A DNA stretch of 64,000 bases. It comes from Candidatus Magasanikbacteria bacterium RIFOXYC2_FULL_42_28. Lineage in GTDB: Bacteria > Patescibacteriota > Patescibacteriia > Magasanikbacterales > GWA2-37-8. Below, piece by piece: positions 1-64,000 of this stretch. Below the pieces are notes generated by a model that ran no database searches, was not told the DNA's origin, and saw only the letters and a program-made list of their open reading frames with translations. The stretch covers positions 23,347 through 87,346 of the forward strand of contig MFQZ01000008.1 of the NCBI GenBank assembly GCA_001784435.1. The letters are read 5' to 3'. Made by a program: the position numbers and the translations under genes. Within the stretch, counting starts at the first letter, position 1. Every line of letters starts with the position of its first letter.

Positions 1-41
1 CCAAACCGGCTGCCAAAATAACCGCGCCCACATTGTTAAAA
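1..41 (-). CDS. 5' end (about 13 codons) of a minus-strand gene running out of the window; the N-terminus MSVDFNNVGAVILAAGL resembles sugar-nucleotidyltransferase N-termini
   Basis: ATG as the reverse complement of 39-41, immediately after the stop of the HAD gene; G-rich VILAAG motif; partial. Confidence 0.3.
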
Positions 42-773
42 TCAACTGACATATTTTTTAAATATTTTTAAAAGTTCAAGCAGGCCGTCGGCAATCACTA
101 TTCTGTCCTCATAATCAGCTCTTAAATTTGCCATAACTTTTTCACCGCTACTACGCTCGTCGCGAGTGTCGCGCCTTAAAAAAACCACTAAGTCATTAAA
201 CGCCAAAAGCAATTCGGCCGATTCATCCGCGCGGTCATTAAATAACACCGTATTTTTGCCGGTAAAATCTGCGCCAAACAGCGCGCGCAAGGCCTCGGCC
301 TTACCACCATTTTCTTTAACCGTAAACACCGTATTTTTATCACTAAAAATTTTATCAATTTTAACCCAACGCATTTTTTCCAACTGCCAATCACGCACGC
401 CCAAACTTAACAGATAATAATTTAATTTTTTTTGCTGACAAAATTCCAATAATTCGCGCGCCCCTGAAAGCAACAAACCCGCACCCTTTTTCTGAATTTC
501 ACCCACCACCGCGCCCGTCGCGATTTCGTCAATGTTTCTGCCTTCGACCTGACAACGACGACGAACCTCATCAACATAACGCGCTAAGGTAATAGCGATA
601 ATTCCATCCTGTTCATTACGCGCGGCCGAATAAAACGCGCGCGACTGTTCGTCCGAAAAACCATTCGCCTGGGCAATGGCGCGAAACAAAAATTTCAATT
701 GCATGGCGTCAAACAGCGTATTATCAAAATCAAACACCACTGTTGGTTTTTTACCAATTAAATTCTTTGCCAT
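42..773 (-). CDS. HAD-superfamily hydrolase
   Basis: N-terminal VVFDFDNTLFD (DxDxT HAD motif I); full ORF of 243 aa. Confidence 0.6.
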   Translation of the reverse strand: MAKNLIGKKPTVVFDFDNTLFDAMQLKFLFRAIAQANGFSDEQSRAFYSAARNEQDGIIAITLARYVDEVRRRCQVEGRNIDEIATGAVVGEIQKKGAGLLLSGARELLEFCQQKKLNYYLLSLGVRDWQLEKMRWVKIDKIFSDKNTVFTVKENGGKAEALRALFGADFTGKNTVLFNDRADESAELLLAFNDLVVFLRRDTRDERSSGEKVMANLRADYEDRIVIADGLLELLKIFKKYVS

Positions 774-1489
774 AAAGCATCAAATAATTTTTTTTGAGTT
801 TCAAACACGCCCGCGTTTTCAATTACCACGCCCCACGGATCGCCTTTGGCGTCCAAAGAAATATAAGCCACATGTCCGGGATAAATAATAATATAGGTGC
901 CGTGATCACCGCCCGCGAGCCACTTGCGTTCGTCCAAACCACGCAACTGTCCGCCCTCGCCCAAAGCAATTACTTTTACGGCCACGCTTTTGCCAATGCG
1001 CGCATCCGAAAATGTCGGCCAATTGTCGTACAAAAATTTCCGCACGCCTTCGGCGGAAAAAATCCGATAAGTTTTTTCAGCATCTTCCGCGCAAACATCC
1101 AGCACCTCTTCTAAAATTTTATTAATTTCATCTTTTTCAAAATACCGGGCAATTGGTCGCGCGCCCCCGCGGTTATATAGCGCCTCTAATTCCGTAGTCA
1201 TTTGCGCCAAACGTGTTTCTGTTTCTCGCCACGCGGACTGCTCTTCGCGCGCCAAACGAACCAAACGCTCCGGCGGTGTTGCCACAAACGACTGGCGCGT
1301 ATCTTTTTTATAAAATTCCACGAGCCCTTTTTGTTCCAGCCAATTTAAGGCCTCATAAACCGTACCCCGATTAAGCCCACAGGAATCAGCTAAATCACGC
1401 ACTGATGACGGGCCCAAACTTAATAATGCCAAATATACTTTGGAAAATTTGTCAGAAAAACCTAATTTTTTAAAAATCTCAATATCCAT
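758..1489 (-). CDS. TrmB-family (sugar-responsive) transcriptional regulator, wHTH plus C-terminal sensor domain
   Basis: N-terminal FSDKFSKVYLALLSLGPSSVRDLADSCGLNRGTVYEAL wHTH typical of TrmB; paralog at 46663-47397. Confidence 0.5.
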   Translation of the reverse strand: MDIEIFKKLGFSDKFSKVYLALLSLGPSSVRDLADSCGLNRGTVYEALNWLEQKGLVEFYKKDTRQSFVATPPERLVRLAREEQSAWRETETRLAQMTTELEALYNRGGARPIARYFEKDEINKILEEVLDVCAEDAEKTYRIFSAEGVRKFLYDNWPTFSDARIGKSVAVKVIALGEGGQLRGLDERKWLAGGDHGTYIIIYPGHVAYISLDAKGDPWGVVIENAGVFETQKKLFDALWQRI

Positions 1490-1578
1490 ATTTTGGCTAA
1501 TATTAGTATAATACTAAATAAAAAAACTGTCAACTTTTTGCTGACAGTTTCTGTGGATAACTACTAAATTTGGCTAAC

Positions 1579-2112
1579 TTACGCGATTTTAGCACGCGGA
1601 TCAATAACATTATTACGCAGTTCCTTCCAAGGATAGACCGGCCAGGCCTCAATTTCCCGACCGGAATAATCAGGGGTAAATTCTGACCAAGGTTGTTTGT
1701 AAAGCACGGCATAACGGACCTCTTGCGGTTGTTTCATATCCATATACGACTTCATCATTTTTAAAGTCGAACCCGACACGGCCATTTCATCCACCACCAA
1801 TATTTTTAACCCGCGCACATCTTTGGTTAATTCTTGGGTAATCACCGGTCGCTCCATTAAATCCTGTTCCTTACCATCTTGTTGAGTTTTGGAAAAATCA
1901 ATCTTAACAACATACAACTGTTTATTACCCAAAGTGTAAGCGATAAGCGCGGCGGGGATAAGACCAGAACGCGCGATTGACACTATCAAATCCGGCTCAA
2001 AATTATCGTGTTTCATGTCATCAATAATTTTTAACGTATCCTTTTCCACATCCTCCCAACTCAAACGTAATGTCCCAACATTCTTTTTATACAAATCAAT
2101 TGGTTTTGCCAT
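1579..2112 (-). CDS. phosphoribosyltransferase (purine/xanthine PRTase-like)
   Basis: PRPP-binding motif ILVVDEMAVSGSTL; start taken at MAKPIDLY, internal to the listed ORF. Confidence 0.6.
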   Translation of the reverse strand: MAKPIDLYKKNVGTLRLSWEDVEKDTLKIIDDMKHDNFEPDLIVSIARSGLIPAALIAYTLGNKQLYVVKIDFSKTQQDGKEQDLMERPVITQELTKDVRGLKILVVDEMAVSGSTLKMMKSYMDMKQPQEVRYAVLYKQPWSEFTPDYSGREIEAWPVYPWKELRNNVIDPRAKIA

Positions 2113-2169
2113 AGTAAATATGAAATACAAAGCTCGATTCCAAAACCGAGCTAATAAATAACAATTATA

Positions 2170-3009
2170 TTATAATCCCAACGCGATTTTCTTGATTTCC
2201 ACAAATCGTGGCTTCGCAATATTGTACAAAAAATTTTGCTTTTCGTCAATAGTTTTATAATCGCCAATCTCCTGCCAAATCGCCCGACCGGCCAAGAAAC
2301 CTTTACACCCAGCGGTCATTGCTTTTTTTAAATTATCTCTAAACACGTCGTATGAACCGCCGCCGGTCAAAAGTATCCACGGAATCGTCCCAAGCTTTTC
2401 GGTTATCCGCGCGCAAGCAGAATCATCACCTTCTGGATATTCTATCTTAAACACATCAGGTAAAATCCCGGCTTTTAAAAACATATCAACCGATCTTTCT
2501 ACCCACTCTCCCCGAGTCGCGCCAACCTCTTGGTAGCCATAAGTAACAATTTCAAAAAATAATGGCAATCCACTCGCGTGACTGTCGGCTAACGCTTCAC
2601 GCACAACATTCATTTGCTCTTTGACATTATCCGCTTCAGGATTAAAATATATTAATAATTTAGTTCCGCTCGCGCCCAGTTTTTTTAATTCTGCTGATTT
2701 ATATTCTAAAATAGTCAGCCGTCCTTGGTCAGTATTGGTATAACCGCTTTTTTCTAAACACAGCAAATACGGTTTGGTACGATTTTGATAGGCCGGCAAA
2801 CCCACTTCCGGATCCAATAACAGCCCGCTGCATTCGGAAGCGAAAACACCAATCACCAATTCCTTGGCGATAAGCGCTTCGTCGGCGCTGACTAATTCCG
2901 GATGCGCCGGGTTTAAAATTTTATTAAAACCTTGACGGTGGTCAAACGCCAGCATTAAATATTTATCGCTTTGGGTAAAAATTACTTTATTCATATTTTG
3001 CCATCCCAC
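2170..3009 (-). CDS. class I aldolase of the DeoC/LacD family (putative fructose-/tagatose-bisphosphate aldolase)
   Basis: LMLAFDHRQG motif and overall TIM-barrel aldolase-like profile; 279 aa. Confidence 0.5.
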   Translation of the reverse strand: MGWQNMNKVIFTQSDKYLMLAFDHRQGFNKILNPAHPELVSADEALIAKELVIGVFASECSGLLLDPEVGLPAYQNRTKPYLLCLEKSGYTNTDQGRLTILEYKSAELKKLGASGTKLLIYFNPEADNVKEQMNVVREALADSHASGLPLFFEIVTYGYQEVGATRGEWVERSVDMFLKAGILPDVFKIEYPEGDDSACARITEKLGTIPWILLTGGGSYDVFRDNLKKAMTAGCKGFLAGRAIWQEIGDYKTIDEKQNFLYNIAKPRFVEIKKIALGL

Positions 3010-3644
3010 TCGCGCAAGAATTGATCTAAATAAATTTTGGTAAATTGGACTTTTTCCTTGGCCATCTTTTTCGCGGTCTCGGTATTCATCATTTCAGATA
3101 ATTTCAAAATCTTTTCATAAAAAAAATTAATGCTGGTGCCTTCGATTTTTTTGTGCAAATAGACAACGCGGGGCAAACGTTTACGTGGTCGACGATCCGG
3201 ATCGTGAATAATGCGTTTCAAACGTCCGCCCGTCGCGAAAGTGCGAGCGATTCCAATCGCTCCCAAATTTTCCATCCAATCGGCGTCTTGAATTATTTTA
3301 CCTTCCAAAGTGGCCGGTGAAATGGTGTCGTCGCCGACAAACATGCTATCTTCCACGATCGTAATAATTTTTTTTTGAAAATCAGCGGGAATTTCTAAAA
3401 CATCCATCATCCCACGCAACACTAAAATGCCTTTTTGCTCATCAAACTCCAACTGCTTGTAATCACCTAAATCATGAAGTAACGCCGCTAATTCCACCAA
3501 TTCCAAATCGCCACCCTCAACCGCTTGAATTTTTTTGGCTGTTTCCCAAACACGTTTAACATGCCAATAATCATGGCCGGTGGGCTCATTGGCCAGTTGT
3601 TTTTTTACAAAAGCCAAAGTTTTTTTGACTAATTCTGTAGGCAT
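2991..3644 (-). CDS. HD-domain phosphohydrolase
   Basis: HDYWHVKRV ... LLHDLGD HD motif. Confidence 0.6.
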   Translation of the reverse strand: MPTELVKKTLAFVKKQLANEPTGHDYWHVKRVWETAKKIQAVEGGDLELVELAALLHDLGDYKQLEFDEQKGILVLRGMMDVLEIPADFQKKIITIVEDSMFVGDDTISPATLEGKIIQDADWMENLGAIGIARTFATGGRLKRIIHDPDRRPRKRLPRVVYLHKKIEGTSINFFYEKILKLSEMMNTETAKKMAKEKVQFTKIYLDQFLREWDGKI

Positions 3645-3723
3645 AGTTATTTAGTTTGCTCAATAATTATAACACGCCGCTGACATTCTGACAACTAATT
3701 TTTGCAATTAAAAAAGAGCCAAT

Positions 3724-3830
<107 letters not shown>

Positions 3831-3904
3831 AATATTGACTCTTTTTGGTTTAATTTGCGAATATTCTACGAATAAATAATTGGGTGCGGAACAATTCAAG
3901 CACA

Positions 3905-6890
<2,986 letters not shown>

Positions 6891-7140
6891 ACGAAAACAC
6901 TAAATAGTGCTTTCGCCTACAATTTAAAATTGCTTACCTACCCTATTATTTTATTCGTTGAATTTTTGAATTGTCAAAGTTCAGTCAGATCATTCGCAAG
7001 TATGTTACGAAATATTTTTCGCCTCATGCTTGCGCTTGCCTGAATTTTTTTCTTGTGGATTACACCGGCTCTGCCGGCGTTAAAAATTACCGCAAAATTT
7101 ATTTCGCCTTGGCTCGTAAATTTTGTTAATTTTTAAAAAA

Positions 7141-7165
7141 AGAACCGCTCTATTCAAGCGGTTCT
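7141..7165. terminator. hairpin AGAACCGCTCTATTCAAGCGGTTCT flanked by an A-run and a T/A-rich run; likely bidirectional terminator between tal and the rRNA promoter region
   Basis: perfect 9-bp stem seen directly. Confidence 0.4.
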
Positions 7166-7420
7166 TATAAAATACAGAAAAAGAATTCTGCTTTTAACCG
7201 CTTGGATATTTTGAGTAAGAATTAGAGATCAGTAACATGATGGTGTTAGATTCTTTTCCCGACTTAGTCGGGACTTACCCAGAGGTCCAAGCGAACGTTA
7301 GTTCAAGTCTTGTGGACGTGGTCCCGATTTATCGGGAAGTTAACGCACAGGCGATTATACAATAAATACAAAAAGCTGTCAAGGGAGGGTTGTGGATAAC
7401 CTGTATACAAATTGTATCCA

Positions 7421-8065
7421 CTACTTTTTGGCCTTTTCCCAGTCGGCCAAAAACTTGGTAATACCGGCATCGGTGAGCGGATGCTTAGTCATTTGTTCCA
7501 ATATTTTAAAGGGAATAGTAGCAATGTGCGCGCCTAAAATGGCCGCCTGTTTGGCATGCTCCAAACTACGCACTGAAGCCACAATTATCTGCGATTCATA
7601 ATTATAATTTTTTAATAAAACCACGGACTCGGCGATCATTTTCATACCGTCTTCACCGGCATCATCTAACCGTCCCACAAACGGACTAATAAAACTCGCG
7701 CCCGCTTTCGCGCACAGCAAAACCTGATTAACCGAAAACACCAAAGTAACATTTACTTTAATACCTTGGCCTTCTAAAATTTTTGTCGCTTTCAAACCGT
7801 CGGGCGTACAAGGAACTTTGACAATCACATTTTTGTGCCAAGCCGAAAATACATTCCCTTCTGCTACCATTTTGTCCGCCTCTAAACTAATCACCTCGGC
7901 CGAAACCGGCCCATCCACAATTTCACAAATCTCTAAAACTGTTTGTTTAAAATCCCGACCTTCTCGGGCGACGAGCGACGGATTGGTGGTAACGCCGTCT
8001 AAAATCCCCCAGCTGGCGGCGGTTTTAATTTCTGCTACATTGGCGGTGTCTAGAAAAATTTTCAT
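7421..8065 (-). CDS. tal: transaldolase / fructose-6-phosphate aldolase (short TalC/FsaA type)
   Basis: [10 protein letters not shown]...VTTNPSL...KVP motifs; 214 aa. Confidence 0.8.
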
Positions 8066-8155
8066 ATAATTTAAATTATTAACAACCTTAATTTAGCACA
8101 CTCTTTACATTTTAACAAGAAGGCGATAAAATATAGGCGTAAATTATTAAATTTT

Positions 8156-9256
8156 ATGTCCAAAACCAAATTTCAAAAACTATCTCCGGGCTTGCGCAAA
8201 TTTATTGTCCCCGAAACCAAACCGGCTTCGGCCGGCGGTTTAAACGCGCGCCTAAAAAATGTTAAGTCGCCGGTATCCGCTTTTGCCGAAACCACTTTGA
8301 ACCATTGCAACGGCGGCTCCACCATGCAGGCCGCTCTGTGGCTCAAAAATCACCTGGATAATGGGGGCAAACTAATGGTAACTTTGGCCGGTGCTTTGAG
8401 TTCGTTCCAAGTCGGCATTATGCTCGCCGAACTTATTCGCCAAGGCAAAGTCCATTTGGTTTCGGCCACCGGCGCTAATCACGAAGAATCATACTATCGC
8501 TATGTCGCCCATTCTCATTATGCCTATATCCCCCGCTATACCGAATTAACCCCGGAGCAAGAAGCGGAATTACGCGATACCGGTTTGCGCCGAATTACCG
8601 ACACTTTCTTACCGGAAGATGAAAGTGTGCGTATTATGGAACCACATTTGTTAAAGATGTGGAAAGAGGCGGAAAAAAACGGCAAAAGTTATTTACCGCA
8701 CGAATATTTCCGTAGATTATTTTCCGAAAAATTAATTTCACCTGACCCACAGGCCAACCCAGATGATTGCTGGGCGTATGCCGCGTATCAAAAAAATATC
8801 CCGATTGTGGTGCCGGGTTTTGAGGATTCTACGATGGGCAATATTTTCGCGAGTTATACTTATAACGGAGCGCACAAGAAAAAAGGCAACACCAGCGTGA
8901 GCCCAAACGTGATGAAATCCGGTTTGGATTATTTCCATCTGATGTATGATTGGTATATGAAAGAATCCCAAGACGCGCCGATTGCTTTCTTGCAATTAGG
9001 TGGTGGAATTTCGGCTGACTTTCCAATTTGCGTAGTGCCATCACTTAAACACGATCTGAAATTGAAAAAAGTCCGCGATTGGGCTGGATTTGTGGAAATT
9101 GGTTCGTCGCCGATGTCCTACGGCTCATATTCCGGCGCTGGCGGTAAAGAAAAAATCACCTGGGACAAATTATCAACCGAAAGTTATTATCAAATTATCC
9201 AAAGCGATGTGACAGTGGCTTTCCCTTGGATCGCGGCGGTGCTGTTGGGGTTGTAG
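8156..9256 (+). CDS. deoxyhypusine synthase-like protein
   Basis: 366 aa; LVSATGANHEES resembles the DHS-family TAGGxEED region; call from memory of the family, not verified. Confidence 0.45.
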   Translation: MSKTKFQKLSPGLRKFIVPETKPASAGGLNARLKNVKSPVSAFAETTLNHCNGGSTMQAALWLKNHLDNGGKLMVTLAGALSSFQVGIMLAELIRQGKVHLVSATGANHEESYYRYVAHSHYAYIPRYTELTPEQEAELRDTGLRRITDTFLPEDESVRIMEPHLLKMWKEAEKNGKSYLPHEYFRRLFSEKLISPDPQANPDDCWAYAAYQKNIPIVVPGFEDSTMGNIFASYTYNGAHKKKGNTSVSPNVMKSGLDYFHLMYDWYMKESQDAPIAFLQLGGGISADFPICVVPSLKHDLKLKKVRDWAGFVEIGSSPMSYGSYSGAGGKEKITWDKLSTESYYQIIQSDVTVAFPWIAAVLLGL

Positions 9257-9262
9257 AAATTG

Positions 9263-9345
9263 TGCCGACGGAGAGACTCGAACTCTCAATCCTTTTGAGA
9301 ACATGCTTCTAAGGCATGCGTGTATACCAATTCCACCACGTCGGC
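9263..9345 (-). tRNA. tRNA-Leu (anticodon TAG), long variable arm
   Basis: reverse complement GCCGACG..GTGGAATTGGTAT..ATGCCTTAGAAGCAT..variable arm..TTGAGAGTTCGAGTCTCTCCGTCGGCA folds as a class II tRNA. Confidence 0.75.
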
Positions 9346-9387
9346 TTAATTCACCGATATTTAACCATAAAAACATCCAAAAATCAA

Positions 9388-9418
9388 TAGACGGACCAAA
9401 TTGGCCCGTCTATTTTTT
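9388..9418. terminator. hairpin TAGACGGACCAAATTGGCCCGTCTA with flanking T-runs; terminator downstream of pnp
   Basis: seen directly; one mismatch in the stem. Confidence 0.4.
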
Positions 9419-9423
9419 ATCTC

Positions 9424-11637
9424 TTAGAATTTTCGTCCTCCGCCACCATGTCCACCACCGCCAAATCCACCACTACGTGGCGGACGGCGTTCAAATGGCG
9501 GTGGTTCTACAAAACCTTCTGGTTTTGGTATGAGCGCTTTCATGCTCAAATTAATCCGGCCTAAATTATCAACTTCTTTGACAACTACTTTTACTTTGTC
9601 GCCAATTTTCATCACATCGCGTGGGCTGTTGGTGCGACTCCAAGCAATATCAGAAACATGCACCATACCATCTTTACCCGGGACAATTTCCACAAACGCG
9701 CCAAAATCTTCAATGCGCACCACCGTGCCTTCAAATTGTTCGCCCGGCATCGGGTCGTGCGTTAAATCATGAATCCATTTCTTGGCTTTTAACATTCCTT
9801 CGGGTTCATGGGAAGTGATAAACACCGAACCATCTTGCTCAATGTCAATATCCACGCCGGTCTCGGCGATGATTTTGTTAATCATTTTTCCGCCCGGACC
9901 GATGACATCGCGGATCTTTTCCGGATCAATCATCATGATTTCAATACGTGGCGCGTATTTGGATAAATCCGCGCGCGGAGTGGAAATAATTTTTTCCATT
10001 GCGGTTAAAATTTCCAAACGTGCGGCTTTTGATTTGGTAAATGTCTCTTGCACAATTTCCCAACTCAAACCGGTGGTCTTGGTATCCATTTGGATAGCCG
10101 TAATACCATCGCGGGTGCCGGTAATTTTGAAATCCATACCGCCCGGTCCATCTTCTACATCTTGTAAATCCGTTAAAATTTTGTAACGGCCTTTTTCGTC
10201 GCTCGCTAATCCCATGGCAATTCCGCCCACCATTTTTTTAATTGGTACGCCAGCGTCCATTAAGGATAAAGTGGAGCCACAGGTAGAAGCCATGGAAGAC
10301 GAACCGTTTGAACCCAAAACCTCGGACACAACACGCATAGCATAAGGAAATGTCTTTTGATCAGGTAAAACCGGCTCTAACGCACGCTCTGCCAAGGCAC
10401 CGTGGCCAATGGAACGGTTGCCAGCGCCTCGAAGTGGCCCGGCCTCACCATAAGTGGCTGGGGTGTCATTGTAGTGGTGCATGTAGCGTTTGGTGCTGTC
10501 TTCGGACATCGTATCAATCGTTTGCACATCACCCGGCGCGCCCAAAGTAACAACCGACAACACTTGCGTATCGCCGCGTTGGAACAAACCGGAACCATGC
10601 GTGCGTGGCAATAATCCCACACCGATATTTAACGGACGAATCTGGTCTAATTTGCGATCGTCTAAACGCTGGCCCTTATCCAAAATTCGCGCGGTAATAA
10701 CTTTTTCTACATAAATTTTTACGCGTCCCAAAATTACTTTAGAAGTGTCGGCATCGGCCTCTTTGGTTTTTAACATTTCCGCGACGGCAGTGGAAAATCG
10801 GCTAATCATTTCCACACGCGCGCGACGATCCGGTTTAGGTGCGTCAAAAACCCAATCATTGGCATGTCCTTTCACAAACGCAATTACTTCGGTTTCAATA
10901 TCGCGTAATTTTTGTTCAGCTTCAGAAACATTTTTGGATAAATCCAATTTCTTTTCACCCACTTCGGCTTGAATTTTTTTAATAAAATTCACGACGGTCG
11001 CGAAATTTTCCGAACCAAATTTAATCGCTTCTAAAATTTCGTTATCGGCGACATCGTTCACGCCGGCTTCCACCATTACCACTTTGCCTTCGGAACCGGC
11101 CACCACCAAATCAAAATCAGATTTTGTACGCTGTTCAACGCTCGGATTCAAAATCAATTTACCATCAATGCGTCCCACGCGAGAAACCGAAATCGGACCA
11201 TCCCACGGCAAATTGGAAATTGATAACGCCACCGAAGCGGCAATCATCGCCGGCACTTGCGGGTCATTTTCACTATCATACGAAAGGGCGGTCAAAATAA
11301 CTTGCACATCGTTACGCAGTCGCTCATCAAACAACGGACGAATCGCACGGTCAACTAAACGACCGGACAAAATCGCGTCCTCGGTCGGACGGCCTTCGCG
11401 TTTGATAAATCGTGAGCCCTTGATTTTTCCGGCCGCGTAAAATTTTTCTTCAAAATTCACCATCAGCGGGAAAAAATCCAAACCCGGACGTAAATTCGGA
11501 CTCATGACAGCGGTTGCTAAAATTACCGTGTCGCCATAGCGCACAGTACAAGAGGCGTTTGTCTGTAAAGCCAAACGACCTGTTTCCACGGTAAGCGTTC
11601 TACCCGCCCACTCGGTGGACCAATTTTTAATATCCAT
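9424..11637 (-). CDS. pnp: polynucleotide phosphorylase with a Gly-rich C-terminal tail
   Basis: two RNase PH domains, KH and S1 domains; 737 aa; classic rpsO-pnp arrangement. Confidence 0.95.
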   Translation of the reverse strand: MDIKNWSTEWAGRTLTVETGRLALQTNASCTVRYGDTVILATAVMSPNLRPGLDFFPLMVNFEEKFYAAGKIKGSRFIKREGRPTEDAILSGRLVDRAIRPLFDERLRNDVQVILTALSYDSENDPQVPAMIAASVALSISNLPWDGPISVSRVGRIDGKLILNPSVEQRTKSDFDLVVAGSEGKVVMVEAGVNDVADNEILEAIKFGSENFATVVNFIKKIQAEVGEKKLDLSKNVSEAEQKLRDIETEVIAFVKGHANDWVFDAPKPDRRARVEMISRFSTAVAEMLKTKEADADTSKVILGRVKIYVEKVITARILDKGQRLDDRKLDQIRPLNIGVGLLPRTHGSGLFQRGDTQVLSVVTLGAPGDVQTIDTMSEDSTKRYMHHYNDTPATYGEAGPLRGAGNRSIGHGALAERALEPVLPDQKTFPYAMRVVSEVLGSNGSSSMASTCGSTLSLMDAGVPIKKMVGGIAMGLASDEKGRYKILTDLQDVEDGPGGMDFKITGTRDGITAIQMDTKTTGLSWEIVQETFTKSKAARLEILTAMEKIISTPRADLSKYAPRIEIMMIDPEKIRDVIGPGGKMINKIIAETGVDIDIEQDGSVFITSHEPEGMLKAKKWIHDLTHDPMPGEQFEGTVVRIEDFGAFVEIVPGKDGMVHVSDIAWSRTNSPRDVMKIGDKVKVVVKEVDNLGRINLSMKALIPKPEGFVEPPPFERRPPRSGGFGGGGHGGGGRKF

Positions 11638-11747
11638 AGGGATACCTTTCCAGAGCTGATTTGAGAGCTACAGACCAAAAAGGTCTATGTGTCCTCAAAC
11701 CAGCAATTAGTTAATAATTATTTTAAATTTATTTTTAGTTTTCTATT

Positions 11748-11824
11748 TGTCATCCCGATGAAAATCGGAATCTCTGTCCAATAGTGATTGCCGTGCGAAG
11801 ATCCCGATTTTCATCGGGATGACA
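11748..11824. repeat. perfect 21-bp inverted repeat TGTCATCCCGATGAAAATCGG / CCGATTTTCATCGGGATGACA around a 35-nt loop, followed by a degenerate GTGCGATGACA tandem; the left arm recurs at 43761-43792
   Basis: seen directly. Confidence 0.6.
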
Positions 11825-11867
11825 GTGACGAGTGCGATGACAATGGCGAGTGCAATGACAAATACAA

Positions 11868-12407
11868 CTATTTTCTAATAATATTTTTAATCAAAAACTT
11901 CCCCTTATCTTCACTCAAATCAATAAAATCGTCAGCCGCTTCTTTCAATTTACCTGACGCTGTTCCGCCAAAGGCCATCACTTCGGCTTGGCAGCCTTGA
12001 TTAAATTTCAAATATTCAACTAATGGTAAATAATCGCCGTCGCCGGAAACCAACACCACCGCGTCTAAACTGGAAGACAAACGAATCGCGTCCACCGTTA
12101 ACCCCACATCCCAATCCGCTTTTTTATCACCACCGTAAAAAATTTGCAACGGGCGTTCTTTGGTCTCAATTCCCAAATTATACAGCGCGTCAAAAAACGG
12201 CTGTTCGTCTTTACTTTCGGTAGAAACAACATAGGCAATCGCCCGAATCAATTTTCGCCCGGCCGTCGCTTCTTTGACAATATTGCCAAAATTAACTTTC
12301 GCGCCAAACAAATTTTTGGCGCTGTAATACATATTTTGGACATCAATAAACACCCCGACCCGTTGGTCGGGGTGTTTTAAAGGATGAGATGACTTATTCG
12401 GTAACAT
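11868..12407 (-). CDS. NYN-domain (LabA-like) protein
   Basis: VGVFIDVQNMYYS and LVSGDGDYLPL motifs. Confidence 0.65.
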   Translation of the reverse strand: MLPNKSSHPLKHPDQRVGVFIDVQNMYYSAKNLFGAKVNFGNIVKEATAGRKLIRAIAYVVSTESKDEQPFFDALYNLGIETKERPLQIFYGGDKKADWDVGLTVDAIRLSSSLDAVVLVSGDGDYLPLVEYLKFNQGCQAEVMAFGGTASGKLKEAADDFIDLSEDKGKFLIKNIIRK

Positions 12408-12753
12408 CTTCTTTAATATTTACGTCTTCTTCTTCGGCTTCCAAGTCAACCACTTCGCCTTTACTACCCGGTTTCAAAACAGCTTTCGGCTGTTTAATTT
12501 TGAGTTTTTTAGTCAATTGTTCGTAACTCTCGGCATTCTCTTTTTTTAAATGCTTCATCAAACGACGGCGCGCGCTTACTTTGCGCAGTAACCCCCGACG
12601 AGAAGAGTGATCTTTGGGGTGTAGTTTCAAATGCCCGATTAATTCATCAATTTCCGCAGTCAAAATGGCAATTTGTACCTCGCTACTGCCAGTATCCCCT
12701 TCGTGGGTCTGGTATTTCTTAATGACGGCCTGCTTTTTCTTGGTATTTAACAT
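12394..12753 (-). CDS. rpsO: 30S ribosomal protein S15 with an acidic C-terminal extension
   Basis: S15 core (HEGDTGSSEVQIAILTAEI...HLK.H.KDHSSRRGLL); 14-nt overlap with the downstream NYN gene. Confidence 0.9.
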   Translation of the reverse strand: MLNTKKKQAVIKKYQTHEGDTGSSEVQIAILTAEIDELIGHLKLHPKDHSSRRGLLRKVSARRRLMKHLKKENAESYEQLTKKLKIKQPKAVLKPGSKGEVVDLEAEEEDVNIKEDVTE

Positions 12754-12859
12754 ACATGCGTATTAGTTACCGCCGGTGTCGGAGCATGTTCCTAACCGTT
12801 CGGTCCCGACTAAGTCGGGATATTTAATGGGGTTATGATAGCAGAATATTAAAAATTTG

Positions 12860-13663
12860 TCAATCTGGTTGCCAGAAACAATACGGAGAATAATATCCAC
12901 ACATATCTTGCGTATCGGCTTCGGCACAAAGATCAGTTATGGAAAACCTCGTTTGCCCACCAGGTACTCCTTGACCATTTTCCATACTGCATGCTCCATC
13001 ACACACGCCAGCCACATCCTGATCCCTTTGTAAATTACAAAACGACGTACAAAATTGATCCGGCGAAATGTCGCCACCCATACATTTCCCTGGTACTTCG
13101 TCTAATATGTCTCCCCCTCCTTCTTTCCAATCACAATATGTGGTCTCTGCCAAGCATTGCTCTTCATCTTTATCGCCACACTGGGCTTGTTGAACCGCCA
13201 ACTGCTGTTCCGCAGTCATAACATCGGTATATTTTGGTGTGCATCCGACTTCGCCATGTCCTCCACTACCCCCCCCCGCCAACTTCCCAATCACCCAATT
13301 CCCCACGCCCAAAGAGACAAAAATTATCGCCATACCAATTAACGCCGCCTGAATTATATCTTGCGCTTTGGTGATATCTTCTTGGTTGCCGCGCGCGATT
13401 AACCACCGTCCACCACCATAAAGCATTAAGCCAAACAACGCCACCCCAATCATCGCCAAAACAATACCCAAGACCTGGCCAACCAAAGACAATAAATCCG
13501 CCCACTGGCCTACGTTAGGCTCCTTAGCATCAGCAATATACCCGGCTTTTGCTCCGCTATCAGACAATCCGTAATCTGCGGTCGTGGCCTTAGTCGCAAT
13601 AACAAAAAACGAAAACACGCCCAAAGCGACAACAAATAATAAAATAATAATTTTGAATTTCAT
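12860..13663 (-). CDS. T4SS-pilin-like (TrbC/VirB2-like two-TM) surface protein with a Cys-rich C-terminal domain; distant paralog of the 31.9-37.2 kb array
   Basis: signal peptide, core LYGGGRWLIARGNQEDITKAQDIIQAALIG, and a C-terminal domain with about 14 Cys; start taken at MKFKIIILLF (alternative MLNNT at 13687). Confidence 0.55.
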   Translation of the reverse strand: MKFKIIILLFVVALGVFSFFVIATKATTADYGLSDSGAKAGYIADAKEPNVGQWADLLSLVGQVLGIVLAMIGVALFGLMLYGGGRWLIARGNQEDITKAQDIIQAALIGMAIIFVSLGVGNWVIGKLAGGGSGGHGEVGCTPKYTDVMTAEQQLAVQQAQCGDKDEEQCLAETTYCDWKEGGGDILDEVPGKCMGGDISPDQFCTSFCNLQRDQDVAGVCDGACSMENGQGVPGGQTRFSITDLCAEADTQDMCGYYSPYCFWQPD

Positions 13664-13745
13664 AAATTTTATAGTGTTATTTAGCATTGTTATTATACCA
13701 CACCTTGATTTTTTCTTCAAAATCAGGTAAAATCGCTTTAGTTAT

Positions 13746-13818
13746 GACCCTGTAGTTCAATGGATAGAACAATAGCCTTCTAAGCTGTGGATCTTGGTTC
13801 GATTCCAAGCGGGGTCAC
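13746..13818 (+). tRNA. tRNA-Arg (anticodon TCT)
   Basis: cloverleaf: acceptor GACCCTG/CGGGGTC, anticodon loop CTTCTAA, T-loop TTCGATT. Confidence 0.8.
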
Positions 13819-13822
13819 ACGC

Positions 13823-13965
13823 CAAATTTCAAAATCCAAATTTCCAATGTCAAATCAATATCAAAGCCAAAATGTCAAACCAAACCAGGTAATACAGTTG
13901 GTATTGATTTTTTGTAAATAACCTGTTATAATCGTTTGGAAATTGGATATTGGAAATTTGAAATT
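13823..13965. repeat. AT-rich palindromic GGAAATT-family element (arms TTTCAAAATCCAAATTTCCAATGTCAAAT ... TTGGAAATTGGATATTGGAAATTTGAAAT) between two tRNAs
   Basis: seen directly; same family as 33945, 34588, 38643, 39681, 41887 and 62236. Confidence 0.6.
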
Positions 13966-13990
13966 CCCCCGACTAAGTCGGGGGCTACAC

Positions 13991-14063
13991 GGTGCCTATA
14001 GTGTAATGGTTAGCACGAGAGATTGTGGATCTCTCAGAATGGGTTCAAATCCCATTAGGCACC
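13991..14063 (+). tRNA. tRNA-His (anticodon GTG) with the extra 5' G(-1)
   Basis: G-1 pairs with C73; acceptor GTGCCTA/TAGGCAC; anticodon loop TTGTGGA; T-loop TTCAAAT. Confidence 0.8.
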
Positions 14064-15734
14064 CCAAACGGTATCTAATATAACCGAGTTCGGTTGATTG
14101 GATATCATTGCAGGAATCTCGGCAATTTGTCGGGATTTTTGCGTTTTAGGGGCAATCTTGGATTTTGATTTGCCAGCTATGAATGGTGTGAATTCTACGG
14201 CCAAGTCGGTTATTATTCTCGGACCGGTAATTTCTTTGTATTTCTTGGTAAAAACCATATCCTCAGCTTGCATCAGTCCTCTTATGATCGGTGATGGTAT
14301 TACGGTTTGGATTTTTTTGTCGGCTACCTCAAATCTTTCCCAGTAAAGCCCAAGGAATAATCGTTTCATTTCGTCCGGAGATTTAGTATAGGCTTCGTAA
14401 GCGTTGCGGACAAACAAGAGCATATCTTGCAGTTCATCGATCCTCATATTGAGTTTTTTATCTTGGACGTACAGTTCGTCTTGCAACAGCCCAAGCTGTT
14501 CTTTAATTTTCACTTTTATTCTGGTGAAGTCGTCATCGGTAATAAGTCCGGCAAATAGTTTTTCCTCGGCGGTGTCCCGTTTCTTTTCAAACATCATCTT
14601 TTGAGTATTCAAGCCTCGTTTGTCTTTATTGATCACTTCTTTGCGACCGCTGTAAATCTTTTCAATCTTGGTCACCAGTCTGTCGGTAAAATTGGGAGTA
14701 AATTCTATATACTTGAACAAGTTAGCAACTTGCTGTTCTATATCCCAGACTTCCACATATTTGTCTTGGCATTTAATCTGATCGCCAGACCGGTTGCAGT
14801 GATAATATGATTTATTTTTCTTAGGATGATGTTCGGCGGTGTATCTTTGTCCGCAGTTGGCACAAAAGGTTAGACCTCGCAGAATGAAATTGAATTTTTG
14901 CCGTCGGCAGGCATATCTATTGTGTTCGGCCATAACCAACTGGACTCGTTCCCACAAATCTTTATCTATAAGTGGTTTATGTTTTCCGGTGTTAACTAAT
15001 CCTCGCCACCTCATCTCACCATAATAAAAAGGATTTTTTAGTATCTCGATCATCTTACTGTGAGCCAATCGTTTATCGGCGTGTGTTCTAAAACCTTTTT
15101 TGTATAAAGCATCGCGAACTTCAAAGACTGAATAATCGCCAGTCACATACATTTTGAATGCTTCTTGAATAAGCGGTGCCCGTTCCTCATCTACAATAAT
15201 AATTCTTTTTTTCTCATCGTCCGGCTCGCCAGCATTTAAATAGCCGACAGCCACACCGGTCGGCCACCAACCCTCCCAGAATTTTAGCTCAAGACTTTTC
15301 AAAGTTTTTCTCGAAGTGATTTGGGATTGGAGTTGGTTCACACCGGCAATAACCAAGTCCATAAAGTTTCCCTCGGGGCTATCGGTAATGCCAGGTTGGG
15401 AGACAGAGAACAGTTCAACATCATGCTTTTTCATGATCGCTTTGATCTGCATGTGATCAAGAGCGTTTCTGGCTAGTCGGTCAGTGTCTTGAATAAAAAC
15501 CGCCCTGATTGTTTTGTCGTCTTGGATTTTAAGTAACATGTCTTGTAGACCGGGACGATTCATATTAGTGGCTGATCGTCCGGGGTCTTCAAAAACACCG
15601 TCATCTATCAGTTTGAATTTGTTACTTTCCTCGATCGCTCGTTTGCAGAGCTTGAGCTGAGTCGCAAGCGAGTGGTGGCCGTCCTCGGCCTGTTCCTCGG
15701 TTGAGACTCGGCAGTAAATTAATGCATGTTCCAT
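14055..15734 (-). CDS. large serine recombinase (integrase) of an integrated element; its 3' end overlaps the 3' end of tRNA-His
   Basis: N-terminal resolvase catalytic domain (ALIYCRVSTEEQ ... DRLARN), recombinase domain and Zn-ribbon-like C-terminus (CxxC...C) typical of large serine recombinases. Confidence 0.85.
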   Translation of the reverse strand: MEHALIYCRVSTEEQAEDGHHSLATQLKLCKRAIEESNKFKLIDDGVFEDPGRSATNMNRPGLQDMLLKIQDDKTIRAVFIQDTDRLARNALDHMQIKAIMKKHDVELFSVSQPGITDSPEGNFMDLVIAGVNQLQSQITSRKTLKSLELKFWEGWWPTGVAVGYLNAGEPDDEKKRIIIVDEERAPLIQEAFKMYVTGDYSVFEVRDALYKKGFRTHADKRLAHSKMIEILKNPFYYGEMRWRGLVNTGKHKPLIDKDLWERVQLVMAEHNRYACRRQKFNFILRGLTFCANCGQRYTAEHHPKKNKSYYHCNRSGDQIKCQDKYVEVWDIEQQVANLFKYIEFTPNFTDRLVTKIEKIYSGRKEVINKDKRGLNTQKMMFEKKRDTAEEKLFAGLITDDDFTRIKVKIKEQLGLLQDELYVQDKKLNMRIDELQDMLLFVRNAYEAYTKSPDEMKRLFLGLYWERFEVADKKIQTVIPSPIIRGLMQAEDMVFTKKYKEITGPRIITDLAVEFTPFIAGKSKSKIAPKTQKSRQIAEIPAMISNQPNSVILDTVWGA

Positions 15735-15818
15735 ATTATTTTCATTTTAATTTTGGCTAATAATTTTAGGCTTAGCTTTCAAACACAACATACGCTATTT
15801 TTGGCAACAAGCTAAGCG

Positions 15819-16253
15819 TTAGTTGCCCACAGGCTTTTTATTCTTGTATTTCTCTAAAATTTCCTCTATTTGACGACTACCTCTTTTGTATTCTTCGTCA
15901 TTACAATCATCATCTCTGCCTCCAGCCGGACCTCGGACAAAATCAAGAATGGTTTTGGCCGCTCGGAATTTCATGGCATCGCTTTTGGCGCCCATAAGAC
16001 TAACTAACATTTTGGATGCGGTCTCGGCGTGTTTCATTAGGACGGTATCGGTCTCTTTATCACGAACTTTATTTCTTTCTTTTTCGTATCGTTCGTACTC
16101 ATCCTTAAGTAAACCGTCTGACCGAAACCATCTCTTTACAGTAACGTGAGAGACTTTTAGCAGTTGGGCAATCTCTGAATAAGTAAAATCGCCGTATTTT
16201 AAGCGGATTGCATTCTGGTATTTTTCATTTTTTATGTCTACATTTTTTGCCAT
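15819..16253 (-). CDS. small HTH-domain protein (island cargo)
   Basis: YSEIAQLLKVSHVTVKRWF helix-turn-helix. Confidence 0.4.
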   Translation of the reverse strand: MAKNVDIKNEKYQNAIRLKYGDFTYSEIAQLLKVSHVTVKRWFRSDGLLKDEYERYEKERNKVRDKETDTVLMKHAETASKMLVSLMGAKSDAMKFRAAKTILDFVRGPAGGRDDDCNDEEYKRGSRQIEEILEKYKNKKPVGN

Positions 16254-16274
16254 TTGGGTATCATTTAGTATCTT

Positions 16275-17048
16275 TTAAAGGGTTAATAATTTATTGAAAT
16301 ATGCACCTCTATGCCGGATTTTGTCGCTTGGTTGATCCATTACAGACCGGTAGGCTTCCTCAATTCTTGCTAGTCCGTATTTCTTGAGAGATGATAAAAT
16401 AAAAGTCATATCTTTTTCTCCCAGCTCTTTGGCGATCTCCCAACATTTCTGTTCCTCATAAGACTTGGGAGTGAATTCTCTTACGGGTCGACCACGATTC
16501 GATCGGTTGTTTTTATTTTCTTTTTCGTTGTCGTTCTTGGAACTTCTGCCAAGCGAGCTTTCCGAACCGAAAGAAAACCTATCTACTAAAGCGTTTTTGT
16601 CACTTTCCAACTTCTGCCGAACGTCACTGACTTCTGTCGGTGCTTCTGCTGGTAATTGTGTATCAGTACCACCCTCACTTCTGCCATACTTCTGTTTGCT
16701 ACGGGTTTCAAGGTCTACAAAACCGCCATTTGATAAGGGGTAACGGGAGATATCAACATGGAACGAACTTCTGCGACCTTGCTGTATGGCAAACCATACC
16801 CACTTCTTACGCTTCAGGTTCAGCATCAGCCGATTGATGTGATTCTTGGAATACTTTTCTTTGAAGTCCTTGGAAAGTCCTGCGTAGCTGACATGAGCTT
16901 TTCCCATTCGTGGGTTGGCAGTGATCCATAACCAGACGAGGACCGAGTATTCCTCAAAACTCAAATAGCCGTCCACAAGGGCGGTCTTGATGCTTCGGGG
17001 AAGCTTTACGTAATCATTGTTATCTATTTCGAATGGCAAATTTTCCAT
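16275..17048 (-). CDS. hypothetical protein (island cargo; possible wHTH/replication-associated)
   Basis: ORF only; low-complexity basic middle region. Confidence 0.3.
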   Translation of the reverse strand: MENLPFEIDNNDYVKLPRSIKTALVDGYLSFEEYSVLVWLWITANPRMGKAHVSYAGLSKDFKEKYSKNHINRLMLNLKRKKWVWFAIQQGRRSSFHVDISRYPLSNGGFVDLETRSKQKYGRSEGGTDTQLPAEAPTEVSDVRQKLESDKNALVDRFSFGSESSLGRSSKNDNEKENKNNRSNRGRPVREFTPKSYEEQKCWEIAKELGEKDMTFILSSLKKYGLARIEEAYRSVMDQPSDKIRHRGAYFNKLLTL

Positions 17049-17067
17049 ATTTCATATTCAATTATTT

Positions 17068-17331
17068 TCAACTGATAGCGTCGTTATACATCAGTGATTT
17101 CAGCTCTTTGATCGCCAAGACAAATTCCTTGGCGTTCACGTCGGTATAACCTAAAAAATAACCCTCCACGAATTGGGGTCGTCCTGGTTGGTCAACAAAG
17201 ACAAAACGAAACCGGCGAGCATCGGTTTTATTTATACCAACAAGTTGGTATTTGTAGGCGAGCAAAAAAGCGGCCACATAGAAGTCGCTGGTAATAAAAT
17301 TATTGTCGGGTGTTTGGTTTTTCATATTCAT
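17068..17331 (-). CDS. DUF5659-like small protein, a type common in phage and mobile elements
   Basis: FYVAAFLLAYKYQLVGINKTDARRFRFVFVDQPG...FVLAIKELKSLMYN pattern recalled for DUF5659; not verified. Confidence 0.4.
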   Translation of the reverse strand: MNMKNQTPDNNFITSDFYVAAFLLAYKYQLVGINKTDARRFRFVFVDQPGRPQFVEGYFLGYTDVNAKEFVLAIKELKSLMYNDAIS

Positions 17332-17565
17332 TTTGATTATTAGATTGTTTTTCTTTCTCTTTTTGCTCGTAGCGATAATCCAAAAGTCGGACAATCAGAT
17401 CGGCTAATCTGTCCATGAAAATTTCCTCCATTTGAGCTGGGGTGAGGGGTGGTATTTTCTTTGTGATTATTGGCTTCGGCATATTGTTTGCCGGCCCGCA
17501 AATAAAAAAGCAGACCGTTTTCTTTCAGTCTGCTCTTTGCTGTCCGAATCAGGTCGGACTCCACC

Positions 17566-18162
17566 TTATCCAGCTTTGTAATCAATAAATATGCGCCTAA
17601 CTTTCCATTTCAAAAGCTTGTCTATCTCCAGCTTATGCTTCACTTTTTTATTTATCGCTCGCATAGCGTCATAGACACTGTCTTTGCTGTCTTTTGCCCA
17701 GTCCATTAAATCTAAAAAGTCTATTTCTTTGACCAGTGTGCCAAACGGGACTGCGAAAATAGTTTTGCATAGGAAGTATTGGTTGGTGTTAATCGGAATA
17801 GGGCAGGTTTTTCCTCCCATGTTTATTATTCCGGTTTTCTCATCAAACCTGATCTTAGTATCCACCGGCTTTTCCAGTTTTGGTTCAGGCTTGTCTTTCA
17901 GTTTGAAATAATAATCATTGAGCATGGACCGGCTCGGCTTAGAAACTACAAAGTCGCCGTCATCCAGTTTAAAGCTGGCAATAATCTTTTTCTTTTTCAG
18001 CTCGGTCATGACCGCCTTCTGTTCGGAAACATCCAGATCAGATATCGGGGAATTAAAATACACTTTTGCTGGTATTTTATGTGTGACGTCCGTGTAGGAT
18101 TCCACGCTCCCCAGCAGGGCATAAATAAAAACTAACTTTGCATTTTCATTTTTCATATTCAT
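17566..18162 (-). CDS. hypothetical protein (island cargo)
   Basis: ORF only. Confidence 0.3.
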   Translation of the reverse strand: MNMKNENAKLVFIYALLGSVESYTDVTHKIPAKVYFNSPISDLDVSEQKAVMTELKKKKIIASFKLDDGDFVVSKPSRSMLNDYYFKLKDKPEPKLEKPVDTKIRFDEKTGIINMGGKTCPIPINTNQYFLCKTIFAVPFGTLVKEIDFLDLMDWAKDSKDSVYDAMRAINKKVKHKLEIDKLLKWKVRRIFIDYKAG

Positions 18163-18512
18163 ATTCGTTAACGCCTCAACGAAAAGAGCTCGTGATCAAT
18201 TACCACAAAAAGTGATAACAATCACGAGCCCTTGAGCACGGAATACCATTCAGGTCGCCCCTTGAGGCGAAATTATTAAATTGTTGATTTTATTATAGCA
18301 CTGCTCAAAATTTCTCGGAAGTGTGTAAGGTGTTCGTTTTTCCGATATGAGACACTTTTGTCATATTGCTGAAACGGGGAGGATTGCTTGCTTTTATGGT
18401 CAAACTCGGTATATAATCTAGTGAATAGGAAGCAATATATGGTCTCCATTCACTAAATATTGACTTTTAAGTCGAAATCGCTTATACTAACCTTATAATT
18501 TTAACAAAACAT

Positions 18513-19415
18513 ATGGCTATAACAAAACCTATAAAAGACAGGCTTACAGCTCTAAAAAGCGAATATGACACCCTCCGCAAAGGCAAGGAGTCTCTTTTGG
18601 TGATGATTGACGAGGCCGAAGTGCCAGAAAGCGTCTATAACTCCAACGCTATTGAAAACTCCACCCTTACCCTCAAGGAAACTGAGAAGATCCTTTTGGA
18701 TATGGAGGTCTCCCGTGATGTTTCGTTGCGTGAAGTTTATGAGGCCAAAAACTTGGCTCGAGTTATCGGCTACATTCGCAACAAGAGTAAAGAAACGGAA
18801 ACTAACAAAGAGACAATCTTACTTTTGCATCAAATGCTTATCGGTGGCATCGACGACAAAATTGCCGGTCGTTTTAGAAAGCTCGGAGAATACGTCCGTG
18901 TTGGGACCCACGTTGCCCCAGCACCGGAACATGTTGAGAAAATGATTGAGGCAATCATCACTGAATACACCGGCGACCTCTCAAATTATTTCTTAGACAA
19001 GATCGCTAAATTCCATTTGGATTTTGAAACCGTTCACCCTTTCAACGATGGCAACGGCCGTATTGGTCGCGTGCTCATTTGTTTTCAGCTTCAGCGTCTT
19101 GGCTTTCCGATAATCATCATTCGTGATCGTGAAAAGAAAGAATACTATAAGTCATTTGCCGAATACCGTGATGAAAAAAACGCCAAAAATATGGAAAAGG
19201 TTATCGCCTTGGCTTTGATGGAATCATTGAGTAAGAGGATTACTTATCTCAAAGGTCAAAAGGTTATCACTTTGTCCGAGTATACAAAATTAAACAAACT
19301 ATCTGCCCCGGGCATGATTAACGCCGCTCGCCGTCAAAATATTCCGGCTTTCCGAGAGAAAGGTGTTTGGAAAATCGGCGAGGATTTTATTTATAACTCT
19401 CGCAAAGAAAAATAA
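18513..19415 (+). CDS. Fic-family protein (AMPylator/Doc-like)
   Basis: canonical Fic motif HPFNDGNGRIGR; TTGACT-18-TATACT promoter at 18460-18489. Confidence 0.8.
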   Translation: MAITKPIKDRLTALKSEYDTLRKGKESLLVMIDEAEVPESVYNSNAIENSTLTLKETEKILLDMEVSRDVSLREVYEAKNLARVIGYIRNKSKETETNKETILLLHQMLIGGIDDKIAGRFRKLGEYVRVGTHVAPAPEHVEKMIEAIITEYTGDLSNYFLDKIAKFHLDFETVHPFNDGNGRIGRVLICFQLQRLGFPIIIIRDREKKEYYKSFAEYRDEKNAKNMEKVIALALMESLSKRITYLKGQKVITLSEYTKLNKLSAPGMINAARRQNIPAFREKGVWKIGEDFIYNSRKEK

Positions 19416-19420
19416 AATAT

Positions 19421-21850
19421 ATGGCAATTAAAAAATCACAACTCTATAGCTCTATCTGGCAAGGATGCGACGAACTCCGTGGTGGTATGGATGCATCCCA
19501 GTATAAGGATTACGTCCTCGTGCTTTTGTTCGTTCGCTATGTCTCGGATAAATATGCCGGTAAGGCCAATCAGCTCGTAGACATTCCGGCTGGTGGCAGT
19601 TTTTCTGATTTGATAAAACTCAAAGGTAAACCGGATATCGGTGACGGGATCAATAAAGTTTTGAATAAGCTGGCCGAGGCCAATGGCTTGCAAGGTGTCA
19701 TCGATGCTGTTGATTTTAACGACGAAGACAAGCTTGGCAAAGGCAAGGACATGCAGGACCGCCTTTCCAATCTTATCGCTATCTTTGAAAATCCTGATTT
19801 AGATTTCAGCAAGAATCGTGCCGAAGGTGATGACCTCTTGGGCGATGCTTACGAATACTTGATGAAGCATTTCGCTGTTGAATCAGGAAAAAGCAAAGGA
19901 CAATTTTATACTCCGGCCGAAGTTTCTCGCATTATGGCCAAAGTGATTGAAGCTAACAAAGCCGACACCGGTATGCACACGGTTTACGATCCGACCTGCG
20001 GTTCCGGTTCACTTCTTTTGAAAGTCGCCGAGGAAGCTCAAAAAATTACAATCTACGGACAAGAGCTTGATAACGCTACTGCCGGACTCGCAACTCTTAA
20101 CATGTGGCTTCATGGCAAGCCCGAGGCTGAAATTAAGAAAGGTCAGAGCACGCTTTCTACTCCGCTTTTCACCGAACATAGTGCCCTCAAAACTTTTGAC
20201 TATGTCGTGGCCAATCCACCTTTTTCTTATAAGTCTTGGCGTAACGGCTTTGATCCTGATCACGATCAATACGGCCGTTTTGACGGCTTCGGTATTCCTC
20301 CCAAGAAAAATGGCGACTTCGCTTTTCTTTTGCATATTTTAAAGTCGCTCAAGAGTACTGGGACCGGTGCAGTCATTTTGCCTCATGGTGTTTTGTTCCG
20401 TGGCAATGCTGAAGCGGAAATTCGCAAAAATATTATTGAACGAGGATATATCAAAGGTATCATCGGCTTACCGGCCAACCTTTTCTACGGTACCGGCATT
20501 CCGGCGTGTATTATTGTTTTAGATAAAGCCGGAGCTAGTGATCGCAAAGGCATTTTTATGATTGATGCCTCCAAAGGTTTTGTTAAAGACGGTAATAAGA
20601 ATCGTTTGCGTGAGCAGGACATTCGCAAAATCGTGGACACTTGGAACGGCAAATTGGAAACCGCCAAGTTTTCTCGCTTTGTGGCCAATGAGGAGATAAA
20701 GAAAAACGAATATAACCTCAATCTCCCACGCTACATCGATACGCAAGAGCTGGAAGATATCCAAGACATCGAAGCACATCTCAAAGGTGGAATTCCTGAC
20801 GCTGACATTTCTGCTTTGTCCGCATATTGGGATATTTGCCCAACGCTTGAAAAATCTCTTTTCAAAGCCAATGGCCGAAAAGGATACAGCGAATTGCTTA
20901 TCGCTTCGGACGAAATAAAAAAGACTATTCTTACTCATCCGGAGTTTGAAGCTTTTAGAAAACAAACCCTGAATACTTTTGCCAAGTGGCAAAAAGCGTC
21001 AACTGATTTTCTCAAGAATATTGATACTGCCAATCATCCAAAAGCGGTCATTTATAAAATTGCCAGCGACCTGCTTTCAGCTTGTGCCAATCTCAAACTG
21101 GTTGATAAGTATGATATCTATCAGCACCTGATGGCTTATTGGGAAGAAGTGATGCAGGACGATACGCATATTATTACCATTGACGGCTGGAAAGCTGGCA
21201 AGGAAATAATCCGCTTACAAAAAGAAAATAAAGGCAAGAAAAAAGAGATTGAAGGACTTGTCGGTCTTGAAGGTCGCCTTATCCCGATCTCTTTGGCTAT
21301 CAAAACTTATTTTACCAAAGAGCAGAAAGCTCTTGATGATTTGAACGCTACCCTTGAACAGGTCGGCGTTGATATGGATTCGCTCAAAGACGAGCATGGC
21401 GGTGAGGAAGGCTTGCTCGAAGAAGTAATTGATAACGACAAAATCAGCAAGGCCAGTGTGCTTAAACGAATCAAAGAAATCAAAAACAGTGCGGACGATG
21501 TTGACGAGCTTGCTGTACTTGAAAAGTATTCAGCTTTGTTTGAAAAAGAAGCCGACACCAAGAAAGCGATCAAAGACGCCGAGAAAGACTTGGAGAAAAA
21601 AGTGCTGGTTAAATATCCGACTTTTACCGAAGCAGAAATCAAAACTTTGGTGGTTGAGAATAAATGGATGGACGAATTGTCTGCTCGAGTTTTAGGCGAA
21701 ATAGATCGTCTCTCCCAGACTCTCGCCGGCAGAGTTAAAGAATTAGCCGAGCGTTATGCCGAGCCAATGGCGGAAGTCACGAGCGAAGTGGAGACGCTTA
21801 CCAAAAAGGTTGAGGATCATCTCGCTAAGATGGGATTTAAGCTTAAATAA
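19421..21850 (+). CDS. hsdM: type I restriction-modification N6-adenine methyltransferase subunit with a roughly 300-aa coiled-coil C-terminal extension
   Basis: HsdM N-domain, AdoMet motif I (DPTCGSGSLL), motif IV NPPF; 809 aa. Confidence 0.9.
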   Translation: MAIKKSQLYSSIWQGCDELRGGMDASQYKDYVLVLLFVRYVSDKYAGKANQLVDIPAGGSFSDLIKLKGKPDIGDGINKVLNKLAEANGLQGVIDAVDFNDEDKLGKGKDMQDRLSNLIAIFENPDLDFSKNRAEGDDLLGDAYEYLMKHFAVESGKSKGQFYTPAEVSRIMAKVIEANKADTGMHTVYDPTCGSGSLLLKVAEEAQKITIYGQELDNATAGLATLNMWLHGKPEAEIKKGQSTLSTPLFTEHSALKTFDYVVANPPFSYKSWRNGFDPDHDQYGRFDGFGIPPKKNGDFAFLLHILKSLKSTGTGAVILPHGVLFRGNAEAEIRKNIIERGYIKGIIGLPANLFYGTGIPACIIVLDKAGASDRKGIFMIDASKGFVKDGNKNRLREQDIRKIVDTWNGKLETAKFSRFVANEEIKKNEYNLNLPRYIDTQELEDIQDIEAHLKGGIPDADISALSAYWDICPTLEKSLFKANGRKGYSELLIASDEIKKTILTHPEFEAFRKQTLNTFAKWQKASTDFLKNIDTANHPKAVIYKIASDLLSACANLKLVDKYDIYQHLMAYWEEVMQDDTHIITIDGWKAGKEIIRLQKENKGKKKEIEGLVGLEGRLIPISLAIKTYFTKEQKALDDLNATLEQVGVDMDSLKDEHGGEEGLLEEVIDNDKISKASVLKRIKEIKNSADDVDELAVLEKYSALFEKEADTKKAIKDAEKDLEKKVLVKYPTFTEAEIKTLVVENKWMDELSARVLGEIDRLSQTLAGRVKELAERYAEPMAEVTSEVETLTKKVEDHLAKMGFKLK

Positions 21851-21851
21851 T

Positions 21852-22604
21852 ATGGCAAATCTAACCACGAACGAAAAACAAATACTTGAGAAGCTATTCC
21901 AAATGAACGGTGGTTATGTTTTGAATTTCTCCGATAGGACTATGGGTGAATTTTTCAGGGATGATATTGGTATGGATATTTATAGTAAAAAGTATCTGTA
22001 CAGTAGTGGATCAAAGGCTAACCGTTTGAGAGGTTTGTGGTTGAATGGCGACGATAAAGTTGTCGGCAAGAGCGTTGTCAAGTTACTTGAATATGTTGAG
22101 AATCAAATCCTTATAGACAATCTTAAAAAGGAAGATTTTCCGGAGGACAGAATGAAAGCAGGCAAAAATGTTGCCGAGAGATTGTTGGGTAAAAAAACGG
22201 ATAAGAAAGAAAACAAGTCCGAAGCCACATTCAAAAACGGTAACATCAACATTCTTTTGCAGAAAGATATTTTTGACCACGTACAAAAACTTTTAAATGA
22301 CGGGCATTGTTTTAATGCTGTTGAGGAGGCTTACAAGGTTGTTAGAAAAAAATTGAAGGATGTTTCCGGCAAAGAAAAAGCGACTGACGCTTTTAGTGCC
22401 ACAAATTACGACAAGATTTTTGGTCACCAGCCTGTTGATGACGCAGAAAAAGACTTTTTCGAAGGTATTAAGTTTTTGCATATGGCCATCCAATTTTTGA
22501 GAAACGAGAAAGCCCACACACCAGCTCGTGATTTAGATAAGAATTTGGCTATCCATTACATCTCCCTAGCCAGCTTGGCCTACGATCTGATTAACAGGAA
22601 ATAA
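21852..22604 (+). CDS. RM-associated HEPN-like protein inserted between hsdM and hsdS
   Basis: C-terminal Rx4H motif (LRNEKAHT) in a predicted helical domain; ATG immediately after the hsdM stop. Confidence 0.45.
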   Translation: MANLTTNEKQILEKLFQMNGGYVLNFSDRTMGEFFRDDIGMDIYSKKYLYSSGSKANRLRGLWLNGDDKVVGKSVVKLLEYVENQILIDNLKKEDFPEDRMKAGKNVAERLLGKKTDKKENKSEATFKNGNINILLQKDIFDHVQKLLNDGHCFNAVEEAYKVVRKKLKDVSGKEKATDAFSATNYDKIFGHQPVDDAEKDFFEGIKFLHMAIQFLRNEKAHTPARDLDKNLAIHYISLASLAYDLINRK

Positions 22605-22605
22605 T

Positions 22606-23802
22606 ATGACAACAACTACACAAAAAATTCCATCAGGATATAAACAAACCGAGATCGGTGTGATTCCGGCCGATTGGGATGTCAAAAATTTAGGTAATGT
22701 TTGTGAAAAAATAACCACCGGAAAACTTAACGCCAATGCAATGGTTGAAGGTGGTGAGTATCGTTTTTATACGTGTGCCAAAGATTATTATCGAATAAAT
22801 CGTTATGCTTTTGATACTGAGGCACTGTTAGTTTCTGGTAATGGTGCAAATGTTGGATATGTACATTACTACAAAGGGAAATTTAATGCTTACCAAAGAA
22901 CGTATGTGCTATCTGATTTTTCAGCAGACATCCAATATATAAAATTATTTTTGGATAGAAATTTACAGGAAAGAATAAGAGTAGAAGTTAATGCAGGCAA
23001 TACCCCATATATCACAATGGGTACACTTACGGAAATGCAACTTGCAGTTCCTCCATTCAAAACTGAACAAACTGCAATTGCGACCACCATCTCCGATATA
23101 GGTATGTTGGTTGAAAAGTTTGAAAAATTAATTGGAAAGAAAAAGAATATCAAACAGGGTGTAATGCAGGAACTTCTTACTAAGAAGCGACGCCTTTCGG
23201 GATTTTCTAGTAAGTGGGAAACGAAAACCTTGGGTGATTTAGTTGATGTAAAAGACGGTACGCACCAAACACCAAGATATGTTGATGAGGGCGTACCTTT
23301 TTATAGTGTTGAAAGCGTTACCAGCAATGATTTTGAAAATACTAAATATATTAGTGAAACCGAACATAGACTATTAACCAAAAATTTCCGAATAGAAAAG
23401 GGTGATATTTTAATGACAAGAATCGGGTCTATTGGAGATTGCAAATTGATTACATGGGAACCGAATGCCAGTTTTTATGTGAGCTTGGCTTTGCTAAAAC
23501 CCAAAGATAAAAAGACCTCTCTTTATATCTACCATTTTTCTAAGACAGATTTCTTTAAAAAAGAATTAGAGGATAGATCCTTGCAATGGGCTGTGCCTAA
23601 AAAAATTAATCTCGGCGAGATTTCCAAAGTAAAAATTTATCTCCCAGTTGATCCTGAAGAACAAACCGCTATCGCCACTGTCTTGTCAGATATGGACACA
23701 GAAATTGAAAAACTGGAATCGCAACTTACCAAATACCAAAATATTAAACAAGGAATGATGCAAACACTTTTAACAGGCAAAATAAGATTACTTACAAAAT
23801 AA
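22606..23802 (+). CDS. hsdS: type I RM specificity subunit with two target-recognition domains
   Basis: central and C-terminal conserved repeats (QGVMQELLTKKRRL / QGMMQTLLTGKIRL). Confidence 0.85.
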   Translation: MTTTTQKIPSGYKQTEIGVIPADWDVKNLGNVCEKITTGKLNANAMVEGGEYRFYTCAKDYYRINRYAFDTEALLVSGNGANVGYVHYYKGKFNAYQRTYVLSDFSADIQYIKLFLDRNLQERIRVEVNAGNTPYITMGTLTEMQLAVPPFKTEQTAIATTISDIGMLVEKFEKLIGKKKNIKQGVMQELLTKKRRLSGFSSKWETKTLGDLVDVKDGTHQTPRYVDEGVPFYSVESVTSNDFENTKYISETEHRLLTKNFRIEKGDILMTRIGSIGDCKLITWEPNASFYVSLALLKPKDKKTSLYIYHFSKTDFFKKELEDRSLQWAVPKKINLGEISKVKIYLPVDPEEQTAIATVLSDMDTEIEKLESQLTKYQNIKQGMMQTLLTGKIRLLTK

Positions 23803-23806
23803 CAAT

Positions 23807-26800
23807 ATGGAAACACTAAACACAACTAAAGTCGGCCAGCTGGAACGCAAAACGCAAGATCGTATTGTGGCTTTGTTTCGTGATCGGCTTGGCTATGATT
23901 ATCTCGGCAACTTTGAAGAGCGAGAGGAAAACAACAATGTTGAAGAGGTCTATTTGCGCTCTTTTCTTTTGCGTTCCGGACACAGCGAAACTTTGATCAG
24001 CAAAGCCATTGAGAAGTTAAAGAAATGCACCAATCGTCCGCAGATGAGCTTGTATGATCTGAATAAAGAAACTTACAGCTTGCTTCGCTACAGTGCCAAA
24101 GAACGAGAGAAATTGGGAGAGCACAAGCAGGATGTTGAATTCATTGACTGGGAACATCCGGAGAATAATCATTTTGCGATTGCCGAGGAAGTGACGATCA
24201 AAGGCAACCGTACCAAACGGCCGGATATCGTGCTGTATGTAAACGGCATTGCTGTCGGTGTGATTGAACTCAAGCGAAGCATTGTTTCCGTGTCCGAAGG
24301 CATTCGCCAAAACATTGGCAATCAAAAAGAAGAATTTATCAAAACATTTTTCGGTACGATTCAGTTAGTTATGGCTGGTAATGACACTGAAGGTTTGCGT
24401 TATGGCACGACCGAAACTCCCGAACAACATTATTTGTCTTGGAAAGAGACAGGTCTCGGCAGTGAGTCCAGATTGGACCGAGCTATTTTGCAGATTTGCG
24501 ATAAGAAGCGTTTATTGGAAATTATCCACGACTTTATTGTTTTTGATAGCGGTATAAAAAAGACTTGCCGACATAATCAGTATTTTGGCGTTAAGGCCGC
24601 TCAGGATTATGTCAATCGTCACGAGGGTGGAATTGTTTGGCATACGCAAGGTAGTGGCAAGAGTTTGACGATGGTCTGGCTGGCTAAATGGATTCGCGAG
24701 AATATCAACGATGCTCGGGTGCTTTTACTTACCGACCGCACCGAACTTGATCAGCAAATCAAACAGGTTTTTGACGGCGTGAACGAAGAAATATATCGAG
24801 CACCAAGTGCCAGAGATTTATTGGACGAATTAAACAAAAAAGATAAGTGGTTGCTTTGTTCGCTCGTGCATAAATTTGGCCGAGTAAACGGGACCGGCGA
24901 GCTTGATGTTGATGACTATCTTTCAGAGATAAAGAAAAACTTGCCGAAGGACTTTTCTGCCAAAGGCAATTTGTTTGTGTTTGTGGATGAATGTCATCGC
25001 TCTCATACCGGCAAACTGCACGAAGCGATGAAGGAACTTTTGCCAACGGCAACATTCCTTGGCTTTACCGGCACTCCGCTTCTCAAGGTTGATAAATCAA
25101 ACAGCATCGGGGCGTTTGGACCGTATATCCATACTTATAAATATAACGAGGCCGTGGCCGACAAGGTGGTTTTGGATTTACGTTATGAAGCTCGCCGAGT
25201 TGATCAAAGTATCAGCTCCCAAGATAAGATCGACGAATGGTTTGAAGAACGCACCCAAGGGCTTACTGATGTCGCCAAAGCAGAACTCAAGCGACGTTGG
25301 GGTACGATGCAAAGTTTGCTCTCATCTCGATCACGACTGGAGAAAGTGGTTTTTGATATCTTAGATGACTTCTACAAAAAGGATCGCTTAGCCAGTGGTC
25401 GTGGCAATGCCATGCTCGTGGCCAGCAGTATCTATGAAGCTTGTCAGTATTATGAAATTTTCCAGACGATGGGCTTTACCAAGTGTGCCGTGGTGACTTC
25501 TTACGAACCCGGTGCTTTGTCTACCGATACTCGCGAATATGCGGTTTATCAGAAAATGTTAAACGGCAAGAGCACGGAAGATTTTGAGAAAGAAATCAAA
25601 AAGAAATTCATTGAAACTCCGGGTCAAATGCAACTGCTGATTGTGGTGGACAAACTTTTGACTGGTTTTGACGCACCGCCAGCTACTTATCTCTACATTG
25701 ATAAGAATATGCAGGATCACGGCTTGTTCCAAGCGATTTGTCGTGTGAACCGATTGGATGGCGAAGATAAAGAGTACGGCTATATTGTGGACTATCGGGA
25801 CCTATTCAAAAAACTAGAGAAAGCTGTCGGCGATTATACTGCCGGTGCTCTTGAGGGTTTTGATAAGGAAGACGTGCTCGGGCTTTTGAAGGATCGCATG
25901 GATGAAGGCAAAAAGGATTTGGATGAGGCAATGGAAATTGTGAAGGCACTTTGCGAGCCAGTCTCTCCGCCGAAAGATTCAGCCATGTATATCCGCTACT
26001 TCTGCGGTGATGTTGAAAACCCTTACTCCCTCAAAGAAAATGAAATCAAGCGAGTAAAACTTTATAAATCTGTCAGTCATTTGCTTCGAGCTTATGCCGA
26101 CTTGGCCAACGATATGGCTGATGCTGGTTATACCAAAGATCAGGCACAAGCGATTGAGCGAGAAGTTAGACACTACGAACAAGTACGAATGGAAGTTAAA
26201 CTTGCCAGCGGTGATTACATTGATCTGAAGAAATACGAACCGGCAATGCGAGTTTTGATTGACCGTTATATTTCGGCTACCGAAAGCGAGAAGTTGTCGG
26301 CTTTTGACGATATGACTTTGGTGGACTTAATTGTGAAGAAAGGTGAAGACGCTTTGAATGACTTGCCAGACGCTATTAAGCAAAGTCAGGAAGCGGTTGC
26401 CGAAACAATTGAGAACAACGTCCGCAAGCTGATCATTGATGAGATGCCGACTAACCCGAAGTATTATTTGCGAATGTCCGAACTCTTGGATGAGCTGGTC
26501 AAGAAACGCAAACAGGCTGACGTTGAGTATAAGGAATATTTAAAGCAGATTGTGGCTTTGTCCAAGAAAGTTAAAAACCCAATGGACGAGTCTGTTGGTG
26601 CGGAAATAAATACCTCTACTAAGCGAGCGATTTATGACAATCTTGGTCAGGATGTAAATAAGGCCGTGGCGGTGCATGAAGCCGTGATCGCTTCGAGGCA
26701 AGCCGACTGGCGTGGCAATCGTTTGAAAGAACGAGCAATCAAGATTGAAATCAAAAACGCTTTGCCCGAAATCACAGACGAGGAATTGAAAAACCTTTTT

Positions 26801-26830
26801 GAGATTATCAAGAATCAAAATGAGTACTAA
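23807..26830 (+). CDS. hsdR: type I restriction enzyme R subunit (SF2 helicase plus nuclease)
   Basis: Walker A QGSGKS, DECH box (FVDECHRSH), 1007 aa. Confidence 0.9.
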   Translation: METLNTTKVGQLERKTQDRIVALFRDRLGYDYLGNFEEREENNNVEEVYLRSFLLRSGHSETLISKAIEKLKKCTNRPQMSLYDLNKETYSLLRYSAKEREKLGEHKQDVEFIDWEHPENNHFAIAEEVTIKGNRTKRPDIVLYVNGIAVGVIELKRSIVSVSEGIRQNIGNQKEEFIKTFFGTIQLVMAGNDTEGLRYGTTETPEQHYLSWKETGLGSESRLDRAILQICDKKRLLEIIHDFIVFDSGIKKTCRHNQYFGVKAAQDYVNRHEGGIVWHTQGSGKSLTMVWLAKWIRENINDARVLLLTDRTELDQQIKQVFDGVNEEIYRAPSARDLLDELNKKDKWLLCSLVHKFGRVNGTGELDVDDYLSEIKKNLPKDFSAKGNLFVFVDECHRSHTGKLHEAMKELLPTATFLGFTGTPLLKVDKSNSIGAFGPYIHTYKYNEAVADKVVLDLRYEARRVDQSISSQDKIDEWFEERTQGLTDVAKAELKRRWGTMQSLLSSRSRLEKVVFDILDDFYKKDRLASGRGNAMLVASSIYEACQYYEIFQTMGFTKCAVVTSYEPGALSTDTREYAVYQKMLNGKSTEDFEKEIKKKFIETPGQMQLLIVVDKLLTGFDAPPATYLYIDKNMQDHGLFQAICRVNRLDGEDKEYGYIVDYRDLFKKLEKAVGDYTAGALEGFDKEDVLGLLKDRMDEGKKDLDEAMEIVKALCEPVSPPKDSAMYIRYFCGDVENPYSLKENEIKRVKLYKSVSHLLRAYADLANDMADAGYTKDQAQAIEREVRHYEQVRMEVKLASGDYIDLKKYEPAMRVLIDRYISATESEKLSAFDDMTLVDLIVKKGEDALNDLPDAIKQSQEAVAETIENNVRKLIIDEMPTNPKYYLRMSELLDELVKKRKQADVEYKEYLKQIVALSKKVKNPMDESVGAEINTSTKRAIYDNLGQDVNKAVAVHEAVIASRQADWRGNRLKERAIKIEIKNALPEITDEELKNLFEIIKNQNEY

Positions 26831-27545
26831 TTCTTATCTACAACTTGGCAGTGTTGAAGCATTGGTCGTCCGCAAGCCGATCAAGAATTTGCATCTTTCG
26901 GTTTTGCCTCCCAACGGTTGGGTGCGTGTCACTGCACCAGCAAATATGAAAGACGACGCTATCCGTACGCTCTTGGCTTTGAGATTGCCATGGATCAAGA
27001 AACAGCAAGCCAAATTTACTGGCCAAGAAAGGCAAACCAAGCGTGATTATTCCTCCGGTGAAAGCCATTACTTTTTTGGTAAACGCTATCGCCTTGAAGT
27101 GGTTTATAAAGACGAGGCACCTGTTGTTACCTTGAAAGGAAAAAATAAGATTATTTTACAGGTTCGACCGAAAAGTCCGGCGATCAAACGCCGAGAAGTG
27201 ATGATGGATTGGTATCGCAAGGAGTTGCACACGGTCGTTGATGAATTGATTGCCAAGTGGCAAAAGAAAATGGGCGTAGAGGTTAAATTTTGGGGTATTA
27301 AGCAGATGAAGACTCGTTGGGGTACCTGCAATCACAAGCGAGCTCGAGTCTTGATAAACCTAGAGCTAGCCAAAAAGCCGATCGCTTGCGTGGAGTATGT
27401 CGTAGTCCACGAGCTTTTGCATTTGATTGAGAAAAAACACAGCGACAAATTTGTCGCCCTAATGGCAAAATACATTCCGAAATGGAAAGGCATAAAAGAG
27501 GAACTGAACAGTTTTATTTTGTCGTACGAGGAGTGGAAGTATTAG
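26820..27545 (+). CDS. YgjP/DUF45-type (M48-like) zinc metallopeptidase, a type commonly linked to hsdR
   Basis: HExxH motif (VVVHELLHLIE); start overlaps the hsdR stop. Confidence 0.6.
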   Translation: MSTNSYLQLGSVEALVVRKPIKNLHLSVLPPNGWVRVTAPANMKDDAIRTLLALRLPWIKKQQAKFTGQERQTKRDYSSGESHYFFGKRYRLEVVYKDEAPVVTLKGKNKIILQVRPKSPAIKRREVMMDWYRKELHTVVDELIAKWQKKMGVEVKFWGIKQMKTRWGTCNHKRARVLINLELAKKPIACVEYVVVHELLHLIEKKHSDKFVALMAKYIPKWKGIKEELNSFILSYEEWKY

Positions 27546-27616
27546 TCTTGACTAGTAAAAATAGGCTGTAATTTGCTATCGAAAAATTTTCGATAAACTG
27601 ATATAATTATTGTAGT

Positions 27617-28687
27617 ATGAAATCACAATCCTCAAAAATTAAAGTCGTTGATTTATTTTGTGGCATTGGTGGACTGACTCACGGTCTTATCAAGGAGGGT
27701 TTAGATGTGGTGGCAGGAATTGATAACGATTCAAGTTGTAAATTTGGTTATGAATACAACAACAAGGCTCAATTTATTGATAGCGACATTCTTAAGGTAA
27801 CACCTGATCAAATAAATAAATTATTTGGTACAAAAAAGGGCACAATACGTGTTCTTGCTGGTTGTGCCCCTTGCCAGCCATTTTCAAGATTGAATCTAAA
27901 AAAAGTCACCGAAAAACAACTTGAGCCACTGGGTAAATTTGCTCAACTTATTGCGACTGTTCAGCCAGACATTGTCTCAATGGAAAATGTTAGTGGTTTA
28001 GCTGACACAAATAAATACCCCGTCTTTGCTAAATTTATAAAGACTCTGGAGGATAACGGATATAAATATAAATATGAAGTGGTAGATGTCTCAGAATTTG
28101 GCGTACCTCAAAAACGAAAACGATTAGTTTTATTGGCCTCAAAGTTTGGTGAAATTGAATTGATAAAAAGAACTCACAAAGACAAGCGAGTTACTGTTCG
28201 TGATGTTATAAAACACCTTGAACCAATCAAAGATGGTCAAACAAGTAAAAAAGACCCTCTTCATAAGGCAAGAAAACTTGATCCAATAAATCTTGATCGA
28301 ATCAAGGCGACTCCACATAATGGCGGGAATTCAGAAAGTTGGAGTGAAGATTTAATGCTTGATTGCCACAAAAAAGCTTCAGGAAAGACTTATCGAAGTA
28401 CCGTTTATGGCCGAATGAGATGGGACGAACCAGCACCGACTATGACAACTCAATGCATAGGTTTAGGGAATGGTCGTTTTGGTCACCCAACACAAAATCG
28501 TGCTATAAGTTTAAGGGAGGCCGCAATATTTCAAACATTCCCTGAAAATTATAAATTTACCGAGTCCGAAGACTCTATGGTGGTTACTAAAGTGGCAAAG
28601 TTTATTGGAAACGCAGTACCAGTAAGGCTGGGATCAGTCATTGGCAAGAGTATCAAGAATCACCTCAAATATTATGAAAAACAATAA
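27617..28687 (+). CDS. DNA (cytosine-5) methyltransferase
   Basis: motif I DLFCGIGG, motif IV GCAPCQPFS, motif VI ENV (SMENV). Confidence 0.85.
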   Translation: MKSQSSKIKVVDLFCGIGGLTHGLIKEGLDVVAGIDNDSSCKFGYEYNNKAQFIDSDILKVTPDQINKLFGTKKGTIRVLAGCAPCQPFSRLNLKKVTEKQLEPLGKFAQLIATVQPDIVSMENVSGLADTNKYPVFAKFIKTLEDNGYKYKYEVVDVSEFGVPQKRKRLVLLASKFGEIELIKRTHKDKRVTVRDVIKHLEPIKDGQTSKKDPLHKARKLDPINLDRIKATPHNGGNSESWSEDLMLDCHKKASGKTYRSTVYGRMRWDEPAPTMTTQCIGLGNGRFGHPTQNRAISLREAAIFQTFPENYKFTESEDSMVVTKVAKFIGNAVPVRLGSVIGKSIKNHLKYYEKQ

Positions 28688-30347
28688 TGATAATTTCTCT
28701 TTTGAGATTTCACTGAGCGTTTTGAATCACTTAGGAAGAAATCTGTACAGAAGTTTTGCTACAGTTCTCGGAGAAGCAATCTCTAATGCATGGGATGCTG
28801 ACGCAAAAAATGTCTCAATCTATATCAACAAGAAAGGCAACAGCTTTTTTATCAAAGATGACGGAGTTGGTATGACAAGTGATGATTTTCAAAATAAGTT
28901 TTTGAAAATTGGATACTCAAAGAGAAAAGATGGCGGTTCTGCTTCTCCCAAGGGCAGACCTTATATAGGCAGGAAAGGTATCGGTAAATTAGCTTTGCTG
29001 TCTTGTGCGGACAAAATAACCGTTATATCAAAAACTAAATCCAGCAAGTACATTGGTGGTGTCATTGATAACTCCGGTTTAGACAAAGCAATAACAGAAG
29101 ATCTTACTCCCAAGGAGTATTCTCTTGGATCATGGACAGAAAGCACTTTTGCCACCCATACAAAAGATCATAAACATGGCACAATAATTTATTTTGAAGG
29201 TATCAAGGACGGTATACAAAACAGCTTAGAGTTTTTGAAAAAGATTGTTGCTTTGTATTTTCGTTTTTCACTTTTAGATAAAACATTCAATATCTTTATT
29301 GATGGCGAAAAAATCACACATGAATCCCTTAATGATCTTGCTGAAAAAACAGAGTTTTTATGGAAAATAAATGAACACAAGGATCCTTACGTTCAAAGTC
29401 TTGAAAAGAGATTTACTCCAGAAAAAAACGAGCAAAGAGACATCGTCCTTAAAGGTACTAAAGTGAAGGGGTTTATTGCGTCAGTTGAACGACCAAGAGA
29501 TCTTAAAATAATGACGACAGAGGAAAGAATCGGAATCGACCTTTTTGTAAATGGAAGATTGCGAGAAAGAGATATCCTCAAACATATACCAACATCTCGA
29601 GTGGCCGAGAATTATTTGTATGGACAGATTCACTTCAATGAGCTTGATAGTGGCGATGATATATTTACTAGTAGCCGAGAGGGTGTGGTTGCTGATGATC
29701 CAAAATATAAAAAGTTTCTAGATACTCTGCGAAAAAGTGTGATATTAAAAATTGTTGAGGATTGGGACAAATGGAGAATAGCCCACAGGAAGGATGGCGA
29801 TTCAGAAAACGAGAGAATGACCCCTCGAGATAGAAAATCAATGGAGTTATTTAATACCGTTTCCAAAGAATATACAGTTACAGGAAAATCAAAACATAAA
29901 AAGAAAATTGACACATGGGTTAATGATCTTGCTGATGACGCTCAATACAATTTTGGCTCTTATGCGGAATGTTTTGTATCAGAAAATTTAATCAGAAATT
30001 ATATTGGCGAAAAGAAAATAACCTTGTCAAAGGAAGCAAAAACAGAAATTGCGAAATGGAAAAAAGTAGAAACGGAGTCTAAAAATAAAGGCAATGTTAG
30101 TATTGGTATCCGCAAAAATAATAGTGATTTGAGCTATCTATCTATGAATGATCTCGCATACCTTGTAGATAAAGCAAAAGATCCAACTAAAGAGGCTTGT
30201 CTTGCGAGAGATGCAAACGAGTATAAGCCAATTCGAGACTCGCTTGCTCACACAGCACTTCTAACTGATGCGGCGAAAAAGAAGTTAACCTCGGTTTATG
30301 AAAATATCAAAGGCAGACTCATTACATTACTGTCTGGGAAGGCCTAA
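28674..30347 (+). CDS. GHKL-superfamily (HATPase_c, MORC/MutL-like) ATPase with a large C-terminal domain of unknown function; 14-nt overlap with the upstream m5C methyltransferase gene
   Basis: N-box EAISNAWDA, G1 box DDGVGM, G2-like GRKGIGKLAL. Confidence 0.6.
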   Translation: MKNNNDNFSFEISLSVLNHLGRNLYRSFATVLGEAISNAWDADAKNVSIYINKKGNSFFIKDDGVGMTSDDFQNKFLKIGYSKRKDGGSASPKGRPYIGRKGIGKLALLSCADKITVISKTKSSKYIGGVIDNSGLDKAITEDLTPKEYSLGSWTESTFATHTKDHKHGTIIYFEGIKDGIQNSLEFLKKIVALYFRFSLLDKTFNIFIDGEKITHESLNDLAEKTEFLWKINEHKDPYVQSLEKRFTPEKNEQRDIVLKGTKVKGFIASVERPRDLKIMTTEERIGIDLFVNGRLRERDILKHIPTSRVAENYLYGQIHFNELDSGDDIFTSSREGVVADDPKYKKFLDTLRKSVILKIVEDWDKWRIAHRKDGDSENERMTPRDRKSMELFNTVSKEYTVTGKSKHKKKIDTWVNDLADDAQYNFGSYAECFVSENLIRNYIGEKKITLSKEAKTEIAKWKKVETESKNKGNVSIGIRKNNSDLSYLSMNDLAYLVDKAKDPTKEACLARDANEYKPIRDSLAHTALLTDAAKKKLTSVYENIKGRLITLLSGKA

Positions 30348-30366
30348 CTAAAGTAAATATGGGTTA

Positions 30367-30546
30367 TGGCCAACGATAACGATCCAATCAAAGACGACCC
30401 AGATGAAGAAGCTCCGGACGAGGAAGTCGCTGAGCTTATGGAAACCCACGATCTTGATAAAGACACGGCCGAGCGTGTGCAGGAGATCATGGAAGATTTG
30501 GGTGTGGACGAAGATGACGCCGTTGAGATCGAGGAGAGTCTTTAGT
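30367..30546 (+). CDS. 59-aa highly acidic small protein (MANDNDPIKDDPDEEAPDEE...)
   Basis: ORF below the 60-aa track cutoff, found by reading the sequence; ATG at 30367, TAG at 30544. Confidence 0.3.
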
Positions 30547-31114
30547 TAAGCAATTATGACTCGGTGCAATTTGCTTAACTTTTCCGAAGTTAAGCAAATA
30601 GTTCTAGGCTCGCAAATTTCGTCAAACCGGTGGGCTATGGTCGCAAGATGTGTCAAAGGTCTATCCGGGGTGCAAAGCTCGCCATAAGGGCAGACAAGGG
30701 GCAACAACGTTTTACTTTTTGGCTAACAGGAGATCGTAGTTGTAAAACTTGGCAACTTTCTTGATGTTATTCATTTTTTCGCGTAAAGTAACCATATACT
30801 CTTTATCCTCGAGCACTGTTATAAGACCCGACAGTGCCTGACCCCGAATTTTTTCTTATGTTGCCAAATGTTGCCAAAAACCGCTATGTTAACGCCTTAT
30901 TTTGGTTGATGTTTTTTTCGGCGGCCGTCCATATGGCGGTCTTATTTTTTCTGACGATAATCAACAATAATTGGCAAATTATAAATTATTTTAATATCTT
31001 GGATTTTGATTTAATCGCGCCTAATTTTCCTGGACTAAATAACTTAACTTTAGCCACATTTACCGGTTTAATAATTTATCTTTTAATATTTTTCTTCGGC
31101 ACAAAAAAAAATAA

Positions 31115-31843
31115 CTAACGCACATCGGACAGATAACCTTTTTGTTTACCGCTAAAATAATAACATAGAAATTGAAAAAAATATTCCCACAGCCCTTTAA
31201 ACACGCTCCCCTTAAACCGCCGACCGGAAAAAGCCACCGCCGGCGTCGGTAAAAAAACTATTTTACCCAATTTATTAAGACGAAAACCCAAGTCCAAATC
31301 TTCCATTGCCTGTAAATTCGGGTTAAACCCGCCCACGCACTCATAAGTTTCTTTATAAACGGCAAAACTAAACCCGGAGATAAAATAATTACCAAACAAG
31401 CGCCAATAAAACCAATTCCACTTTGGCCAAAACCAATTAAAAAACCGGCCGCGCCAATCTAACAAATCATTAATCATCACCGCTCCGGTTACCGCCGGGG
31501 CATTTGTTTTTTTAAGAGCACCAACCATTGCCTCCACCCAATTCGGTGGCGCGATCGTGTCGGCATCGGTTGATAAAATAATTTGGCCTTGGGCGCTGTT
31601 AAACCCAGCCGCCCGCGCCGCTCCTCGGCCTTGCTGATGTTCTGAAATAATACGCAAATTTAAACGCGACTGAAAGCGCGTGGCGACGGCGACAGTTTTG
31701 TCCGTAGAATTATTATCCACCACAATCACTTCAAAAATATAACCGGTTTTTTGCGCAACTAAAAATTCCAAACAGTCAGAAATTTTTTCTTCTTCATTAA
31801 AAGCGGGTATTACTACGGAAATTAAATTATTATCTGGATTCAT
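31115..31843 (-). CDS. family 2 glycosyltransferase
   Basis: VVIPAFNEE...VVDNNSTD...DAD motifs. Confidence 0.7.
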   Translation of the reverse strand: MNPDNNLISVVIPAFNEEEKISDCLEFLVAQKTGYIFEVIVVDNNSTDKTVAVATRFQSRLNLRIISEHQQGRGAARAAGFNSAQGQIILSTDADTIAPPNWVEAMVGALKKTNAPAVTGAVMINDLLDWRGRFFNWFWPKWNWFYWRLFGNYFISGFSFAVYKETYECVGGFNPNLQAMEDLDLGFRLNKLGKIVFLPTPAVAFSGRRFKGSVFKGLWEYFFQFLCYYFSGKQKGYLSDVR

Positions 31844-31922
31844 ACCATTTAAAAATCCTTCCCAAAAATATTTTCGGAAGGATTTTAAATTATCACAAAA
31901 CTACTGTTTGGGTAAATGACGA

Positions 31923-32423
31923 TTATCTCCTGAGCAAATTCACTTCACCAACCGGCACTCCGGAAGCATCGCTGTCATAAATCGGCGCTTTTTCCAAATC
32001 ATAGCGACGGATCTGACCATCCCAATAATCGGTATAATCACCTTTGGCCAATTTAATCGCGAATAGCGTGATGGAATAAGCGCTTAAAATTATCGCCAGT
32101 CCAATTACCGCTTGAGTTAAAAGCGATTTGGCTTTAGTTACCTGCTCATCGTTACCCCCGGCCGTCATCCACAAAAATCCGGCGTAAAGAGTAAACACAA
32201 AAAACAACATTCCCAAAAATTCCAAAGCCACGCGGATGATATTGGCGACAATTTGGCGGGGGTCTTTGACATCGGCCGGAGTATAGCCAGCGCCAGTGCC
32301 GGCCGCGCCCAATTGGCCCACGATATCCGGTCCGTCTAAAGCGCTCGCTTGGCGAGCGGAAAACAATCCTACACCCAACATAACAACCAACGCCGAGATA
32401 ATTAAAAATTTTGTAAATTTCAT
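31923..32423 (-). CDS. T4SS-pilin-like (TrbC/VirB2-like) two-TM protein, paralog 1
   Basis: signal peptide; core YAGFLWMTAGGNDEQVTKAKSLLTQAVIGLAIIL; variable N-domain. Confidence 0.6.
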   Translation of the reverse strand: MKFTKFLIISALVVMLGVGLFSARQASALDGPDIVGQLGAAGTGAGYTPADVKDPRQIVANIIRVALEFLGMLFFVFTLYAGFLWMTAGGNDEQVTKAKSLLTQAVIGLAIILSAYSITLFAIKLAKGDYTDYWDGQIRRYDLEKAPIYDSDASGVPVGEVNLLRR

Positions 32424-32429
32424 AAATTA

Positions 32430-33023
32430 TTAATCTACCGGCATGCAACAAGTGCCGGGTATTTCTTCTTGAGTTGCAGGATCAACTTGGCAACTGACAC
32501 CGCCAACCAAAGCATCAAACCAATCTACTATATCTCCAAAATCAGAATTGCTTTCCGGCTGATAGGCCTCTCCGCCTAATGCCGTGCAATTACTTTGGTG
32601 AGTTGTGCCACCGGCTGTTGTCCATCCCGCTGATGTGCCGGTAACACTCGTGAAACGCAAAGTGACAAAAAACGTAATACTGAAAGCCGCCAAGGCAATA
32701 ATCATACCAATAACCGATGCTTTTAAAATATTCACGGCTTTGGTAATCTGCTCATCGTTACCCCCGGCCGTCATCCACAAAAACCCGGCGTAAACAGCCA
32801 AAGCAAAAAATATCATGCCCACAAGCGACAATGTAACGCTAATAATATACCCAATCCCGCTGGATAGTTGATTGGCTTCGTTGCCGATTTCGTAACCGGA
32901 ACCTTTGGCCACCCCCTCCAATGTGTTTTGCCCAAAATCAACTGCGTTGGCATGATTCAATGCTGGCGCGCCTAAAAGCAAAATGCCGACAAAGATACTC
33001 ACCAAAATAAATTTAAGTCTCAT
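32430..33023 (-). CDS. T4SS-pilin-like protein, paralog 2, with a Cys-containing C-terminal tail
   Basis: core YAGFLWMTAGGNDEQITKAVNIL; shares a 47-nt near-identical DNA tract with paralog 1. Confidence 0.6.
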   Translation of the reverse strand: MRLKFILVSIFVGILLLGAPALNHANAVDFGQNTLEGVAKGSGYEIGNEANQLSSGIGYIISVTLSLVGMIFFALAVYAGFLWMTAGGNDEQITKAVNILKASVIGMIIALAAFSITFFVTLRFTSVTGTSAGWTTAGGTTHQSNCTALGGEAYQPESNSDFGDIVDWFDALVGGVSCQVDPATQEEIPGTCCMPVD

Positions 33024-33042
33024 AAATTTTATTATCTATTTG

Positions 33043-33540
33043 TTACTCTGGGCAACTTTCACCAGCACGCCAAACCCCATCGCCATTTGCACAATCAGCT
33101 TTGCTGATACCGCCCACAACTGTATCTATACATTCTTCCACACCATCGGCATCTGTTAACACGCACTTACCCCCCCCGCCACCCCCACCCACCAACCTAT
33201 TCGTCACAAACGCCGTAATCGCATATGCCAAAAATACAATTGTGATGCCGATTAAGGCCGCTTCCAAGGTGTCTTTGGCTTTAGTAACTTTTTCGTCATT
33301 GCCTTGAGCGGTCATCCAACGAATGCCGGCGTAAACCGTTAAGATGAAAAATACCGTGCCAATTAAAGCCAAAATCGTGTTGATTACTAAACCGGTGGTG
33401 CTTTCAAGATTAGGTGTCAAGCCGGTTTTTCCGCCGATTTGACTCAATTTTGTGCCAGCGTCATTAATTGTCAAAGCACTTACACTTAAAGGCACAAGTA
33501 AAACTGTGGCTAAAATGATAGTAAAAAAAATCTTACGCAT
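33043..33540 (-). CDS. T4SS-pilin-like protein, paralog 3, with poly-Gly linker and Cys-rich C-terminus
   Basis: core YAGIRWMTAQGNDEKVTKAKDTL. Confidence 0.6.
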   Translation of the reverse strand: MRKIFFTIILATVLLVPLSVSALTINDAGTKLSQIGGKTGLTPNLESTTGLVINTILALIGTVFFILTVYAGIRWMTAQGNDEKVTKAKDTLEAALIGITIVFLAYAITAFVTNRLVGGGGGGGKCVLTDADGVEECIDTVVGGISKADCANGDGVWRAGESCPE

Positions 33541-33552
33541 ATTTTAAAAAAA

Positions 33553-33933
33553 TTATTTCAAATTCAACGCGTTAAACACAAAGCGAGCAATGGCATAAGC
33601 GGCCAAAACTATTACCAAACCAATACTGGATGTTTCCAGCAATTCTTTCGCCTTGGTAACGCGCTCGCTATTGCCCAGGGCCGTCATCCACACGCCACCG
33701 GCGTATAAAGTCAAAACGAAAAATAACGCGCCGATAAGCGACAGGGCGATACCGACGATAGCGCCAATAAGGTCGATGACATTGGTGGCGTCGGCTACTT
33801 CTTGCGGTAATTTTGCTTCCTTGGCCGCTGTGCCTAAACCATATCCACCTGTGTAGGCCTCGGCCAAAACAAAAGTCGGGGCGAGCAGTAAAACACCGGC
33901 TAAAATTGTTAATGATATTTTTTTAAAAGACAT
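33553..33933 (-). CDS. T4SS-pilin-like protein, paralog 4 (minimal form)
   Basis: core YAGGVWMTALGNSERVTKAKELL. Confidence 0.6.
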   Translation of the reverse strand: MSFKKISLTILAGVLLLAPTFVLAEAYTGGYGLGTAAKEAKLPQEVADATNVIDLIGAIVGIALSLIGALFFVLTLYAGGVWMTALGNSERVTKAKELLETSSIGLVIVLAAYAIARFVFNALNLK

Positions 33934-33944
33934 AGTTTGATTAA

Positions 33945-34060
33945 TATCAAATTTCCAATGTCAAATGTCAAATCAATTTCAAAATCCAAATTTCAAAAAA
34001 CGATTTGACATTTAAATTTTGGATTTGATTGGAAATTGGAAATTTAGATTTTGACATTTC
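33945..34060. repeat. about 115-bp near-perfect AT-rich palindromic element of the GGAAATT family
   Basis: CAAATTTCCAATGTCAAATGTCAAATCAATTTCAAAATCCAAATTTC / GATTTGACATTTAAATTTTGGATTTGATTGGAAATTGGAAATTTAG; near-identical copy at 34588-34702. Confidence 0.7.
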
Positions 34061-34157
34061 ACTCAACCTATTTCCCGACAGGGGGTTGCGAGTTCGCCCA
34101 CAAACGCAACTGTTTAAAATTGCGAGCGAGCGCGCGAACCCCCTGCCGAAAAATATA

Positions 34158-34547
34158 CTACCCGGTAAACCCTGTTTTATCAACTAATTCTCCAACCACA
34201 AACTGCGCAATCGCGTAAGCGGACAAAATAATTGCGAGACCGATAATACCCGAGAATATCCATTTCTTGGCTTCGCCTACTTTTTCATCATTACCGCCGG
34301 CCGTCATCCAAGTAAAGCCGCCGATCAAAATAATGACGATGGCGACGATACCCAAAAAGCCGAGTACTACACTAATAATGTTACCAATAGTAGCGCGCAA
34401 ATCACCATCTCCCAAACCACTTGTTTTAGCAAAGCCCAGGCCCAAGTTCTCTTCTTGATCTGGCGTACTGCTTATAGCCAACACTGGCGTGGCAAACAAA
34501 GCCAAAGCCATCACGCCCAAAATTACTCCACTTAAAATCTTTTTCAT
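34158..34547 (-). CDS. T4SS-pilin-like protein, paralog 5
   Basis: core GGFTWMTAGGNDEKVGEAKKWI; strong SD (GGGGGTGAG) before the ATG. Confidence 0.6.
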   Translation of the reverse strand: MKKILSGVILGVMALALFATPVLAISSTPDQEENLGLGFAKTSGLGDGDLRATIGNIISVVLGFLGIVAIVIILIGGFTWMTAGGNDEKVGEAKKWIFSGIIGLAIILSAYAIAQFVVGELVDKTGFTG

Positions 34548-34587
34548 ATTCTCACCCCCTTTCGCAATTTTAATATCATATTATTAA

Positions 34588-34702
34588 TTTCAAATTTCCA
34601 ATGTCAAATGTCAAATCAATGTCAAAATCCAAATTTCAAAACGCGATTTGACATTTAAATTTTGGATTTGATTGGAAATTGGAAATTTGGATTTTGACAT
34701 TG
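34588..34702. repeat. palindromic GGAAATT-family element, copy nearly identical to 33945-34060
   Basis: seen directly. Confidence 0.7.
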
Positions 34703-34743
34703 CTAATATTATACCACATTTATTTTTTCGCCACAACTACAAA

Positions 34744-35556
34744 CTACTTTGGAAAATCACCCGTACCCAAATACGTCAAAACGCCATTTAAAAACAAATA
34801 ACTAAAAAACACGATGAACGCGCCCAAAGCCGCAAACGCCATCGTTTTCCCGCCGGCCTTAATTTTTTCCGGATTGCCGGCGGCCATGAGCCAGGCCTGC
34901 GCACCCCAAATAAACATCAAAAGCACGACCGCGCCGATTACGCCCAAAATGCCTTTAATTATTATACCGATAATAGTAGGGACGTCGGTAGTGCCACTGG
35001 CCAAGGGGTTGTCAAGACAAACCGAACCGGTTGGACAAGGTTCTTTTGTTTTTGAAGTATCAGGCGCTGACGCGGCGTCGGCGATTGGCGTTTCGGCAGG
35101 GGCGACAGTTGAACCAGGCACAACCGCTGTTTCCTCTAACTCTGCAGTGGCCAAATCAGGTGTCCAAATAGTAGTGACTGGGGCAGTTAAAGTTAGTTTG
35201 TCAGCCACAGTAACTTCACCCGAAATTGGCACTGTCACTACCGGCGGTATATTAAATTTCGCCATTAGTTCTTCCACTGTGCTAGATTCGTTTAATAACT
35301 CACAATCTGCTTGGAGATTTATTTCTTCCACATCAACATTGTTCCAAAAACAAGTTGCTTTTTCTGTAAGACCACCGGCATTATATGTTCCATGATATTG
35401 ACTACATGCAGATTCCAACGCGACACCTAATCCATAATCTATTTCCAATTCACCTGCAACTTCACAAACCCCCTCTGCCAATACCGGCGCCGCCGAAAAA
35501 AACAAAACAAAAAATGATAGTGGCACCAACAAAAAAGATAAGATAATTTTACGCAT
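34744..35556 (-). CDS. T4SS-pilin-like protein, paralog 6, with a long Cys-containing N-terminal ectodomain
   Basis: C-terminal core GAQAWLMAAGNPEKIKAGGKTM plus TM pair. Confidence 0.55.
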   Translation of the reverse strand: MRKIILSFLLVPLSFFVLFFSAAPVLAEGVCEVAGELEIDYGLGVALESACSQYHGTYNAGGLTEKATCFWNNVDVEEINLQADCELLNESSTVEELMAKFNIPPVVTVPISGEVTVADKLTLTAPVTTIWTPDLATAELEETAVVPGSTVAPAETPIADAASAPDTSKTKEPCPTGSVCLDNPLASGTTDVPTIIGIIIKGILGVIGAVVLLMFIWGAQAWLMAAGNPEKIKAGGKTMAFAALGAFIVFFSYLFLNGVLTYLGTGDFPK

Positions 35557-35560
35557 AAAT

Positions 35561-36529
35561 TTAAAACAAACTAAACAGCGAACGCACCAACCAATAAGCC
35601 GCCATTTGCACTATAATGGATAGCGTCGCCCAGAGCAAAATGTGTTTGGCTTTAGTTATTTGTTCGGCATTGCCTTGGGCGGTCATCCACAAAAAGCCGG
35701 CCCAGACATAAAACAAAAGTAAGAGCGAGCCAATTATGCCCATTAAAAAATAAATTACTTTACCGATAAATTCATTGACGCGACCGGTGGCCGTTGATTC
35801 TGTGAGCCATTTAAAAGGATTTAATTTTAATTTGGCGCTGGCTTGTAAACTTTTAAGATCGCCGGTTTTTAGGGTGGAGGTGATCGGATCGTGTTCGTAA
35901 GAAGCGCAGGTACCATCGGGACCCAAATCATTAACAATTGCGTCTTTTTCACAACCTATTACACAACTATTATCTTGTAATTTTTTAGGAGTTTCCACGC
36001 AACTGACTGATCCATCATCAACACTGCGCACACAACAACAATTGGGCTGTTCACCCTTAAAAAATTGGCATAGAATTCGGGGAGAAGCAAAATCATTAAT
36101 ATCTGTGGATGCCCCTCCCAATCTACCGACTCTATTAATTGGAGTAGTGATTTTAGTGCAAACGTCATTCAACATCGTCAAATTAAATTCCCAATCGGAT
36201 AAAAGACCATATAAACCGTTAACCTGTTTTAAATCTCCACTATATAATTTACTATTCTCGGTAAAAACTCCATAATAGATTGGCGCCACCCCAAACTTGT
36301 CCAAAATATTACCACCAAAACCACCGCCAGTAGAAAAATCAATAGAACAAACACAAGCACTTTTGTGTTGGCATTTATCGGAAAACAATTTGTCAAGTGC
36401 TGGCTCAGTTTTGGTAAAATTATTATGCAAAGTCCCGCCTGGCGTAATTTCGCCTGACGCAAAATCCGGCCCGATTGAAATTCCCAATAAAATGACAAAA
36501 ATAAAAACAGTAATTTTTTTCATAAACAT
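35561..36529 (-). CDS. T4SS-pilin-like protein, paralog 7, with a large Cys-rich N-terminal ectodomain (about 17 Cys)
   Basis: C-terminal core WAGFLWMTAQGNAEQITKAKHIL. Confidence 0.55.
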   Translation of the reverse strand: MFMKKITVFIFVILLGISIGPDFASGEITPGGTLHNNFTKTEPALDKLFSDKCQHKSACVCSIDFSTGGGFGGNILDKFGVAPIYYGVFTENSKLYSGDLKQVNGLYGLLSDWEFNLTMLNDVCTKITTPINRVGRLGGASTDINDFASPRILCQFFKGEQPNCCCVRSVDDGSVSCVETPKKLQDNSCVIGCEKDAIVNDLGPDGTCASYEHDPITSTLKTGDLKSLQASAKLKLNPFKWLTESTATGRVNEFIGKVIYFLMGIIGSLLLLFYVWAGFLWMTAQGNAEQITKAKHILLWATLSIIVQMAAYWLVRSLFSLF

Positions 36530-37213
36530 CTACTTTAACTTTAAACCAACACCCCCGAGCGACCCCACCCCTACCGCTTCGCTTAAAAATCCGACTAACA
36601 AATACGCGGAAAAAACCACGATTATGCCAATAATAGCCGCGAGCATGGCGTCGGTGCCTTTTTTAACGCGTTCGGGATTGCCTTCGGATATGATAAATAA
36701 AATTCCGCCGTAAATAAACATCAGGAGTGCGAGCGCGCCAATAATGCCAAATAGGTAATTGGCGATATTGATGCCGAGCAAAACAAAAATGCCAATATCG
36801 CGACAAGGCGAATCTTTGGGAAACTCATTGGCTAAAATACAAGCCGGTAAAAACGCGCTGGTATTGGCCTCAGTGCTGGAAACATCTTTGGTTAATTTGG
36901 TGCGGTGCGCGTCCCAGGTAATAAGAGCGTCTTTACAGCGTTGGTAGCCATCGTCAATACCACCGTCAAAAAATTTACAGCTGTCGAAGTCGTTAATATA
37001 CTCATAAGTTCCGGCCGTACTTTTACAGGCATCTTCATTGCTTGTAGTATTACATCCGCTATTTTTAGCATCTTTTAATTCTTCCGGAGTAACCCCGGTG
37101 TCTAAAGGTGAAGCGCAAAAACAATAACCACCCGCTTGGGCCGGAGTTGAAGTTAAAACCAAACCGGCGAAAGACAGGAGGGCGACTGATAAAATTATAA
37201 ATTTTTTGGACAT
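36530..37213 (-). CDS. T4SS-pilin-like protein, paralog 8, with a Cys-rich N-terminal ectodomain
   Basis: C-terminal core YGGILFIISEGNPERVKKGTDAM; start abuts the stop of paralog 7. Confidence 0.5.
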   Translation of the reverse strand: MSKKFIILSVALLSFAGLVLTSTPAQAGGYCFCASPLDTGVTPEELKDAKNSGCNTTSNEDACKSTAGTYEYINDFDSCKFFDGGIDDGYQRCKDALITWDAHRTKLTKDVSSTEANTSAFLPACILANEFPKDSPCRDIGIFVLLGINIANYLFGIIGALALLMFIYGGILFIISEGNPERVKKGTDAMLAAIIGIIVVFSAYLLVGFLSEAVGVGSLGGVGLKLK

Positions 37214-37224
37214 AAATTGTTATT

Positions 37225-38667
37225 TTATAACGTTTGGCCGACTTTGGCCACCGCGTTATTTAACACCCCTTGACGCGCTTCATCTTCTTTAGCAATCCCA
37301 GCCGGTATGGTGAGCCAATCATCTACCATATCACCCACGGCTTTGGCCGCGACCGAATAATTACTGCCCCGATACCAATTTTCGGCCATTAAAACCTGTT
37401 CTACAAACGGCGCCACTTTTAAGTCAGCCCGTTGCTCCTCGATATACGCGCGCAGTGCCGTCGGCCGACCGCTGGCATCTAAATAATCTTTGGTCGCTTT
37501 GGAATGAGCCAAATAATCTATCAAACCCCAGGCCTCATTTTGATGTTTGGATTTGGCGGTAACGGCCTGTAAATAATAATTAGCCACGTTCACCGGTTGA
37601 TCCGGATTTAATTGAAATAATGGTAATACGCCAATATTCAACTGGGGAGCGCGCGCTTTAATGGTCGGATAATCATAACTATATCCTACCATAAATCCAA
37701 CTTTTCCGCTAACAAACGCGTCCATGGCATTACCCATATTTTTATTCCAGCCATAAGTGTCACGCGTAGGATTGGCAAAATCAGTATAAAAATCTAACAC
37801 GCTAAACGAGGCGCTGTTGGCATCCGCGCGTCTGTCCCGCCCACTGCCAAATTGTAAACGACCAAAATTATCACTAAACGGCACGCCACTTTGGCGGAAT
37901 AAAACAAACAAAATATCATCAACCGCCGCGACATTTTTACCAGCGCCAAAAGCCACGCCCGATTGAGTGATTTTGTCGTTTACCCGATCATATTTATTAA
38001 TTTTTTTCACCGCGGCCTGAAATTCATCCCAATTTTTAGGCGCTTCCGGCACACCCGCGCGGTCCAATAAATCTTTGTTGTAATAAACAGCCAAAGTATC
38101 CAAAGACAGTGGCAAGCCATAAACCTTGTCGCCTATTACCGCGTCCTCTTTGACTACTTTTACATATTCGCGCTCCAATTGAGTCGGCGTTACGAGTGGT
38201 ATGGTGCCAACCTGAACGGTAGTTTCGTCGCCCCCCAGGGCGGTTTTGGTCGTAAGCAAACGCGCATCCGAGACACTGGCCGGCATCGGCGCGATTTTAC
38301 TCAAATACCCGCGCACCATCCGATTGGAAATAGAAATAATATCCGGACCTTTATCTTCGGCAAGAGCTTCAATCAATCGCTGATAAAATTCCGAAGCGCG
38401 CAATTGGCGAACATTAACAGTTAAGTAACTACGGCCATCCAATTTATATTTTTCAATATTAGTTTTAAGCGCGTCCACATCATCGGCCACAGTCCAATAT
38501 TCTAAAGTTAATGGTTTAACCAATTGTTGTTGATCGGCAGAGATGCCTTTACAGCCGAGACCAGAAGTAATTAGAAACGCAAAAATACCGCTTATAATAA
38601 GTAGGGGTAAAATTTTCTTATGCGACTTTGGCATAAATTTTAATGTCAAATTTCCAATCAAATCCAA
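37225..38667 (-). CDS. extracellular solute-binding protein (ABC sugar-type SBP family) with a lipoprotein-like N-terminus
   Basis: N-terminal TM/lipobox (SGLGC), 480 aa, SBP-family-1-like profile; call not verified. Confidence 0.45.
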   Translation of the reverse strand: MDLIGNLTLKFMPKSHKKILPLLIISGIFAFLITSGLGCKGISADQQQLVKPLTLEYWTVADDVDALKTNIEKYKLDGRSYLTVNVRQLRASEFYQRLIEALAEDKGPDIISISNRMVRGYLSKIAPMPASVSDARLLTTKTALGGDETTVQVGTIPLVTPTQLEREYVKVVKEDAVIGDKVYGLPLSLDTLAVYYNKDLLDRAGVPEAPKNWDEFQAAVKKINKYDRVNDKITQSGVAFGAGKNVAAVDDILFVLFRQSGVPFSDNFGRLQFGSGRDRRADANSASFSVLDFYTDFANPTRDTYGWNKNMGNAMDAFVSGKVGFMVGYSYDYPTIKARAPQLNIGVLPLFQLNPDQPVNVANYYLQAVTAKSKHQNEAWGLIDYLAHSKATKDYLDASGRPTALRAYIEEQRADLKVAPFVEQVLMAENWYRGSNYSVAAKAVGDMVDDWLTIPAGIAKEDEARQGVLNNAVAKVGQTL

Positions 38668-38745
38668 ATGTCAAATATCAAATTTTGACATTGTCCACCA
38701 CAGGCCGATCCGCCTTTGGCGGAGAAATTTGGATTTTGAAATTAC
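38643..38745. repeat. GGAAATT-family palindromic element with an inner CCGCCTTTGGCGG hairpin
   Basis: seen directly. Confidence 0.6.
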
Positions 38746-38750
38746 CAATA

Positions 38751-39611
38751 TTATACCACACTTTTCAAATATTTCCTAAAATCTTTTCCCAAAATCGGGC
38801 TACGGAGCGCAAAATCAACATTGGCCTGAATATAACCGAGCTTGGAACCGGTGTCATAATATTTACCATCTACTTCACAGGCGTAATAGGGGCGTTTTTT
38901 TAACACTTTGGCGTTAGCGTCAGCCAACCACAACTCCCCGCCTTTGCCCAATTTGGTAGTTTCTAAAGCAGTAAAAACATCCGGCGTTAAGATAAAGGCG
39001 CCAAACATACCAAGGCGTGAAGGTGATTTTTCTGGCCCGGGCTTTTCCACAATTTTTTTAACTTGATACACCCCTTTTTCCACTTCCACCCCATCAATCA
39101 TCCCATATTTTTTTGTGCCTTCATCATCGGTTTTTTGCGCGGTAATTACTGGATCGCCATATTTTTCATAAACATCCATTAATTGTTTTAGATGCGGTTT
39201 TTTAGGACAATAAAAAAATTCATCGCCCCACATAACCGCGAACGGCTCATCACCAATTATATCTTTGGCGCAGAGTACCGGTGTGCCGTTGCCATACGGC
39301 CCTTTTTGACGAATAAAAATAAAATTAGCGAGGTCGGCAATTTTTTTCAACTGTTCGGCCACCTCTTCTTTACCTTGTTTTTTTAATAAATTTACCAATT
39401 CATAATTTGGACTAAAATGATCTTCCACCGCGCGCTTACTGGGACCGGTTACCATAATAATGTCAGTGATTCCCGACCGCACCGCGTCTTCAACCACATA
39501 TTGAATAATCGGCTTGTCCACGATAGGGAGCATTTCTTTGGGTTGGGCCTTTGTTGCTGGCAAAAATCTTGTTCCTAAGCCAGCTACTGGAATGACAAGT
39601 TTTCTGATCAT
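38751..39611 (-). CDS. galU: UTP-glucose-1-phosphate uridylyltransferase
   Basis: VIPVAGLGTRFLPATKAQPKEMLPIVDKP signature. Confidence 0.85.
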   Translation of the reverse strand: MIRKLVIPVAGLGTRFLPATKAQPKEMLPIVDKPIIQYVVEDAVRSGITDIIMVTGPSKRAVEDHFSPNYELVNLLKKQGKEEVAEQLKKIADLANFIFIRQKGPYGNGTPVLCAKDIIGDEPFAVMWGDEFFYCPKKPHLKQLMDVYEKYGDPVITAQKTDDEGTKKYGMIDGVEVEKGVYQVKKIVEKPGPEKSPSRLGMFGAFILTPDVFTALETTKLGKGGELWLADANAKVLKKRPYYACEVDGKYYDTGSKLGYIQANVDFALRSPILGKDFRKYLKSVV

Positions 39612-39680
39612 AATTTTAAGTGATTATTTCATTGAAAATATTATAGCTTTTTTAACTTTATTTTACAAGAGAGAACTTTA

Positions 39681-39790
39681 ATTTCAAAATCCAAATTTCC
39701 AATTTCCAATCAAATCCAAAATCCTAATATCAAATTTGACATTTTGGCTTTGACATTGATTTGACATTGGAAATTGGAAATTTGACATTT
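39681..39790. repeat. GGAAATT-family palindromic element immediately upstream of the PilX-like gene
   Basis: seen directly. Confidence 0.6.
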
Positions 39791-41167
39791 TCACTCTATC
39801 TCTTCCCAACTCACCAAAAAATATTCCGACCCAACCGGAAAACCGGGGGGTGGATTTAGAGTTAAATTGGCATCGTAAGTGGCATAGGTATTTTTGTAAC
39901 CCGACACCACCGACCCGCCACCGGACACATAACTCCAAGTCCACAAATCATTGGAAATTATCGAACCATAAATAGTTAAACTTTCCCGTTTATTGCCCAT
40001 ATAAAAATATCGCTTGGCCGCGCCGGTTTGGGCGAGCATGGCCGCGTCCACTTCCAAGTAATTAGGCGCGATGTAGGGCAACAAAATATTTTTCTCAGCA
40101 ATCAATCCCAAAACATTAGTGCCGTCTTTCGCTAAATAAGTTAAATTATTGTTAATAACAATTGATTTGTCATCCGCCGTGCCGACCGTCGCCCGACCGT
40201 TGACAATCCCGTCCACCCATACCATATCTTCTACATATATATAGCCATTGGTCGGCATATCATATACCACTGCCGTGCCAAAAGTGGCGGCGTCAATGCA
40301 AAACCAGCCAAAGCGCGCGTGGCCATTGCCCCAATAATCTTGGCCGTAATAACAATCCGTGGTATTAACTTTGTAAATATTAATTTTGCCATCAGCGCGA
40401 AATTCCAGCCGATATCCTTGCTTACCGGACGATGTTAAATAAATACCATTAATTTCCGCCTCGCGTTTAATTTCGGCCAGTTTGGCGGTAACGCGCGAAA
40501 AATCTTGCGCCGGCACCGGAAATTCCCACAAACTCTCGTCGCCGTCGCCCCACACTCCGGGTTTTTCTTGATTACCGCAACCGTGATGTTGTTTACATAT
40601 ATAAGTAGGCACCGCCGAGGTAATGGGTGCGTTGCCAATGCCGTCAAAGCGCGCCCCGCCGTTAGCATGCAGTTTGCCGTTGGCGGTTTCGCTGTCGCCA
40701 ATCCAAATATCCACATTGGTAAGATACGCAAAATCCGTTAAAGCCGGAAACCCGACGCGCGCTTTTAAAGTGCGTTTGCTATCGGGCTGTAAATCCAACC
40801 AGCCGGTGGATTCAATCGTAACGACCGTGGAACCGCTTTGGGGTGGAATAATATTTAAAGAATAATGGCCGATGACATTGCCATCTTTATCTTCGTATTC
40901 GTGGATGTATGGCCCAACCGCGCCCGTGCCGTCTTGATAATCAGTTTTATCATGCGCCAAATGCCAGCGATAATAATTCACGCCCGCCTCGGCAATTTGA
41001 AAAGCCATTTCGCGATTATGTTTATGAACCGAAGCCCGATTTTCCAAAACCGCGTAACCGGTAACACCGACGACAATTAAACTAAAACTAATGGCGCCGA
41101 AGATGAGGGCAAAGAGTAATGCTGTTCCCCTTTTGTCAAATTTTAATTTTTTATAAATATTCAGCAT
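39791..41167 (-). CDS. PilX-like type IV pilus minor-pilin/assembly protein (large secreted protein)
   Basis: N-terminus KRGTALLFALIFGAISFSLIVVG resembles the PilX_N domain; 458 aa. Confidence 0.4.
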   Translation of the reverse strand: MLNIYKKLKFDKRGTALLFALIFGAISFSLIVVGVTGYAVLENRASVHKHNREMAFQIAEAGVNYYRWHLAHDKTDYQDGTGAVGPYIHEYEDKDGNVIGHYSLNIIPPQSGSTVVTIESTGWLDLQPDSKRTLKARVGFPALTDFAYLTNVDIWIGDSETANGKLHANGGARFDGIGNAPITSAVPTYICKQHHGCGNQEKPGVWGDGDESLWEFPVPAQDFSRVTAKLAEIKREAEINGIYLTSSGKQGYRLEFRADGKINIYKVNTTDCYYGQDYWGNGHARFGWFCIDAATFGTAVVYDMPTNGYIYVEDMVWVDGIVNGRATVGTADDKSIVINNNLTYLAKDGTNVLGLIAEKNILLPYIAPNYLEVDAAMLAQTGAAKRYFYMGNKRESLTIYGSIISNDLWTWSYVSGGGSVVSGYKNTYATYDANLTLNPPPGFPVGSEYFLVSWEEIE

Positions 41168-41289
41168 GCTAATAACTATTAATAATTCACTAAGTCCTAA
41201 TTCGCTAATTAACTAATCAAATACCAAAGTATTCAAGAATTGAAAATTTTATTAGCGAATTAGTTAATTAGTGAATTAGTTAATTTTCG

Positions 41290-41922
41290 TCAATTTGTCT
41301 TAAGATTTCTAATCGCCGCCTTGGTCTCAATCGCAAACGGCACCGGCGCCACATTAGGTTTTTCTTCTAATAATAAATTTATGCCAATCACCCGCACCAG
41401 CGCCGGATCAATCGGTGCTGACATCGGCGTGCCGGTCGCGCCGGTATAATCCTCATCATAATAATAAAACAGCGACGAGGTGGTATTGGCGACATCATGA
41501 ACAATATCAGTAACAGTTTCGCTCCCTAAATTATACGCGAGCGGTGTGCCGGTCGCTTTCACTATCCCCACTTTCAACGTCGTGCTCACCAAAAAATATC
41601 TAATCCTCTCCCGAAAAGAATCCGCGTCTAAATTGGAATAAAAAACCACCTCTTGGGCACCAGCCGACTCCAAACCATAACCGCCCGTGGCCGACTGCCC
41701 GGCGCGACGCAATTGATTAACAAAATCCTGCACCACCTTACGCCCTTCGTTTTGGGTGGACAACTGCTCCCACACCACATCGCGCCCCCGAAATCCCCAT
41801 ATAAAAATTTCCATCGTGCCCGCTGACACAATCAAAAAGATTCCAATCGCCACAAGGATTTCAATAATGGACATGCCGCGGGTATCAGTTTTGAATTTGG
41901 GATTTTGGATTTGATTTGACAT
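41290..41922 (-). CDS. prepilin-type N-terminal cleavage/methylation domain protein (pseudopilin)
   Basis: class III signal RG-MSIIEILVAIGIFLIV. Confidence 0.6.
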   Translation of the reverse strand: MSNQIQNPKFKTDTRGMSIIEILVAIGIFLIVSAGTMEIFIWGFRGRDVVWEQLSTQNEGRKVVQDFVNQLRRAGQSATGGYGLESAGAQEVVFYSNLDADSFRERIRYFLVSTTLKVGIVKATGTPLAYNLGSETVTDIVHDVANTTSSLFYYYDEDYTGATGTPMSAPIDPALVRVIGINLLLEEKPNVAPVPFAIETKAAIRNLKTN

Positions 41923-41945
41923 TGGAAATTTGGATTTTGAAATTA
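41887..41945. repeat. half-copy of a GGAAATT-family element, overlapping the 5' end of 41290-41922 and reaching the stop of 41943-43745
   Basis: GATTTGACATTGGAAATTTGGATTTTGAAATT. Confidence 0.5.
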
Positions 41946-43745
41946 CAACGTGGACATATTAACAAACGTATCCGCGTTCCCGACAACATCCACCTGACCG
42001 GCATTATTCGCATACCCCGAACGCGTTACCGTCACGGTATAAGAACTGGCGGATAAACCGCTAAAAAACGCCTGCCCGGGCGGGGTGCAACTATTAGTAT
42101 AGGTAATGGACAATTCGGATAAAATGGGGGTGTAGTTGTTGTTAGTAGTGCTTAAATACGCCTTATAGCGCAAATAACGCTTATCACTCAAAGAAGCCGG
42201 AATAGTGGGATTAGCAACCGTAAAATAGGTGCCGGCGGTGCCGTCCGGACCGACAAAACTCCAACTGGCCGGCGTGGAAGAATTGGAAGTGGCTAATTGA
42301 AATTTCAAAGAATTAGCGCCGGTTTGCGACGGCTGGGTCAAGGGGTTAATTACCAAATTGCGCAAAGTTATAGGCGCGCCAAAATCAAAAGTAGATGATT
42401 CTAAATTACCGCTAAGATAATATTTAGAACCATTCTTTTTTAATTTGACATTGCCGGCCGTGGCGCCGGACACATTAATCGTGCCACTATCGCTAAAATA
42501 TTTATTTTCAATTACATAAGCCACCTGTCCGGTTCCGCCCGACCAATCGGTCTGACGCAAGTAACCGACGCCCGTGGATAAGGTCTGATCATAACCGCCT
42601 CCGCCGGTCAAACGCACAGACGCGTCCGACAAGGGCAAACCGGTGCCGGAATCAAACACTTTTACCAATAAAGAATTAGCGCTATGCGGTTGTAAAATCG
42701 CGGTAACATCTTGCGTAGCGCCCGCGTGTAAAACAATCGGCAAGGGTGGAATCGTGCCAGCAATATCATAAACACCACTCGTGGCACTGATATGATAATC
42801 ATTAAATTCCAAATTATTCAAAGCAATACTGCCGGCGCCACCCGTTAAAAAATTTTGATTATATTTATAAACATCCGGATCAATACTCAACATTTTTTCA
42901 CTGCCGTACATATTAAAATTCGCGTTGCCGACCGCGACGCAGGTGGCGTTAACGGAATTAAAATTAATACTCCCCAATAAATCAATGGAAAAACTGATAT
43001 CAGTCACGGTTTGCTCATTAACATTAGACGGTGGTTTAACCGGAGCCGGTACCGCTGGCGAAGTCGCTACCGTATAATCAGAAGAATACCCGTCTTTGGA
43101 CACCGTAATATGATAAGCCAAAGTGCCGGTGGGAGTATCAATAATCCGCAAATAACCATTGGCATCAGTGGTGTCATCAATAATTAAATCCGGATTTAAA
43201 TCAGTATTAGCCACATGAACATCAGCCCCGGCCACGGGTAAACCATCTTCGCCAAACACCTCAATAAAAAGCGCGCCATTACTGCTCGCCCCTTCTAGTT
43301 GTCGCGGCGACACCATCGTACTTAATTTAATCGGCATGGCCTGACCGCAACCAAAACAAATTGCCGACATTTCCACTAATTTATAATCGGCCGGTGAAGT
43401 GTCATTCGGGCTACCGCCGATGGTACCGTCAAAAGCATCATCAATATTGCGCACCGTGGCCGTTATCAAAAAATCCAAATTATTACGTGTGACGGTTTTC
43501 GTGCGCGCCAGTGCCCCCACCGGCACACCGTTTAAAATACCAACACTTTCATATGGCAAATTGCGCGCCACTTCCAATTCTTCTGACAGTAAAGCCGTTT
43601 CCAAAATTTTAATGCGCGATTGATAAACAATTTTAAAAACCAGCGATAATCCGCTATAAATCCCAATCGCGAATAACAAAAATATGGCCGAGGCGACCAC
43701 GGCTTCCACGAGAGTGAATCCTTGGTGGGATTTTATTTTTGGCAT
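41943..43745 (-). CDS. large (600 aa) prepilin-type minor pilin / pilus-associated adhesin-like protein
   Basis: class III signal QG-FTLVEAVVASAIFLL, then a long beta-rich Thr/Ser/Gly-rich domain. Confidence 0.55.
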   Translation of the reverse strand: MPKIKSHQGFTLVEAVVASAIFLLFAIGIYSGLSLVFKIVYQSRIKILETALLSEELEVARNLPYESVGILNGVPVGALARTKTVTRNNLDFLITATVRNIDDAFDGTIGGSPNDTSPADYKLVEMSAICFGCGQAMPIKLSTMVSPRQLEGASSNGALFIEVFGEDGLPVAGADVHVANTDLNPDLIIDDTTDANGYLRIIDTPTGTLAYHITVSKDGYSSDYTVATSPAVPAPVKPPSNVNEQTVTDISFSIDLLGSINFNSVNATCVAVGNANFNMYGSEKMLSIDPDVYKYNQNFLTGGAGSIALNNLEFNDYHISATSGVYDIAGTIPPLPIVLHAGATQDVTAILQPHSANSLLVKVFDSGTGLPLSDASVRLTGGGGYDQTLSTGVGYLRQTDWSGGTGQVAYVIENKYFSDSGTINVSGATAGNVKLKKNGSKYYLSGNLESSTFDFGAPITLRNLVINPLTQPSQTGANSLKFQLATSNSSTPASWSFVGPDGTAGTYFTVANPTIPASLSDKRYLRYKAYLSTTNNNYTPILSELSITYTNSCTPPGQAFFSGLSASSYTVTVTRSGYANNAGQVDVVGNADTFVNMSTL

Positions 43746-43933
43746 AAATATTTAAACACTTGTCATCCCGATGAAAATCGGGATCTCTGTCCCACTTTGT
43801 ATATTATACCAGAAAAATCACCCGCTGTCATTCCGAACAAATGTGCAATAAAAAAACGTCTCGCGAATAATGCGAAACGTTTGAAATTTTCAATAAACCA
43901 ATTTACAATTTTCAATCAATTTTCATTTTTCAA

Positions 43934-44242
43934 TTAAACAATCCTAATGCCGGTCTTTTTAATCTCATTAACCATCGGATTGTTTTTATCGTTAAAATCA
44001 GCGACGGTGAAACCGTGGGGTTCAATTCGCCCATCCACATTACTACCGGCCATCCACAGGGCGGAACTATTTTCAAACCGACGTAACTTATCAGAAAATA
44101 TCGCCACATCAATATCACTAAATTTATTAGCCAAACCTTTGGCGGTGGAACCAAACCAAAAAATACTGGCAAACGGAAAATTGCTTTTTTTTAATTCGGC
44201 CGCGTAAGAACAAACAATTTTTTTTACTTTATCTTTTGACAT
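43934..44242 (-). CDS. nucleotidyltransferase (MNT) component of a HEPN/MNT toxin-antitoxin pair
   Basis: GSTAKGLANKFSDIDVAIF (GS...SDxD polymerase-beta-type NTase motif). Confidence 0.65.
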   Translation of the reverse strand: MSKDKVKKIVCSYAAELKKSNFPFASIFWFGSTAKGLANKFSDIDVAIFSDKLRRFENSSALWMAGSNVDGRIEPHGFTVADFNDKNNPMVNEIKKTGIRIV

Positions 44243-44613
44243 AACTGGTTGTATAATTTTTTGATTTTACCGTGGTATTTTTTGGTAAATTCCCCGGTGC
44301 ATTTTTTGTAAAAATCCAATTTGTATTCCGGGTATCTGGTACGGATATTAAACTCGTTTACCTGCCCTAAAAAAATCATCAAATCGTCATCACTTTCTAA
44401 TTTAGCCAATTCATAAAGCCGAATTAAATTGTGAATATAAGGCGCGTCTTTTTTGGTTTCTTGCACCACGAGCGCCTTTAAAATTTTCTCCAAAACAATG
44501 TGGCCAAAAAACAAACAAGCCGAATAACGTTTACTTCGATATAACGCCAGCATCGTATCATAATCATGCTCGGCAGTTTTAACCCAATATTTTACTAGTC
44601 CTTTTTTGTCCAT
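44224..44613 (-). CDS. HEPN-domain protein, partner of the MNT gene (19-nt overlap)
   Basis: classical HEPN helix pattern (YRSKRYSACLFFGHIVLEKILKALVV). Confidence 0.6.
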   Translation of the reverse strand: MDKKGLVKYWVKTAEHDYDTMLALYRSKRYSACLFFGHIVLEKILKALVVQETKKDAPYIHNLIRLYELAKLESDDDLMIFLGQVNEFNIRTRYPEYKLDFYKKCTGEFTKKYHGKIKKLYNQLCQKIK

Positions 44614-44638
44614 AGTTGTCCAAATTATTTTTTCACCA

Positions 44639-44890
44639 TTATAATAACTCCATAAATTTCCCCATCAACTTATCTCCGCCAACCGTTTTCAATTCTTTAA
44701 TAATTTGATGCTGTACTTTTAATTCATTGTGCCTCGGAATCATTATAAACGGCCGATGTCCGGCTGGAATTAAATAATTTTTTGGAAAAGCATATTTATC
44801 ATGACTACCGGTGCGATCATTGTTTAAATAAAAACCTAATTTTTTAAGCGCAAATACGCACTGCCGTTTGTTGAAATTATAGTCCCCCAT
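44639..44890 (-). CDS. hicA: HicA-family mRNA interferase toxin
   Basis: ALKKLGFYLNNDRTGSHDKYAF (HicA/YcfA signature). Confidence 0.55.
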   Translation of the reverse strand: MGDYNFNKRQCVFALKKLGFYLNNDRTGSHDKYAFPKNYLIPAGHRPFIMIPRHNELKVQHQIIKELKTVGGDKLMGKFMELL

Positions 44891-44902
44891 ATCTATAATT
44901 TT

Positions 44903-45244
44903 TTAAGTGGGCTGGGTTTGCAATTGTGCTTCGTAACGAATTACTTCGTTATTGGCCATTCTAAATTCATTGAAAATAAAATCCGACTCTCTTTTCGGCA
45001 CCCCAAAATAAGTAAGTACGGCATCGTTTACCATATCCAACAATTCTTTCTTTGACTGGGCTTGAGTGAAAATACCCGACAAATCTTTGCATTCGGCTAC
45101 AAACCAACCGTCCGGAGTAATCTCCACAGTCCAATCTAATCGATCGGGAATACCATATTTTTGTTTGATAAAGACCGGATCTTTTTGAACGACAAAATAC
45201 CGATAAGCCCGATTAAACGTTTGTTGTATTTTTGCGGTAAGCAT
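44903..45244 (-). CDS. hicB: HicB-family antitoxin
   Basis: DGWFVAECKDLSGIFTQAQSKKELLDMVNDAVLTYF matches the HicB N-terminal domain. Confidence 0.55.
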   Translation of the reverse strand: MLTAKIQQTFNRAYRYFVVQKDPVFIKQKYGIPDRLDWTVEITPDGWFVAECKDLSGIFTQAQSKKELLDMVNDAVLTYFGVPKRESDFIFNEFRMANNEVIRYEAQLQTQPT

Positions 45245-45461
45245 ACTATTTGTGGATATTTTTTTACATTGATATTATACTATAAATTATGGTAAATGTC
45301 AAAATTACAAACACAAAACCACGCGATTAAACGTGGTTTTATATTACTCTTTGACAACTAATTTAATTACCAAAGAATGATGCCACTTTTGAACGTGTGT
45401 GGCGCACGGGTGATTTTGAAAGGTTAATCACGAACCATTGAGGAAGGCGATGCTGGAACAC

Positions 45462-46310
45462 CTACGTACGACGATGCAAAACCAGAATCAGGTCATCTTT
45501 GGCAAAATATTTTCTGGTAAAACCCATGACCCACCCAATGACCCAATTCTGTGTCGTTTTGTCATACACGAGACATTCGCACAAATACCCTTGATAGGGG
45601 TGCCAATGGCCAGTCAGCAAATAGTAATTTTGCAGGTTGGTCGGAATTTCCGACTGACCTTCCAACACGAACATAATATCCTTCCCCGAGGGTAAGTCAG
45701 TCACTTCAGCCAGCATCTCTTTCGGAGTCATGGGCATCTTGTCAAACGAACCACCAACGACTTCATACCGCCTTCCCTCAACCGAGAATTCAACCCGAAC
45801 AGGTTCTACAGCCACCTCTTTCAGTGGCAACGGAATTGGCACCTTATTGAGTCGATGCACTACAAGAACGCTCCCCCACTGCCGCATGATCTCGCCGTTC
45901 GCGAAAAACTGCACAGCGTCTCGACCGCTTTGTGGAAAATAGCCACGAGGAATTCGTTCTATCCTACGATTCCACCTTGACCCCTCCCAAGTAAAGTACA
46001 CACTGTACCCGGGGTCTTCTTCATCCCTTGAGTTGGTCAACAGTTTGGAACAGTAGCGCAAAACAGATGGCAGCTGATCCAAACGATCAGCCAAAAACTT
46101 GCAATCCTCGTCTCCGATCCCCACGGAGTTCAAAGTAGACACCAAGACAGAAAGATCAATGTAGGTCGGTCCTTCTACCAACCCGCCCATGGCCTCATAC
46201 CATCGTCCTTCAACCTCAAACTGGATCGTTTTGGTATTGCCTTTTCTAACTGCTTTAGCACCTTTAGTCGTTGTTTTTGCCTTCATTACAGCATCTCCTC
46301 CCGTTTTCAA
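45462..46310 (-). CDS. hypothetical protein with an internal duplication and locally elevated GC
   Basis: two similar modules (IQFEVEGRWYEAMGGLVEGP / VRVEFSVEGRRYEVVGGSFD); no recognisable family. Confidence 0.3.
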   Translation of the reverse strand: MKTGGDAVMKAKTTTKGAKAVRKGNTKTIQFEVEGRWYEAMGGLVEGPTYIDLSVLVSTLNSVGIGDEDCKFLADRLDQLPSVLRYCSKLLTNSRDEEDPGYSVYFTWEGSRWNRRIERIPRGYFPQSGRDAVQFFANGEIMRQWGSVLVVHRLNKVPIPLPLKEVAVEPVRVEFSVEGRRYEVVGGSFDKMPMTPKEMLAEVTDLPSGKDIMFVLEGQSEIPTNLQNYYLLTGHWHPYQGYLCECLVYDKTTQNWVIGWVMGFTRKYFAKDDLILVLHRRT

Positions 46311-46489
46311 AGAACTTGTTTACCACACGCGACCCCATGTCACGTTTGGCAGAACATCATAGCATATACCGTTTTGTTCGCATTGTCAAGATAATTGACC
46401 CGATATATTACTTTTGATTAAATTGTCATAATTTATTTAAAATTAGCCAAAATATAGTCATTTTTAATTACTATTCTGTGTCAAAAAAC

Positions 46490-46518
46490 TTGACAGATGT
46501 TAAAATATGTGTTATAAT
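46490..46518 (+). promoter_or_regulatory. perfect consensus sigma70 promoter TTGACA-17-TATAAT upstream of the TrmB-like gene, with a roughly 145-nt CA-rich leader
   Basis: TTGACA at 46490-46495 and TATAAT at 46513-46518, counted directly. Confidence 0.5.
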
Positions 46519-46662
46519 AGCCAAAGTTATACTGTTATATTGTCCACAAGAAATCCTGCAATAACCAACTTTAAGGGATTCCTCCACTCGCTACAGCTCG
46601 GTCGGAATGACAATAACCACTCGCACCAATAAACCACTAAACTAATAAACCAATCAACCGCC

Positions 46663-47397
46663 ATGTCCGACACTACTCTTAATTTAGCTCTACAAAACCT
46701 CGGTCTAGATGACAAAGAAGCCAAAATCTATTTGGCGCTTTTGGAATTAGGCAAAGGCACTGTCGCCGATGTTGCTAAACAGTCCGGCGTCAAACGCACG
46801 AACATTTACAATTTTATCGGTCCGATGAAAGACAAACATATCATCGGTGAAATAATACAGGACAAACAAATTATTCTTATCCCCGAAAATCCCCAAGCCC
46901 TAATCAAACGCGCCGAACAAAATTTTGTTGACATCAAAAATCTTTTACCAAATTTATTATCCATTTTTAACACCCCCGAATCAAAACCAAAAGTAAAATT
47001 TTTTGACGGGGCGCAAGGAATTAAAAACGCTTGGGATGATATGACCACGAGTGGTGAAAATATTTACGGTTTTTCTGACTATGAAAAAATGTTTGGCGTT
47101 TTTCCAGATGATTGGCTCGGGCAAATACCTAAAACCCGCGCGCAGAACAAACAATTTTATTATTGTATTGCCAAAGACGGTCCCTGGGGCAAAAAAATTA
47201 AATCCAGAGACAAAAAACAATTGCGCCAAACCAAATTAGTCAAAAATTTAAATTTAGACACCGAAATAAACATTTACGGCGGAAAAGTTTTGCTAATAAG
47301 TTTCCGCAAACCGTATTCCGCGATTATAATAGAAGAAAGAGCCATTGCCATGTCGTTAAAATCAATTTGGCAATTGATTTGGGATGGGTTGAAGTAG
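46663..47397 (+). CDS. TrmB-family transcriptional regulator (second copy)
   Basis: DDKEAKIYLALLELGKGTVADVAKQSGVKRTNIYNFI wHTH. Confidence 0.5.
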   Translation: MSDTTLNLALQNLGLDDKEAKIYLALLELGKGTVADVAKQSGVKRTNIYNFIGPMKDKHIIGEIIQDKQIILIPENPQALIKRAEQNFVDIKNLLPNLLSIFNTPESKPKVKFFDGAQGIKNAWDDMTTSGENIYGFSDYEKMFGVFPDDWLGQIPKTRAQNKQFYYCIAKDGPWGKKIKSRDKKQLRQTKLVKNLNLDTEINIYGGKVLLISFRKPYSAIIIEERAIAMSLKSIWQLIWDGLK

Positions 47398-47569
47398 TTA
47401 TGCACAGCGCCAGTTTTACGAAAATGTGGTATAATATGTGTGAAATACTAAACCCTAAATCCTAAACTCTAAAGAAGTCCAAATATTTAAATTCAAAAAA
47501 AACAAAAATTTTGACATTTTTATTTGGAATTTGTTTAGAACTTAGTGTTTAGAATTTAGAATTTTTATT

Positions 47570-49915
47570 GTGTCTCGTCCTCGTCGCATGATCCACTACC
47601 AAAAACGCCCGGCCGCGCCGCGTTTTAATCTTAATCCCGAATTAAACAACGGCATTATTGCGGTTTTGCTTTTTATTTTGGCTGGCATTGCCACTTTGAG
47701 TTTTTTCCAAATGGCCGGCGTGCTCGGACAATTTGTGGATTCATTTTTGGCATTGCTGTTTGGCCAAGTACGCTACTGCGTCCCCTTGGTTTTAATCACC
47801 GCTTCCATCTTACTCGTCAAAGACATTGAATATAACTATCGCCACACCCACTCGGTCGGCGCGATTTTATTTTTCTTAAGTTTCAACGGCCTCGTGCATT
47901 TACAATATCCGCTTGCCGATATGGCCTCAACGGCGCAACAAGGTTACGGTGGCGGTATGATTGGCTTTGCCCTCGCCTGGGTAATGGCCTCGTATGTTGG
48001 CTATTGGGGCGGGATGTTAATTTTAATCGGACTTTTGATTGTCTCACTCATATTTTTGTTCAACACCACGCTCGCGCAAATGGTGGAAATTCACAAAAAA
48101 TTATTTTTAACTTTGGGCTGGCTCGGACGCGAGATTGTTGCGTTTTTTGGCAGTTTTAAAAACCCGTCTTCGCCTTGGGCTACGCCGGGTAAACCCGTAA
48201 AATTTGCTATCAAGGGTGATTATGAAAATCAAACTCAACCCGAAGATAATATTAACGAAACCGATGGCGAAGAAGAGCGCGTCTTTAAACAAAAATCGAT
48301 TGCTCAAACTGACGACACCGACGAAACAGAAGAAGAACCAGCCGAAGCCGAACCGGAAGAGGAAAAAGTGGTGGGCGTGCCTCAAGCCGTTATTCGCGAT
48401 TTACCAAATTTAGATTTATTATTCACCTCCAAATCCAAACCATCGGCCGGTGATATCAAAGGCAATGCCGAGACCATTAAAAGCACTTTGAAAAATTTTG
48501 GCATTGAAGTAGAAATGGGTGAGGTGCGCGTTGGTCCGACGGTAACGCAATATTCTTTCAAACCAGCGGCCGGCATTAAATTAACCCGCATCACTACTTT
48601 ATCAAATGATTTAGCGCTCGCTTTGGCCGCCCACCCAATTCGTATTGAAGCGCCAATTCCAGGCCAAAGTTTAGTCGGCGTGGAAGTTCCCAACCAAAAA
48701 GTGGCGATGGTAACACTGCGCGAATTATTAGAATCTGAAGAATTTACCAAACGCCCGCACAACATGATGATCGCGTTAGGCAAAGATGTCGCCGGTAAAG
48801 TTTGGTGGACGGACTTATTAAAAATGCCCCACCTACTCGTCGCCGGCGCCACTGGTTCAGGCAAAACCGTTTGTATCAATGCGATTATCACCAGTCTACT
48901 TTATCAAAATACCGCCGAAACTTTGCGCTTTATAATGGTAGACCCTAAACGGGTGGAGTTGACGCTCTACGACGGCATCCCCCATTTATTAACGCCGGCA
49001 ATAACCACTCCGGCCAAATGTGTGAACGCGCTAAAATGGACTATCAACGAAATGGAACGCCGTTTTGATGTTTTAGCCAAAGCCGGCAAACGCGATATTG
49101 CTTCTTTTAATAAATCCTCGTCCGAACCACTTCCATATATAGTATTTGTCATTGACGAATTAGCGGACTTAATGTCCCAAGCCAGCGCCGAAGTGGAAGC
49201 CGGAATAATTCGCATTGCCCAAATGGCGCGCGCGGTCGGTATTCATTTAATTGTCGCCACCCAACGCCCGAGTGTGGAAGTGATTACCGGTTTAATGAAA
49301 GCCAATATCCCCGGGCGCATCGCCTTTTCGGTGGCTTCAATTATTGATTCGCGCACAATTTTAGATTGCCCGGGCGCGGAAAAATTATTAGGCCGCGGCG
49401 ATATGTTGCTCCTGACCGCTGACATGTCTAAACCAAAACGCGTACAAGGCGCGTTTATTTCCGAAGAAGAAATTGATCATGTAGTGGAACATTTGAAAGG
49501 CGACGAACCACCCACTTACGACGACGCGATTGTGGCCAAAGGCGATAACAGTGGCGGCACCTTAAATATGTTTACCGGTGGCACCGATGACCAAGACGCG
49601 TTATTTGATGATGCCAAAAGATGTGTAATTGAAAGTGGCAAAGCATCCGCTTCATTATTACAACGTCGCTTAAAAGTGGGCTACGCCCGCGCCGCGAGAT
49701 TATTAGATGAATTAGAAAATGCCGGCATCGTCGGGCCCGCTGACGGCGCCAAACCGCGCGAGGTGTTTACCGAACATATTGGCAATGGACACCATATGCC
49801 CGCGCCCGAAGCCGAAATTCCGGCGGACGAGCAGACGATGGATTTGGGTGGGGTGGTGTTGGATGATAATAAACCGAAAGAATCAGAAGCCGAAGAAGAA
49901 CCACCAACACAATAA
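47570..49915 (+). CDS. ftsK: DNA translocase FtsK/SpoIIIE
   Basis: N-terminal TM segments, linker, Walker A VAGATGSGKT, Walker B, C-terminal gamma wHTH. Confidence 0.9.
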   Translation: MSRPRRMIHYQKRPAAPRFNLNPELNNGIIAVLLFILAGIATLSFFQMAGVLGQFVDSFLALLFGQVRYCVPLVLITASILLVKDIEYNYRHTHSVGAILFFLSFNGLVHLQYPLADMASTAQQGYGGGMIGFALAWVMASYVGYWGGMLILIGLLIVSLIFLFNTTLAQMVEIHKKLFLTLGWLGREIVAFFGSFKNPSSPWATPGKPVKFAIKGDYENQTQPEDNINETDGEEERVFKQKSIAQTDDTDETEEEPAEAEPEEEKVVGVPQAVIRDLPNLDLLFTSKSKPSAGDIKGNAETIKSTLKNFGIEVEMGEVRVGPTVTQYSFKPAAGIKLTRITTLSNDLALALAAHPIRIEAPIPGQSLVGVEVPNQKVAMVTLRELLESEEFTKRPHNMMIALGKDVAGKVWWTDLLKMPHLLVAGATGSGKTVCINAIITSLLYQNTAETLRFIMVDPKRVELTLYDGIPHLLTPAITTPAKCVNALKWTINEMERRFDVLAKAGKRDIASFNKSSSEPLPYIVFVIDELADLMSQASAEVEAGIIRIAQMARAVGIHLIVATQRPSVEVITGLMKANIPGRIAFSVASIIDSRTILDCPGAEKLLGRGDMLLLTADMSKPKRVQGAFISEEEIDHVVEHLKGDEPPTYDDAIVAKGDNSGGTLNMFTGGTDDQDALFDDAKRCVIESGKASASLLQRRLKVGYARAARLLDELENAGIVGPADGAKPREVFTEHIGNGHHMPAPEAEIPADEQTMDLGGVVLDDNKPKESEAEEEPPTQ

Positions 49916-50350
49916 ACTGTCTCGCTGTCTTTCCCCTCCTTTTCAAGGAGGGGACCAAGGGGCGGTTCACTCACCAACAAAAAAATATCCGCCTCACAGC
50001 GAATATTTTTATTATAGAAGCAAAACCACCCTCGCCAAAATTAAACTATTTTAATTCTAACGAGGTAGGGGTGGTCTTGCGATGTTCTGTAAGTCCGCCC
50101 ATACCTTTTCTTCGTCATTTTTTGTCCTCACCCTCTTGATCGTTGGCGCCCTCACTTCTCAACGACTCTGCGTAGTCGTTGTCGGACTGTAGCTTTTCCA
50201 ACTGTTCTTTTTCATCTTCTTCTTTTGTTTTTTTTGACTTCTTTTTGAAATCGGACGACATTCGCCCTCCTTTTGCCAGAGAGTGATTTCTCGGTCTCGG
50301 AAACTCTAACAAATAACTCTCTCTCTCTGTCAAATATCCCCCCCCCCCCA

Positions 50351-50393
50351 CGCTTAGCGTGGGTTATGGGACGCTTAGCGACAACGCTTAGCG
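50351..50393. promoter_or_regulatory. three copies of the 9-bp palindrome CGCTTAGCG (50351-50359, 50372-50380, 50385-50393), candidate operator sites, directly after a C12 tract (50338-50349)
   Basis: seen directly. Confidence 0.45.
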
Positions 50394-50398
50394 TCCCC

Positions 50399-50427
50399 TT
50401 GACAAAACCACCAAGATAGTATATAAT
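50399..50427 (+). promoter_or_regulatory. perfect consensus sigma70 promoter TTGACA-17-TATAAT, with its -10 only about 12 nt before the ATG of 50440 (near-leaderless transcript)
   Basis: TTGACA at 50399-50404 and TATAAT at 50422-50427. Confidence 0.5.
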
Positions 50428-50439
50428 ATACTATATACT

Positions 50440-51210
50440 ATGTATTCCGACACCAAACAACAAATCCTTAATATCATTAAGGAAAACAACGGCACCAGCC
50501 CCCACTCTCTTATTACCACCCTAAACAAAAACGCCTCGGGAATTTTTCGCCATCTAAAAAAATTAATTGAAACCAGCCAAATCACCAAGGTTGGCAAACC
50601 GCCAAAAGTGGTGTATTATTACTCTGCTAATAAAAATAATATGAACGAAAATCAAACTGCCGGTGACAAAATTTTAAACTGGGCGACTACCGGCAACACT
50701 ACCACAGTCCAACCGAATTGGACTTGTCAAACGCGCGATGTTTTTCAAGCCCGGCACGATCGTTTGTTAAATGAATTAAAAAAGAAATTCAGCGAAAATG
50801 TTGCTTTCACCGTTGCCGCGATTACCGGCGAAATCGGCAATAATTCCTTTGACCATAATTTGGGAAATTGGCGTGATGTAATGGGAGTAGTATTTGAAAT
50901 TAATTTGGAAAAACGTGAAATTATTTTAGCTGACCGTGGCCAAGGGATACTGGCGTCAATTAGACGTGTGCGCCCCCAAACGACCGATGACGCCGATGCG
51001 CTCCAAGTCGCGTTTACCGAAGTAATTTCCGGACGATTCCCCGAACAGCGCGGCAATGGCCTAAAATATGTCGCCAAAAATATCAAAGCCAATAATTTTT
51101 CCCTAAAATTTTATTCTGGCAATTCCAGCTGTGAAATTATCGATAATCAAATGACAATTAAAAAAACTAATCAACTAACTCCGGGAACATTGGCAATCAT
51201 TAACTTCTAA
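50440..51210 (+). CDS. wHTH plus GHKL-type ATPase (RsbW/SpoIIAB-like serine-kinase/anti-sigma-factor fold) protein
   Basis: N-terminal wHTH; N-box ITGEIGNNSFDH, G1 DRGQGI, G2 GNGLKYV. Confidence 0.5.
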   Translation: MYSDTKQQILNIIKENNGTSPHSLITTLNKNASGIFRHLKKLIETSQITKVGKPPKVVYYYSANKNNMNENQTAGDKILNWATTGNTTTVQPNWTCQTRDVFQARHDRLLNELKKKFSENVAFTVAAITGEIGNNSFDHNLGNWRDVMGVVFEINLEKREIILADRGQGILASIRRVRPQTTDDADALQVAFTEVISGRFPEQRGNGLKYVAKNIKANNFSLKFYSGNSSCEIIDNQMTIKKTNQLTPGTLAIINF

Positions 51211-51213
51211 AAT

Positions 51214-51483
51214 ATGCGTATTGAATTAAAAAAATTTGGCAACAATCTATCCTCCCGCCCAGCTGGCAAAGAGGCCTATTTGAGCGCGCGCGCCTATATC
51301 TTGCCCAAGGATAAAAACGAAAAAGTAGAAATTGATTTTACCGGCGTAGATGTTTTGACCCCATCTTGGGCCGACGAATTTTTAACACCAATTAAAAAAG
51401 AATTCGGTGATAATTTGGTTTTGTTACCATCGAATAATGTGACAATTAAATCAACTTTGGAATTTTTGGAGGAGATTAAATAA
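51214..51483 (+). CDS. small STAS-like (anti-sigma-antagonist-like, DUF4325-type) protein, probable partner of the upstream ATPase
   Basis: IDFTGVDVLTPSWADEFL resembles the STAS core; 89 aa; 3-nt intergenic gap. Confidence 0.4.
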   Translation: MRIELKKFGNNLSSRPAGKEAYLSARAYILPKDKNEKVEIDFTGVDVLTPSWADEFLTPIKKEFGDNLVLLPSNNVTIKSTLEFLEEIK

Positions 51484-51500
51484 TACCACCCAAAAATTTC

Positions 51501-52172
51501 ATGTCCATCTTCTGCATAAAAAAATTAGAACCGCCGGAATCAGTGGGAGCGCGCTTAAAACGCAAACGCGCGGAATTAGGCGAACACCTTACGGCCATAT
51601 CCGCGCGCATTGGCGTAGCGGAAAATCATTTGACCGCGCTGGAAACCGGCCACCACCGCGAACTCCCCTTAACTATCGCCCATCGCTCGGCTTATTTAAA
51701 AAAATACGCGACCGCGCTCGGATTAAACCCGGACATGCTCTGGAAACAATTTGTCCAAGAGGGCGGAACCGCTGATATCAAAACCGGCCATCCGGCCCAA
51801 GCGTTAAAAAATATTCGCTTTGATTCTTTGGCCTCGCTTATTCGCAACCTCGGCATCGCTACGCTCGTAATTATTTTCGCCGGCTATTTAATTTGGCAAA
51901 TTCGCGGAATTTTAACTCCGCCACTCCTCGTTGTATACACGCCGATGGAAGGCACCGTTACCAGCCACACGAGCATCGTCGTGCAAGGCATAACCGACAA
52001 AGAAGCGCACCTATCCATCAACGGCAAAGATATTATGATCGACGAAGACGGAAAATTTTCCGTAGAAATTTCCTTAGCCCCCGGCGTTAATTCCATTACG
52101 ATAACCACCATAAAAAAACACGGCAAAACGACCACAGTCGCGCGCCATGTGGTGGTAAAAGAGAAAAAATAG
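51501..52172 (+). CDS. RodZ-like HTH (XRE) plus single-TM membrane protein
   Basis: N-terminal XRE-type HTH, central TM (IATLVIIFAGYLIW), C-terminal beta domain. Confidence 0.45.
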   Translation: MSIFCIKKLEPPESVGARLKRKRAELGEHLTAISARIGVAENHLTALETGHHRELPLTIAHRSAYLKKYATALGLNPDMLWKQFVQEGGTADIKTGHPAQALKNIRFDSLASLIRNLGIATLVIIFAGYLIWQIRGILTPPLLVVYTPMEGTVTSHTSIVVQGITDKEAHLSINGKDIMIDEDGKFSVEISLAPGVNSITITTIKKHGKTTTVARHVVVKEKK

Positions 52173-52284
52173 CCCCCAGTTTTATCCACTTGCGTAATAT
52201 TGCCCGTTTGATTATAATACCCGAACTAATATCCGCCAGAGGCGGACCAGCCTGTGGCTGGAACTAATCCATAATATAAACTCT

Positions 52285-53346
52285 ATGCCCAAAGTAAGCG
52301 AAGAAGTAAAAAACAAATTAAAAGCCGCCGAAGCCGCCATTGAACAAATTAAGGCCAAATTTGGCGAAGGTGCCATTATGACCTTTGGCGATAGTAAAGC
52401 GATGGATATAGACACGGTTTCTACCGGTTGTTTATCAGTTGACCTAGCACTTGGCGTTGGCGGTGCGCCCCGTGGTCGTATTATGGAGGTTTATGGACCA
52501 GAAAGTTCTGGTAAAACAACATTAGCGCTCCATACTATCTCCGAAGTCCAAAAATTAGGTGGGATTGCGGCGTTTGTGGACGCTGAACACGCTTTTGATC
52601 CGGACTATGCTCGCAAAATCGGTTTAAAAGTGGAAGAACTTTTAATGTCCCAACCCGACACTGGCGAACAGGCCTTGGATATCGTGGAAACACTGGTGCG
52701 CTCTAACGCCGTGGATATTATTGTCGTGGACTCGGTGGCCGCGCTCGTGCCCAGAGCTGAAATCGAAGGCGACATGGGCGACAGTCATATGGGTTTGCAA
52801 GCACGTTTAATGAGCCAAGCCCTACGCAAATTAACCGGCATTATTTCCAAATCAAAAACCATTTTGGTTTTCATTAACCAAACCCGCATGAAAATCGGCA
52901 TTGTCTATGGCAACCCCGAAACCACTACCGGTGGCACGGCTTTGAAATTTTATTCAAGTATCAGAATCGAAGTTCGTCGCGCCGCCCAAATTAAACAAGG
53001 TGACAAAGTTATTGGCAATCGCGTCAAAGTCAAAGTTGTCAAAAACAAAGTCGCCGCCCCGTTCCGCACCACGGAATTTGATATTATGTATAACGAAGGC
53101 ATTTCCATTTCCGGCGATGTACTAGACACCGGCGCAATCTATCAAGTAATTTCCAAACGTGGCAACACCTATGCCTATGGCGAAGAAAAATTAGGCGTCG
53201 GAAGAGAAGCAGCCAAAAAATTCTTAAAAGATAACCCCAAATTATTAAAAGAAATTTCAACCAAAGTAAAAGAGGTAGTCGCGCGTGGCGAAGCGCCGGA
53301 AGAAGAAGCCCCGATTGAGGAAGCGCCGTTGCCGGAGGAGGAATAG
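52285..53346 (+). CDS. recA: recombinase RecA
   Basis: full RecA core ([19 protein letters not shown], ...) with an acidic C-terminal tail. Confidence 0.95.
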
Positions 53347-53476
53347 CGCTTCGCCTGCGGCTACGCACTATAAATTAGCGCTTAATACAGTATTGCCAGT
53401 TTACAGGGCGTAGTCCGCCCAAGGCGGACGAAGCCCTGAGGAATCCCTTTACGAAAATTCACATCCATAACCAACA

Positions 53477-53507
53477 CAAAAAACCGTCACAATCGTGGCG
53501 GTTTTTT
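53477..53507. terminator. A-run/hairpin/T-run element AAAAAACCGTCACAATCGTGGCGGTTTTTTT; copy 1 of a 4-copy terminator repeat (others at 54685-54713, 57212-57246 and 58945-58975)
   Basis: seen directly. Confidence 0.55.
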
Positions 53508-53530
53508 TGTATAAAAATTGCGCGCCACAA

Positions 53531-54586
53531 CTAACCAACCACATAAGAAGTCGACTTGCCCTTGCCGGTCGCCTTAATCATTTTAAGTTTTTTTAATTTT
53601 TGCAATTGCAACTGCGCTGATCGACGCGGACAAGATAAAATATCTTCCGCATCGGCAACGGTAATCCGGCCGACCTGATCCAAGAAATCAATAATTTTTA
53701 ACTGTTCCGGCGAAAGATAAATTTGTGATTTTATTTTACCAGCAACATTACGAGCGGACAATGGCAACACCTTACTCTTCACCTCATCAATTTCCGCTTT
53801 AAATCCTTTTACAAAATATTCCAACCAAGAAGTGAGGTCAGTACGCCTGGCTTCATAAGTTTTACCTAAATTAATCGCTTTATAATATGACGATCGGTCG
53901 GTATTATAATAATCCTCCAAGGCAAACAATCGCCGAAAGTCATACCCGCGCTGATAAAGTATTAAGGTCGCCAAAGCGCGCGCGGTACGCCCATTACCAT
54001 CGTTAAATGGATGAATAGCGGCAAGCTCCATATGAGCAACGGCCGCCACAATCACCGGGCTTATTTCCTTCTCCTCACTGTCTTTAATCCAAGTAACAAA
54101 TTCTGCCATAAGTTGCGGTACTCGCTTTGCCTCCGGCCCGGTATATAAAATTTCTTGTGGCATGCCCAAACGCCGACGCACCACATAAATCGGGCCGGGA
54201 CGATAATGGCCGGAAAACTGTGAATTTAATGTTTTATCAGTCACTAATTTATGCATTTTTAAAATCACTTTTTCCGTTATTAGCTGTTTTTCGGCCACTA
54301 TTTTTTCAATAAATTTCAAAACATTTAAATAATTTTTTACTTCATAAATATCTCGATCCGGCGCGTCAATTTTCTTGTTAGCATAAAGCGCCTCCACCTG
54401 CACCATATTCAGTTGGTTCCCTTCAATTTCAGTGGAATGATGGGTCATACGGATAATCGCTTGCCGGCGTAATTTTATTTCTTGTTGCGGTAAAATTTTA
54501 GCACGATCAATAATGCCTTTGGCTTCGGCGATAGCAGTAAGGTCGCTCAAAATCTTGTCGGTATATTTAAATATTGGAGTAAACAT
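53531..54586 (-). CDS. Fic-family protein with a C-terminal wHTH
   Basis: Fic motif HPFNDGNGRTAR. Confidence 0.75.
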   Translation of the reverse strand: MFTPIFKYTDKILSDLTAIAEAKGIIDRAKILPQQEIKLRRQAIIRMTHHSTEIEGNQLNMVQVEALYANKKIDAPDRDIYEVKNYLNVLKFIEKIVAEKQLITEKVILKMHKLVTDKTLNSQFSGHYRPGPIYVVRRRLGMPQEILYTGPEAKRVPQLMAEFVTWIKDSEEKEISPVIVAAVAHMELAAIHPFNDGNGRTARALATLILYQRGYDFRRLFALEDYYNTDRSSYYKAINLGKTYEARRTDLTSWLEYFVKGFKAEIDEVKSKVLPLSARNVAGKIKSQIYLSPEQLKIIDFLDQVGRITVADAEDILSCPRRSAQLQLQKLKKLKMIKATGKGKSTSYVVG

Positions 54587-54684
54587 ATGATTTGTATTAT
54601 TTTATAACTACACCAGTATTATAGCATAAAATTACGATTCGCGCAAGATTCGCGCAACAATCGCGCAAAACTTTATGAAGTTTT

Positions 54685-54713
54685 AAAAAACCGTCACAAT
54701 CGTGACGGTTTTT
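54685..54713. terminator. terminator repeat copy 2 (AAAAAACCGTCACAATCGTGACGGTTTTT)
   Basis: seen directly. Confidence 0.5.
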
Positions 54714-54743
54714 AATAACAAACCAATAATCTCTATACTGAAT

Positions 54744-55037
54744 TTATCGCCAAAGATAATTGGCGATACCATTTTCTTCATCCTCTCTCTTCTTGTTATA
54801 TTCAGCAAAATGAATATTTTTCTTTAACTCATCTTGCCAATCCTCTGGTAATTGATCCCAATTATCAAGAAGGTGGCCGGCGGCGTCCCATTCTACGATA
54901 GTGTTATTTCCGCCTTCCACAAAAAATAATCCAGCCACTTGGCCAGCCCAGTCCTTCAATGCTCCACTTAATGGTGGATAATTTTTTTCTTTCTCCACCG
55001 ACGGTTGTGCTACCCCTGGTTGCGGTCGTTTATCCAT
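54744..55037 (-). CDS. hypothetical small protein (Trp/Asp-rich)
   Basis: ORF only. Confidence 0.3.
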   Translation of the reverse strand: MDKRPQPGVAQPSVEKEKNYPPLSGALKDWAGQVAGLFFVEGGNNTIVEWDAAGHLLDNWDQLPEDWQDELKKNIHFAEYNKKREDEENGIANYLWR

Positions 55038-55085
55038 ATTTTTTATATTAAAAATAAAATTGCTTTTGATTAATACTATTATTCT

Positions 55086-55652
55086 TTATTTAGGCTCAGT
55101 AGCCAACAGCAGATTTTCCATATAGAACCCGCCTGGCCAATGAGTACTTTCACCATCATCGTCAACGGGAATTATTTTTGTCTCTTCAATCTGATTTTTT
55201 AATCTATTGTGAGGCAATGCTGATGTTGAAACAACGAATACTATATCTTCTGCCTTATTTTTACCTCTTCTCACCCGACCGTACGCATCGCGGGCCATTG
55301 GCTCTGATCTAGTTACGACAACACATGGTGTCTCACCCTCCATGAGCTCGCTATTTAAAAATGCTTGACCAACGGGAGAAAGGGAAACTTCTGGGTAAAC
55401 CATTATTTTTGTTCCCTGCCCCCTCCATTCGGCAATTTGCTTGGCTAATGCCAACCGGCCTGACCCATCGCCGTGTATCTGGAGCACCTTCCAACCACTG
55501 GGAAGTTCGTCAAAATTCAATTCTGGAGCTTGTTCTTGTCCCTCTTTTAATAAATAAGCCTGAAAATTTTCAGCTGTATTATCTATTAAAGTATCCAAAC
55601 TCAGAATTTCCGGCTGTGGTTCGCCACGTATTTTCCCTTCGCTTATTGTCAT
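55086..55652 (-). CDS. hypothetical protein expressed from a poly-C-containing repeat promoter
   Basis: ORF; no recognisable family. Confidence 0.35.
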   Translation of the reverse strand: MTISEGKIRGEPQPEILSLDTLIDNTAENFQAYLLKEGQEQAPELNFDELPSGWKVLQIHGDGSGRLALAKQIAEWRGQGTKIMVYPEVSLSPVGQAFLNSELMEGETPCVVVTRSEPMARDAYGRVRRGKNKAEDIVFVVSTSALPHNRLKNQIEETKIIPVDDDGESTHWPGGFYMENLLLATEPK

Positions 55653-55734
55653 ATATTTTTTAAATTAAAAATAAATTTTTCCCTATTAAGTATACCCCCC
55701 CCCCAACCGCTTTTGGCAAATTAGTTATCCACAG
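55653..55734 (-). promoter_or_regulatory. 82-bp repeat copy 1, read in minus orientation: DnaA box TGTGGATAA, -35 TTGCCA, G10 tract in the spacer, -10 TATACT, AT-rich leader, ATG
   Basis: near-identical to 57723-57804; C-run at 55695-55704. Confidence 0.5.
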
Positions 55735-55809
55735 ATCGCCACCCTTTGGGCTATGACCTTTTTGCAAGGCAGGGCAACCAAAGAGTGAAAAAAATATAAA
55801 AACAGCCGT

Positions 55810-56523
55810 TTAATTTAACACCGATAGATAATTTTTTAACAAAAACACGACCTCCGCGCGCAAATGATTTTTAACCCACGCTTTTTCTTTTTCACTTGGT
55901 AAAAGCTCGGCCAATCCGTGTAAAATTTCATTGTCTTTGACGGCCGCAATTACCGCGATACAATCAGCCAAATGTTCTTTGACGGTTTTGTCGGTTCTGG
56001 CTCGAAGCACATCGGTATTAATATCCCAATTATTTTTAGCAAAAAACCAAATATCGTAAATATCGCGCACTGCCAATGTTTTTCTATCAGTCAAAGCCGC
56101 CAGTTTACTCGCAAATAGATAATCTTGCTTGCCAACCAGCATCGAAATTCCCAAATAATCTTTCAATTCGTAATGTTCTTTAATATTAGGCATTAAAATT
56201 CTAACATTCACTTCAATTTTGACATTGTGGTCAGTGTCGCCATAAGAAAGTAGAAAAAAAACAGTATTTCGTTTGATATAACTATCCTTGACCTCCCCAT
56301 ATTTTCTAAGCATACCGCCAATTTTTTCCGATACCAATTTTTGCGTGGGCTCATCAGTAATAAATAAATCAAAATCCAAATCCACCGAAAATCTGCCCAG
56401 GGCATAAAAAAAATATATACAGGTTCCACCTTTAAATCCGATGAGCGATGAAATGGAAGTGTCGGAATAAATATCACGCAGAATCTGTCCCATGATAAGT
56501 TGATGTTTTTCTTTATTGAGCAT
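55810..56523 (-). CDS. AbiEii-family (DUF1814) nucleotidyltransferase toxin
   Basis: FKGGTCIYFFYALGRFSVDLDFD matches the AbiEii N-terminal signature. Confidence 0.6.
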   Translation of the reverse strand: MLNKEKHQLIMGQILRDIYSDTSISSLIGFKGGTCIYFFYALGRFSVDLDFDLFITDEPTQKLVSEKIGGMLRKYGEVKDSYIKRNTVFFLLSYGDTDHNVKIEVNVRILMPNIKEHYELKDYLGISMLVGKQDYLFASKLAALTDRKTLAVRDIYDIWFFAKNNWDINTDVLRARTDKTVKEHLADCIAVIAAVKDNEILHGLAELLPSEKEKAWVKNHLRAEVVFLLKNYLSVLN

Positions 56524-57088
56524 ATTTTTGGTAGGTATTTAATCGCTTTATTAATTGCTTATTATCATAAATTTTTACCAATTCAAAACACTGCTCCCAA
56601 TTAATGGATCGTAAATTATCAAAATAAAATTTGGGTGATAAATAAATCGTATCAAGAAACGCTCGTTCTGGCGTGGCGATACAACAATTTTTTTCGTTTC
56701 TAACACCAAGCGCGTTATAAAGCACGCTATTTTTTAATTTTCTATATACAATTTTATTATCATCAATTTCTTTTTTCATTGGATAAGGCCCAGCGACAAA
56801 AATTGAATCATATTGCTGAAAAATAATCCCGGCCTCGCGCAAAACTGTTTCAAAACTTACATAGGACGGGGTATAAATACTGGTCGCTAATTCTTTAACA
56901 TCATATTCCTTGTTCTTGGCAAAAACTCCACGAGTTAAACGAATTAACGACCCCTGATTGGTATAATATTTAAGCTTGGAAAATAAATTCACATTATTGG
57001 TTTCCTCCCAAATCAAAGCAACATCCTTGACGGTAAGGATTGTTTTGGGGGATTCATATAATTTGGCGATTAGGTTGTCGGTGGCCAT
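56513..57088 (-). CDS. AbiEi-type antitoxin/transcriptional regulator, partner of AbiEii (11-nt overlap)
   Basis: position and size; 191 aa. Confidence 0.5.
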   Translation of the reverse strand: MATDNLIAKLYESPKTILTVKDVALIWEETNNVNLFSKLKYYTNQGSLIRLTRGVFAKNKEYDVKELATSIYTPSYVSFETVLREAGIIFQQYDSIFVAGPYPMKKEIDDNKIVYRKLKNSVLYNALGVRNEKNCCIATPERAFLDTIYLSPKFYFDNLRSINWEQCFELVKIYDNKQLIKRLNTYQKYAQ

Positions 57089-57211
57089 ATTACAATATAT
57101 TTAATGGAAAGGTGATATTCTCACCTTTCCATTGTATATTATTTAGACAACTCTGCCAAGTGGACTGGTGGGGATAAGTTAAGTATGTTAACAATTAGTG
57201 CTAAATTAAGC

Positions 57212-57246
57212 AAAAAACCGTCACAATCGTGGCGGTTTTTAAAAAA
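57212..57246. terminator. terminator repeat copy 3
   Basis: AAAAAACCGTCACAATCGTGGCGGTTTTTAAAAAA. Confidence 0.5.
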
Positions 57247-57269
57247 TTACACTATAATTAATATGTTAG

Positions 57270-57722
57270 TCAATTTACAATTCTGTAACCTTGTTCAATA
57301 AGTATCTCATTAACAGCGCGAAGTAGTGTGCCCGCTGATGCCTGCTCTTCGTGAATCAGAGTTGTTTTAACTTCAAGAGTGCCAGATTCTTCGGTATCAT
57401 CCTTAGCAACTTCAATTTCTACTGATTGTCCGTGATACAAACCAAGCCCATTAAAATCAATTTGGAATTTTTTTGAATTTACAACAGTGTAAGAAAATCC
57501 TTGACTTCTGCCTTCACTGTCTACCGATTTTCCTTCTTCATACGGCCGATCTGGAGCAAGCGCTTCATTTTCGTATTTATGAACCAATTGTAGTAAATCT
57601 GCTTTATGTTGTGAAAGCGTATCAACTATTTCGCGTGTTTGATGGTCTAACTCCGGAAGTTTTTTGTCTTTTGAGACAGAGGAATGCCCAAAGTCTACTT
57701 CCCGATTATGCTGTATGTCCAT
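57270..57722 (-). CDS. hypothetical acidic protein expressed from the second poly-C repeat promoter
   Basis: ORF only. Confidence 0.35.
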   Translation of the reverse strand: MDIQHNREVDFGHSSVSKDKKLPELDHQTREIVDTLSQHKADLLQLVHKYENEALAPDRPYEEGKSVDSEGRSQGFSYTVVNSKKFQIDFNGLGLYHGQSVEIEVAKDDTEESGTLEVKTTLIHEEQASAGTLLRAVNEILIEQGYRIVN

Positions 57723-57804
57723 AATATTTTTAAATTAAAAATAAATTTTTCCCTATTAAGTATACCCCCCCCCCCAGCCACTTTTGGCAAATTAGTTATC
57801 CACA
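57723..57804 (-). promoter_or_regulatory. 82-bp repeat copy 2 (G11 tract in the spacer; DnaA box TTATCCACA at 57796-57804)
   Basis: seen directly. Confidence 0.5.
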
Positions 57805-57979
57805 GGGCTACACCCCGTAAACTACAAAAGCAGTAAAATTCTGGGACAAGAAAATATTTAAAAATAGTCCCAATTTAGTCGGGACTATTTTTTTGTTTAT
57901 TTTTCTCACTATCGTTTTTTATAAATATTATGCGAGCCGGTATCAAGCAGATTCACAACATCGGGAGCGGAGAACTCAA

Positions 57980-58222
57980 TTATGCCCGCAAGGCAGATAT
58001 CAAACTGCGTGCGGTTTTGTGAGAAGTGTAATCGCCCAGCGCGTAGTCAAGCCGCGCTGACCCGATAATTTCGTCTAGTGTTTTGGCATCATTCACCCGC
58101 ACAATATCATCCGTGGCGATTTCCACCACGATTTTTTTCTCACGTGGATAACGAGAAAGATAGCGCAAAGCCGACAAAGGTAATTTGACCATTGCCTCTT
58201 TGGTTTTTTGAATAGTGGCCAT
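57980..58222 (-). CDS. hypothetical small protein (possible antitoxin-like)
   Basis: start taken at MATIQKTK; weak resemblance only. Confidence 0.25.
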   Translation of the reverse strand: MATIQKTKEAMVKLPLSALRYLSRYPREKKIVVEIATDDIVRVNDAKTLDEIIGSARLDYALGDYTSHKTARSLISALRA

Positions 58223-58366
58223 ATAATTTGGATTAAGTAATTTATGATTAAAGATTATCATATTATTACAAAAAAACAAGGGAACGCACCACCATTTTAC
58301 ATCGTCATCTTTCTATTGTATAATTCATATGCTTCATCGTGGCTAAACTAATTTACACAAAACAAT

Positions 58367-58594
58367 ATGATGAACTTTGGATTTTGGCCTTTTGCCTCTT
58401 TCGGCTGGATTTTTATGATGCTCTGGTGGGTTTTGATTATCGCGGGAGTAATAGCTTTAATAAGATGGTTTGCTAACCAATCCGGCAACTCTCGTCCTAA
58501 CGAAAAATCAGCGTTAGAAATTTTACGCGAACGCTATGCCAAAGGCGAAATTGAAAAAAAAGAATTTGAAGAAAAAAAGAAAGATTTAATTTAA
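58367..58594 (+). CDS. SHOCT-domain small membrane protein
   Basis: N-terminal TM plus C-terminal ILRERYAKGEIEKKEFEEKKKDL. Confidence 0.5.
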   Translation: MMNFGFWPFASFGWIFMMLWWVLIIAGVIALIRWFANQSGNSRPNEKSALEILRERYAKGEIEKKEFEEKKKDLI

Positions 58595-58597
58595 AAT

Positions 58598-58924
58598 ATG
58601 AAACTTGGAATAATTTTACAATCCAATAAACCAGAACATGTTTGGAATACTTTCCGTTTAGGCATTGCCTCGCTTAAAGAAGGCCACGTCGTCCAGATCA
58701 ATCTTATGAGCGAAGGGGTGGAAGCGGAAGACCTGCCCGATACCGAACATTTTGATATTTCTCAAAAAATTCAGGAATTCAAAATCCTAAAAGGCGAACT
58801 ACTGGCCTGTGGCACTTGCTTGAAAATTCGATCCAAATCAGAAAGCAAAGTTTGTCCGACTTCCACGATGCAAAATTTGGCAAAGATGGTGGCGGAATAT
58901 GATAAAGTGTTGGTGTTCGGGTAA
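58598..58924 (+). CDS. DsrE/DsrF-like family protein
   Basis: size and MKLGIILQSN ... CGTC pattern; not verified. Confidence 0.4.
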   Translation: MKLGIILQSNKPEHVWNTFRLGIASLKEGHVVQINLMSEGVEAEDLPDTEHFDISQKIQEFKILKGELLACGTCLKIRSKSESKVCPTSTMQNLAKMVAEYDKVLVFG

Positions 58925-58944
58925 AATAACTAAAAATGATCGTC

Positions 58945-58975
58945 AAAAAACCGTCACAAAATCGCGACGGTTTTT
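58945..58975. terminator. terminator repeat copy 4 (variant loop)
   Basis: AAAAAACCGTCACAAAATCGCGACGGTTTTT. Confidence 0.45.
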
Positions 58976-58993
58976 ATTTTACACAAACTATCC

Positions 58994-59251
58994 CTATTTC
59001 TTAATACTCACATTATGCATCCAAGCAACATACGCCCCGGCCACACCCGACCAAACAGCGACAGTCAACGCCCCAAAAAACCAACTGCCAAAATTTACGC
59101 CGGTGAACCCCGGGAACAACGCAAACAAAGAGGCATGCAATTCGGCTGCCGCGCCACTTAAAAATTTTCCATATACCATACAAACGGTATAGGCGATTTC
59201 GCCACCAAACAAACACAGCGACGCATATTTTTTGATAGAAAGTTCGTGCAT
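58994..59251 (-). CDS. small hydrophobic membrane protein
   Basis: ORF; two predicted TM segments. Confidence 0.3.
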   Translation of the reverse strand: MHELSIKKYASLCLFGGEIAYTVCMVYGKFLSGAAAELHASLFALFPGFTGVNFGSWFFGALTVAVWSGVAGAYVAWMHNVSIKK

Positions 59252-59372
59252 ATTTCCACCCCCCTTCTAATTAAAATTTATCTTATATTTTTTACCTTGT
59301 AATAATAACGTGTTCAATGCTACACCAATTATTCACCTACTACCGGTAGTATACCCCCATATTTAATCAATG

Positions 59373-59954
59373 TTAAGTACTGGTTTTATGATTGTTGGGC
59401 TGGACAATTTCGCAAACCGCGCCCGAGTTAATTTTTTGCGCGACAATGTAAATGGAAAAAAATAAACTAATAACCGCGAATAAACCAAACTCGCTCCCCC
59501 GCAACGGCAACGCGCCTAACATATTCGTGGCAATGGAGAATCCAAAGACGGAAGACAATATCACTGAACCACAAGAAGCGCAACCGACACCGAGTAGCCC
59601 TGCCAACATCCCGGCCACGCTCACACCCGCCGCTTTTTGCCACACCGCGCGTTGTTTAAAATAATAAATCAAAAGCGCGCCGTTCAAACCCACAAGCAAC
59701 GCCGTCAAAAATGTCAGTATCAAGGTGGCGGGCCCGAAAGTGGTCAGAAATAGAGTGGTGGCACTACCTAAAATAGAAACACGGTCGCGCCACGAGAACG
59801 CGTCCGAGTGATAAACAAATAAAATCAACGAATAACTGGCCAACCACATTTCCAACAAGGCAAAAATAAGCGCGCTACCAAAAACCGCCCAACGATATTT
59901 GGCCGATGATAGGACAACGCGACAAACACCAATAACATTGGATATTTTCCCCAT
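59373..59954 (-). CDS. polytopic membrane protein with an intramembrane CxxC (GCASCG); possible thiol-disulfide partner of the adjacent DsbA-like gene
   Basis: start taken at MGKISNV; multiple hydrophobic segments. Confidence 0.3.
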   Translation of the reverse strand: MGKISNVIGVCRVVLSSAKYRWAVFGSALIFALLEMWLASYSLILFVYHSDAFSWRDRVSILGSATTLFLTTFGPATLILTFLTALLVGLNGALLIYYFKQRAVWQKAAGVSVAGMLAGLLGVGCASCGSVILSSVFGFSIATNMLGALPLRGSEFGLFAVISLFFSIYIVAQKINSGAVCEIVQPNNHKTST

Positions 59955-60032
59955 AATCAAATTATTTTTCCGGCCATTAAACAAACCCGGGTGGCACTGC
60001 GTTACGCGATGCCACCCGCGCCACACCATATT

Positions 60033-60797
60033 TTAACGAAGCGCCGCGTCAATCGCCGTTTTAATCTGTTCAAACGGCAACGCACCGGGAATAAGCTGTG
60101 CTTGACCGTCTTTACCAATAATGAATGTCCCCGGGGTGCCACTCACGCCCGCGGCCGAACCGGAATTTGTTTCATCTTGAATATGTTGTGCGTATTTACC
60201 GCTATCAAGACAAGTTTTAAACTTACTTTCATTAAGGCCGAGCTCTTTGGCCAAAGAAACGAGCGCGTCAAGCGCGAATCCGGTACCGTTAGAAGTGGTG
60301 CGTTCAAACAACGCATCCAGATATTTCCAAAAAGCGTCATTACCGCCTAACTCATTGGCACATTCCGTGGCTTCGGCTTCTTTTTGAGCGTTAGCATGAA
60401 ATGATAATGGGTAATGGCGATAGACCCACTTTACTTTTCCTTTAAATTCATTCATTACCTGTAACATGGTCGGGTGGAAACGTTTGCAATATGGACATTC
60501 AATATCCGAATATTCAACCAATGTTACCGACCCACTACCGCGCACATGATCGGCTTTCGTGAGTGGCGGAACCGAACCGCTCGGCACGGGCGCGGCCGGT
60601 TGGTTGGGCGCGCTCGGTGCTTGCGCCCCGGCGACAGGAATAGAGTTGCCAACTCCAACAATATTTTTGCTGTTGCCATTTCGCCAATACAGACCAAGCA
60701 AAACTACAAAACCAATAGTGCACAATACCATCACCCCACCAATCAACCCGACAATCAAGGCGCTTTTGGGAGAAAGTTTGTTGAAAAAATCATTCAT
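60033..60797 (-). CDS. DsbA-like thioredoxin-fold thiol:disulfide oxidoreductase with an N-terminal membrane anchor
   Basis: CPYC active site (ECPYCKRFHP); start taken at MNDFFNKL. Confidence 0.7.
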   Translation of the reverse strand: MNDFFNKLSPKSALIVGLIGGVMVLCTIGFVVLLGLYWRNGNSKNIVGVGNSIPVAGAQAPSAPNQPAAPVPSGSVPPLTKADHVRGSGSVTLVEYSDIECPYCKRFHPTMLQVMNEFKGKVKWVYRHYPLSFHANAQKEAEATECANELGGNDAFWKYLDALFERTTSNGTGFALDALVSLAKELGLNESKFKTCLDSGKYAQHIQDETNSGSAAGVSGTPGTFIIGKDGQAQLIPGALPFEQIKTAIDAALR

Positions 60798-60875
60798 ACT
60801 ATAATAATTTTTAATTATTAATATCAAACACGGTGTTTTTAAAAAATCAAAACACCAACACAACCGGTTAACCGC

Positions 60876-61259
60876 CTAAAAAACTTTACCGTGAAGCACG
60901 CCGCCGCTAAATAAAAGAATAAAATAATTCCATATTTCCGCGTTTCCATAACATCGCCGCAACCATAACCAACACCATTTGGGCACGACAATTATCACAG
61001 ACATTGCCGCCAGCGCCATTGCCAAAGAAATCGGTGCGGTCAAATCAAAAATTGCGGAACGAATAAAAGCAACAACCGTGGCGCTGTGAGAGGCGGGATG
61101 AATTTGTTTATCCAAGATATCACAACAAGTAACACCGGGTATGCTAATAATTTGATCCGACACCACAGCCGCAGACGCGCTATGGCAAGAAAATAACGCC
61201 GCACTAATAATTAGCGCTACGAAAAATTTAATTATTGTCGGATTTTTGGACATTGCCAT
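60876..61259 (-). CDS. hypothetical secreted/membrane protein
   Basis: signal-like N-terminus; Cys/Trp-rich. Confidence 0.3.
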   Translation of the reverse strand: MAMSKNPTIIKFFVALIISAALFSCHSASAAVVSDQIISIPGVTCCDILDKQIHPASHSATVVAFIRSAIFDLTAPISLAMALAAMSVIIVVPKWCWLWLRRCYGNAEIWNYFILLFSGGVLHGKVF

Positions 61260-61268
61260 AAATTAAAT

Positions 61269-63644
61269 TTACCCCATCCGACTCAACCTTGCGAAAACAA
61301 AAAATATCACACTAAACCCAACCCCCATCACAACCGGCGCGAAGAGCGACAACCAATTGGTTTTCCCCGGCCGAAACCGACGCAAAAATAATGAATTAAT
61401 AACAACCGATACCGAAGACAACGCCATGGCCAATCCGGCCAATTCCGGTTTTAACACCAAACCAATGCCGGCAAAAACTCGCGCGGCAATTGGAATGCCG
61501 ATGACATTATAGAACAACGCAAAAAACATATTTTGTTTTATTTTGCCCATGGTCTCGCGGCTTAATTGAATCGCGGTCAGCACATCGCGCAAATCGTTTT
61601 TGATAATTACGATGCCACCAGTTTCCATCGCCACGTCTGTGCCACTACCCATTGCAATTCCCAGATCCGCCTGCGCCAACGCCGGCGCGTCGTTTATGCC
61701 GTCCCCCACCATGGCGACTTTCACACCCGCGCTTTGTAATTTTTTCACCTCGTTCGCTTTTTCTTCCGGCAACACCTCGGCCAATACATTTTTAATTCCC
61801 GCTTGACGCGCGATTGCTTCGGCCGTCCGACGATTATCACCGGTAATCATATATACTTCTAGCCCACGCTTCTGCAACATTTTTACCGCTTCCACTGTTG
61901 TCTCTTTAATTGTGTCCGCGACGGCAATCAACCCAACCAAATCATTTTCAATAACCAAAAACATTACGGTCTTCCCCTCTTTTTCCAACTGCTCTACGAC
62001 ATAATTATTAGCGGGCGCAATCACCAAATTATTATCAGCCAATAATTTCCGATTTCCCAATAAAATTTTCTGCTCATTAATTTTACCAACTACACCATGC
62101 CCGGGAACTGCGCTAAATTCCTGTACCTCCAAAAGCACTAAATTTTTCTCCTTGGCCTTATTCACAATCGCATCAGCCAAAGGATGTTCTGACTTGGATT
62201 CTATGGAAGCGGCAATTTGAAGAATTTGATCATTGGGATTTGAAAATTGATTGGAAATTGGAAATTGGAAATTGGAAATTGCGATGATATCCGTCAATTC
62301 CGGCTCTCCCTTAGTCAAAGTCCCGGTTTTATCAAAAACAATCACTTTAATTTTACATGCCGCTTCCAATGGCTCACCCCCTTTGATAAGTACGCCGTGT
62401 TCTGCACCTTTACCCGTGCCAACCATAATCGCGGTCGGCGTGGCGAGGCCCAAAGCGCACGGACAAGCAATAACGATAACGGAGGTAAACGCCATTAACG
62501 CGAACGCGAGCGACGCGCCCAAGAAAAAATACCATACCAAACCGGTCAAAATCGCAATGCCAATTACCGCCGGCACAAAGTAAGCGGAAATTTTATCCGC
62601 GAACGCCGCAATGGGCGCTTTGCTCCCCTGCGCGTCTTCCACCACGCGAATAATTTGCGCGAGCATAGTTTCGCCTCCGACTTTCGTCGCGACAAATTCA
62701 AAACTGCCGTGCTTATTTATGGTGGAACCGATTACCACATCGCCCACATTTTTTTCCACCGGAATACTTTCACCCGTAATCATACTTTCGTCCACAGCTG
62801 ACTGGCCTTTGGCAATTTTTCCATCCACCGGAATTTTTTCACCCGGACGCACGACAATGACATCGCCCGCGACCACCTGTTCAATCGGTACATCCGCCGT
62901 TACACCATTTTTAATTACGCGCGCAGTTTTGGCTTGCAAACCCATTAATTTTTTAATCGCGTCCGAGGTCTGGCCTTTGGTTTTTGCTTCCAACCATTTA
63001 CCTAACACCACGAAAGTAATTAGAAACGCCGCGGTCTCAAAATATAATTCCGGAATTTTCGCGCCGTTTAAGCCGATAAAACTATTGGTGATCCGAACAT
63101 AATTAAGATATTGTACTAAACTGTAAAAGAACGCGGTGCTCGTGCCAATCGCAATCAAACTATCCATGTTGAAAGTTTTCATTTTCAAACTACTCCACAT
63201 TCCTTTGTAAAATCCGGTGCCAATAATAAACTGCACCGGAATGGTCAAAATCAAAGAAATTATTCCGACATAAGGCAATAGTGCCGCTCGGAGTGGAATA
63301 AATGAAAAGAAATCAAACAACATGAAATACAACATCGGCAAAGACAACCCAAAACTCCACCAGAATTTTTTGCCATATCCGGTTAACACAGTCGCGCGCT
63401 CGCGTCTATCCGCCTCCGGATCAGAGTTATCATTCAAACGCGCTTTGTAACCGGCCTTTTCCACCGCCGAAATTAATTGCGCGACGGTCGTGAGCGAAGT
63501 ATCAAACACCACCCGCGCTTTTTCCGCGGCAAAATTTACATTGGCGGTTTGAACGCCCGTCACCTCTTTTAATCCCCGCTCAATCAAAGTGGCGCAAGAC
63601 GCGCAGTGCATGCCTGACAAATTTAATTGTTTATTATCGATCAT
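61269..63644 (-). CDS. copA: copper-translocating P1B-type ATPase with an in-frame repeat-derived insertion in the N-domain
   Basis: HMA domain [11 protein letters not shown] motif, [17 protein letters not shown]; start taken at MIDNKQ. Confidence 0.9.
62236..62282. repeat. GGAAATT-family repeat segment ((TTGGAAA)x4) embedded in-frame in copA, encoding [14 protein letters not shown]
   Basis: seen directly. Confidence 0.6.
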
Positions 63645-63654
63645 ATTTTTATAA

Positions 63655-63999
63655 TTATTGAGAAATACCACTACCACAACCATCAAGCGAACAGGAAATA
63701 TTATCAGCATTTTCTGTTGTGTTAGTATTGGCATTAACCGCTGTATTTTTATCTTCTACCACAATAAATTTCCCACGATACATCCCCATGGAACAAGAAA
63801 ATGGAATCGTGCCCACTTCGGTCGGTGTAAAATTAATAATATTTTCACCGGCGTTAAGCCCTTGATTAATTCCAAATTTGCGCATCACAATCGACGCGGC
63901 GCAAGAATATTGCGAAGTGGAATTGATTATCCATTTAACCGGCCGGCCTTTCACCACGGTAAAAGTATCAGGCGTGTAACCATTATTATTTTGCGTCAT
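63655..63999 (-). CDS. cupredoxin-like copper-binding domain protein, probably N-terminally truncated at the window edge
   Basis: [12 protein letters not shown] resembles a type-1 Cu site region; adjacent to copA. Confidence 0.35.
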
Positions 64000-64000
64000 G

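What the first reader, a model, noticed from the sequence alone, without database searches (positions are those of the whole stretch)
50338..50430. Consensus sigma70 promoter with triple CGCTTAGCG palindromes and a C12 tract, giving a near-leaderless HTH-ATPase transcript
A perfect TTGACA-17-TATAAT is rare. This one lies immediately downstream of three copies of the 9-bp perfect palindrome CGCTTAGCG, spaced 21 and 13 bp apart, and a 12-C homopolymer preceded by (CT)6. Its -10 ends only about 12 nt before the ATG of a wHTH-containing protein, so the transcript is almost leaderless.

The palindromes are ideal operator sites for autorepression by the encoded wHTH. The C12 tract is long enough for slippage.
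Basis: seen in the sequence. Interest (0 to 1): 0.6.

Follow-up and report, generated by a model that had tools for sequence, protein, structure and literature searches.

The report
Autoregulated promoter beside a hairpin repeat
The described sequence is real, but the regulator's likely binding site is an AT-rich palindrome over the promoter's -10 box, whereas the three CGCTTAGCG palindromes belong to a dispersed hairpin repeat and the C12 tract is a slippage-prone run that cannot change this promoter's own spacing.

Summary

**Promoter and gene.** The perfect promoter drives a conserved two-gene module: a wHTH-GHKL ATPase plus a STAS-like DUF4325 partner. Perfect promoters are common here (4 in 64 kb), as are Shine-Dalgarno-less short leaders.

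**Likely operator.** All 16 wHTH-type orthologous promoters examined keep TTGACA-16 to 18-TATAAT-like hexamers plus TAGTDTA/TAHACTA dyad repeats running from the spacer to the ATG. In the window this is the 19-bp perfect palindrome 50416-50434. None carries CGCTTAGCG or a C tract. Relatives with a MerR-type DNA-binding domain carry TGCATAGAT repeats instead. I therefore take the AT-rich dyad as the likely autorepression operator.

**CGCTTAGCG copies.** They form a twin hairpin (7-bp stems, 21-nt spacing) with a 13-bp internal duplication. The same element, with compensatory stem changes, flanks tRNA genes on other low-GC metagenome contigs, one confirmed as Patescibacteria.

**C12 tract.** It reads C12, C13 or CAC11 in three assemblies. 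It lies upstream of everything in this promoter, so it cannot alter that promoter's internal spacing. With (CT)6 it borders a divergent minus-strand promoter candidate. Two other promoters in the window carry G10 and G11 inside their spacers.

The parts
50399..50427 (+). Perfect sigma70-type promoter: TTGACA (50399-50404), 17-nt spacer, TATAAT (50422-50427). Predicted transcription start about 50433-50436.
   Evidence: All 16 wHTH-type orthologous promoters keep a perfect TTGACA with a 16-18-nt spacer.
50416..50434 (.). 19-bp perfect palindrome ATAGTATAT-A-ATATACTAT covering the -10 box and the predicted start site. Candidate autorepression operator.
   Evidence: I11. The TAGTDTA/TAHACTA motif is in 16/16 wHTH-type promoters against 2/39 MerR-type. 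TATAGTA is in 13/16 promoters against 1.1% of background pieces.
50434..50441 (-). Third ATAGTATA half-site (TATACTAT on the + strand), overlapping the A and T of the start codon.
   Evidence: Equivalent ...ACTATG or ...ACT ATG ends occur in L005, L007, L020 and L023.
50440..51210 (+). Gene for a 256-aa protein: N-terminal winged helix-turn-helix plus C-terminal GHKL (Bergerat-fold) ATPase-like domain.
   Evidence: HTH_24 at 25.7 bits. Invariant N-box EIGNNSFDHN, G1 DRGQG and G2 GNGL. AF2 pLDDT 88. Hsp90 N-domain Foldseek hits. About 3,500 homologues.
51214..51483 (+). Gene for an 89-aa STAS-like DUF4325 partner, translationally coupled to the gene above.
   Evidence: PF14213 at 35 bits. A 70-140-aa ORF lies immediately downstream of the GHKL gene in 82/90 loci, most often overlapping by 4 nt or 1-4 nt away. 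It is called as DUF4325 in each locus with precomputed gene calls.
50347..50363 (.). Hairpin A of the twin-hairpin element: CCCACGCTTAGCGTGGG (7-bp stem, TTA loop). Contains palindrome copy 1.
   Evidence: Covariation across the family.
50368..50397 (.). Hairpin B: GGGACGCTTAGCG-ACAA-CGCTTAGCGTCCC. This is the conserved GGGACGCTWAGCGTCCC hairpin with a 13-bp internal tandem duplication. Contains palindrome copies 2 and 3.
   Evidence: (I4, D2), and the comparison with L109, L129, L156, L170 and L188.
50338..50349 (+). C12 homopolymer (G12 on the minus strand). Its last three C form the left arm of hairpin A. It ends 49 nt upstream of the + strand -35 and 4 nt upstream of the minus-strand TTGACA.
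   Evidence: It reads C12, C13 or C-A-C11 in three assemblies, and one contig ends inside it.
50317..50328 (+). (CT)6, which is (GA)6 on the minus strand, inside the 19-nt spacer of the minus-strand promoter candidate.
   Evidence: Invariant in the three assemblies.
50303..50333 (-). Candidate divergent promoter: TTGACA (50333-50328), 19-nt spacer, TGT + TAGAGT (50311-50303).
   Evidence: Read. The scan does not report it because that scan allows only 16-18-nt spacers. This is an inference.
50115..50261 (-). 48-aa highly charged ORF preceded by AGGAGG (50271-50266). Coding status unproven.
   Evidence: No Pfam or NCBIfam hit.

Best explanation
The flagged stretch contains three separate layers.

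**1. Promoter and operator.** This is a strong housekeeping-sigma promoter for an operon encoding a wHTH-GHKL ATPase and its STAS-like DUF4325 partner. The wHTH protein, probably as a dimer, most likely represses its own promoter. It would do so by binding the AT-rich dyad ATAGTATAT-A-ATATACTAT, plus a third half-site at the ATG. This dyad covers the -10 box and the transcription start. The GHKL domain and the STAS-like partner would modulate that binding, in the manner of a partner-switching pair (inferred).

**2. Twin hairpin.** The three CGCTTAGCG copies are a twin-hairpin repeat element with one 13-bp internal duplication. It belongs to a hairpin family that mostly flanks tRNA genes on other low-GC contigs, at least one of them from another Patescibacteria lineage. 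It sits just upstream of the -35 box. It is probably not this regulator's operator.

**3. Simple repeats.** C12 and (CT)6 lie outside the + strand promoter. They border or lie within a divergent minus-strand promoter candidate for a 48-aa ORF. If their length matters at all, it matters for that promoter.

**Shown:** the sequence anatomy, conservation, covariation, and the assembly differences.
**Inferred:** protein binding, repression, the transcription start sites, and any role of the repeats.
For: **Layer 1.**
- The promoter is verified.
- All 16 wHTH-type promoters (window plus 15 orthologues) have a perfect TTGACA, a 16-18-nt spacer, and 1-5 copies of TAGTNTA/TANACTA. Forward copies dominate in and just after the spacer; reverse copies cluster between the -10 and the ATG.
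- TATAGTA occurs in 13/16 promoters against 1.1% of 1,360 background pieces from the same loci.
- Relatives whose N-terminal domain is MerR-like carry TGYATAG(AT) direct repeats instead: 32/39, against 5/16 in the wHTH group. The wHTH motif occurs in only 2/39 of them.
- L007 has an almost identical recognition helix and shares ...ATAGTATATA...TATACTATATACTATG, but nothing further upstream.
- The module itself is conserved. Relatives were found in at least 565 places in species-representative genomes. An adjacent small ORF follows the gene in 82/90 loci. The GHKL motifs are invariant.

**Layer 2.**
- Twin hairpins with 20-21-nt core spacing occur in 9 of 10 external loci, and the window's first two copies are also 21 nt apart.
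- Outer stem pairs covary: 38 cells changed on both sides, against 13.9 +/- 3.1 in shuffles (0/500), and 88.9% of cells are paired against 26-46% when the partner is slid.
- 7 of 10 external loci lie beside tRNA genes.
- L170 is a Staskawiczbacteria-like Patescibacteria contig.
- No extended CGCTWAGCG hairpin occurs in 507 kb around the orthologous genes.
- The DNA fold is -22.7 kcal/mol, z = -7.9.

**Layer 3.**
- The C tract differs among assemblies.
- Four C runs of at least 9 occur on the + strand of the window, against one G/C run of that length in 507 kb of other Patescibacteria loci.
- G10 and G11 tracts sit inside the 19- and 20-nt spacers of two other promoters in the window.
Against: - No binding, transcription-start or expression data exist.
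- TATAGT-like sequence just upstream of the -10 could partly be a lineage-typical extended -10 context. The promoter at 45274-45302 has one such copy.
- Only one hairpin cluster occurs in this 64-kb window, so multi-copy behaviour within this genome is not shown.
- The 21-bp spacing equals two helical turns, so it also fits binding of a dimeric protein to duplex DNA.
- Inter-assembly differences at a 12-13-nt homopolymer may be sequencing or assembly error. The G10 and G11 tracts do not vary among three assemblies.
- The minus-strand -10 (TAGAGT) is weak and the 48-aa ORF has no homologue evidence.
Confidence: 0.62

Rival explanations
1. One reading: the three CGCTTAGCG palindromes are operators through which the encoded wHTH protein represses its own promoter.
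For: The three exact copies are clustered and far beyond chance. They end 5 nt upstream of the -35 box. wHTH dimers typically bind palindromes.
Against: The palindromes are absent from the 15 orthologous wHTH-type promoters, including L007, which has an almost identical recognition helix. The same hairpins occur beside tRNA genes and inside an ORF in loci that do not encode this regulator. The outer stems covary rather than being sequence-conserved. A different motif tracks the type of DNA-binding domain.
Confidence: 0.07
2. The CGCTWAGCG twin palindromes are duplex-DNA binding sites for a different, conserved dimeric or tetrameric protein. That protein would act on the two divergent promoters here and on tRNA or other promoters elsewhere. 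The C12 tract would set the phasing between those sites and the minus-strand promoter, as in the Bordetella fim promoters.
For: The core ACGCTWAGCGT is invariant. The 21-bp spacing equals two helical turns. The sites lie between two -35 boxes. G12 sits between the sites and the minus-strand TTGACA.
Against: Compensatory variation in the outer stems points to selection for self-complementarity rather than for a fixed protein-contact sequence. Many copies lie 3' of tRNA genes or overlap the tRNA 3' end, and one pair is in-frame within a coding region. No candidate binding protein has been identified.
Confidence: 0.15
3. The hairpins act as RNA: a processing, stability or termination signal, as suggested by related C-UAA-G-apex hairpins in tRNA and rRNA leaders. 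Here they would belong to a long leader or a read-through transcript.
For: Related CCCGACTAAGTCGGG hairpins lie in the transcribed 23S leader and 7 nt upstream of tRNA-His, with UAA in the sense orientation. The tRNA-adjacent CGCUAAGCG hairpins mostly read UAA on the tRNA sense strand, though both orientations occur next to the tRNAs of L129.
Against: In the window they lie upstream of both predicted -35 boxes, and no promoter that would transcribe them was found. Loops of both orientations (TTA and TAA) occur within single clusters. There is no T-run after the hairpins.
Confidence: 0.12
4. The C12 and (CT)6 repeats have no regulatory role. The apparent length variation of C12 is an Illumina or assembly artefact at a homopolymer.
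For: The variants are C12, C13 and an odd C-A-C11, and one contig breaks inside the tract. This is typical of homopolymer error. (CT)6 and the G10 and G11 tracts are identical across assemblies.
Against: Long C runs are strongly enriched in this genome relative to other Patescibacteria loci, and they are repeatedly placed in promoter regions.
Confidence: 0.45

Closest known systems
Autoregulated MarR/ArsR-type winged-helix repressors (for example MarR at marO). Comparison from general knowledge.
   Same: An N-terminal wHTH domain (HTH_24, MarR and HTH_5 hits). A palindromic site of about 19 bp overlapping the core promoter of its own operon.
   Different: The wHTH is fused to a GHKL ATPase-like domain and paired with a STAS-like protein. 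There is no MarR dimerisation scaffold. Binding is untested.
SpoIIAB-SpoIIAA and RsbW-RsbV partner-switching modules (GHKL anti-sigma kinase plus STAS antagonist). Comparison from general knowledge.
   Same: A small GHKL domain with N, G1 and G2 boxes, with weak HATPase_c_2 hits in 3/30 members. An adjacent, translationally coupled STAS-like gene with a conserved Ser/Thr-containing motif, TPSWADEF.
   Different: No sigma factor target is evident. The GHKL domain is instead fused directly to a DNA-binding domain (wHTH, MerR-type or none). DUF4325 is only STAS-like. Phosphotransfer is untested.
Repetitive extragenic palindromes (REP/BIME) and Rickettsia palindromic elements. Comparison from general knowledge.
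   Same: Short GC-rich hairpins with a conserved core, clustered in pairs, found in intergenic regions, at tRNA flanks and once in-frame within a gene.
   Different: Only one cluster in this 64-kb window. No associated RAYT-type transposase was seen. The same core is shared across distinct low-GC contigs, whereas REPs are usually species-specific.
Slipped-strand phase-variable promoters: the Bordetella fim C-tract, Neisseria porA and opc, Haemophilus hif. Comparison from general knowledge.
   Same: A homopolymer of at least 10 nt and a dinucleotide repeat within a promoter region. Assembly-level length differences. Two other promoters in the window with G10 and G11 inside the spacer.
   Different: At the flagged locus the C12 lies outside both hexamer spacers. 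Only (GA)6 lies within a spacer, and that is the spacer of the weak divergent promoter candidate. No read-level or expression evidence is available.
Z-alpha (Z-DNA/Z-RNA binding) winged-helix domains of PKZ and ADAR1.
   Same: These are the best solved-structure sequence hits of the family profile (E = 1e-5), sharing ...RHL... in the recognition helix and PP in the wing. 8/30 members give weak Pfam z-alpha hits.
   Different: The Z-DNA-contacting Asn and Tyr (identified from general knowledge) align with Phe36 and Lys40 here. The wing Trp has no counterpart; by manual alignment it falls at Val57. MarR and HTH_24 hits are broader.

Membership tests
sigma70 (housekeeping) promoter | -35 TTGACA and -10 TATAAT hexamers separated by 17 +/- 1 nt | tested here: met
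   A 12/12 match with a 17-nt spacer at 50399-50427. Conserved in the orthologues.
sigma70 (housekeeping) promoter | Transcription starts about 7 nt downstream of the -10 box | not testable with these tools
   Needs 5'-RACE, dRNA-seq or Cappable-seq.
Leaderless mRNA | The 5' end lies at, or within about 0-5 nt of, the start codon | tested here: inconclusive
   The geometry predicts a leader of about 5-7 nt (-10 ends at 50427, ATG at 50440). Orthologues have -10-to-ATG gaps of 12-35 nt. No start-site data are available.
Autoregulated wHTH repressor | Winged-helix DNA-binding domain | tested here: met
   HTH_24 at 25.7 bits, above the 21.9 cut-off. 27/30 family members hit HTH_24. The AF2 model shows H-H-H-E-E topology in residues 5-61.
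Autoregulated wHTH repressor | A repeated or palindromic site overlapping its own core promoter, conserved with the protein | tested here: met
   The 19-bp palindrome at 50416-50434. The motif is in 16/16 wHTH-type promoters and is replaced by another motif where the DNA-binding domain is MerR-type.
Autoregulated wHTH repressor | Specific binding and repression | not testable with these tools
   Needs EMSA or footprinting and a reporter assay.
GHKL (Bergerat-fold) ATPase | N-box (ExxxN), G1 (DxGxG) and G2 (GxGL) motifs and the Bergerat fold | tested here: met
   Invariant E131/N134-N135, D165-R-G-Q-G169 and G205-N-G-L208. Foldseek hits to the Hsp90 and TRAP1 N-domains with probability up to 0.99 but weak E-values of about 6e-4. 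There is no Pfam HATPase hit for the window protein, and only 3/30 relatives give weak hits.
Partner-switching module (SpoIIAB/SpoIIAA type) | Adjacent STAS-fold antagonist with a phosphorylatable Ser/Thr | tested here: inconclusive
   A DUF4325 STAS-like gene is adjacent, and an adjacent small ORF occurs in 82/90 loci. A conserved TPSW motif is present. Its equivalence to the SpoIIAA phospho-Ser is not established.
Partner-switching module (SpoIIAB/SpoIIAA type) | A sigma factor as the sequestered target | tested here: not met
   No sigma factor gene was seen in the module or among the neighbouring genes scanned or called. A DNA-binding domain is fused to the GHKL domain instead.
REP/BIME-like palindromic repeat | Hairpin-forming unit with a conserved core and compensatory stem variation | tested here: met
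   26 distinct hairpins, 88.9% of cells paired, covariation score 0.472 against 0.123 in shuffles (0/500).
REP/BIME-like palindromic repeat | Many dispersed copies within one genome | tested here: not met
   Only this one CGCTWAGCG cluster occurs in the 64-kb window. A related CGACTWAGTCG hairpin has 3 copies. The rest of the genome was not available.
Phase-variable (slipped-strand) promoter | A simple-sequence repeat located where its length changes promoter spacing | tested here: not met
   For the + strand promoter, C12 and (CT)6 are both upstream of the -35 box and of the palindromes. For the minus-strand candidate, (GA)6 is in the 19-nt spacer and G12 is 4 nt upstream of the -35; this part is inconclusive.
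Phase-variable (slipped-strand) promoter | Length polymorphism within the population | tested here: inconclusive
   C12, C13 and C-A-C11 in three assemblies, and one contig ends inside the tract. This cannot be separated from sequencing error without the reads.
Z-alpha domain | Conserved Asn and Tyr in the recognition helix and Trp in the wing, which contact Z-form nucleic acid | tested here: not met
   Asn and Tyr align with Phe36 (invariant) and Lys40. The HMMER alignment stops before the Trp; by manual alignment it corresponds to Val57.

The most novel reading that the evidence does not exclude
Two readings remain open.

(a) The CGC-TWA-GCG twin hairpin, together with the sister CGAC-TWA-GTCG hairpin found in rRNA and tRNA leaders here, may be an undescribed structured-element family in Patescibacteria. 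It would be tied to stable-RNA genes and able to spread into promoters and coding regions.

(b) This Magasanikbacteria genome may use homopolymer and dinucleotide slippage in promoters as contingency switches. The candidates are G10 and G11 in -35/-10 spacers, and G12 plus (GA)6 at the divergent promoter next to the flagged site. To my knowledge this has not been described for CPR bacteria.

In addition, the DBD-GHKL plus DUF4325 pair would be a CPR-wide partner-switching regulator that acts directly on DNA rather than through a sigma factor.
Probability: 0.25. Interest if true: 0.65.

Novelty: new variant of a known kind. Interest (0 to 1): 0.42.

Why it matters
CPR/Patescibacteria are largely uncultivated and, to my knowledge, little is known experimentally about their gene regulation.

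- **A testable regulator-operator pair.** This locus links a widespread, uncharacterised regulator family to predicted operators. The family is a DNA-binding domain fused to a GHKL ATPase, paired with a STAS-like protein, and was found in at least 565 places in species-representative genomes. The predicted operator is TAGTDTA dyads for wHTH forms and TGCATAGAT repeats for MerR-type forms.
- **A caution for sequence reading.** An eye-catching GC-rich palindrome cluster next to a promoter need not be the operator. Here it is a dispersed hairpin repeat.
- **Cheap follow-up.** The repeated placement of long G/C tracts in promoters of one CPR genome hints at phase variation in these episymbionts. 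This could be checked directly in existing read data.

Tried and rejected
- **Metagenome scan for CGCTTAGCG-N(1-30)-CGCTTAGCG.** Most of the 120 returned loci are chance matches or unrelated repeats. About 45 of them come from one metagenome, Ga0315911. Only about 10 low-GC loci carry the true twin hairpin.
- **Viral-contig scan for GGGACGCTWAGCGTCCC.** It gave 5 isolated hairpins, no more than my rough chance estimate. Uninformative.
- **Rfam.** Nothing credible in 49850-50500.
- **Small ORF as a remnant of a larger gene.** The 185-aa gene next to the module in L005 has no match in the window.
- **L003.** This 1.65-kb scaffold is identical from window position 50414 onward but unrelated upstream: a PilB/GspE-like C-terminus and a 25-bp-stem hairpin. 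I could not decide between a chimeric assembly and a real second context. It keeps the AT-rich dyad but lacks a good -35.
- **Defence-system membership.** PADLOC gave only weak wHTH (CasR) and DrmA hits. Rejected.
- **Z-alpha identity of the wHTH.** Rejected on the contact residues.
- **C12 inside a promoter spacer.** I found no fitting hexamers on either strand.
- **A minus-strand promoter upstream of the hairpins, which would make them part of an RNA leader.** None found.
- **Literature.** No paper characterises the DUF4325/GHKL module; the three that mention DUF4325 do so once each, in passing. The searches run found no paper describing these hairpins.
Full report
**1. Observation**

Reading the sequence confirms each element.
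- (CT)6 is at 50317-50328.
- C12 is at 50338-50349.
- CGCTTAGCG is at 50351-50359, 50372-50380 and 50385-50393.
- TTGACA is at 50399-50404, then a 17-nt spacer, then TATAAT at 50422-50427.
- ATG is at 50440.

The three 9-mers are the only exact copies in the window (0.27 expected; 0 of 100 shuffles reach 3). One-mismatch variants are at chance level (16 against 10.7).

The perfect promoter is real but not rare here. Four perfect TTGACA-17-TATAAT sites occur in 64 kb against 0.01 expected. One of them probably drives the 23S rRNA.

The window is a bacterial chromosome with 23S and 5S rRNA genes but no adjacent 16S. The focal protein is identical to one from Candidatus Magasanikbacteria RIFOXYC2_FULL_42.

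**2. Gene context**

The order on the + strand is as follows.
- FtsK, 47570-49915.
- A 48-aa charged ORF on the minus strand, 50261-50115, preceded by AGGAGG.
- A 256-aa wHTH protein, 50440-51210.
- An 89-aa DUF4325 STAS-like protein, 51214-51483.
- A RodZ-like protein, then RecA, then Fic on the minus strand.

The C-terminal two thirds of the 256-aa protein carry invariant GHKL motifs: EIGNNSFDHN, DRGQG and GNGL. The AF2 model has pLDDT 88. It resembles Hsp90 and TRAP1 N-domains, though with weak E-values. 'HTH-ATPase' is therefore a fair label.

The family has about 3,500 homologues.

A small ORF follows the GHKL gene in 82/90 loci, usually overlapping by 4 nt or 1-4 nt away. It is DUF4325 wherever gene calls were available.

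The pair moves between contexts. It lies after trigger factor in L005 and L007, convergent with RecA in L008, and between FtsK and the RodZ-like gene here.

The N-terminal DNA-binding domain is swapped between lineages. It is wHTH in Magasanikbacteria, MerR-like in many Microgenomates and Parcubacteria, and absent in 191-aa forms.

**3. What is conserved upstream**

I compared 16 wHTH-type promoters: the window plus 15 orthologues. L008 and L059 were left out. In L008 the promoter-like site lies about 150-200 nt upstream of the start.
- Every one of the 16 has a perfect TTGACA, a 16-18-nt spacer and a TATAAT-like -10.
- Every one has 1-5 copies of TAGTNTA/TANACTA. Forward copies dominate in and just after the spacer. 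Reverse copies cluster between the -10 and the ATG.
- None has a Shine-Dalgarno sequence.

In the window this array is the 19-bp perfect palindrome ATAGTATAT-A-ATATACTAT (50416-50434). A third half-site at 50434-50441 overlaps the ATG.

TATAGTA is present in 13/16 promoters against 1.1% of 1,360 background pieces from the same loci. It is therefore not a general promoter feature.

In the 39 MerR-type relatives the own-promoter repeats are TGCATAGAT(T) instead. The TGYATAG motif occurs in 32/39 of them against 5/16 in the wHTH group. The wHTH motif occurs in only 2/39.

A repeated motif that sits on the core promoter and changes when the DNA-binding domain changes is strong comparative evidence for autoregulation.

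None of these promoters contains CGCTWAGCG or a C tract. In 507 kb of such loci the 9-mer occurs 4 times, never with an extended stem.

L007 is the sharpest control. Its recognition helix (ASGIFRHLKK) is almost identical. It shares the dyad up to the ATG but nothing further upstream.

**4. Leader**

The -10 ends 12 nt before the ATG, so the predicted leader is about 5-7 nt. Among orthologues the gap is 12-35 nt, and the window and L007 are the shortest.

The genome is generally poor in Shine-Dalgarno sequences and has short AT-rich leaders. Another perfect promoter lies 29 nt from its ATG. The near-leaderless geometry is thus the short end of a normal range for this organism.

**5. The CGCTTAGCG palindromes**

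Folded as single-stranded DNA, 50330-50400 forms two hairpins (-22.7 kcal/mol, z = -7.9).
- Hairpin A is CCCACGCTTAGCGTGGG.
- Hairpin B is GGGACGCTTAGCG-ACAA-CGCTTAGCGTCCC.

Copies 2 and 3 are a 13-bp tandem duplication (ACGCTTAGCGACA / ACGCTTAGCGTCC) inside one hairpin. This explains the odd 13-nt spacing.

A metagenome scan for paired 9-mers returned mostly noise. About ten low-GC loci, however, carry the same composite: a 17-nt hairpin with a variable outer stem, a roughly 4-nt linker (often GATT or AATT), then GGGACGCTWAGCGTCCC.
- Core-to-core spacing is 20-21 nt in 9 of the 10 external loci. The window's first pair is also 21 nt apart.
- On 26 distinct hairpins the four outer stem pairs, which were not constrained by the search, covary. 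There are 38 cells changed on both sides, against 13.9 +/- 3.1 in shuffles (0/500). Pairing is 88.9%, against 26-46% when the partner is slid.
- Seven of the ten loci place the hairpins directly beside tRNA genes. In four of them (L109, L132, L186, L188) the tRNA's 3' end, including CCA, forms one arm.
- In L188 one pair lies in-frame inside a MiaB-like ORF.
- L170 is from a Staskawiczbacteria-like Patescibacteria genome.

The window also has a sister hairpin, CCCGACTWAGTCGGG, in 3 copies against 0 expected. One is in the 23S leader and one is 7 nt upstream of tRNA-His.

I conclude that the 'triple palindrome' is a member of a dispersed hairpin-repeat family and not this regulator's operator. 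Its own function is unknown; a REP-like selfish repeat, an RNA signal and a protein site all remain possible. In the window it lies upstream of both predicted -35 boxes, so it is probably not transcribed.

**6. C12 and (CT)6**

Independent assemblies of the same locus read C12 (window), C13 (Logan SRR2090171) and C-A-C11 (ERZ27254852). A fourth contig ends inside the tract. This may be real heterogeneity or homopolymer error.

The tract is 49 nt upstream of the + strand -35 and upstream of the hairpins. Its length therefore cannot alter any spacing within that promoter.

On the minus strand the layout is G12, then ATAT, then a perfect TTGACA (50333-50328). A 19-nt spacer containing (GA)6 follows, then TGT-TAGAGT (50311-50303), then AGGAGG and the ATG of the 48-aa ORF. 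Losing one GA unit would give a 17-nt spacer. This is an inference with no supporting data.

The wider genome gives some support for a role.
- Four C runs of at least 9 occur on the + strand in 64 kb. Only one G/C run of that length occurs in 507 kb of other Patescibacteria loci.
- Two of the runs (G10 and G11 on the coding strand) lie inside the spacers (19 and 20 nt) of a duplicated promoter cassette, TTGCCA-N9-Gn-TATACT. The cassette lies upstream of two unrelated small genes in a Fic/AbiEii island.
- Those two tracts do not vary among three assemblies.

**7. Mechanism proposed**

The wHTH-GHKL protein binds the AT-rich dyad over the -10 box and start site. It thereby represses a promoter that is otherwise maximal. 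ATP binding or hydrolysis, and binding or phosphorylation of the DUF4325 partner, would tune DNA binding. This would be a partner-switching logic in which a fused DNA-binding domain replaces the sigma factor.

The anatomy and conservation are shown. Binding, repression and partner control are inferred.

**8. Other checks**

The family profile's best solved-structure hits are Z-alpha domains (E = 1e-5). The Z-DNA-contacting Asn and Tyr align with Phe36 and Lys40 here, and the wing Trp has no counterpart. It is therefore not a Z-alpha domain.

PADLOC gave no credible defence assignment. Rfam gave nothing credible for the region. Literature searches found no characterisation of the DUF4325/GHKL module and no paper describing these hairpins.

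**9. Verdict**

The promoter and autoregulation idea holds, but the operator assignment is wrong and the C-tract link to this promoter does not fit the geometry.

The locus is a new variant of known kinds: an autoregulated wHTH promoter, a partner-switching-like module, a palindromic repeat, and simple repeats near a promoter. Its value is moderate and lies mainly in giving testable regulator-operator predictions for an uncharacterised CPR-wide module.

Noticed in passing
window 55695-55704 and 57765-57775 (minus-strand promoters, about 55690-55740 and 57760-57810): A duplicated promoter cassette of about 110 nt: TGTGGATAA, then TTGCCA, N9, G10 or G11, then TATACT. The poly-G tract lies inside the -35/-10 spacer (19 and 20 nt). 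The cassette is upstream of two unrelated small genes (188 aa and 150 aa) in a Fic/AbiEii island. This is the classic layout of a phase-variable promoter. Tract lengths are identical in three assemblies.
   Followed up: partly
window 7257-7273, 12804-12820, 13966-13984: A second hairpin family, (C)CCCGACTWAGTCGGG(G), with 3 copies against 0 expected. One lies in the 23S rRNA leader, one about 40 nt downstream of the stop codon of a minus-strand gene, and one 7 nt upstream of tRNA-His. It has the same C-TWA-G apex as the CGCTTAGCG hairpins.
   Followed up: partly
window 49974-50083; L005 4607-4713: A 110-nt intergenic element, 88% identical between two Magasanikbacteria genomes whose proteins are only about 64% identical. 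It forms a long hairpin (ACCACCCTCG...CGAGGTAGGGGTGGT) and sits 3' of minus-strand genes in both. It could be a small RNA or a bidirectional terminator. There is no Rfam match above threshold.
   Followed up: partly
L003 1-782 against window 50414: A 1.65-kb scaffold carries the identical gene and AT-rich dyad, but its sequence upstream of window position 50414 is unrelated: a PilB/GspE-like C-terminus and a perfect 25-bp-stem hairpin. It is either a chimeric assembly or a second genomic context whose breakpoint lies inside the promoter spacer.
   Followed up: partly
window 1552, 7391, 55725, 57796; also L020, L022 and L023 just upstream of the -35: Perfect DnaA-box-like 9-mers, TGTGGATAA (reverse complement TTATCCACA). 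There are 4 against 0.67 expected. In the window, two lie 5 nt upstream of the -35 of the duplicated G-tract cassette and one lies next to the 23S promoter. In L020, L022 and L023 the motif lies a few nt upstream of the wHTH-GHKL promoter.
   Followed up: no
L188 1143-1178: Two CGCTAAGCG hairpins lie in-frame inside a MiaB-like radical-SAM ORF, encoding ...NAKRSGKDAKRP... between domains. This resembles the in-frame insertions of Rickettsia palindromic elements.
   Followed up: no
window 13269-13277 and 33170-33177: C9 and C8 runs (G runs on the coding minus strand) lie in coding sequence as glycine runs. The C9 run is within a Cys-rich membrane or secreted protein (12860-13687). They are possible frameshift-prone tracts.
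   Followed up: no
window 3725-6891: The 23S and 5S rRNA genes have their own perfect promoter (7354-7382, minus strand) and no adjacent 16S gene, so the rRNA operon appears unlinked.
   Followed up: no
window 54686-54713 and 57211-57240: A repeated 28-30-bp terminator-like hairpin, AAAAACCGTCACAATCGTGACGGTTTTT, in the Fic/AbiEii island.
   Followed up: no

What the first reader, a model, noticed from the sequence alone, without database searches (positions are those of the whole stretch)
50440..51483. wHTH-GHKL kinase-like ATPase plus a small STAS-like protein: a partner-switching-like pair of unknown role
The 256-aa protein joins an N-terminal winged HTH to an RsbW/SpoIIAB-type ATPase domain (N-box, G1 and G2 boxes present). 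Three nucleotides later an 89-aa protein shows a STAS/anti-sigma-antagonist-like core (DUF4325-like).

No sigma factor is adjacent, and the pair sits between ftsK and recA next to a RodZ-like gene. DNA-binding GHKL-STAS pairs are poorly characterised. This could be a self-contained regulatory or conflict module rather than a sigma-factor switch.
Basis: partly seen in the sequence, partly recalled or inferred. Interest (0 to 1): 0.55.

Follow-up and report, generated by a model that had tools for sequence, protein, structure and literature searches.

The report
Self-regulating kinase-like switch pair in CPR bacteria
Two tightly linked genes, a DNA-binding ATPase/kinase-like protein and a small STAS-like partner, form a module found throughout the tiny CPR bacteria that probably represses its own promoter; it resembles a "partner switch" in which a fused DNA-binding domain replaces the sigma factor, and nobody has studied it.

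Summary
ORF 50440-51210 (256 aa) has an N-terminal winged HTH and a divergent GHKL domain with intact N, G1 and G2 boxes. ORF 51214-51483 (89 aa) is a DUF4325 "STAS-like" protein starting 3 nt later. The window is from Candidatus Magasanikbacteria (CPR/Patescibacteria).

- **Co-occurrence:** the pair occurs in at least 563 species genomes. In 82 of 82 fetched loci the small gene directly follows the GHKL gene. The ftsK/rodZ/recA setting is not conserved.
- **Domain swapping:** the DNA-binding domain varies by lineage (HTH_24 wHTH, MerR/HTH_17, ArsR-type wHTH, or none). The promoter repeats change with it. This argues for autoregulation. In the window, a perfect TTGACA-17-TATAAT promoter is overlapped by ATAGTATAT/ATATACTAT half-sites.
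- **Candidate phospho-site:** Ser51 of the small protein is invariant and sits at the N-terminus of helix 2, where SpoIIAA is phosphorylated.
- **Distant relatives:** a Gordonia phage STAS-GHKL fusion, and proteobacterial GHKL + DUF4325-wHTH + DUF4417 cassettes beside restriction and defence genes.

Best reading: an autoregulated, ATP-dependent, partner-switch-like module. Kinase activity, a true STAS fold and the physiological output remain unproven. I rate it a new variant of a known kind, of moderate to high interest.

The parts
50399..50427 (+). Promoter of the pair: -35 TTGACA (50399-50404), 17-nt spacer, -10 TATAAT (50422-50427). The ATG lies 12 nt after the -10 box, so the mRNA is probably leaderless or nearly so.
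   Evidence: 12/12 consensus match. CTTGACAA plus a -10-like box recurs at the same place in wHTH-class orthologues. The leaderless reading is inferred from the spacing.
50416..50441 (.). Candidate operator. Half-site ATAGTATAT (50416-50424) faces two inverted copies ATATACTAT (50426-50434 and 50433-50441). Together they form a perfect 9+1+9 inverted repeat across the -10 box, the likely transcription start and the start codon.
   Evidence: (I15) and 61: this is the only cluster of such sites in the 64-kb window. The same half-site (1 mismatch or fewer) occurs at least twice in the promoter zone of 23/27 other wHTH-class loci, 1/33 MerR-class loci and 0/17 loci without a DNA-binding domain.
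50440..51210 (+). Gene for the 256-aa wHTH-GHKL protein. Sub-parts: wHTH about aa 4-61 (nt 50449-50622); low-confidence linker aa 62-73; conserved pre-domain helices with W81 and C96-T-R-D-V-F-Q-A-R105; GHKL domain about aa 95-256 (nt 50722-51207) with N box aa 130-140 (50827-50859), G1 aa 165-169 (50932-50946) and lid/G2 aa 192-209 (51013-51066).
   Evidence: (phrog_3364 matches aa 98-251, E 5e-13).
51214..51483 (+). Gene for the 89-aa DUF4325 / STAS-like partner. The invariant motifs are L12-x-S14-R-P-x-G18-K-E-A and L48-x-P50-S51-W52-A-D-E55-F. The S51 codon is TCT at 51364-51366.
50350..50394 (.). Three copies of the palindrome ACGCTTAGCG(T/A) at 50350, 50371 and 50384, abutting the -35 box and preceded by a C12 run. 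They are specific to this window and their role is unknown. It is not established that they belong to the module.
   Evidence: D2, I5; absent from all 86 fetched loci.

Best explanation
This is a two-gene, self-contained, autoregulated signalling module that resembles a partner switch in which a fused DNA-binding domain replaces the sigma factor.

Proposed mechanism:
1. The wHTH-GHKL protein, probably as a dimer, binds the inverted ATAGTATAT/ATATACTAT half-sites over its own -10 box and transcription start, and represses a near-consensus promoter.
2. Its C-terminal stand-alone GHKL domain binds ATP and binds the co-translated STAS-like protein.
3. The GHKL domain most likely phosphorylates that partner on Ser51, at the N-terminus of helix alpha2.
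4. The nucleotide state and the phosphorylation state of the GHKL/STAS-like complex set how tightly the DNA-binding domain holds the operator. They may also control an as yet unknown non-transcriptional target.

What is shown:
- gene pair linkage;
- intact ATP-binding motifs;
- a Bergerat fold;
- DNA-binding domain swapping that covaries with the promoter repeats;
- invariance of Ser51;
- STAS-GHKL and DUF4325-wHTH fusions in relatives.

What is inferred:
- DNA binding and repression;
- a physical GHKL/STAS-like complex;
- phosphotransfer;
- the physiological signal and output.
For: **Linkage.** The pair is strictly adjacent on the same strand in 82/82 loci across CPR lineages, in at least 563 species genomes.

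**Catalytic residues.** The GHKL residues E131, N135, D165, G167, G169, G205 and G207 are invariant. The domain has a GHKL fold. It is a single domain of about 160 aa with no transducer domain, as in SpoIIAB and RsbW. The only Pfam ATPase families hit are HATPase_c_2 and HATPase_c.

**Autoregulation.**
- The N-terminal DNA-binding domain is HTH_24 wHTH, MerR/HTH_17, ArsR-type wHTH or absent, depending on lineage.
- The promoter repeats switch with it. The wHTH class has inverted ATAGTATAT sites (23/27 loci; 21.6 per kb against 0.37 per kb elsewhere).
- The MerR class has three direct TGCATAGAT repeats (27/32 loci; 17.5 per kb against 0.13 per kb elsewhere).
- There is no cross-occurrence between the classes.
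- About 0.68 Mb of flanking DNA holds only one other convincing site cluster.

**Candidate phospho-site.** P50-S51-W52 and E55 are invariant in 82/82 paired small proteins, and S51 caps helix 50-67. Two wHTH-DUF4325 fusions that lack the GHKL domain have G or E at that position.

**Fusion evidence for GHKL with STAS-type domains.**
- Gordonia phage Phishy gp32 combines a Pfam STAS domain with a GHKL domain of this clade (hhalign probability 93%).
- P0300 fuses a GHKL C-terminus to DUF4325.
- Proteobacterial cassettes pair this GHKL clade with a DUF4325 protein that carries a C-terminal wHTH-like sequence, judged by eye.

**Context.** CPR neighbours are housekeeping genes such as trigger factor, holA, polA, S20 and YchF. 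The DNA-binding class roughly follows taxonomy. Both fit a resident regulator.
Against: - No kinase activity or phosphosite has been shown. The match of S51 to SpoIIAA Ser58 is positional only, and hhalign finds no sequence relationship to SpoIIAA.
- The STAS fold of the small protein is not statistically supported (best Foldseek E 0.39).
- No PP2C phosphatase or other input component was seen near the pair.
- A class of about 191 aa lacks any DNA-binding domain, and its partner lacks one too. Transcription control therefore cannot be the core function.
- If the only DNA target is the module's own promoter, the real output is still unknown.
- The top structural matches are Hsp90-type ATPases rather than kinases.
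Confidence: 0.55

Rival explanations
1. Toxin-antitoxin-like or anti-phage conflict module. The GHKL kinase/ATPase is the effector, the small STAS-like protein neutralises it, and the fused DNA-binding domain provides the autorepression typical of such cassettes.
For: - The operon is bicistronic, often with a 4-nt overlap.
- The operator overlaps the module's own promoter, and almost no other sites exist.
- No neighbours are conserved, and the position varies even around the ftsK-rodZ-recA block.
- SoFic and AbiEii lie 2 to 5 kb downstream in the window, and AbiEii lies upstream in L001.
- Non-CPR relatives sit next to Hma, MmeI, GmrSD or SNF2 genes, in a phage moron position, and match the N-terminus of a PADLOC DrmA model.
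- DUF4325 is reported as transcriptionally coupled to a VapC PIN group (PMC5499597).
Against: - Neither protein hits a PADLOC model convincingly.
- Only 1 of 2.9 million IMG/VR contigs carries a relative, at a contig end next to an integrase.
- The small protein is unusually conserved for an antitoxin (55 to 80% identity across CPR classes).
- The architecture follows lineage, and the annotated CPR neighbours are housekeeping genes.
- No obvious toxic domain is present.
Confidence: 0.22
2. Classical anti-sigma factor kinase plus antagonist. The pair controls a sigma factor encoded elsewhere in the genome, and the wHTH only provides feedback.
For: - The GHKL domain gives HATPase_c_2-type weak matches.
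- Relatives are named 'anti-sigma regulatory factor (Ser/Thr protein kinase)' by JGI.
- The partner is STAS-like with a conserved Ser.
Against: - No sigma-factor Pfam family appears in the window neighbours scanned or in 6 annotated CPR contexts.
- No neighbour family recurs across the 82 loci.
- Three different DNA-binding domains have been acquired repeatedly. This points to DNA, not sigma, as the protein's bound partner.
Confidence: 0.1
3. A non-kinase GHKL ATPase acting on DNA or proteins, for example an Hsp90-, MORC- or MutL-like clamp or chaperone recruited to DNA by the HTH. The small protein acts as a cofactor.
For: - The best structural matches are Hsp90 N-domains and phage RIIA/Hsp90-like proteins.
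- DNA-metabolism genes (ftsK, recA, holA, polA) recur near the pair in some loci.
Against: - The protein lacks the transducer or middle domain that GHKL ATPases of the MutL, GyrB, MORC and Hsp90 types need for hydrolysis (established knowledge of these families). Here the protein ends with the Bergerat fold.
- The only sequence-level family hits are HATPase_c_2 and HATPase_c.
- The domain is tied to STAS-type partners and fusions.
Confidence: 0.1

Closest known systems
SpoIIAB-SpoIIAA and RsbW-RsbV partner-switching pairs (GHKL Ser kinase / anti-sigma factor with a STAS antagonist)
   Same: - A stand-alone GHKL domain of about 150 aa with N, G1 and G2 boxes.
- An adjacent small alpha/beta partner with a conserved Ser at the N-terminus of helix 2.
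- Tight co-transcription.
- Weak HATPase_c_2 similarity.
   Different: - No sigma factor target is encoded nearby. A DNA-binding domain (wHTH, MerR or ArsR type) is fused to the kinase-like protein instead.
- The partner is DUF4325, not a Pfam STAS domain, and is shorter (89 aa).
- No PP2C phosphatase is linked.
- Sequence similarity is below the family thresholds.
- The family is restricted to CPR at this level of similarity.
Gordonia phage Phishy gp32 'histidine kinase' and PHROG phrog_3364 (phage STAS-GHKL proteins)
   Same: - The GHKL domain is of the same clade (hhalign probability 93%; phrog_3364 E 5e-13), including the lid motif FT-x-x-SG...RG-x-GL.
- It is associated with a STAS-type domain.
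   Different: - In the phage the STAS domain is a bona fide Pfam STAS domain fused N-terminally in the same polypeptide.
- There is no DNA-binding domain.
- The gene sits between the tail genes and the integrase of a temperate phage.
- Its function is untested.
Proteobacterial/planctomycete cassette: DUF4325-wHTH (about 189 aa), a 115-aa protein, DUF4417 and a GHKL protein (about 270 aa; 'anti-sigma regulatory factor' by JGI)
   Same: - It has the same GHKL clade (hhalign probability 95%, E 5e-8).
- Its DUF4325 partner keeps the T-x-S-[FW] motif.
- It includes a wHTH-like sequence (judged by eye).
   Different: - The wHTH-like sequence is on the DUF4325 protein, not on the GHKL protein.
- It has two extra genes.
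- It lies on plasmids or in islands beside Hma, MmeI, GmrSD and SNF2 defence or restriction genes.
- It is also uncharacterised.
Type II toxin-antitoxin operons (for example HipBA, with a kinase toxin and an HTH antitoxin)
   Same: - A bicistronic operon with overlapping genes.
- A palindromic operator over its own promoter.
- A variable genomic position.
   Different: - The DNA-binding domain is on the enzyme rather than on the small partner.
- The small partner is very strongly conserved.
- The distribution is lineage-wide and the neighbours are housekeeping genes.
- No toxicity is known.

Membership tests
GHKL (Bergerat-fold) ATPase/kinase superfamily | Ordered N box (E-x3-N), G1 box (D-x-G-x-G) and G2 box (G-x-G) motifs | tested here: met
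   E131/N135, D165-R-G-Q-G169 and G205-N-G207 are invariant in 36 and 43 orthologues.
GHKL (Bergerat-fold) ATPase/kinase superfamily | Bergerat alpha/beta sandwich fold | tested here: met
RsbW/SpoIIAB-type anti-sigma Ser kinases (Pfam HATPase_c_2, PF13581) | Match to the family HMM above the gathering score | tested here: not met
   The window protein has no hit. 12/43 orthologues hit only below the cut-off (best E 8.6e-4; cut-off 27.4 bits). The profile search against PDB sequences finds no SpoIIAB or RsbW.
RsbW/SpoIIAB-type anti-sigma Ser kinases (Pfam HATPase_c_2, PF13581) | Single GHKL domain without a transducer domain, encoded next to a STAS-type partner | tested here: met
   The model ends with the GHKL domain. 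The DUF4325 gene is adjacent in 82/82 loci.
RsbW/SpoIIAB-type anti-sigma Ser kinases (Pfam HATPase_c_2, PF13581) | A cognate sigma factor as binding target, usually co-encoded | tested here: not met
   No sigma70-family Pfam hit appears among the window neighbours scanned or in 6 annotated CPR contexts. No neighbour family is conserved. Binding to a distant sigma factor is not testable here.
RsbW/SpoIIAB-type anti-sigma Ser kinases (Pfam HATPase_c_2, PF13581) | Ser/Thr phosphorylation of the partner | not testable with these tools
   This needs an in vitro kinase assay or phosphoproteomics.
STAS domain / anti-sigma-factor antagonists (SpoIIAA, RsbV) | Match to Pfam STAS (PF01740 or PF13466) | tested here: not met
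   Only DUF4325 (PF14213) is hit, at 35.1 bits against a cut-off of 23.
STAS domain / anti-sigma-factor antagonists (SpoIIAA, RsbV) | STAS fold (four-stranded beta sheet with helices in the order b1-b2-a1-b3-a2-b4-a3) | tested here: inconclusive
   The AF2 model (pLDDT 96) has that order of elements. STAS proteins are the best TM matches (RsbS 0.52, stressosome 0.58, TM1442 0.54), but no hit has E below 0.39.
STAS domain / anti-sigma-factor antagonists (SpoIIAA, RsbV) | Conserved phosphorylatable Ser/Thr at the N-terminus of helix alpha2 | tested here: met
   S51 is invariant in 82/82 paired proteins, and helix 50-67 starts there. The match to SpoIIAA Ser58 is a positional inference.
Known anti-phage defence systems / toxin-antitoxin modules | Match to a curated defence model, or residence in mobile or defence contexts | tested here: not met
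   PADLOC gives only a weak DrmA N-terminal hit (E 2.4e-3) for the large protein and nothing for the small one. There is one IMG/VR contig. CPR neighbours are housekeeping genes. The autoregulated bicistronic layout, which is also a TA trait, is present.

The most novel reading that the evidence does not exclude
The pair is a CPR-wide 'one-piece partner switch'. A GHKL Ser kinase carries its own DNA-binding domain in place of a sigma factor. It reads the cell's energy or host-association state through ATP/ADP and phosphorylation of a minimal STAS-like protein. On this reading it is one of the main signalling devices in organisms that have very few regulators. Its cousins in phages, plasmids and DrmA proteins would be the same sensor module recruited to control defence systems.
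Probability: 0.25. Interest if true: 0.8.

Novelty: new variant of a known kind. Interest (0 to 1): 0.6.

Why it matters
CPR/Patescibacteria make up a large share of bacterial diversity, have genomes of about 1 Mb, and have almost no characterised regulation.

- **Testable predictions.** This module is conserved across CPR classes at 45 to 80% identity. It comes with explicit predictions: an operator sequence, a candidate phospho-serine and an ATP-binding site. These can be tested with recombinant proteins, without culturing the organisms.
- **Wider family.** The work links DUF4325 and an unannotated GHKL clade to STAS-GHKL fusions in phages and to cassettes beside Hma and MmeI systems. This suggests a broader, unstudied family of ATP-dependent switch modules.
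- **Conceptual interest.** If confirmed, it would show that the partner-switching logic can work with a covalently attached DNA-binding domain instead of a sigma factor.

Tried and rejected
**Sequence searches that found no GHKL or STAS relative**
- phmmer and profile searches of both proteins against PDB sequences found no GHKL or STAS relative. The chance top hits were triosephosphate isomerase, cofilin and ParM. Only wHTH/Z-alpha domains matched the N-terminus.
Only the G1-box region aligned.

- A GHKL-only profile could not be submitted to the representative search because it contained locus-derived sequences.

**Searches that returned too little**
- tblastn of the small protein against plasmids gave only marginal hits. 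One of them (Planctomyces) turned out to be a real DUF4325 cassette.
- A metagenome scan for the wHTH-DUF4325 fusion P0327 found nothing. Whether those GHKL-less fusions are real genes and what surrounds them is unresolved.
- Literature searches for DUF4325, PF14213, STAS-like with ATPase, and partner-switching in CPR found no study of this pair.

**Ideas considered and rejected**
- A functional link to ftsK/rodZ/recA. That block is contiguous without the pair in L021 and L005, and is absent from most loci.
- A Z-DNA-binding role for the wHTH. By my hand alignment, using ADAR1 residue numbers recalled from memory, the Z-alpha contact residues N173, Y177 and W195 align with I35, L39 and V57.
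- The GC-rich ACGCTTAGCGT repeats as the conserved operator. They are absent from all other loci.
Full report
**What is there**

The window encodes, on the + strand, a 256-aa ORF (50440-51210) and an 89-aa ORF (51214-51483) separated by three bases. Both are 100% identical to hypothetical proteins A3J93_02555 and A3J93_02560 of Candidatus Magasanikbacteria bacterium RIFOXYC2_FULL_42, a CPR/Patescibacteria genome.

The large protein has these features:
- Pfam places an HTH_24 winged helix at aa 4-44.
- No ATPase model reaches any threshold on the window protein.
- An alignment of 36 full-length orthologues, and one of 43 GHKL-only sequences, shows the N box (GEIGNNSFDHN, E131/N135), the G1 box (D165-R-G-Q-G169) and the lid/G2 region (SGRxPExRG205-N-G207-LK) to be invariant.
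- An AlphaFold2 model (pLDDT 87, pTM 0.76) has a wHTH, a disordered linker (aa 64-69), two long helices and an alpha/beta sandwich.
- Foldseek matches the model to Hsp90 N-domains in the PDB (E about 3e-4, probability 0.9 to 1.0) and to phage RIIA/Hsp90-like GHKL proteins.
- HATPase_c_2, the RsbW/SpoIIAB Pfam family, is the only ATPase family that recurs in orthologues. It hits 12/43, always below the cut-off.

The small protein has these features:
- It matches DUF4325, 'STAS-like', above threshold.
- It models at pLDDT 96 as b1-b2-a1-b3-a2-b4-a3.
- STAS proteins are its best geometric matches: RsbS (TM 0.52), a stressosome chain (0.58) and TM1442 (0.54). No hit is statistically significant.

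**Distribution and linkage**

- The large protein has 3499 homologue clusters.
All named ones are Patescibacteria lineages: Magasanik-, Uhr-, Buchanan-, Falkow-, Moran-, Colwell-, Roizman-, Gottesman-, Woese-, Levy- and Amesbacteria.
- In all 82 fetched loci and in the window, the DUF4325 gene follows on the same strand. The gap is -37 to +124 nt and is often a 4-nt overlap.
- Nothing else is conserved around the pair.
- The ftsK-rodZ-recA block is contiguous in L021 and L005, with the pair outside it on different sides. In this window the pair therefore sits inside a block that is elsewhere uninterrupted.
- Pfam-annotated CPR contexts show housekeeping neighbours such as trigger factor, H+-PPase, YchF, S20, holA, polA and type IV pilus genes. 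TrmB-family regulators recur among them.
- The small protein is the more conserved of the two: 55 to 80% identity, where the GHKL protein is at 45 to 64%.
- A profile search of 1.84 billion cluster representatives finds only 335 clusters for the small protein.

**The new anatomy: DNA-binding domain swapping matched by promoter repeats**

The conserved core is the GHKL domain preceded by a W...C-x-T-R-D-V-F-Q-A-R helix. The N-terminus differs by lineage:
- HTH_24 wHTH, 28 loci, in Magasanik- and Uhrbacteria.
- MerR/HTH_17, 33 loci, mostly Microgenomates.
- ArsR-type wHTH, 3 loci.
- No DNA-binding domain, about 191 aa, 17 loci, in Parcubacteria groups.

In the window the gene has a perfect sigma-70-type promoter, TTGACA-17-TATAAT at 50399-50427, with the ATG 12 nt after the -10 box. 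A perfect 9+1+9 inverted repeat, ATAGTATAT-A-ATATACTAT, spans 50416-50434. A further ATATACTAT copy runs into the start codon.

I took the half-site from the window alone and tested it on the other loci:
- At least two copies (1 mismatch or fewer) lie in the promoter zone of 23/27 other wHTH-class loci (21.6 sites per kb against 0.37 per kb elsewhere).
- The same is true of only 1/33 MerR-class loci.
- It is true of 0/17 loci without a DNA-binding domain.

The MerR-class promoters carry a different element: three direct TGCATAGAT repeats, running from the -35 box through the spacer and again after the -10 box. This element is present in 27/32 loci (17.5 per kb against 0.13 per kb) and in 0/28 wHTH-class loci. 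Two ArsR-class promoters have their own spacer palindromes.

Intergenic DNA is otherwise unalignable at these distances. The covariation of DNA-binding type with promoter repeat is therefore strong comparative evidence that the fused domain binds its own promoter.

Outside these promoters, about 0.68 Mb of flanking sequence and the whole 64-kb window contain only one other convincing site cluster, at L023 34-66. The transcriptional output looks mainly autoregulatory.

**The partner and the candidate phospho-site**

- In the 82 small proteins encoded next to a GHKL gene, P50, S51, W52 and E55 are invariant. S14 is present in 80/82.
- S51 is the second residue of helix 50-67. That is the position of the phosphorylated Ser58 in SpoIIAA and Ser56 in RsbV, according to established knowledge of those proteins. 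The equivalence is topological only, because hhalign finds no sequence relationship.
- Among diverse representatives, two wHTH-DUF4325 fusions that lack the GHKL domain (P0327, P0348) have G or E at this position.
- Other fusions include a GHKL C-terminus fused to DUF4325 (P0300), and DUF4325 fused to an SLT lytic transglycosylase.

**Relatives outside CPR**

- PHROG phrog_3364 matches aa 98-251 (E 5e-13).
- Gordonia phage Phishy gp32, annotated 'histidine kinase', combines a Pfam STAS domain (aa 19-85, above the cut-off) with a GHKL domain of this clade (hhalign probability 93%). It lies between the tail genes and the integrase.
- On Aminobacter and Planctomyces plasmids and on proteobacterial chromosomes there is a recurrent cassette. 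It consists of a DUF4325 protein with a C-terminal wHTH-like sequence (judged by eye from the translation), a 115-aa protein, DUF4417, and a 270-aa GHKL protein (HATPase_c_2; hhalign probability 95%; named 'anti-sigma regulatory factor' by JGI). The cassette sits beside Hma, MmeI-type, SNF2 and GmrSD genes or prophage DNA.
- The N-terminus of one PADLOC DrmA model matches gp32 (E 1e-9) and, weakly, the window protein.
- In IMG/VR only one contig carries a CPR-type relative, at its end next to a serine integrase.

**Interpretation**

The three parts, namely a DNA-binding domain, a GHKL domain and a STAS-type domain, recur in several permutations. This argues that they act as one switch.

For the CPR pair I favour an autoregulated, ATP-dependent, partner-switch-like regulator (confidence about 0.55). 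Within that reading:
- Autoregulation and a GHKL/STAS-like complex are the well-supported parts.
- Ser51 phosphorylation is plausible but untested.
- The true output is unknown, because lineages without any DNA-binding domain keep the pair.

The rivals are:
- A toxin-antitoxin-like or conflict module (0.22) is favoured by the operon layout and by the defence-island cousins. It is disfavoured by lineage-wide conservation, housekeeping neighbours and rarity in viral contigs.
- A classical anti-sigma pair with a distant sigma factor (0.10).
- A non-kinase GHKL ATPase (0.10).

**Comparison and novelty**

The module works like SpoIIAB/SpoIIAA or RsbW/RsbV, but it fails or leaves open several membership tests:
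- No HMM match above the family threshold.
- No sigma factor.
- A partner that is not a Pfam STAS domain.

The searchable literature holds nothing on this pair. The only functional remark on DUF4325 is its coupling to a VapC PIN group (PMC5499597).

I rate it a new variant of a known kind. It is interesting mainly because it is CPR-wide, uncharacterised and now directly testable.

Noticed in passing
window 50338-50394: A C12 run is followed by three copies of the palindrome ACGCTTAGCG(T/A), at 50350, 50371 and 50384. The first is part of a perfect 8+1+8 palindrome, CCCACGCTTAGCGTGGG. The second and third form a 13-nt inverted repeat. All lie immediately upstream of the -35 box. Exact copies occur nowhere else in the window or in any of the 86 fetched loci. 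They could be a binding site for another regulator or a scar of insertion.
   Followed up: partly
window 51483-53346: Only 17 nt separate the small gene from the RodZ-like gene (51501-52172), and 112 nt separate that gene from recA. The scan found no + strand terminator between 51210 and 52400. In this genome the autoregulated promoter may therefore also read through into rodZ-like and recA. recA lies within 6 kb of the pair in 5/82 other loci, against roughly 1 expected by chance.
   Followed up: partly
window 51501-52172: The RodZ-like protein combines an N-terminal HTH_25, a predicted membrane segment and a C-terminal Glucodextran_B-type beta-sandwich (E 1e-13). The sandwich also weakly matches the CPR pilus protein PamR (NCBIfam NF058578, E 2.6e-3).
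   Followed up: no
window 53531-56523 (- strand): A small defence-like islet lies just downstream of recA. It holds a Fic protein matching PADLOC SoFic (E 9e-55) at 53531-54586 and an AbiEii nucleotidyltransferase toxin (PADLOC E 5e-64) at 55810-56523. Two unannotated ORFs (54744-55037 and 55086-55652) lie between them.
   Followed up: no
window 50449-50622 (aa 4-61 of the large protein): The best PDB sequence matches of the wHTH profile are Z-alpha domains of PKZ and ADAR1 (E 3e-5), and Pfam z-alpha hits 11/36 orthologues. By my hand alignment, using residue numbers from memory, the Z-DNA contact residues N173, Y177 and W195 are not conserved. The operator is, however, an alternating purine-pyrimidine AT-rich sequence.
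   Followed up: partly
window 46663-47397; L091 7031-7756; L092 7103-9484; L093 5176-5928 and 7889-8635: TrmB-family wHTH regulators recur next to the pair in wHTH-class loci (12 matches in 9 loci). In L091 the TrmB gene overlaps the end of the DUF4325 gene, as if it were co-operonic.
   Followed up: partly
L085 2565-5474; L083 4041-7082; L087 4906-7819; L088 4883-7807; L089 3652-7789: Non-CPR bacteria carry a recurrent uncharacterised cassette. It consists of a DUF4325 protein with a C-terminal wHTH-like sequence, a 115-aa protein, DUF4417, and a GHKL protein. It sits directly beside Hma (HmaC E 2e-93), MmeI-type enzymes, SNF2 with a methylase, GmrSD or prophage genes. It is a candidate regulator or member of defence islands. 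None of its four proteins hits PADLOC.
   Followed up: partly
proteins P0267, P0289, P0364: Proteins of 321 to 330 aa fuse an N-terminal DUF4325 domain of this subfamily (S51 retained) to a Cys/His-rich segment and an SLT lytic transglycosylase domain.
   Followed up: no
L023 34-66: This is the only convincing wHTH-class operator-like cluster found away from the pair's own promoter (CATAGTTTATAGTTTATTATAAACTATAAACTATG). It lies 6 kb upstream of the pair in a single-cell genome labelled Elusimicrobiota. It may mark a second regulated promoter.
   Followed up: no
window 45462-46310 (- strand): This 282-aa ORF has no family match. It appears internally duplicated: 'FEVEGRWYEAMGGLVEGPT...' near the N-terminus and 'FSVEGRRYEVVGGSFDKMP...' in the second half.
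   Followed up: no

What the first reader, a model, noticed from the sequence alone, without database searches (positions are those of the whole stretch)
55653..57804. Two unrelated genes driven by near-identical 82-bp promoter cassettes with poly-G spacers of 10 and 11, suggesting phase variation
55653-55734 and 57723-57804 are about 90% identical. Each abuts the start codon of a different minus-strand gene of unknown function (55086-55652 and 57270-57722).

Read in gene orientation, each cassette is: TGTGGATAA (perfect DnaA box), TTGCCA (-35), 9 nt, G10 or G11, TATACT (-10), an AT-rich 40-nt leader, then ATG. The homopolymer sits inside the -35/-10 spacer, making it 19 or 20 nt. Loss of 2-3 G by slipped-strand mispairing would give an optimal 17-nt spacer. 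This is the architecture of classic phase-variable fimbrial and outer-membrane-protein promoters.

The two copies already differ by one G. An AbiEi/AbiEii module lies between them.
Basis: partly seen in the sequence, partly recalled or inferred. Interest (0 to 1): 0.7.

Follow-up and report, generated by a model that had tools for sequence, protein, structure and literature searches.

The report
Duplicated poly-G promoter cassette, likely phase-variable
Two copies of one promoter-plus-leader cassette, each with a run of 10 or 11 G that pushes the promoter elements 2-3 bases too far apart, sit in front of two unknown genes in a strain-variable defence island of an uncultured groundwater bacterium; this is probably a slippage-driven on/off switch, but no read or expression data prove it.

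Summary
Two 82-bp direct repeats (57723-57804 and 55653-55734, minus strand, about 93% identical) each end at the ATG of a different orphan gene, of 150 and 188 aa. AbiEi/AbiEii lies between them.

Each copy reads: TGTGGATAA, 5 nt, TTGCCA, 9 nt plus G11 or G10, TATACT, a 36-nt unstructured AU-rich leader, ATG. Strong promoters in this window use a 17-nt spacer (10 of the sites matching at least 11/12, none at 19 or 20). The cassettes have 20 and 19, so G7-G9 would restore 16-18.

Three lines support a slippage switch:
- G/C runs are bimodal: three of length 6, none of 7, five of 8-12.
- One of the only two detectable homologues of the 188-aa protein has G9 inside TAGACA-16-TATACT. The other has (AG)8 upstream.
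- Assemblies that are otherwise identical differ at the tracts (G10, G11, G11N, G12), or break there.

These differences could equally be Illumina homopolymer error. No reads or expression data were available.

The host is a Candidatus Magasanikbacteria (CPR) genome. I found no report of repeat-driven promoter switching in CPR. I file it as a new member of the porA-type class of promoter-spacer switches, with moderate confidence. The functions of both genes remain unknown.

The parts
57723..57804 (-). Cassette A. TGTGGATAA 57804-57796; -35 TTGCCA 57790-57785; 20-nt spacer 57784-57765, of which G11 is 57775-57765; -10 TATACT 57764-57759; AU-rich leader 57758-57723.
55653..55734 (-). Cassette B. 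TGTGGATAA 55733-55725; -35 TTGCCA 55719-55714; 19-nt spacer 55713-55695, of which G10 is 55704-55695; -10 TATACT 55694-55689; AU-rich leader 55688-55653.
57270..57722 (-). 150-aa orphan gene driven by cassette A (A3J93_02600). It has no homologue and no family hit.
57211..57245 (-). Terminator hairpin after the 150-aa gene. It belongs to the island's repeated terminator family AAAAACCGTCACAATCGTGRCGGTTTTT.
56513..57159 (-). AbiEi antitoxin gene (56513-57088) with its own promoter TTGGCA-17-TACAAT (57159-57131). An inverted repeat at 57097-57139 is a probable operator.
55810..56523 (-). AbiEii nucleotidyltransferase toxin gene.
55086..55652 (-). 188-aa gene driven by cassette B (A3J93_02585). 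Only two remote homologues exist. The low-confidence model is an alpha/beta fold resembling P-loop NTPases.
54744..55058 (-). 97-aa orphan gene (54744-55037), probably co-transcribed with the 188-aa gene. It is preceded by the third copy of the AU-rich 19-mer TTTATTTTTAATNTAAAAA (55040-55058).
54680..54719 (-). Terminator of the same family, after the 97-aa gene.
53478..54586 (-). Fic gene of SoFic type (53531-54586), followed by a terminator of the same family (53478-53511).
50303..50349 (-). Third repeat-bearing promoter in the window. G12 (50349-50338), ATAT, -35 TTGACA (50333-50328), a 19-nt spacer containing (GA)5, then -10 TAGAGT (50308-50303). It lies upstream of a 48-aa ORF with a Shine-Dalgarno site (50115-50261).

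Best explanation
The 82-bp repeat is a portable expression cassette: a sigma-70-type promoter fused to an unstructured AU-rich leader that has no Shine-Dalgarno site. It has been copied in front of two unrelated orphan genes in a strain-variable defence island (SoFic, AbiE) of a Candidatus Magasanikbacteria (CPR) genome.

The G10 or G11 run fills the 3' half of the -35/-10 spacer and stretches it to 19 or 20 nt. This genome's strong promoters use 17. The assembled majority genotype therefore probably transcribes both genes weakly.

Slipped-strand mispairing in the G run during replication would produce minority cells with G7-G9, which gives a 16-18 nt spacer. Those cells would express the 150-aa gene, or the 188-aa plus 97-aa operon. 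Each unit would switch independently and reversibly. This is promoter-spacer phase variation of the kind known from Neisseria porA.

Shown here: the repeat, the promoter layout, the abnormal spacing, the excess of long G runs, and repeats upstream of both homologues.

Inferred: that transcription starts at the cassette, that tract length changes in vivo, and that expression depends on tract length.
For: 1. Promoter identity.
- TTGCCA/TATACT scores 10/12 and is the top sigma-70 match in both cassettes.
- A 24-nt stretch identical to copy A, TGGATAACTAATTTGCCAAAAGTG, recurs in an unrelated metagenomic contig. There TTGCCA is followed by exactly 17 nt, TATAAT, and a gene start 8 nt later.
- TATACT is the -10 of a TTGACA-17-TATACT site at 1533.

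2. Spacing.
- Of the sites in the window matching TTGACA/TATAAT at 11/12 or better, 10 have a 17-nt spacer and none has 19 or 20.
- Four of the five perfect 12/12 sites have a 17-nt spacer; the fifth has 21.

3. Tract statistics.
- G/C runs number three of length 6, none of length 7, and one each of lengths 8, 9, 10, 11 and 12.
- Nine-G matches number 10, against 0.34 in shuffles.
- Three of the five long runs lie in promoter regions. The other two lie in the Gly linkers of T4SS-pilin-like genes.

4. Comparative evidence.
- An exhaustive HMMER search finds only two true homologues of the 188-aa protein.
- One (L013) has G9 inside its best promoter match, TAGACA-16-TATACT, directly against the same -10 hexamer.
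- The other (L012) has (AG)8 about 75 nt upstream of its operon.

5. Assemblies.
- With flanks identical or nearly so, cassette A reads G11 (window, ERZ27254852), G11+N (JGI 3300002209), G10 (ANAN16 sample SAMN03842452) and G12 (SAMN03842450).
- Two contigs stop 2 G into the tract.
- The G12 element also differs between assemblies.

6. No reading frame crosses the cassette tracts. By my reading, stop codons follow the G run in all three frames. The effect must therefore act on transcription.

7. Precedent: porA has 9-11 G between -35 and -10, with graded expression (PMC3639595). Repeats that change promoter-element spacing are a known mechanism (PMC5084427).
Against: - There are no raw reads, transcription start data or expression data.
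- The assembly differences resemble Illumina error after a homopolymer. G12+ATACT and G11+N+ATACT have the same total length as G11+TATACT. The JGI contig has a second N 22 nt downstream.
- Many assemblies come from the same aquifer samples and are not independent.
- Cassette B reads G10 in every assembly that spans it.
- Reaching a 17-nt spacer needs a loss of 2 (B) or 3 (A) G, so ON cells would be rare.
- A 19-20 nt spacer may still work in this organism's RNA polymerase, or the -10 alone may suffice.
- The promoter assignment around (AG)8 in L012 is weak, at 7/12 (my count; it fell below the 8/12 listing threshold).
- In L013 the gene caller runs an ORF through the G9, so that tract could act on translation instead.
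- No clear terminator follows AbiEii, so the 188-aa gene may also be read through from the AbiE operon.
- The products are not surface proteins, and their function is unknown.
Confidence: 0.5

Rival explanations
1. A fixed duplicated promoter with no switching. The cassette is an ordinary promoter plus leader copied within the island by segmental duplication or gene conversion. The G run is an incidental spacer sequence, and the apparent length differences are sequencing or assembly errors at a homopolymer.
For: - Cassette B is G10 in all assemblies that span it.
- The variants G11N and G12+ATACT keep the total length, as a miscalled base after a G run would.
- Logan contigs break 9 nt after the tract, exactly where a 31-mer leaves the shared 38-mer. 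Those breaks are therefore caused by the repeat, not by heterogeneity (the 31-mer argument is my inference).
- The terminators in the island are also duplicated, so copying of regulatory modules is common here.
Against: - It does not explain the strong excess of G runs of 8 or more with none of length 7.
- It does not explain why such runs sit in promoter spacers that are 2-3 nt too long.
- It does not explain why both remote homologues of the 188-aa gene also carry repeats upstream.
- G10 in L007 is a true length difference, not a substitution.
Confidence: 0.3
2. The main role of the two copies is as recombination substrates. The 2071-bp unit (150-aa gene, AbiEi, AbiEii and one cassette) entered, or can leave or amplify, by homologous recombination between the cassettes. 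The direct repeats are then the scar of a Campbell-type insertion. This is compatible with switching and does not exclude it.
For: - Contig L009 (ERZ27254750) joins the 3' end of AbiEii and the B-type cassette to the 150-aa gene, AbiEi and the 5' end of AbiEii. That is the junction expected from a circle or a tandem duplication of the unit.
- In sample ERZ4902888, homology to the window ends at about 57860 and unrelated genes follow the 80-aa gene instead of the island (L023). In the same sample the 150-aa gene sits behind a different upstream sequence (L010).
Against: - L009 is a single 1.7-kb contig from a fragmented assembly and could be chimeric.
- The uninterrupted identity between the copies is only about 48 nt.
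- No empty-site contig was found that joins the cassette A flank directly to the 188-aa gene.
- No terminal inverted repeats and no recombinase are present.
Confidence: 0.12
3. The cassettes are promoters regulated by DnaA, or remnants of a replication origin, with the perfect DnaA box as the key element.
For: - TTATCCACA occurs 4 times, against 0.59 expected.
- All four copies lie 5-18 nt upstream of a -35 hexamer. These include the rRNA promoter and a TTGACA-17-TATACT promoter.
Against: - GC skew does not change sign anywhere in the window, and there is no cluster of boxes and no dnaA or dnaN gene nearby.
- The homologous promoter in L011 has CCTGGATAA instead of the box.
- The box is in the opposite orientation in the cassettes.
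- Its placement before many unrelated promoters suggests a general upstream promoter element. Nothing here explains the G runs.
Confidence: 0.05

Closest known systems
Neisseria meningitidis porA promoter (poly-G between -35 and -10); also opc and fetA poly-C promoters (the latter two from my own knowledge)
   Same: A run of 9-11 G lies inside the -35/-10 spacer of a sigma-70 promoter. Single-base slippage changes the spacing and therefore the promoter strength (PMC3639595, PMC5084427).
   Different: - In porA the common length (11G) gives the optimal spacing and loss of G lowers expression. Here the assembled lengths give 19-20 nt, so the default state is predicted to be low.
- The products here are cytoplasmic orphan proteins in a defence island, not outer-membrane antigens.
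- The host is an uncultured CPR bacterium.
- The same cassette is present twice.
Bordetella fim2/fim3 poly-C promoters, Haemophilus hifA/hifB (TA)n, and Mycoplasma hyorhinis vlp poly-A promoters (from my own knowledge)
   Same: A repeat between promoter elements sets the spacing. Several genes in one genome carry the same kind of switch and vary independently.
   Different: - Those genes encode fimbriae or surface lipoproteins.
- The Bordetella tract separates an activator site from the -10.
- No activator site is known here.
Phase-variable defence genes: repeat-controlled restriction-modification mod/hsdS genes, called phasevarions (from my own knowledge)
   Same: Defence-related loci are switched stochastically by simple repeats, which spreads the cost and the risk across the population.
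   Different: - Those repeats are mostly inside the reading frame.
- Here the AbiE and Fic genes have their own promoter-like sites (AbiE) and terminators, and carry no repeat.
- Only the neighbouring orphan genes are gated.

Membership tests
Repeat-mediated promoter-spacer phase variation (porA type) | A hypermutable homopolymer or short repeat, at least about 8 G/C long | tested here: met
   G11 at 57765-57775 and G10 at 55695-55704.
Repeat-mediated promoter-spacer phase variation (porA type) | The repeat lies between the -35 and -10 hexamers, so its length sets their spacing | tested here: met
   TTGCCA-20/19-TATACT is the best match in each cassette, at 10/12. The window's strong promoter-like sites use 17 nt. 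The promoter is predicted from sequence, not mapped.
Repeat-mediated promoter-spacer phase variation (porA type) | Tract length varies within or between populations of the same strain | tested here: inconclusive
   Cassette A reads G10, G11, G11N or G12 in different assemblies, and two contigs end in the tract. Cassette B is always G10. Homopolymer sequencing error is not excluded.
Repeat-mediated promoter-spacer phase variation (porA type) | Expression level depends on tract length, and switching is reversible and frequent | not testable with these tools
   This needs reporter fusions, RNA-seq or read-level data.
AbiE type IV toxin-antitoxin / abortive infection system | An AbiEi antitoxin gene overlapping or adjacent to an AbiEii nucleotidyltransferase gene, with its own autoregulated promoter | tested here: met
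   PADLOC AbiEi E = 3.5e-54 and AbiEii E = 4.9e-64. The genes overlap by 11 nt. TTGGCA-17-TACAAT carries an inverted repeat. This applies to the module between the cassettes. The 150-aa and 188-aa genes match no AbiE model.
Replication origin / DnaA-box cluster | Several clustered DnaA boxes with an AT-rich unwinding element, a change of sign in GC skew, and dnaA or dnaN nearby | tested here: not met
   Each cassette has one box. GC skew is negative throughout this part of the window and cumulative skew falls monotonically from 30 kb to the end. No dnaA or dnaN gene was recognised in the ORFs examined near the cassettes (52-61 kb).
Transposon, MITE or integron cassette | Terminal inverted repeats, target-site duplication, attC site or a nearby recombinase | tested here: not met
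   The only inverted repeats are terminator and operator palindromes. The repeats are direct, and there are no other copies in the window.

The most novel reading that the evidence does not exclude
CPR bacteria use contingency loci. A portable expression cassette gated by a simple repeat has been placed in front of several orphan genes in a strain-variable defence island. Only a small, changing fraction of cells then expresses each gene. The association between repeat and promoter has persisted across the whole (tiny) family of the 188-aa protein, although the repeat type changed: G9-11 in two members and (AG)8 in the third. This would be the first set of phase-variable genes described in ultra-small episymbiotic bacteria. 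It would also mark the gated orphan genes as candidates for new, costly defence or toxin functions.
Probability: 0.3. Interest if true: 0.65.

Novelty: new member of a known kind. Interest (0 to 1): 0.45.

Why it matters
Phase variation by simple repeats is known mainly from host-adapted pathogens.

Showing it in a groundwater CPR bacterium would extend bet-hedging by hypermutable repeats to organisms with tiny genomes and an episymbiotic lifestyle. In particular, it would extend it to genes that sit beside anti-phage systems rather than to surface antigens.

It would also give a practical rule for mining metagenomes: long G runs inside promoter spacers that are 2-3 nt too long flag conditionally expressed and probably costly genes of unknown function.

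In addition, poly-G tracts break or corrupt assemblies at exactly these places. That matters for the curation of CPR genomes.

Tried and rejected
**More copies of the cassette**
- None exist elsewhere in the window, allowing up to 3 mismatches.
- The extra 10 kb to the left of the window has no G/C runs of 8 or more.
- GTDB genomes have no copy of the 5' half.
- IMG/VR has no copy of either half.
- JGI metagenomes gave one hit, L011, a normal 17-nt promoter without a G run.
- A looser pattern for the promoter module gave one hit in GTDB, in a Saprospiraceae contig. It lies at a gene end with no sensible spacing, and I judge it a chance match.

**Function of the proteins**
- Pfam, NCBIfam, PADLOC, PHROGs and PDB sequence searches gave nothing significant for the 150-, 188- and 97-aa products.
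- Phage GenBank and IMG/VR gave no relatives.
- The AlphaFold model of the 188-aa protein is poor: pLDDT 41.8 from the single sequence and 52.7 with three sequences.
- The AFDB fold library was unavailable.
- The two cassette-driven proteins are unrelated to each other.

**RNA element**
- Rfam gave no credible hit.
- The leader folds no better than shuffled sequence, with z about 0.

**Translational switching**
- Rejected for the window cassettes, because stop codons follow the G run in all three frames (my reading).

**Mobile element**
- There are no terminal inverted repeats.

**Contig breaks as evidence of heterogeneity**
- Rejected for the Logan contigs, which break where a 31-mer leaves the shared repeat (my inference).

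**Right-hand extension of the window**
- The look-up of the 821-aa end gene was not on record.
Full report
**1. What is in the sequence**

Read on the minus strand, both copies run as follows: CTGTGGATAACTAATTTGCCAAAAG, then TGGCT (copy A) or CGGTT (copy B), then G11 or G10, then TATACTTAATAGGGAAAAATTTATTTTTAATTTAAAAA, then 4-5 variable bases, then ATG.

- The 24-mer of the 5' half and the 38-mer of the 3' half each occur exactly twice in 64 kb. Shuffles give 0.00 expected.
- Copy A (57723-57804) precedes a 150-aa ORF (57270-57722).
- Copy B (55653-55734) precedes a 188-aa ORF (55086-55652).
- Between them lie AbiEi and AbiEii. AbiEi has its own promoter-like site, TTGGCA-17-TACAAT, overlapped by an inverted repeat.
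- Downstream of the 188-aa gene come a 97-aa ORF, a SoFic-type Fic gene (PADLOC E = 8.6e-55) and, on the other strand, recA.

The only correction is that the leader is 36 nt rather than 40.

**2. The organism and the island**

The two proteins are named in NCBI as hypothetical proteins A3J93_02585 and A3J93_02600 of Candidatus Magasanikbacteria bacterium RIFOXYC2_FULL_42_..., a CPR genome from an aquifer.

The region is strain-variable.
- In sample ERZ4902888, homology to the window ends in the loop of the terminator after the 80-aa gene, at about 57860. Unrelated genes follow (L023).
- In the same sample an identical 150-aa gene sits behind a different upstream sequence, with homology starting only 16 nt before the ATG (L010).

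The units of the island share three regulatory modules.
- The promoter cassette, present twice.
- A 19-nt AU-rich motif, TTTATTTTTAATNTAAAAA, directly before the ATG of the 150-, 188- and 97-aa genes. It occurs three times, against 0.18 expected.
- A near-identical palindromic terminator after the 150-aa gene, the 97-aa gene and Fic.

**3. Is the cassette a promoter?**

The evidence is by sequence only, but it is consistent.

- In both cassettes the best sigma-70 match is TTGCCA/TATACT, at 10 of 12.
- I surveyed the whole window for strong matches, meaning at least 11 of 12 to TTGACA/TATAAT. Ten have a 17-nt spacer and none has 19 or 20.
- Four of the five perfect 12/12 sites have a 17-nt spacer, including the one before the 23S rRNA gene. 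The fifth has 21.
- TATACT is also the -10 of a TTGACA-17-TATACT site at 1533.
- The single metagenomic hit to the 5' half (L011) shares 24 nt, TGGATAACTAATTTGCCAAAAGTG, with copy A. It continues with a spacer of exactly 17 nt, TATAAT, and a glycosyltransferase start codon 8 nt later.
- A 21-mer hit alone could be chance in a collection of that size. Its placement in a perfect promoter frame makes chance unlikely (my estimate).

The cassettes therefore look like a normal promoter whose spacer has been lengthened to 19 or 20 nt by the G run. G7-G9 would give 16-18 nt.

The leader is unstructured, with z about 0, and has no Shine-Dalgarno site. This suggests AU-rich, Shine-Dalgarno-independent initiation (inference).

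**4. Is the G run a switch?**

Evidence for:

- *Length distribution.* G/C runs in the window number three of length 6, none of length 7, and one each of lengths 8, 9, 10, 11 and 12. A neutral decline from three runs of length 6 predicts well under one run of 8 or more (my estimate).
- *Location.* The three longest runs are all in promoter regions. The third (G12, 50338-50349) abuts the -35 of a TTGACA-19-TAGAGT site whose spacer contains (GA)5. The G8 and G9 runs encode Gly linkers in T4SS-pilin-like proteins.
- *Comparative evidence.* An exhaustive HMMER search of 1.84 billion representative proteins finds only two true homologues of the 188-aa protein, at 40% and 35% identity.
  - In L013, which has 49% G+C and is clearly another organism, the best promoter match upstream is TAGACA-16-TATACT. 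G9 fills the spacer and sits against the same -10 hexamer.
  - In L012 an (AG)8 run lies about 75 nt upstream of the two-gene unit that contains the homologue. The surrounding hexamers, TTGCAT-19-TAGCAT, match only 7/12 by my count, so that promoter call is tentative.
  - Such repeats are rare. None occurs in the 10 kb of housekeeping genes examined to the left of the window. Finding one upstream of all three family members is unlikely to be coincidence.
- *Assemblies of cassette A, with flanks identical or nearly so.*

| Assembly | Cassette A tract |
|---|---|
| Window, and ERZ27254852 | G11 + TATACT |
| JGI 3300002209 | G11 + N + ATACT |
| ANAN16 sample SAMN03842452 (L007) | G10 + TATACT |
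| ANAN16 sample SAMN03842450 (L024) | G12 + ATACT |
| L026, L027 | contig stops 2 G into the tract |

  The G12 element reads G12+A in the window and G11-T-G+A in two other assemblies.

Evidence against, or neutral:

- G12+ATACT and G11+N+ATACT keep the total length of G11+TATACT. The JGI contig has another N 22 nt downstream. This is the signature of Illumina miscalls after a long G run.
- Only the G10 in L007 is a true length change.
- Cassette B is G10 wherever it is spanned.
- The samples come from one aquifer, and some assemblies re-use the same reads.
- The Logan contigs break 9 nt after the tract. That is where a 31-mer leaves the shared 38-mer, so the repeat explains those breaks, not heterogeneity (my inference).

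Tract-length polymorphism is therefore suggested but not established.

**5. Mechanism I commit to (confidence about 0.5)**

I propose slipped-strand mispairing in the G run, which changes the -35/-10 spacing. The assembled majority, at 19 and 20 nt, would be in a low state. Rare G7-G9 variants would be in a high state. The two transcription units would switch independently.
- Unit 1: cassette A, the 150-aa gene, terminator.
- Unit 2: cassette B, the 188-aa gene, the 97-aa gene, terminator.

By my reading, stop codons follow the G run in all three frames, so the effect cannot be translational in this genome.

The closest documented analogue is the porA promoter of Neisseria meningitidis. It has 9-11 G between -35 and -10, with a 2-fold and a 13-fold drop in expression from 11G to 10G and 9G (PMC3639595). 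Spacing changes caused by intergenic repeats are a recognised mechanism (PMC5084427).

**6. The gated genes**

- All three products lack family hits and have no phage or IMG/VR relatives.
- The 188-aa family has conserved motifs (LPxxW, GxGxG[RK], YPE, WPGGF).
- In both contexts long enough to judge, the family sits next to a Fic gene. The two Fic proteins are only 25% identical. With n = 2 this is a lead, not a finding.
- The products appear to be cytoplasmic (my reading of the sequences). The biological logic would therefore resemble phase-variable defence or toxin genes more than antigenic variation.

**7. The 'DnaA box'**

- The 9-mer is a perfect consensus and is over-represented, at 4 against 0.59 expected.
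- All four copies lie 5-18 nt upstream of a -35 hexamer: the rRNA promoter, the site at 1533 and the two cassettes.
- One-mismatch versions precede the AbiEi and recA promoters.
- There is no origin signature: GC skew does not change sign in this part of the window.
- I read it as a promoter-upstream element of this genome, with an unknown binding factor. It also supports the assignment of TTGCCA as the -35.

**8. Structural variation**

Contig L009 joins the end of AbiEii and a B-type cassette to the 150-aa gene, AbiEi and the start of AbiEii. That is the junction of a tandem duplication or a circle of the 2071-bp unit. It is one short contig and may be chimeric. If it is real, the direct repeats also act as recombination substrates.

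**9. Novelty and verdict**

Full-text searches found no report of repeat-driven promoter phase variation in CPR or Patescibacteria. The nearest report is an intragenic hypervariable repeat in a Gracilibacterium (PMC6851277).

The mechanism itself is classic. I therefore rate this as a new member of a known kind, in a new lineage and on new genes, with one unusual feature: a duplicated, portable cassette. Interest is moderate, and the decisive data are read-level tract lengths and expression.

Noticed in passing
window 50303-50349 (-), with ORF 50115-50261 (-): A third repeat-bearing promoter. G12 abuts the -35 of a TTGACA-19-TAGAGT site whose spacer contains (GA)5. It lies upstream of a 48-aa, highly charged ORF with a strong Shine-Dalgarno site. 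Two other assemblies read G11-T-G instead of G12, and one strain (L016) lacks the whole element.
   Followed up: partly
window 33170-33177 and 13269-13277 (-): G8 and G9 runs inside T4SS-pilin-like genes (PF18895). They encode the Gly linker between the pilin domain and a Cys-rich C-terminal domain. A frameshift there would remove the C-terminal domain, so this may be translational phase variation.
   Followed up: partly
window 1552-1560, 7391-7399, 55725-55733, 57796-57804; one-mismatch copies at 57169 and 52182: Every perfect TTATCCACA lies 5-18 nt upstream of a -35 hexamer, including the 23S rRNA promoter (TTGACA-17-TATAAT). Near-perfect copies precede the AbiEi and recA promoters. This looks like a general upstream promoter element of this genome rather than an origin feature.
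   Followed up: partly
window 53478-53511, 54680-54719, 57211-57245 (weaker copy at 58947-58980): A near-identical palindromic terminator, AAAAACCGTCACAATCGTGRCGGTTTTT, is repeated after Fic, the 97-aa gene and the 150-aa gene. The units of the island therefore share terminators as well as promoters.
   Followed up: yes
L009 (ERZ27254750 k141_634724), corresponding to window 55641-56075 joined to 56430-57805: A hybrid contig joins the end of AbiEii and a B-type cassette to the 150-aa gene. This is the junction expected for a tandem duplication or an excised circle of the 2071-bp unit. It could also be an assembly chimera.
   Followed up: partly
L023 and L010 (ERZ4902888); window about 57860 and 57738: In this sample, homology to the window ends at about 57860 and unrelated genes follow the 80-aa gene, with the breakpoint in a terminator loop. 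The sample also carries an identical 150-aa gene behind a different upstream sequence. The gene and the cassette are therefore separable modules.
   Followed up: partly
window 13825-13968, 33940-34061, 34583-34704, 39671-39792, 41890-41947, 47510-47567, 62226-62283: Families of intergenic repeats built from short TTGACA/GGAAATT/TTTGGA-like units, many of them near the pilin-like gene cluster. I did not analyse them.
   Followed up: no
L012 570-1454 and 1885-2481; window 53531-54586 and 55086-55652: The 188-aa protein family lies next to a Fic gene in both contexts that are long enough to judge. The two Fic proteins are only 25% identical. A functional link is possible, but n = 2.
   Followed up: partly
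window 3725-6891 (-): 23S and 5S rRNA genes are present. No 16S rRNA gene was found anywhere in the window, so the rRNA operon appears to be split. I believe this has been reported in some CPR genomes (from my own knowledge).
   Followed up: no
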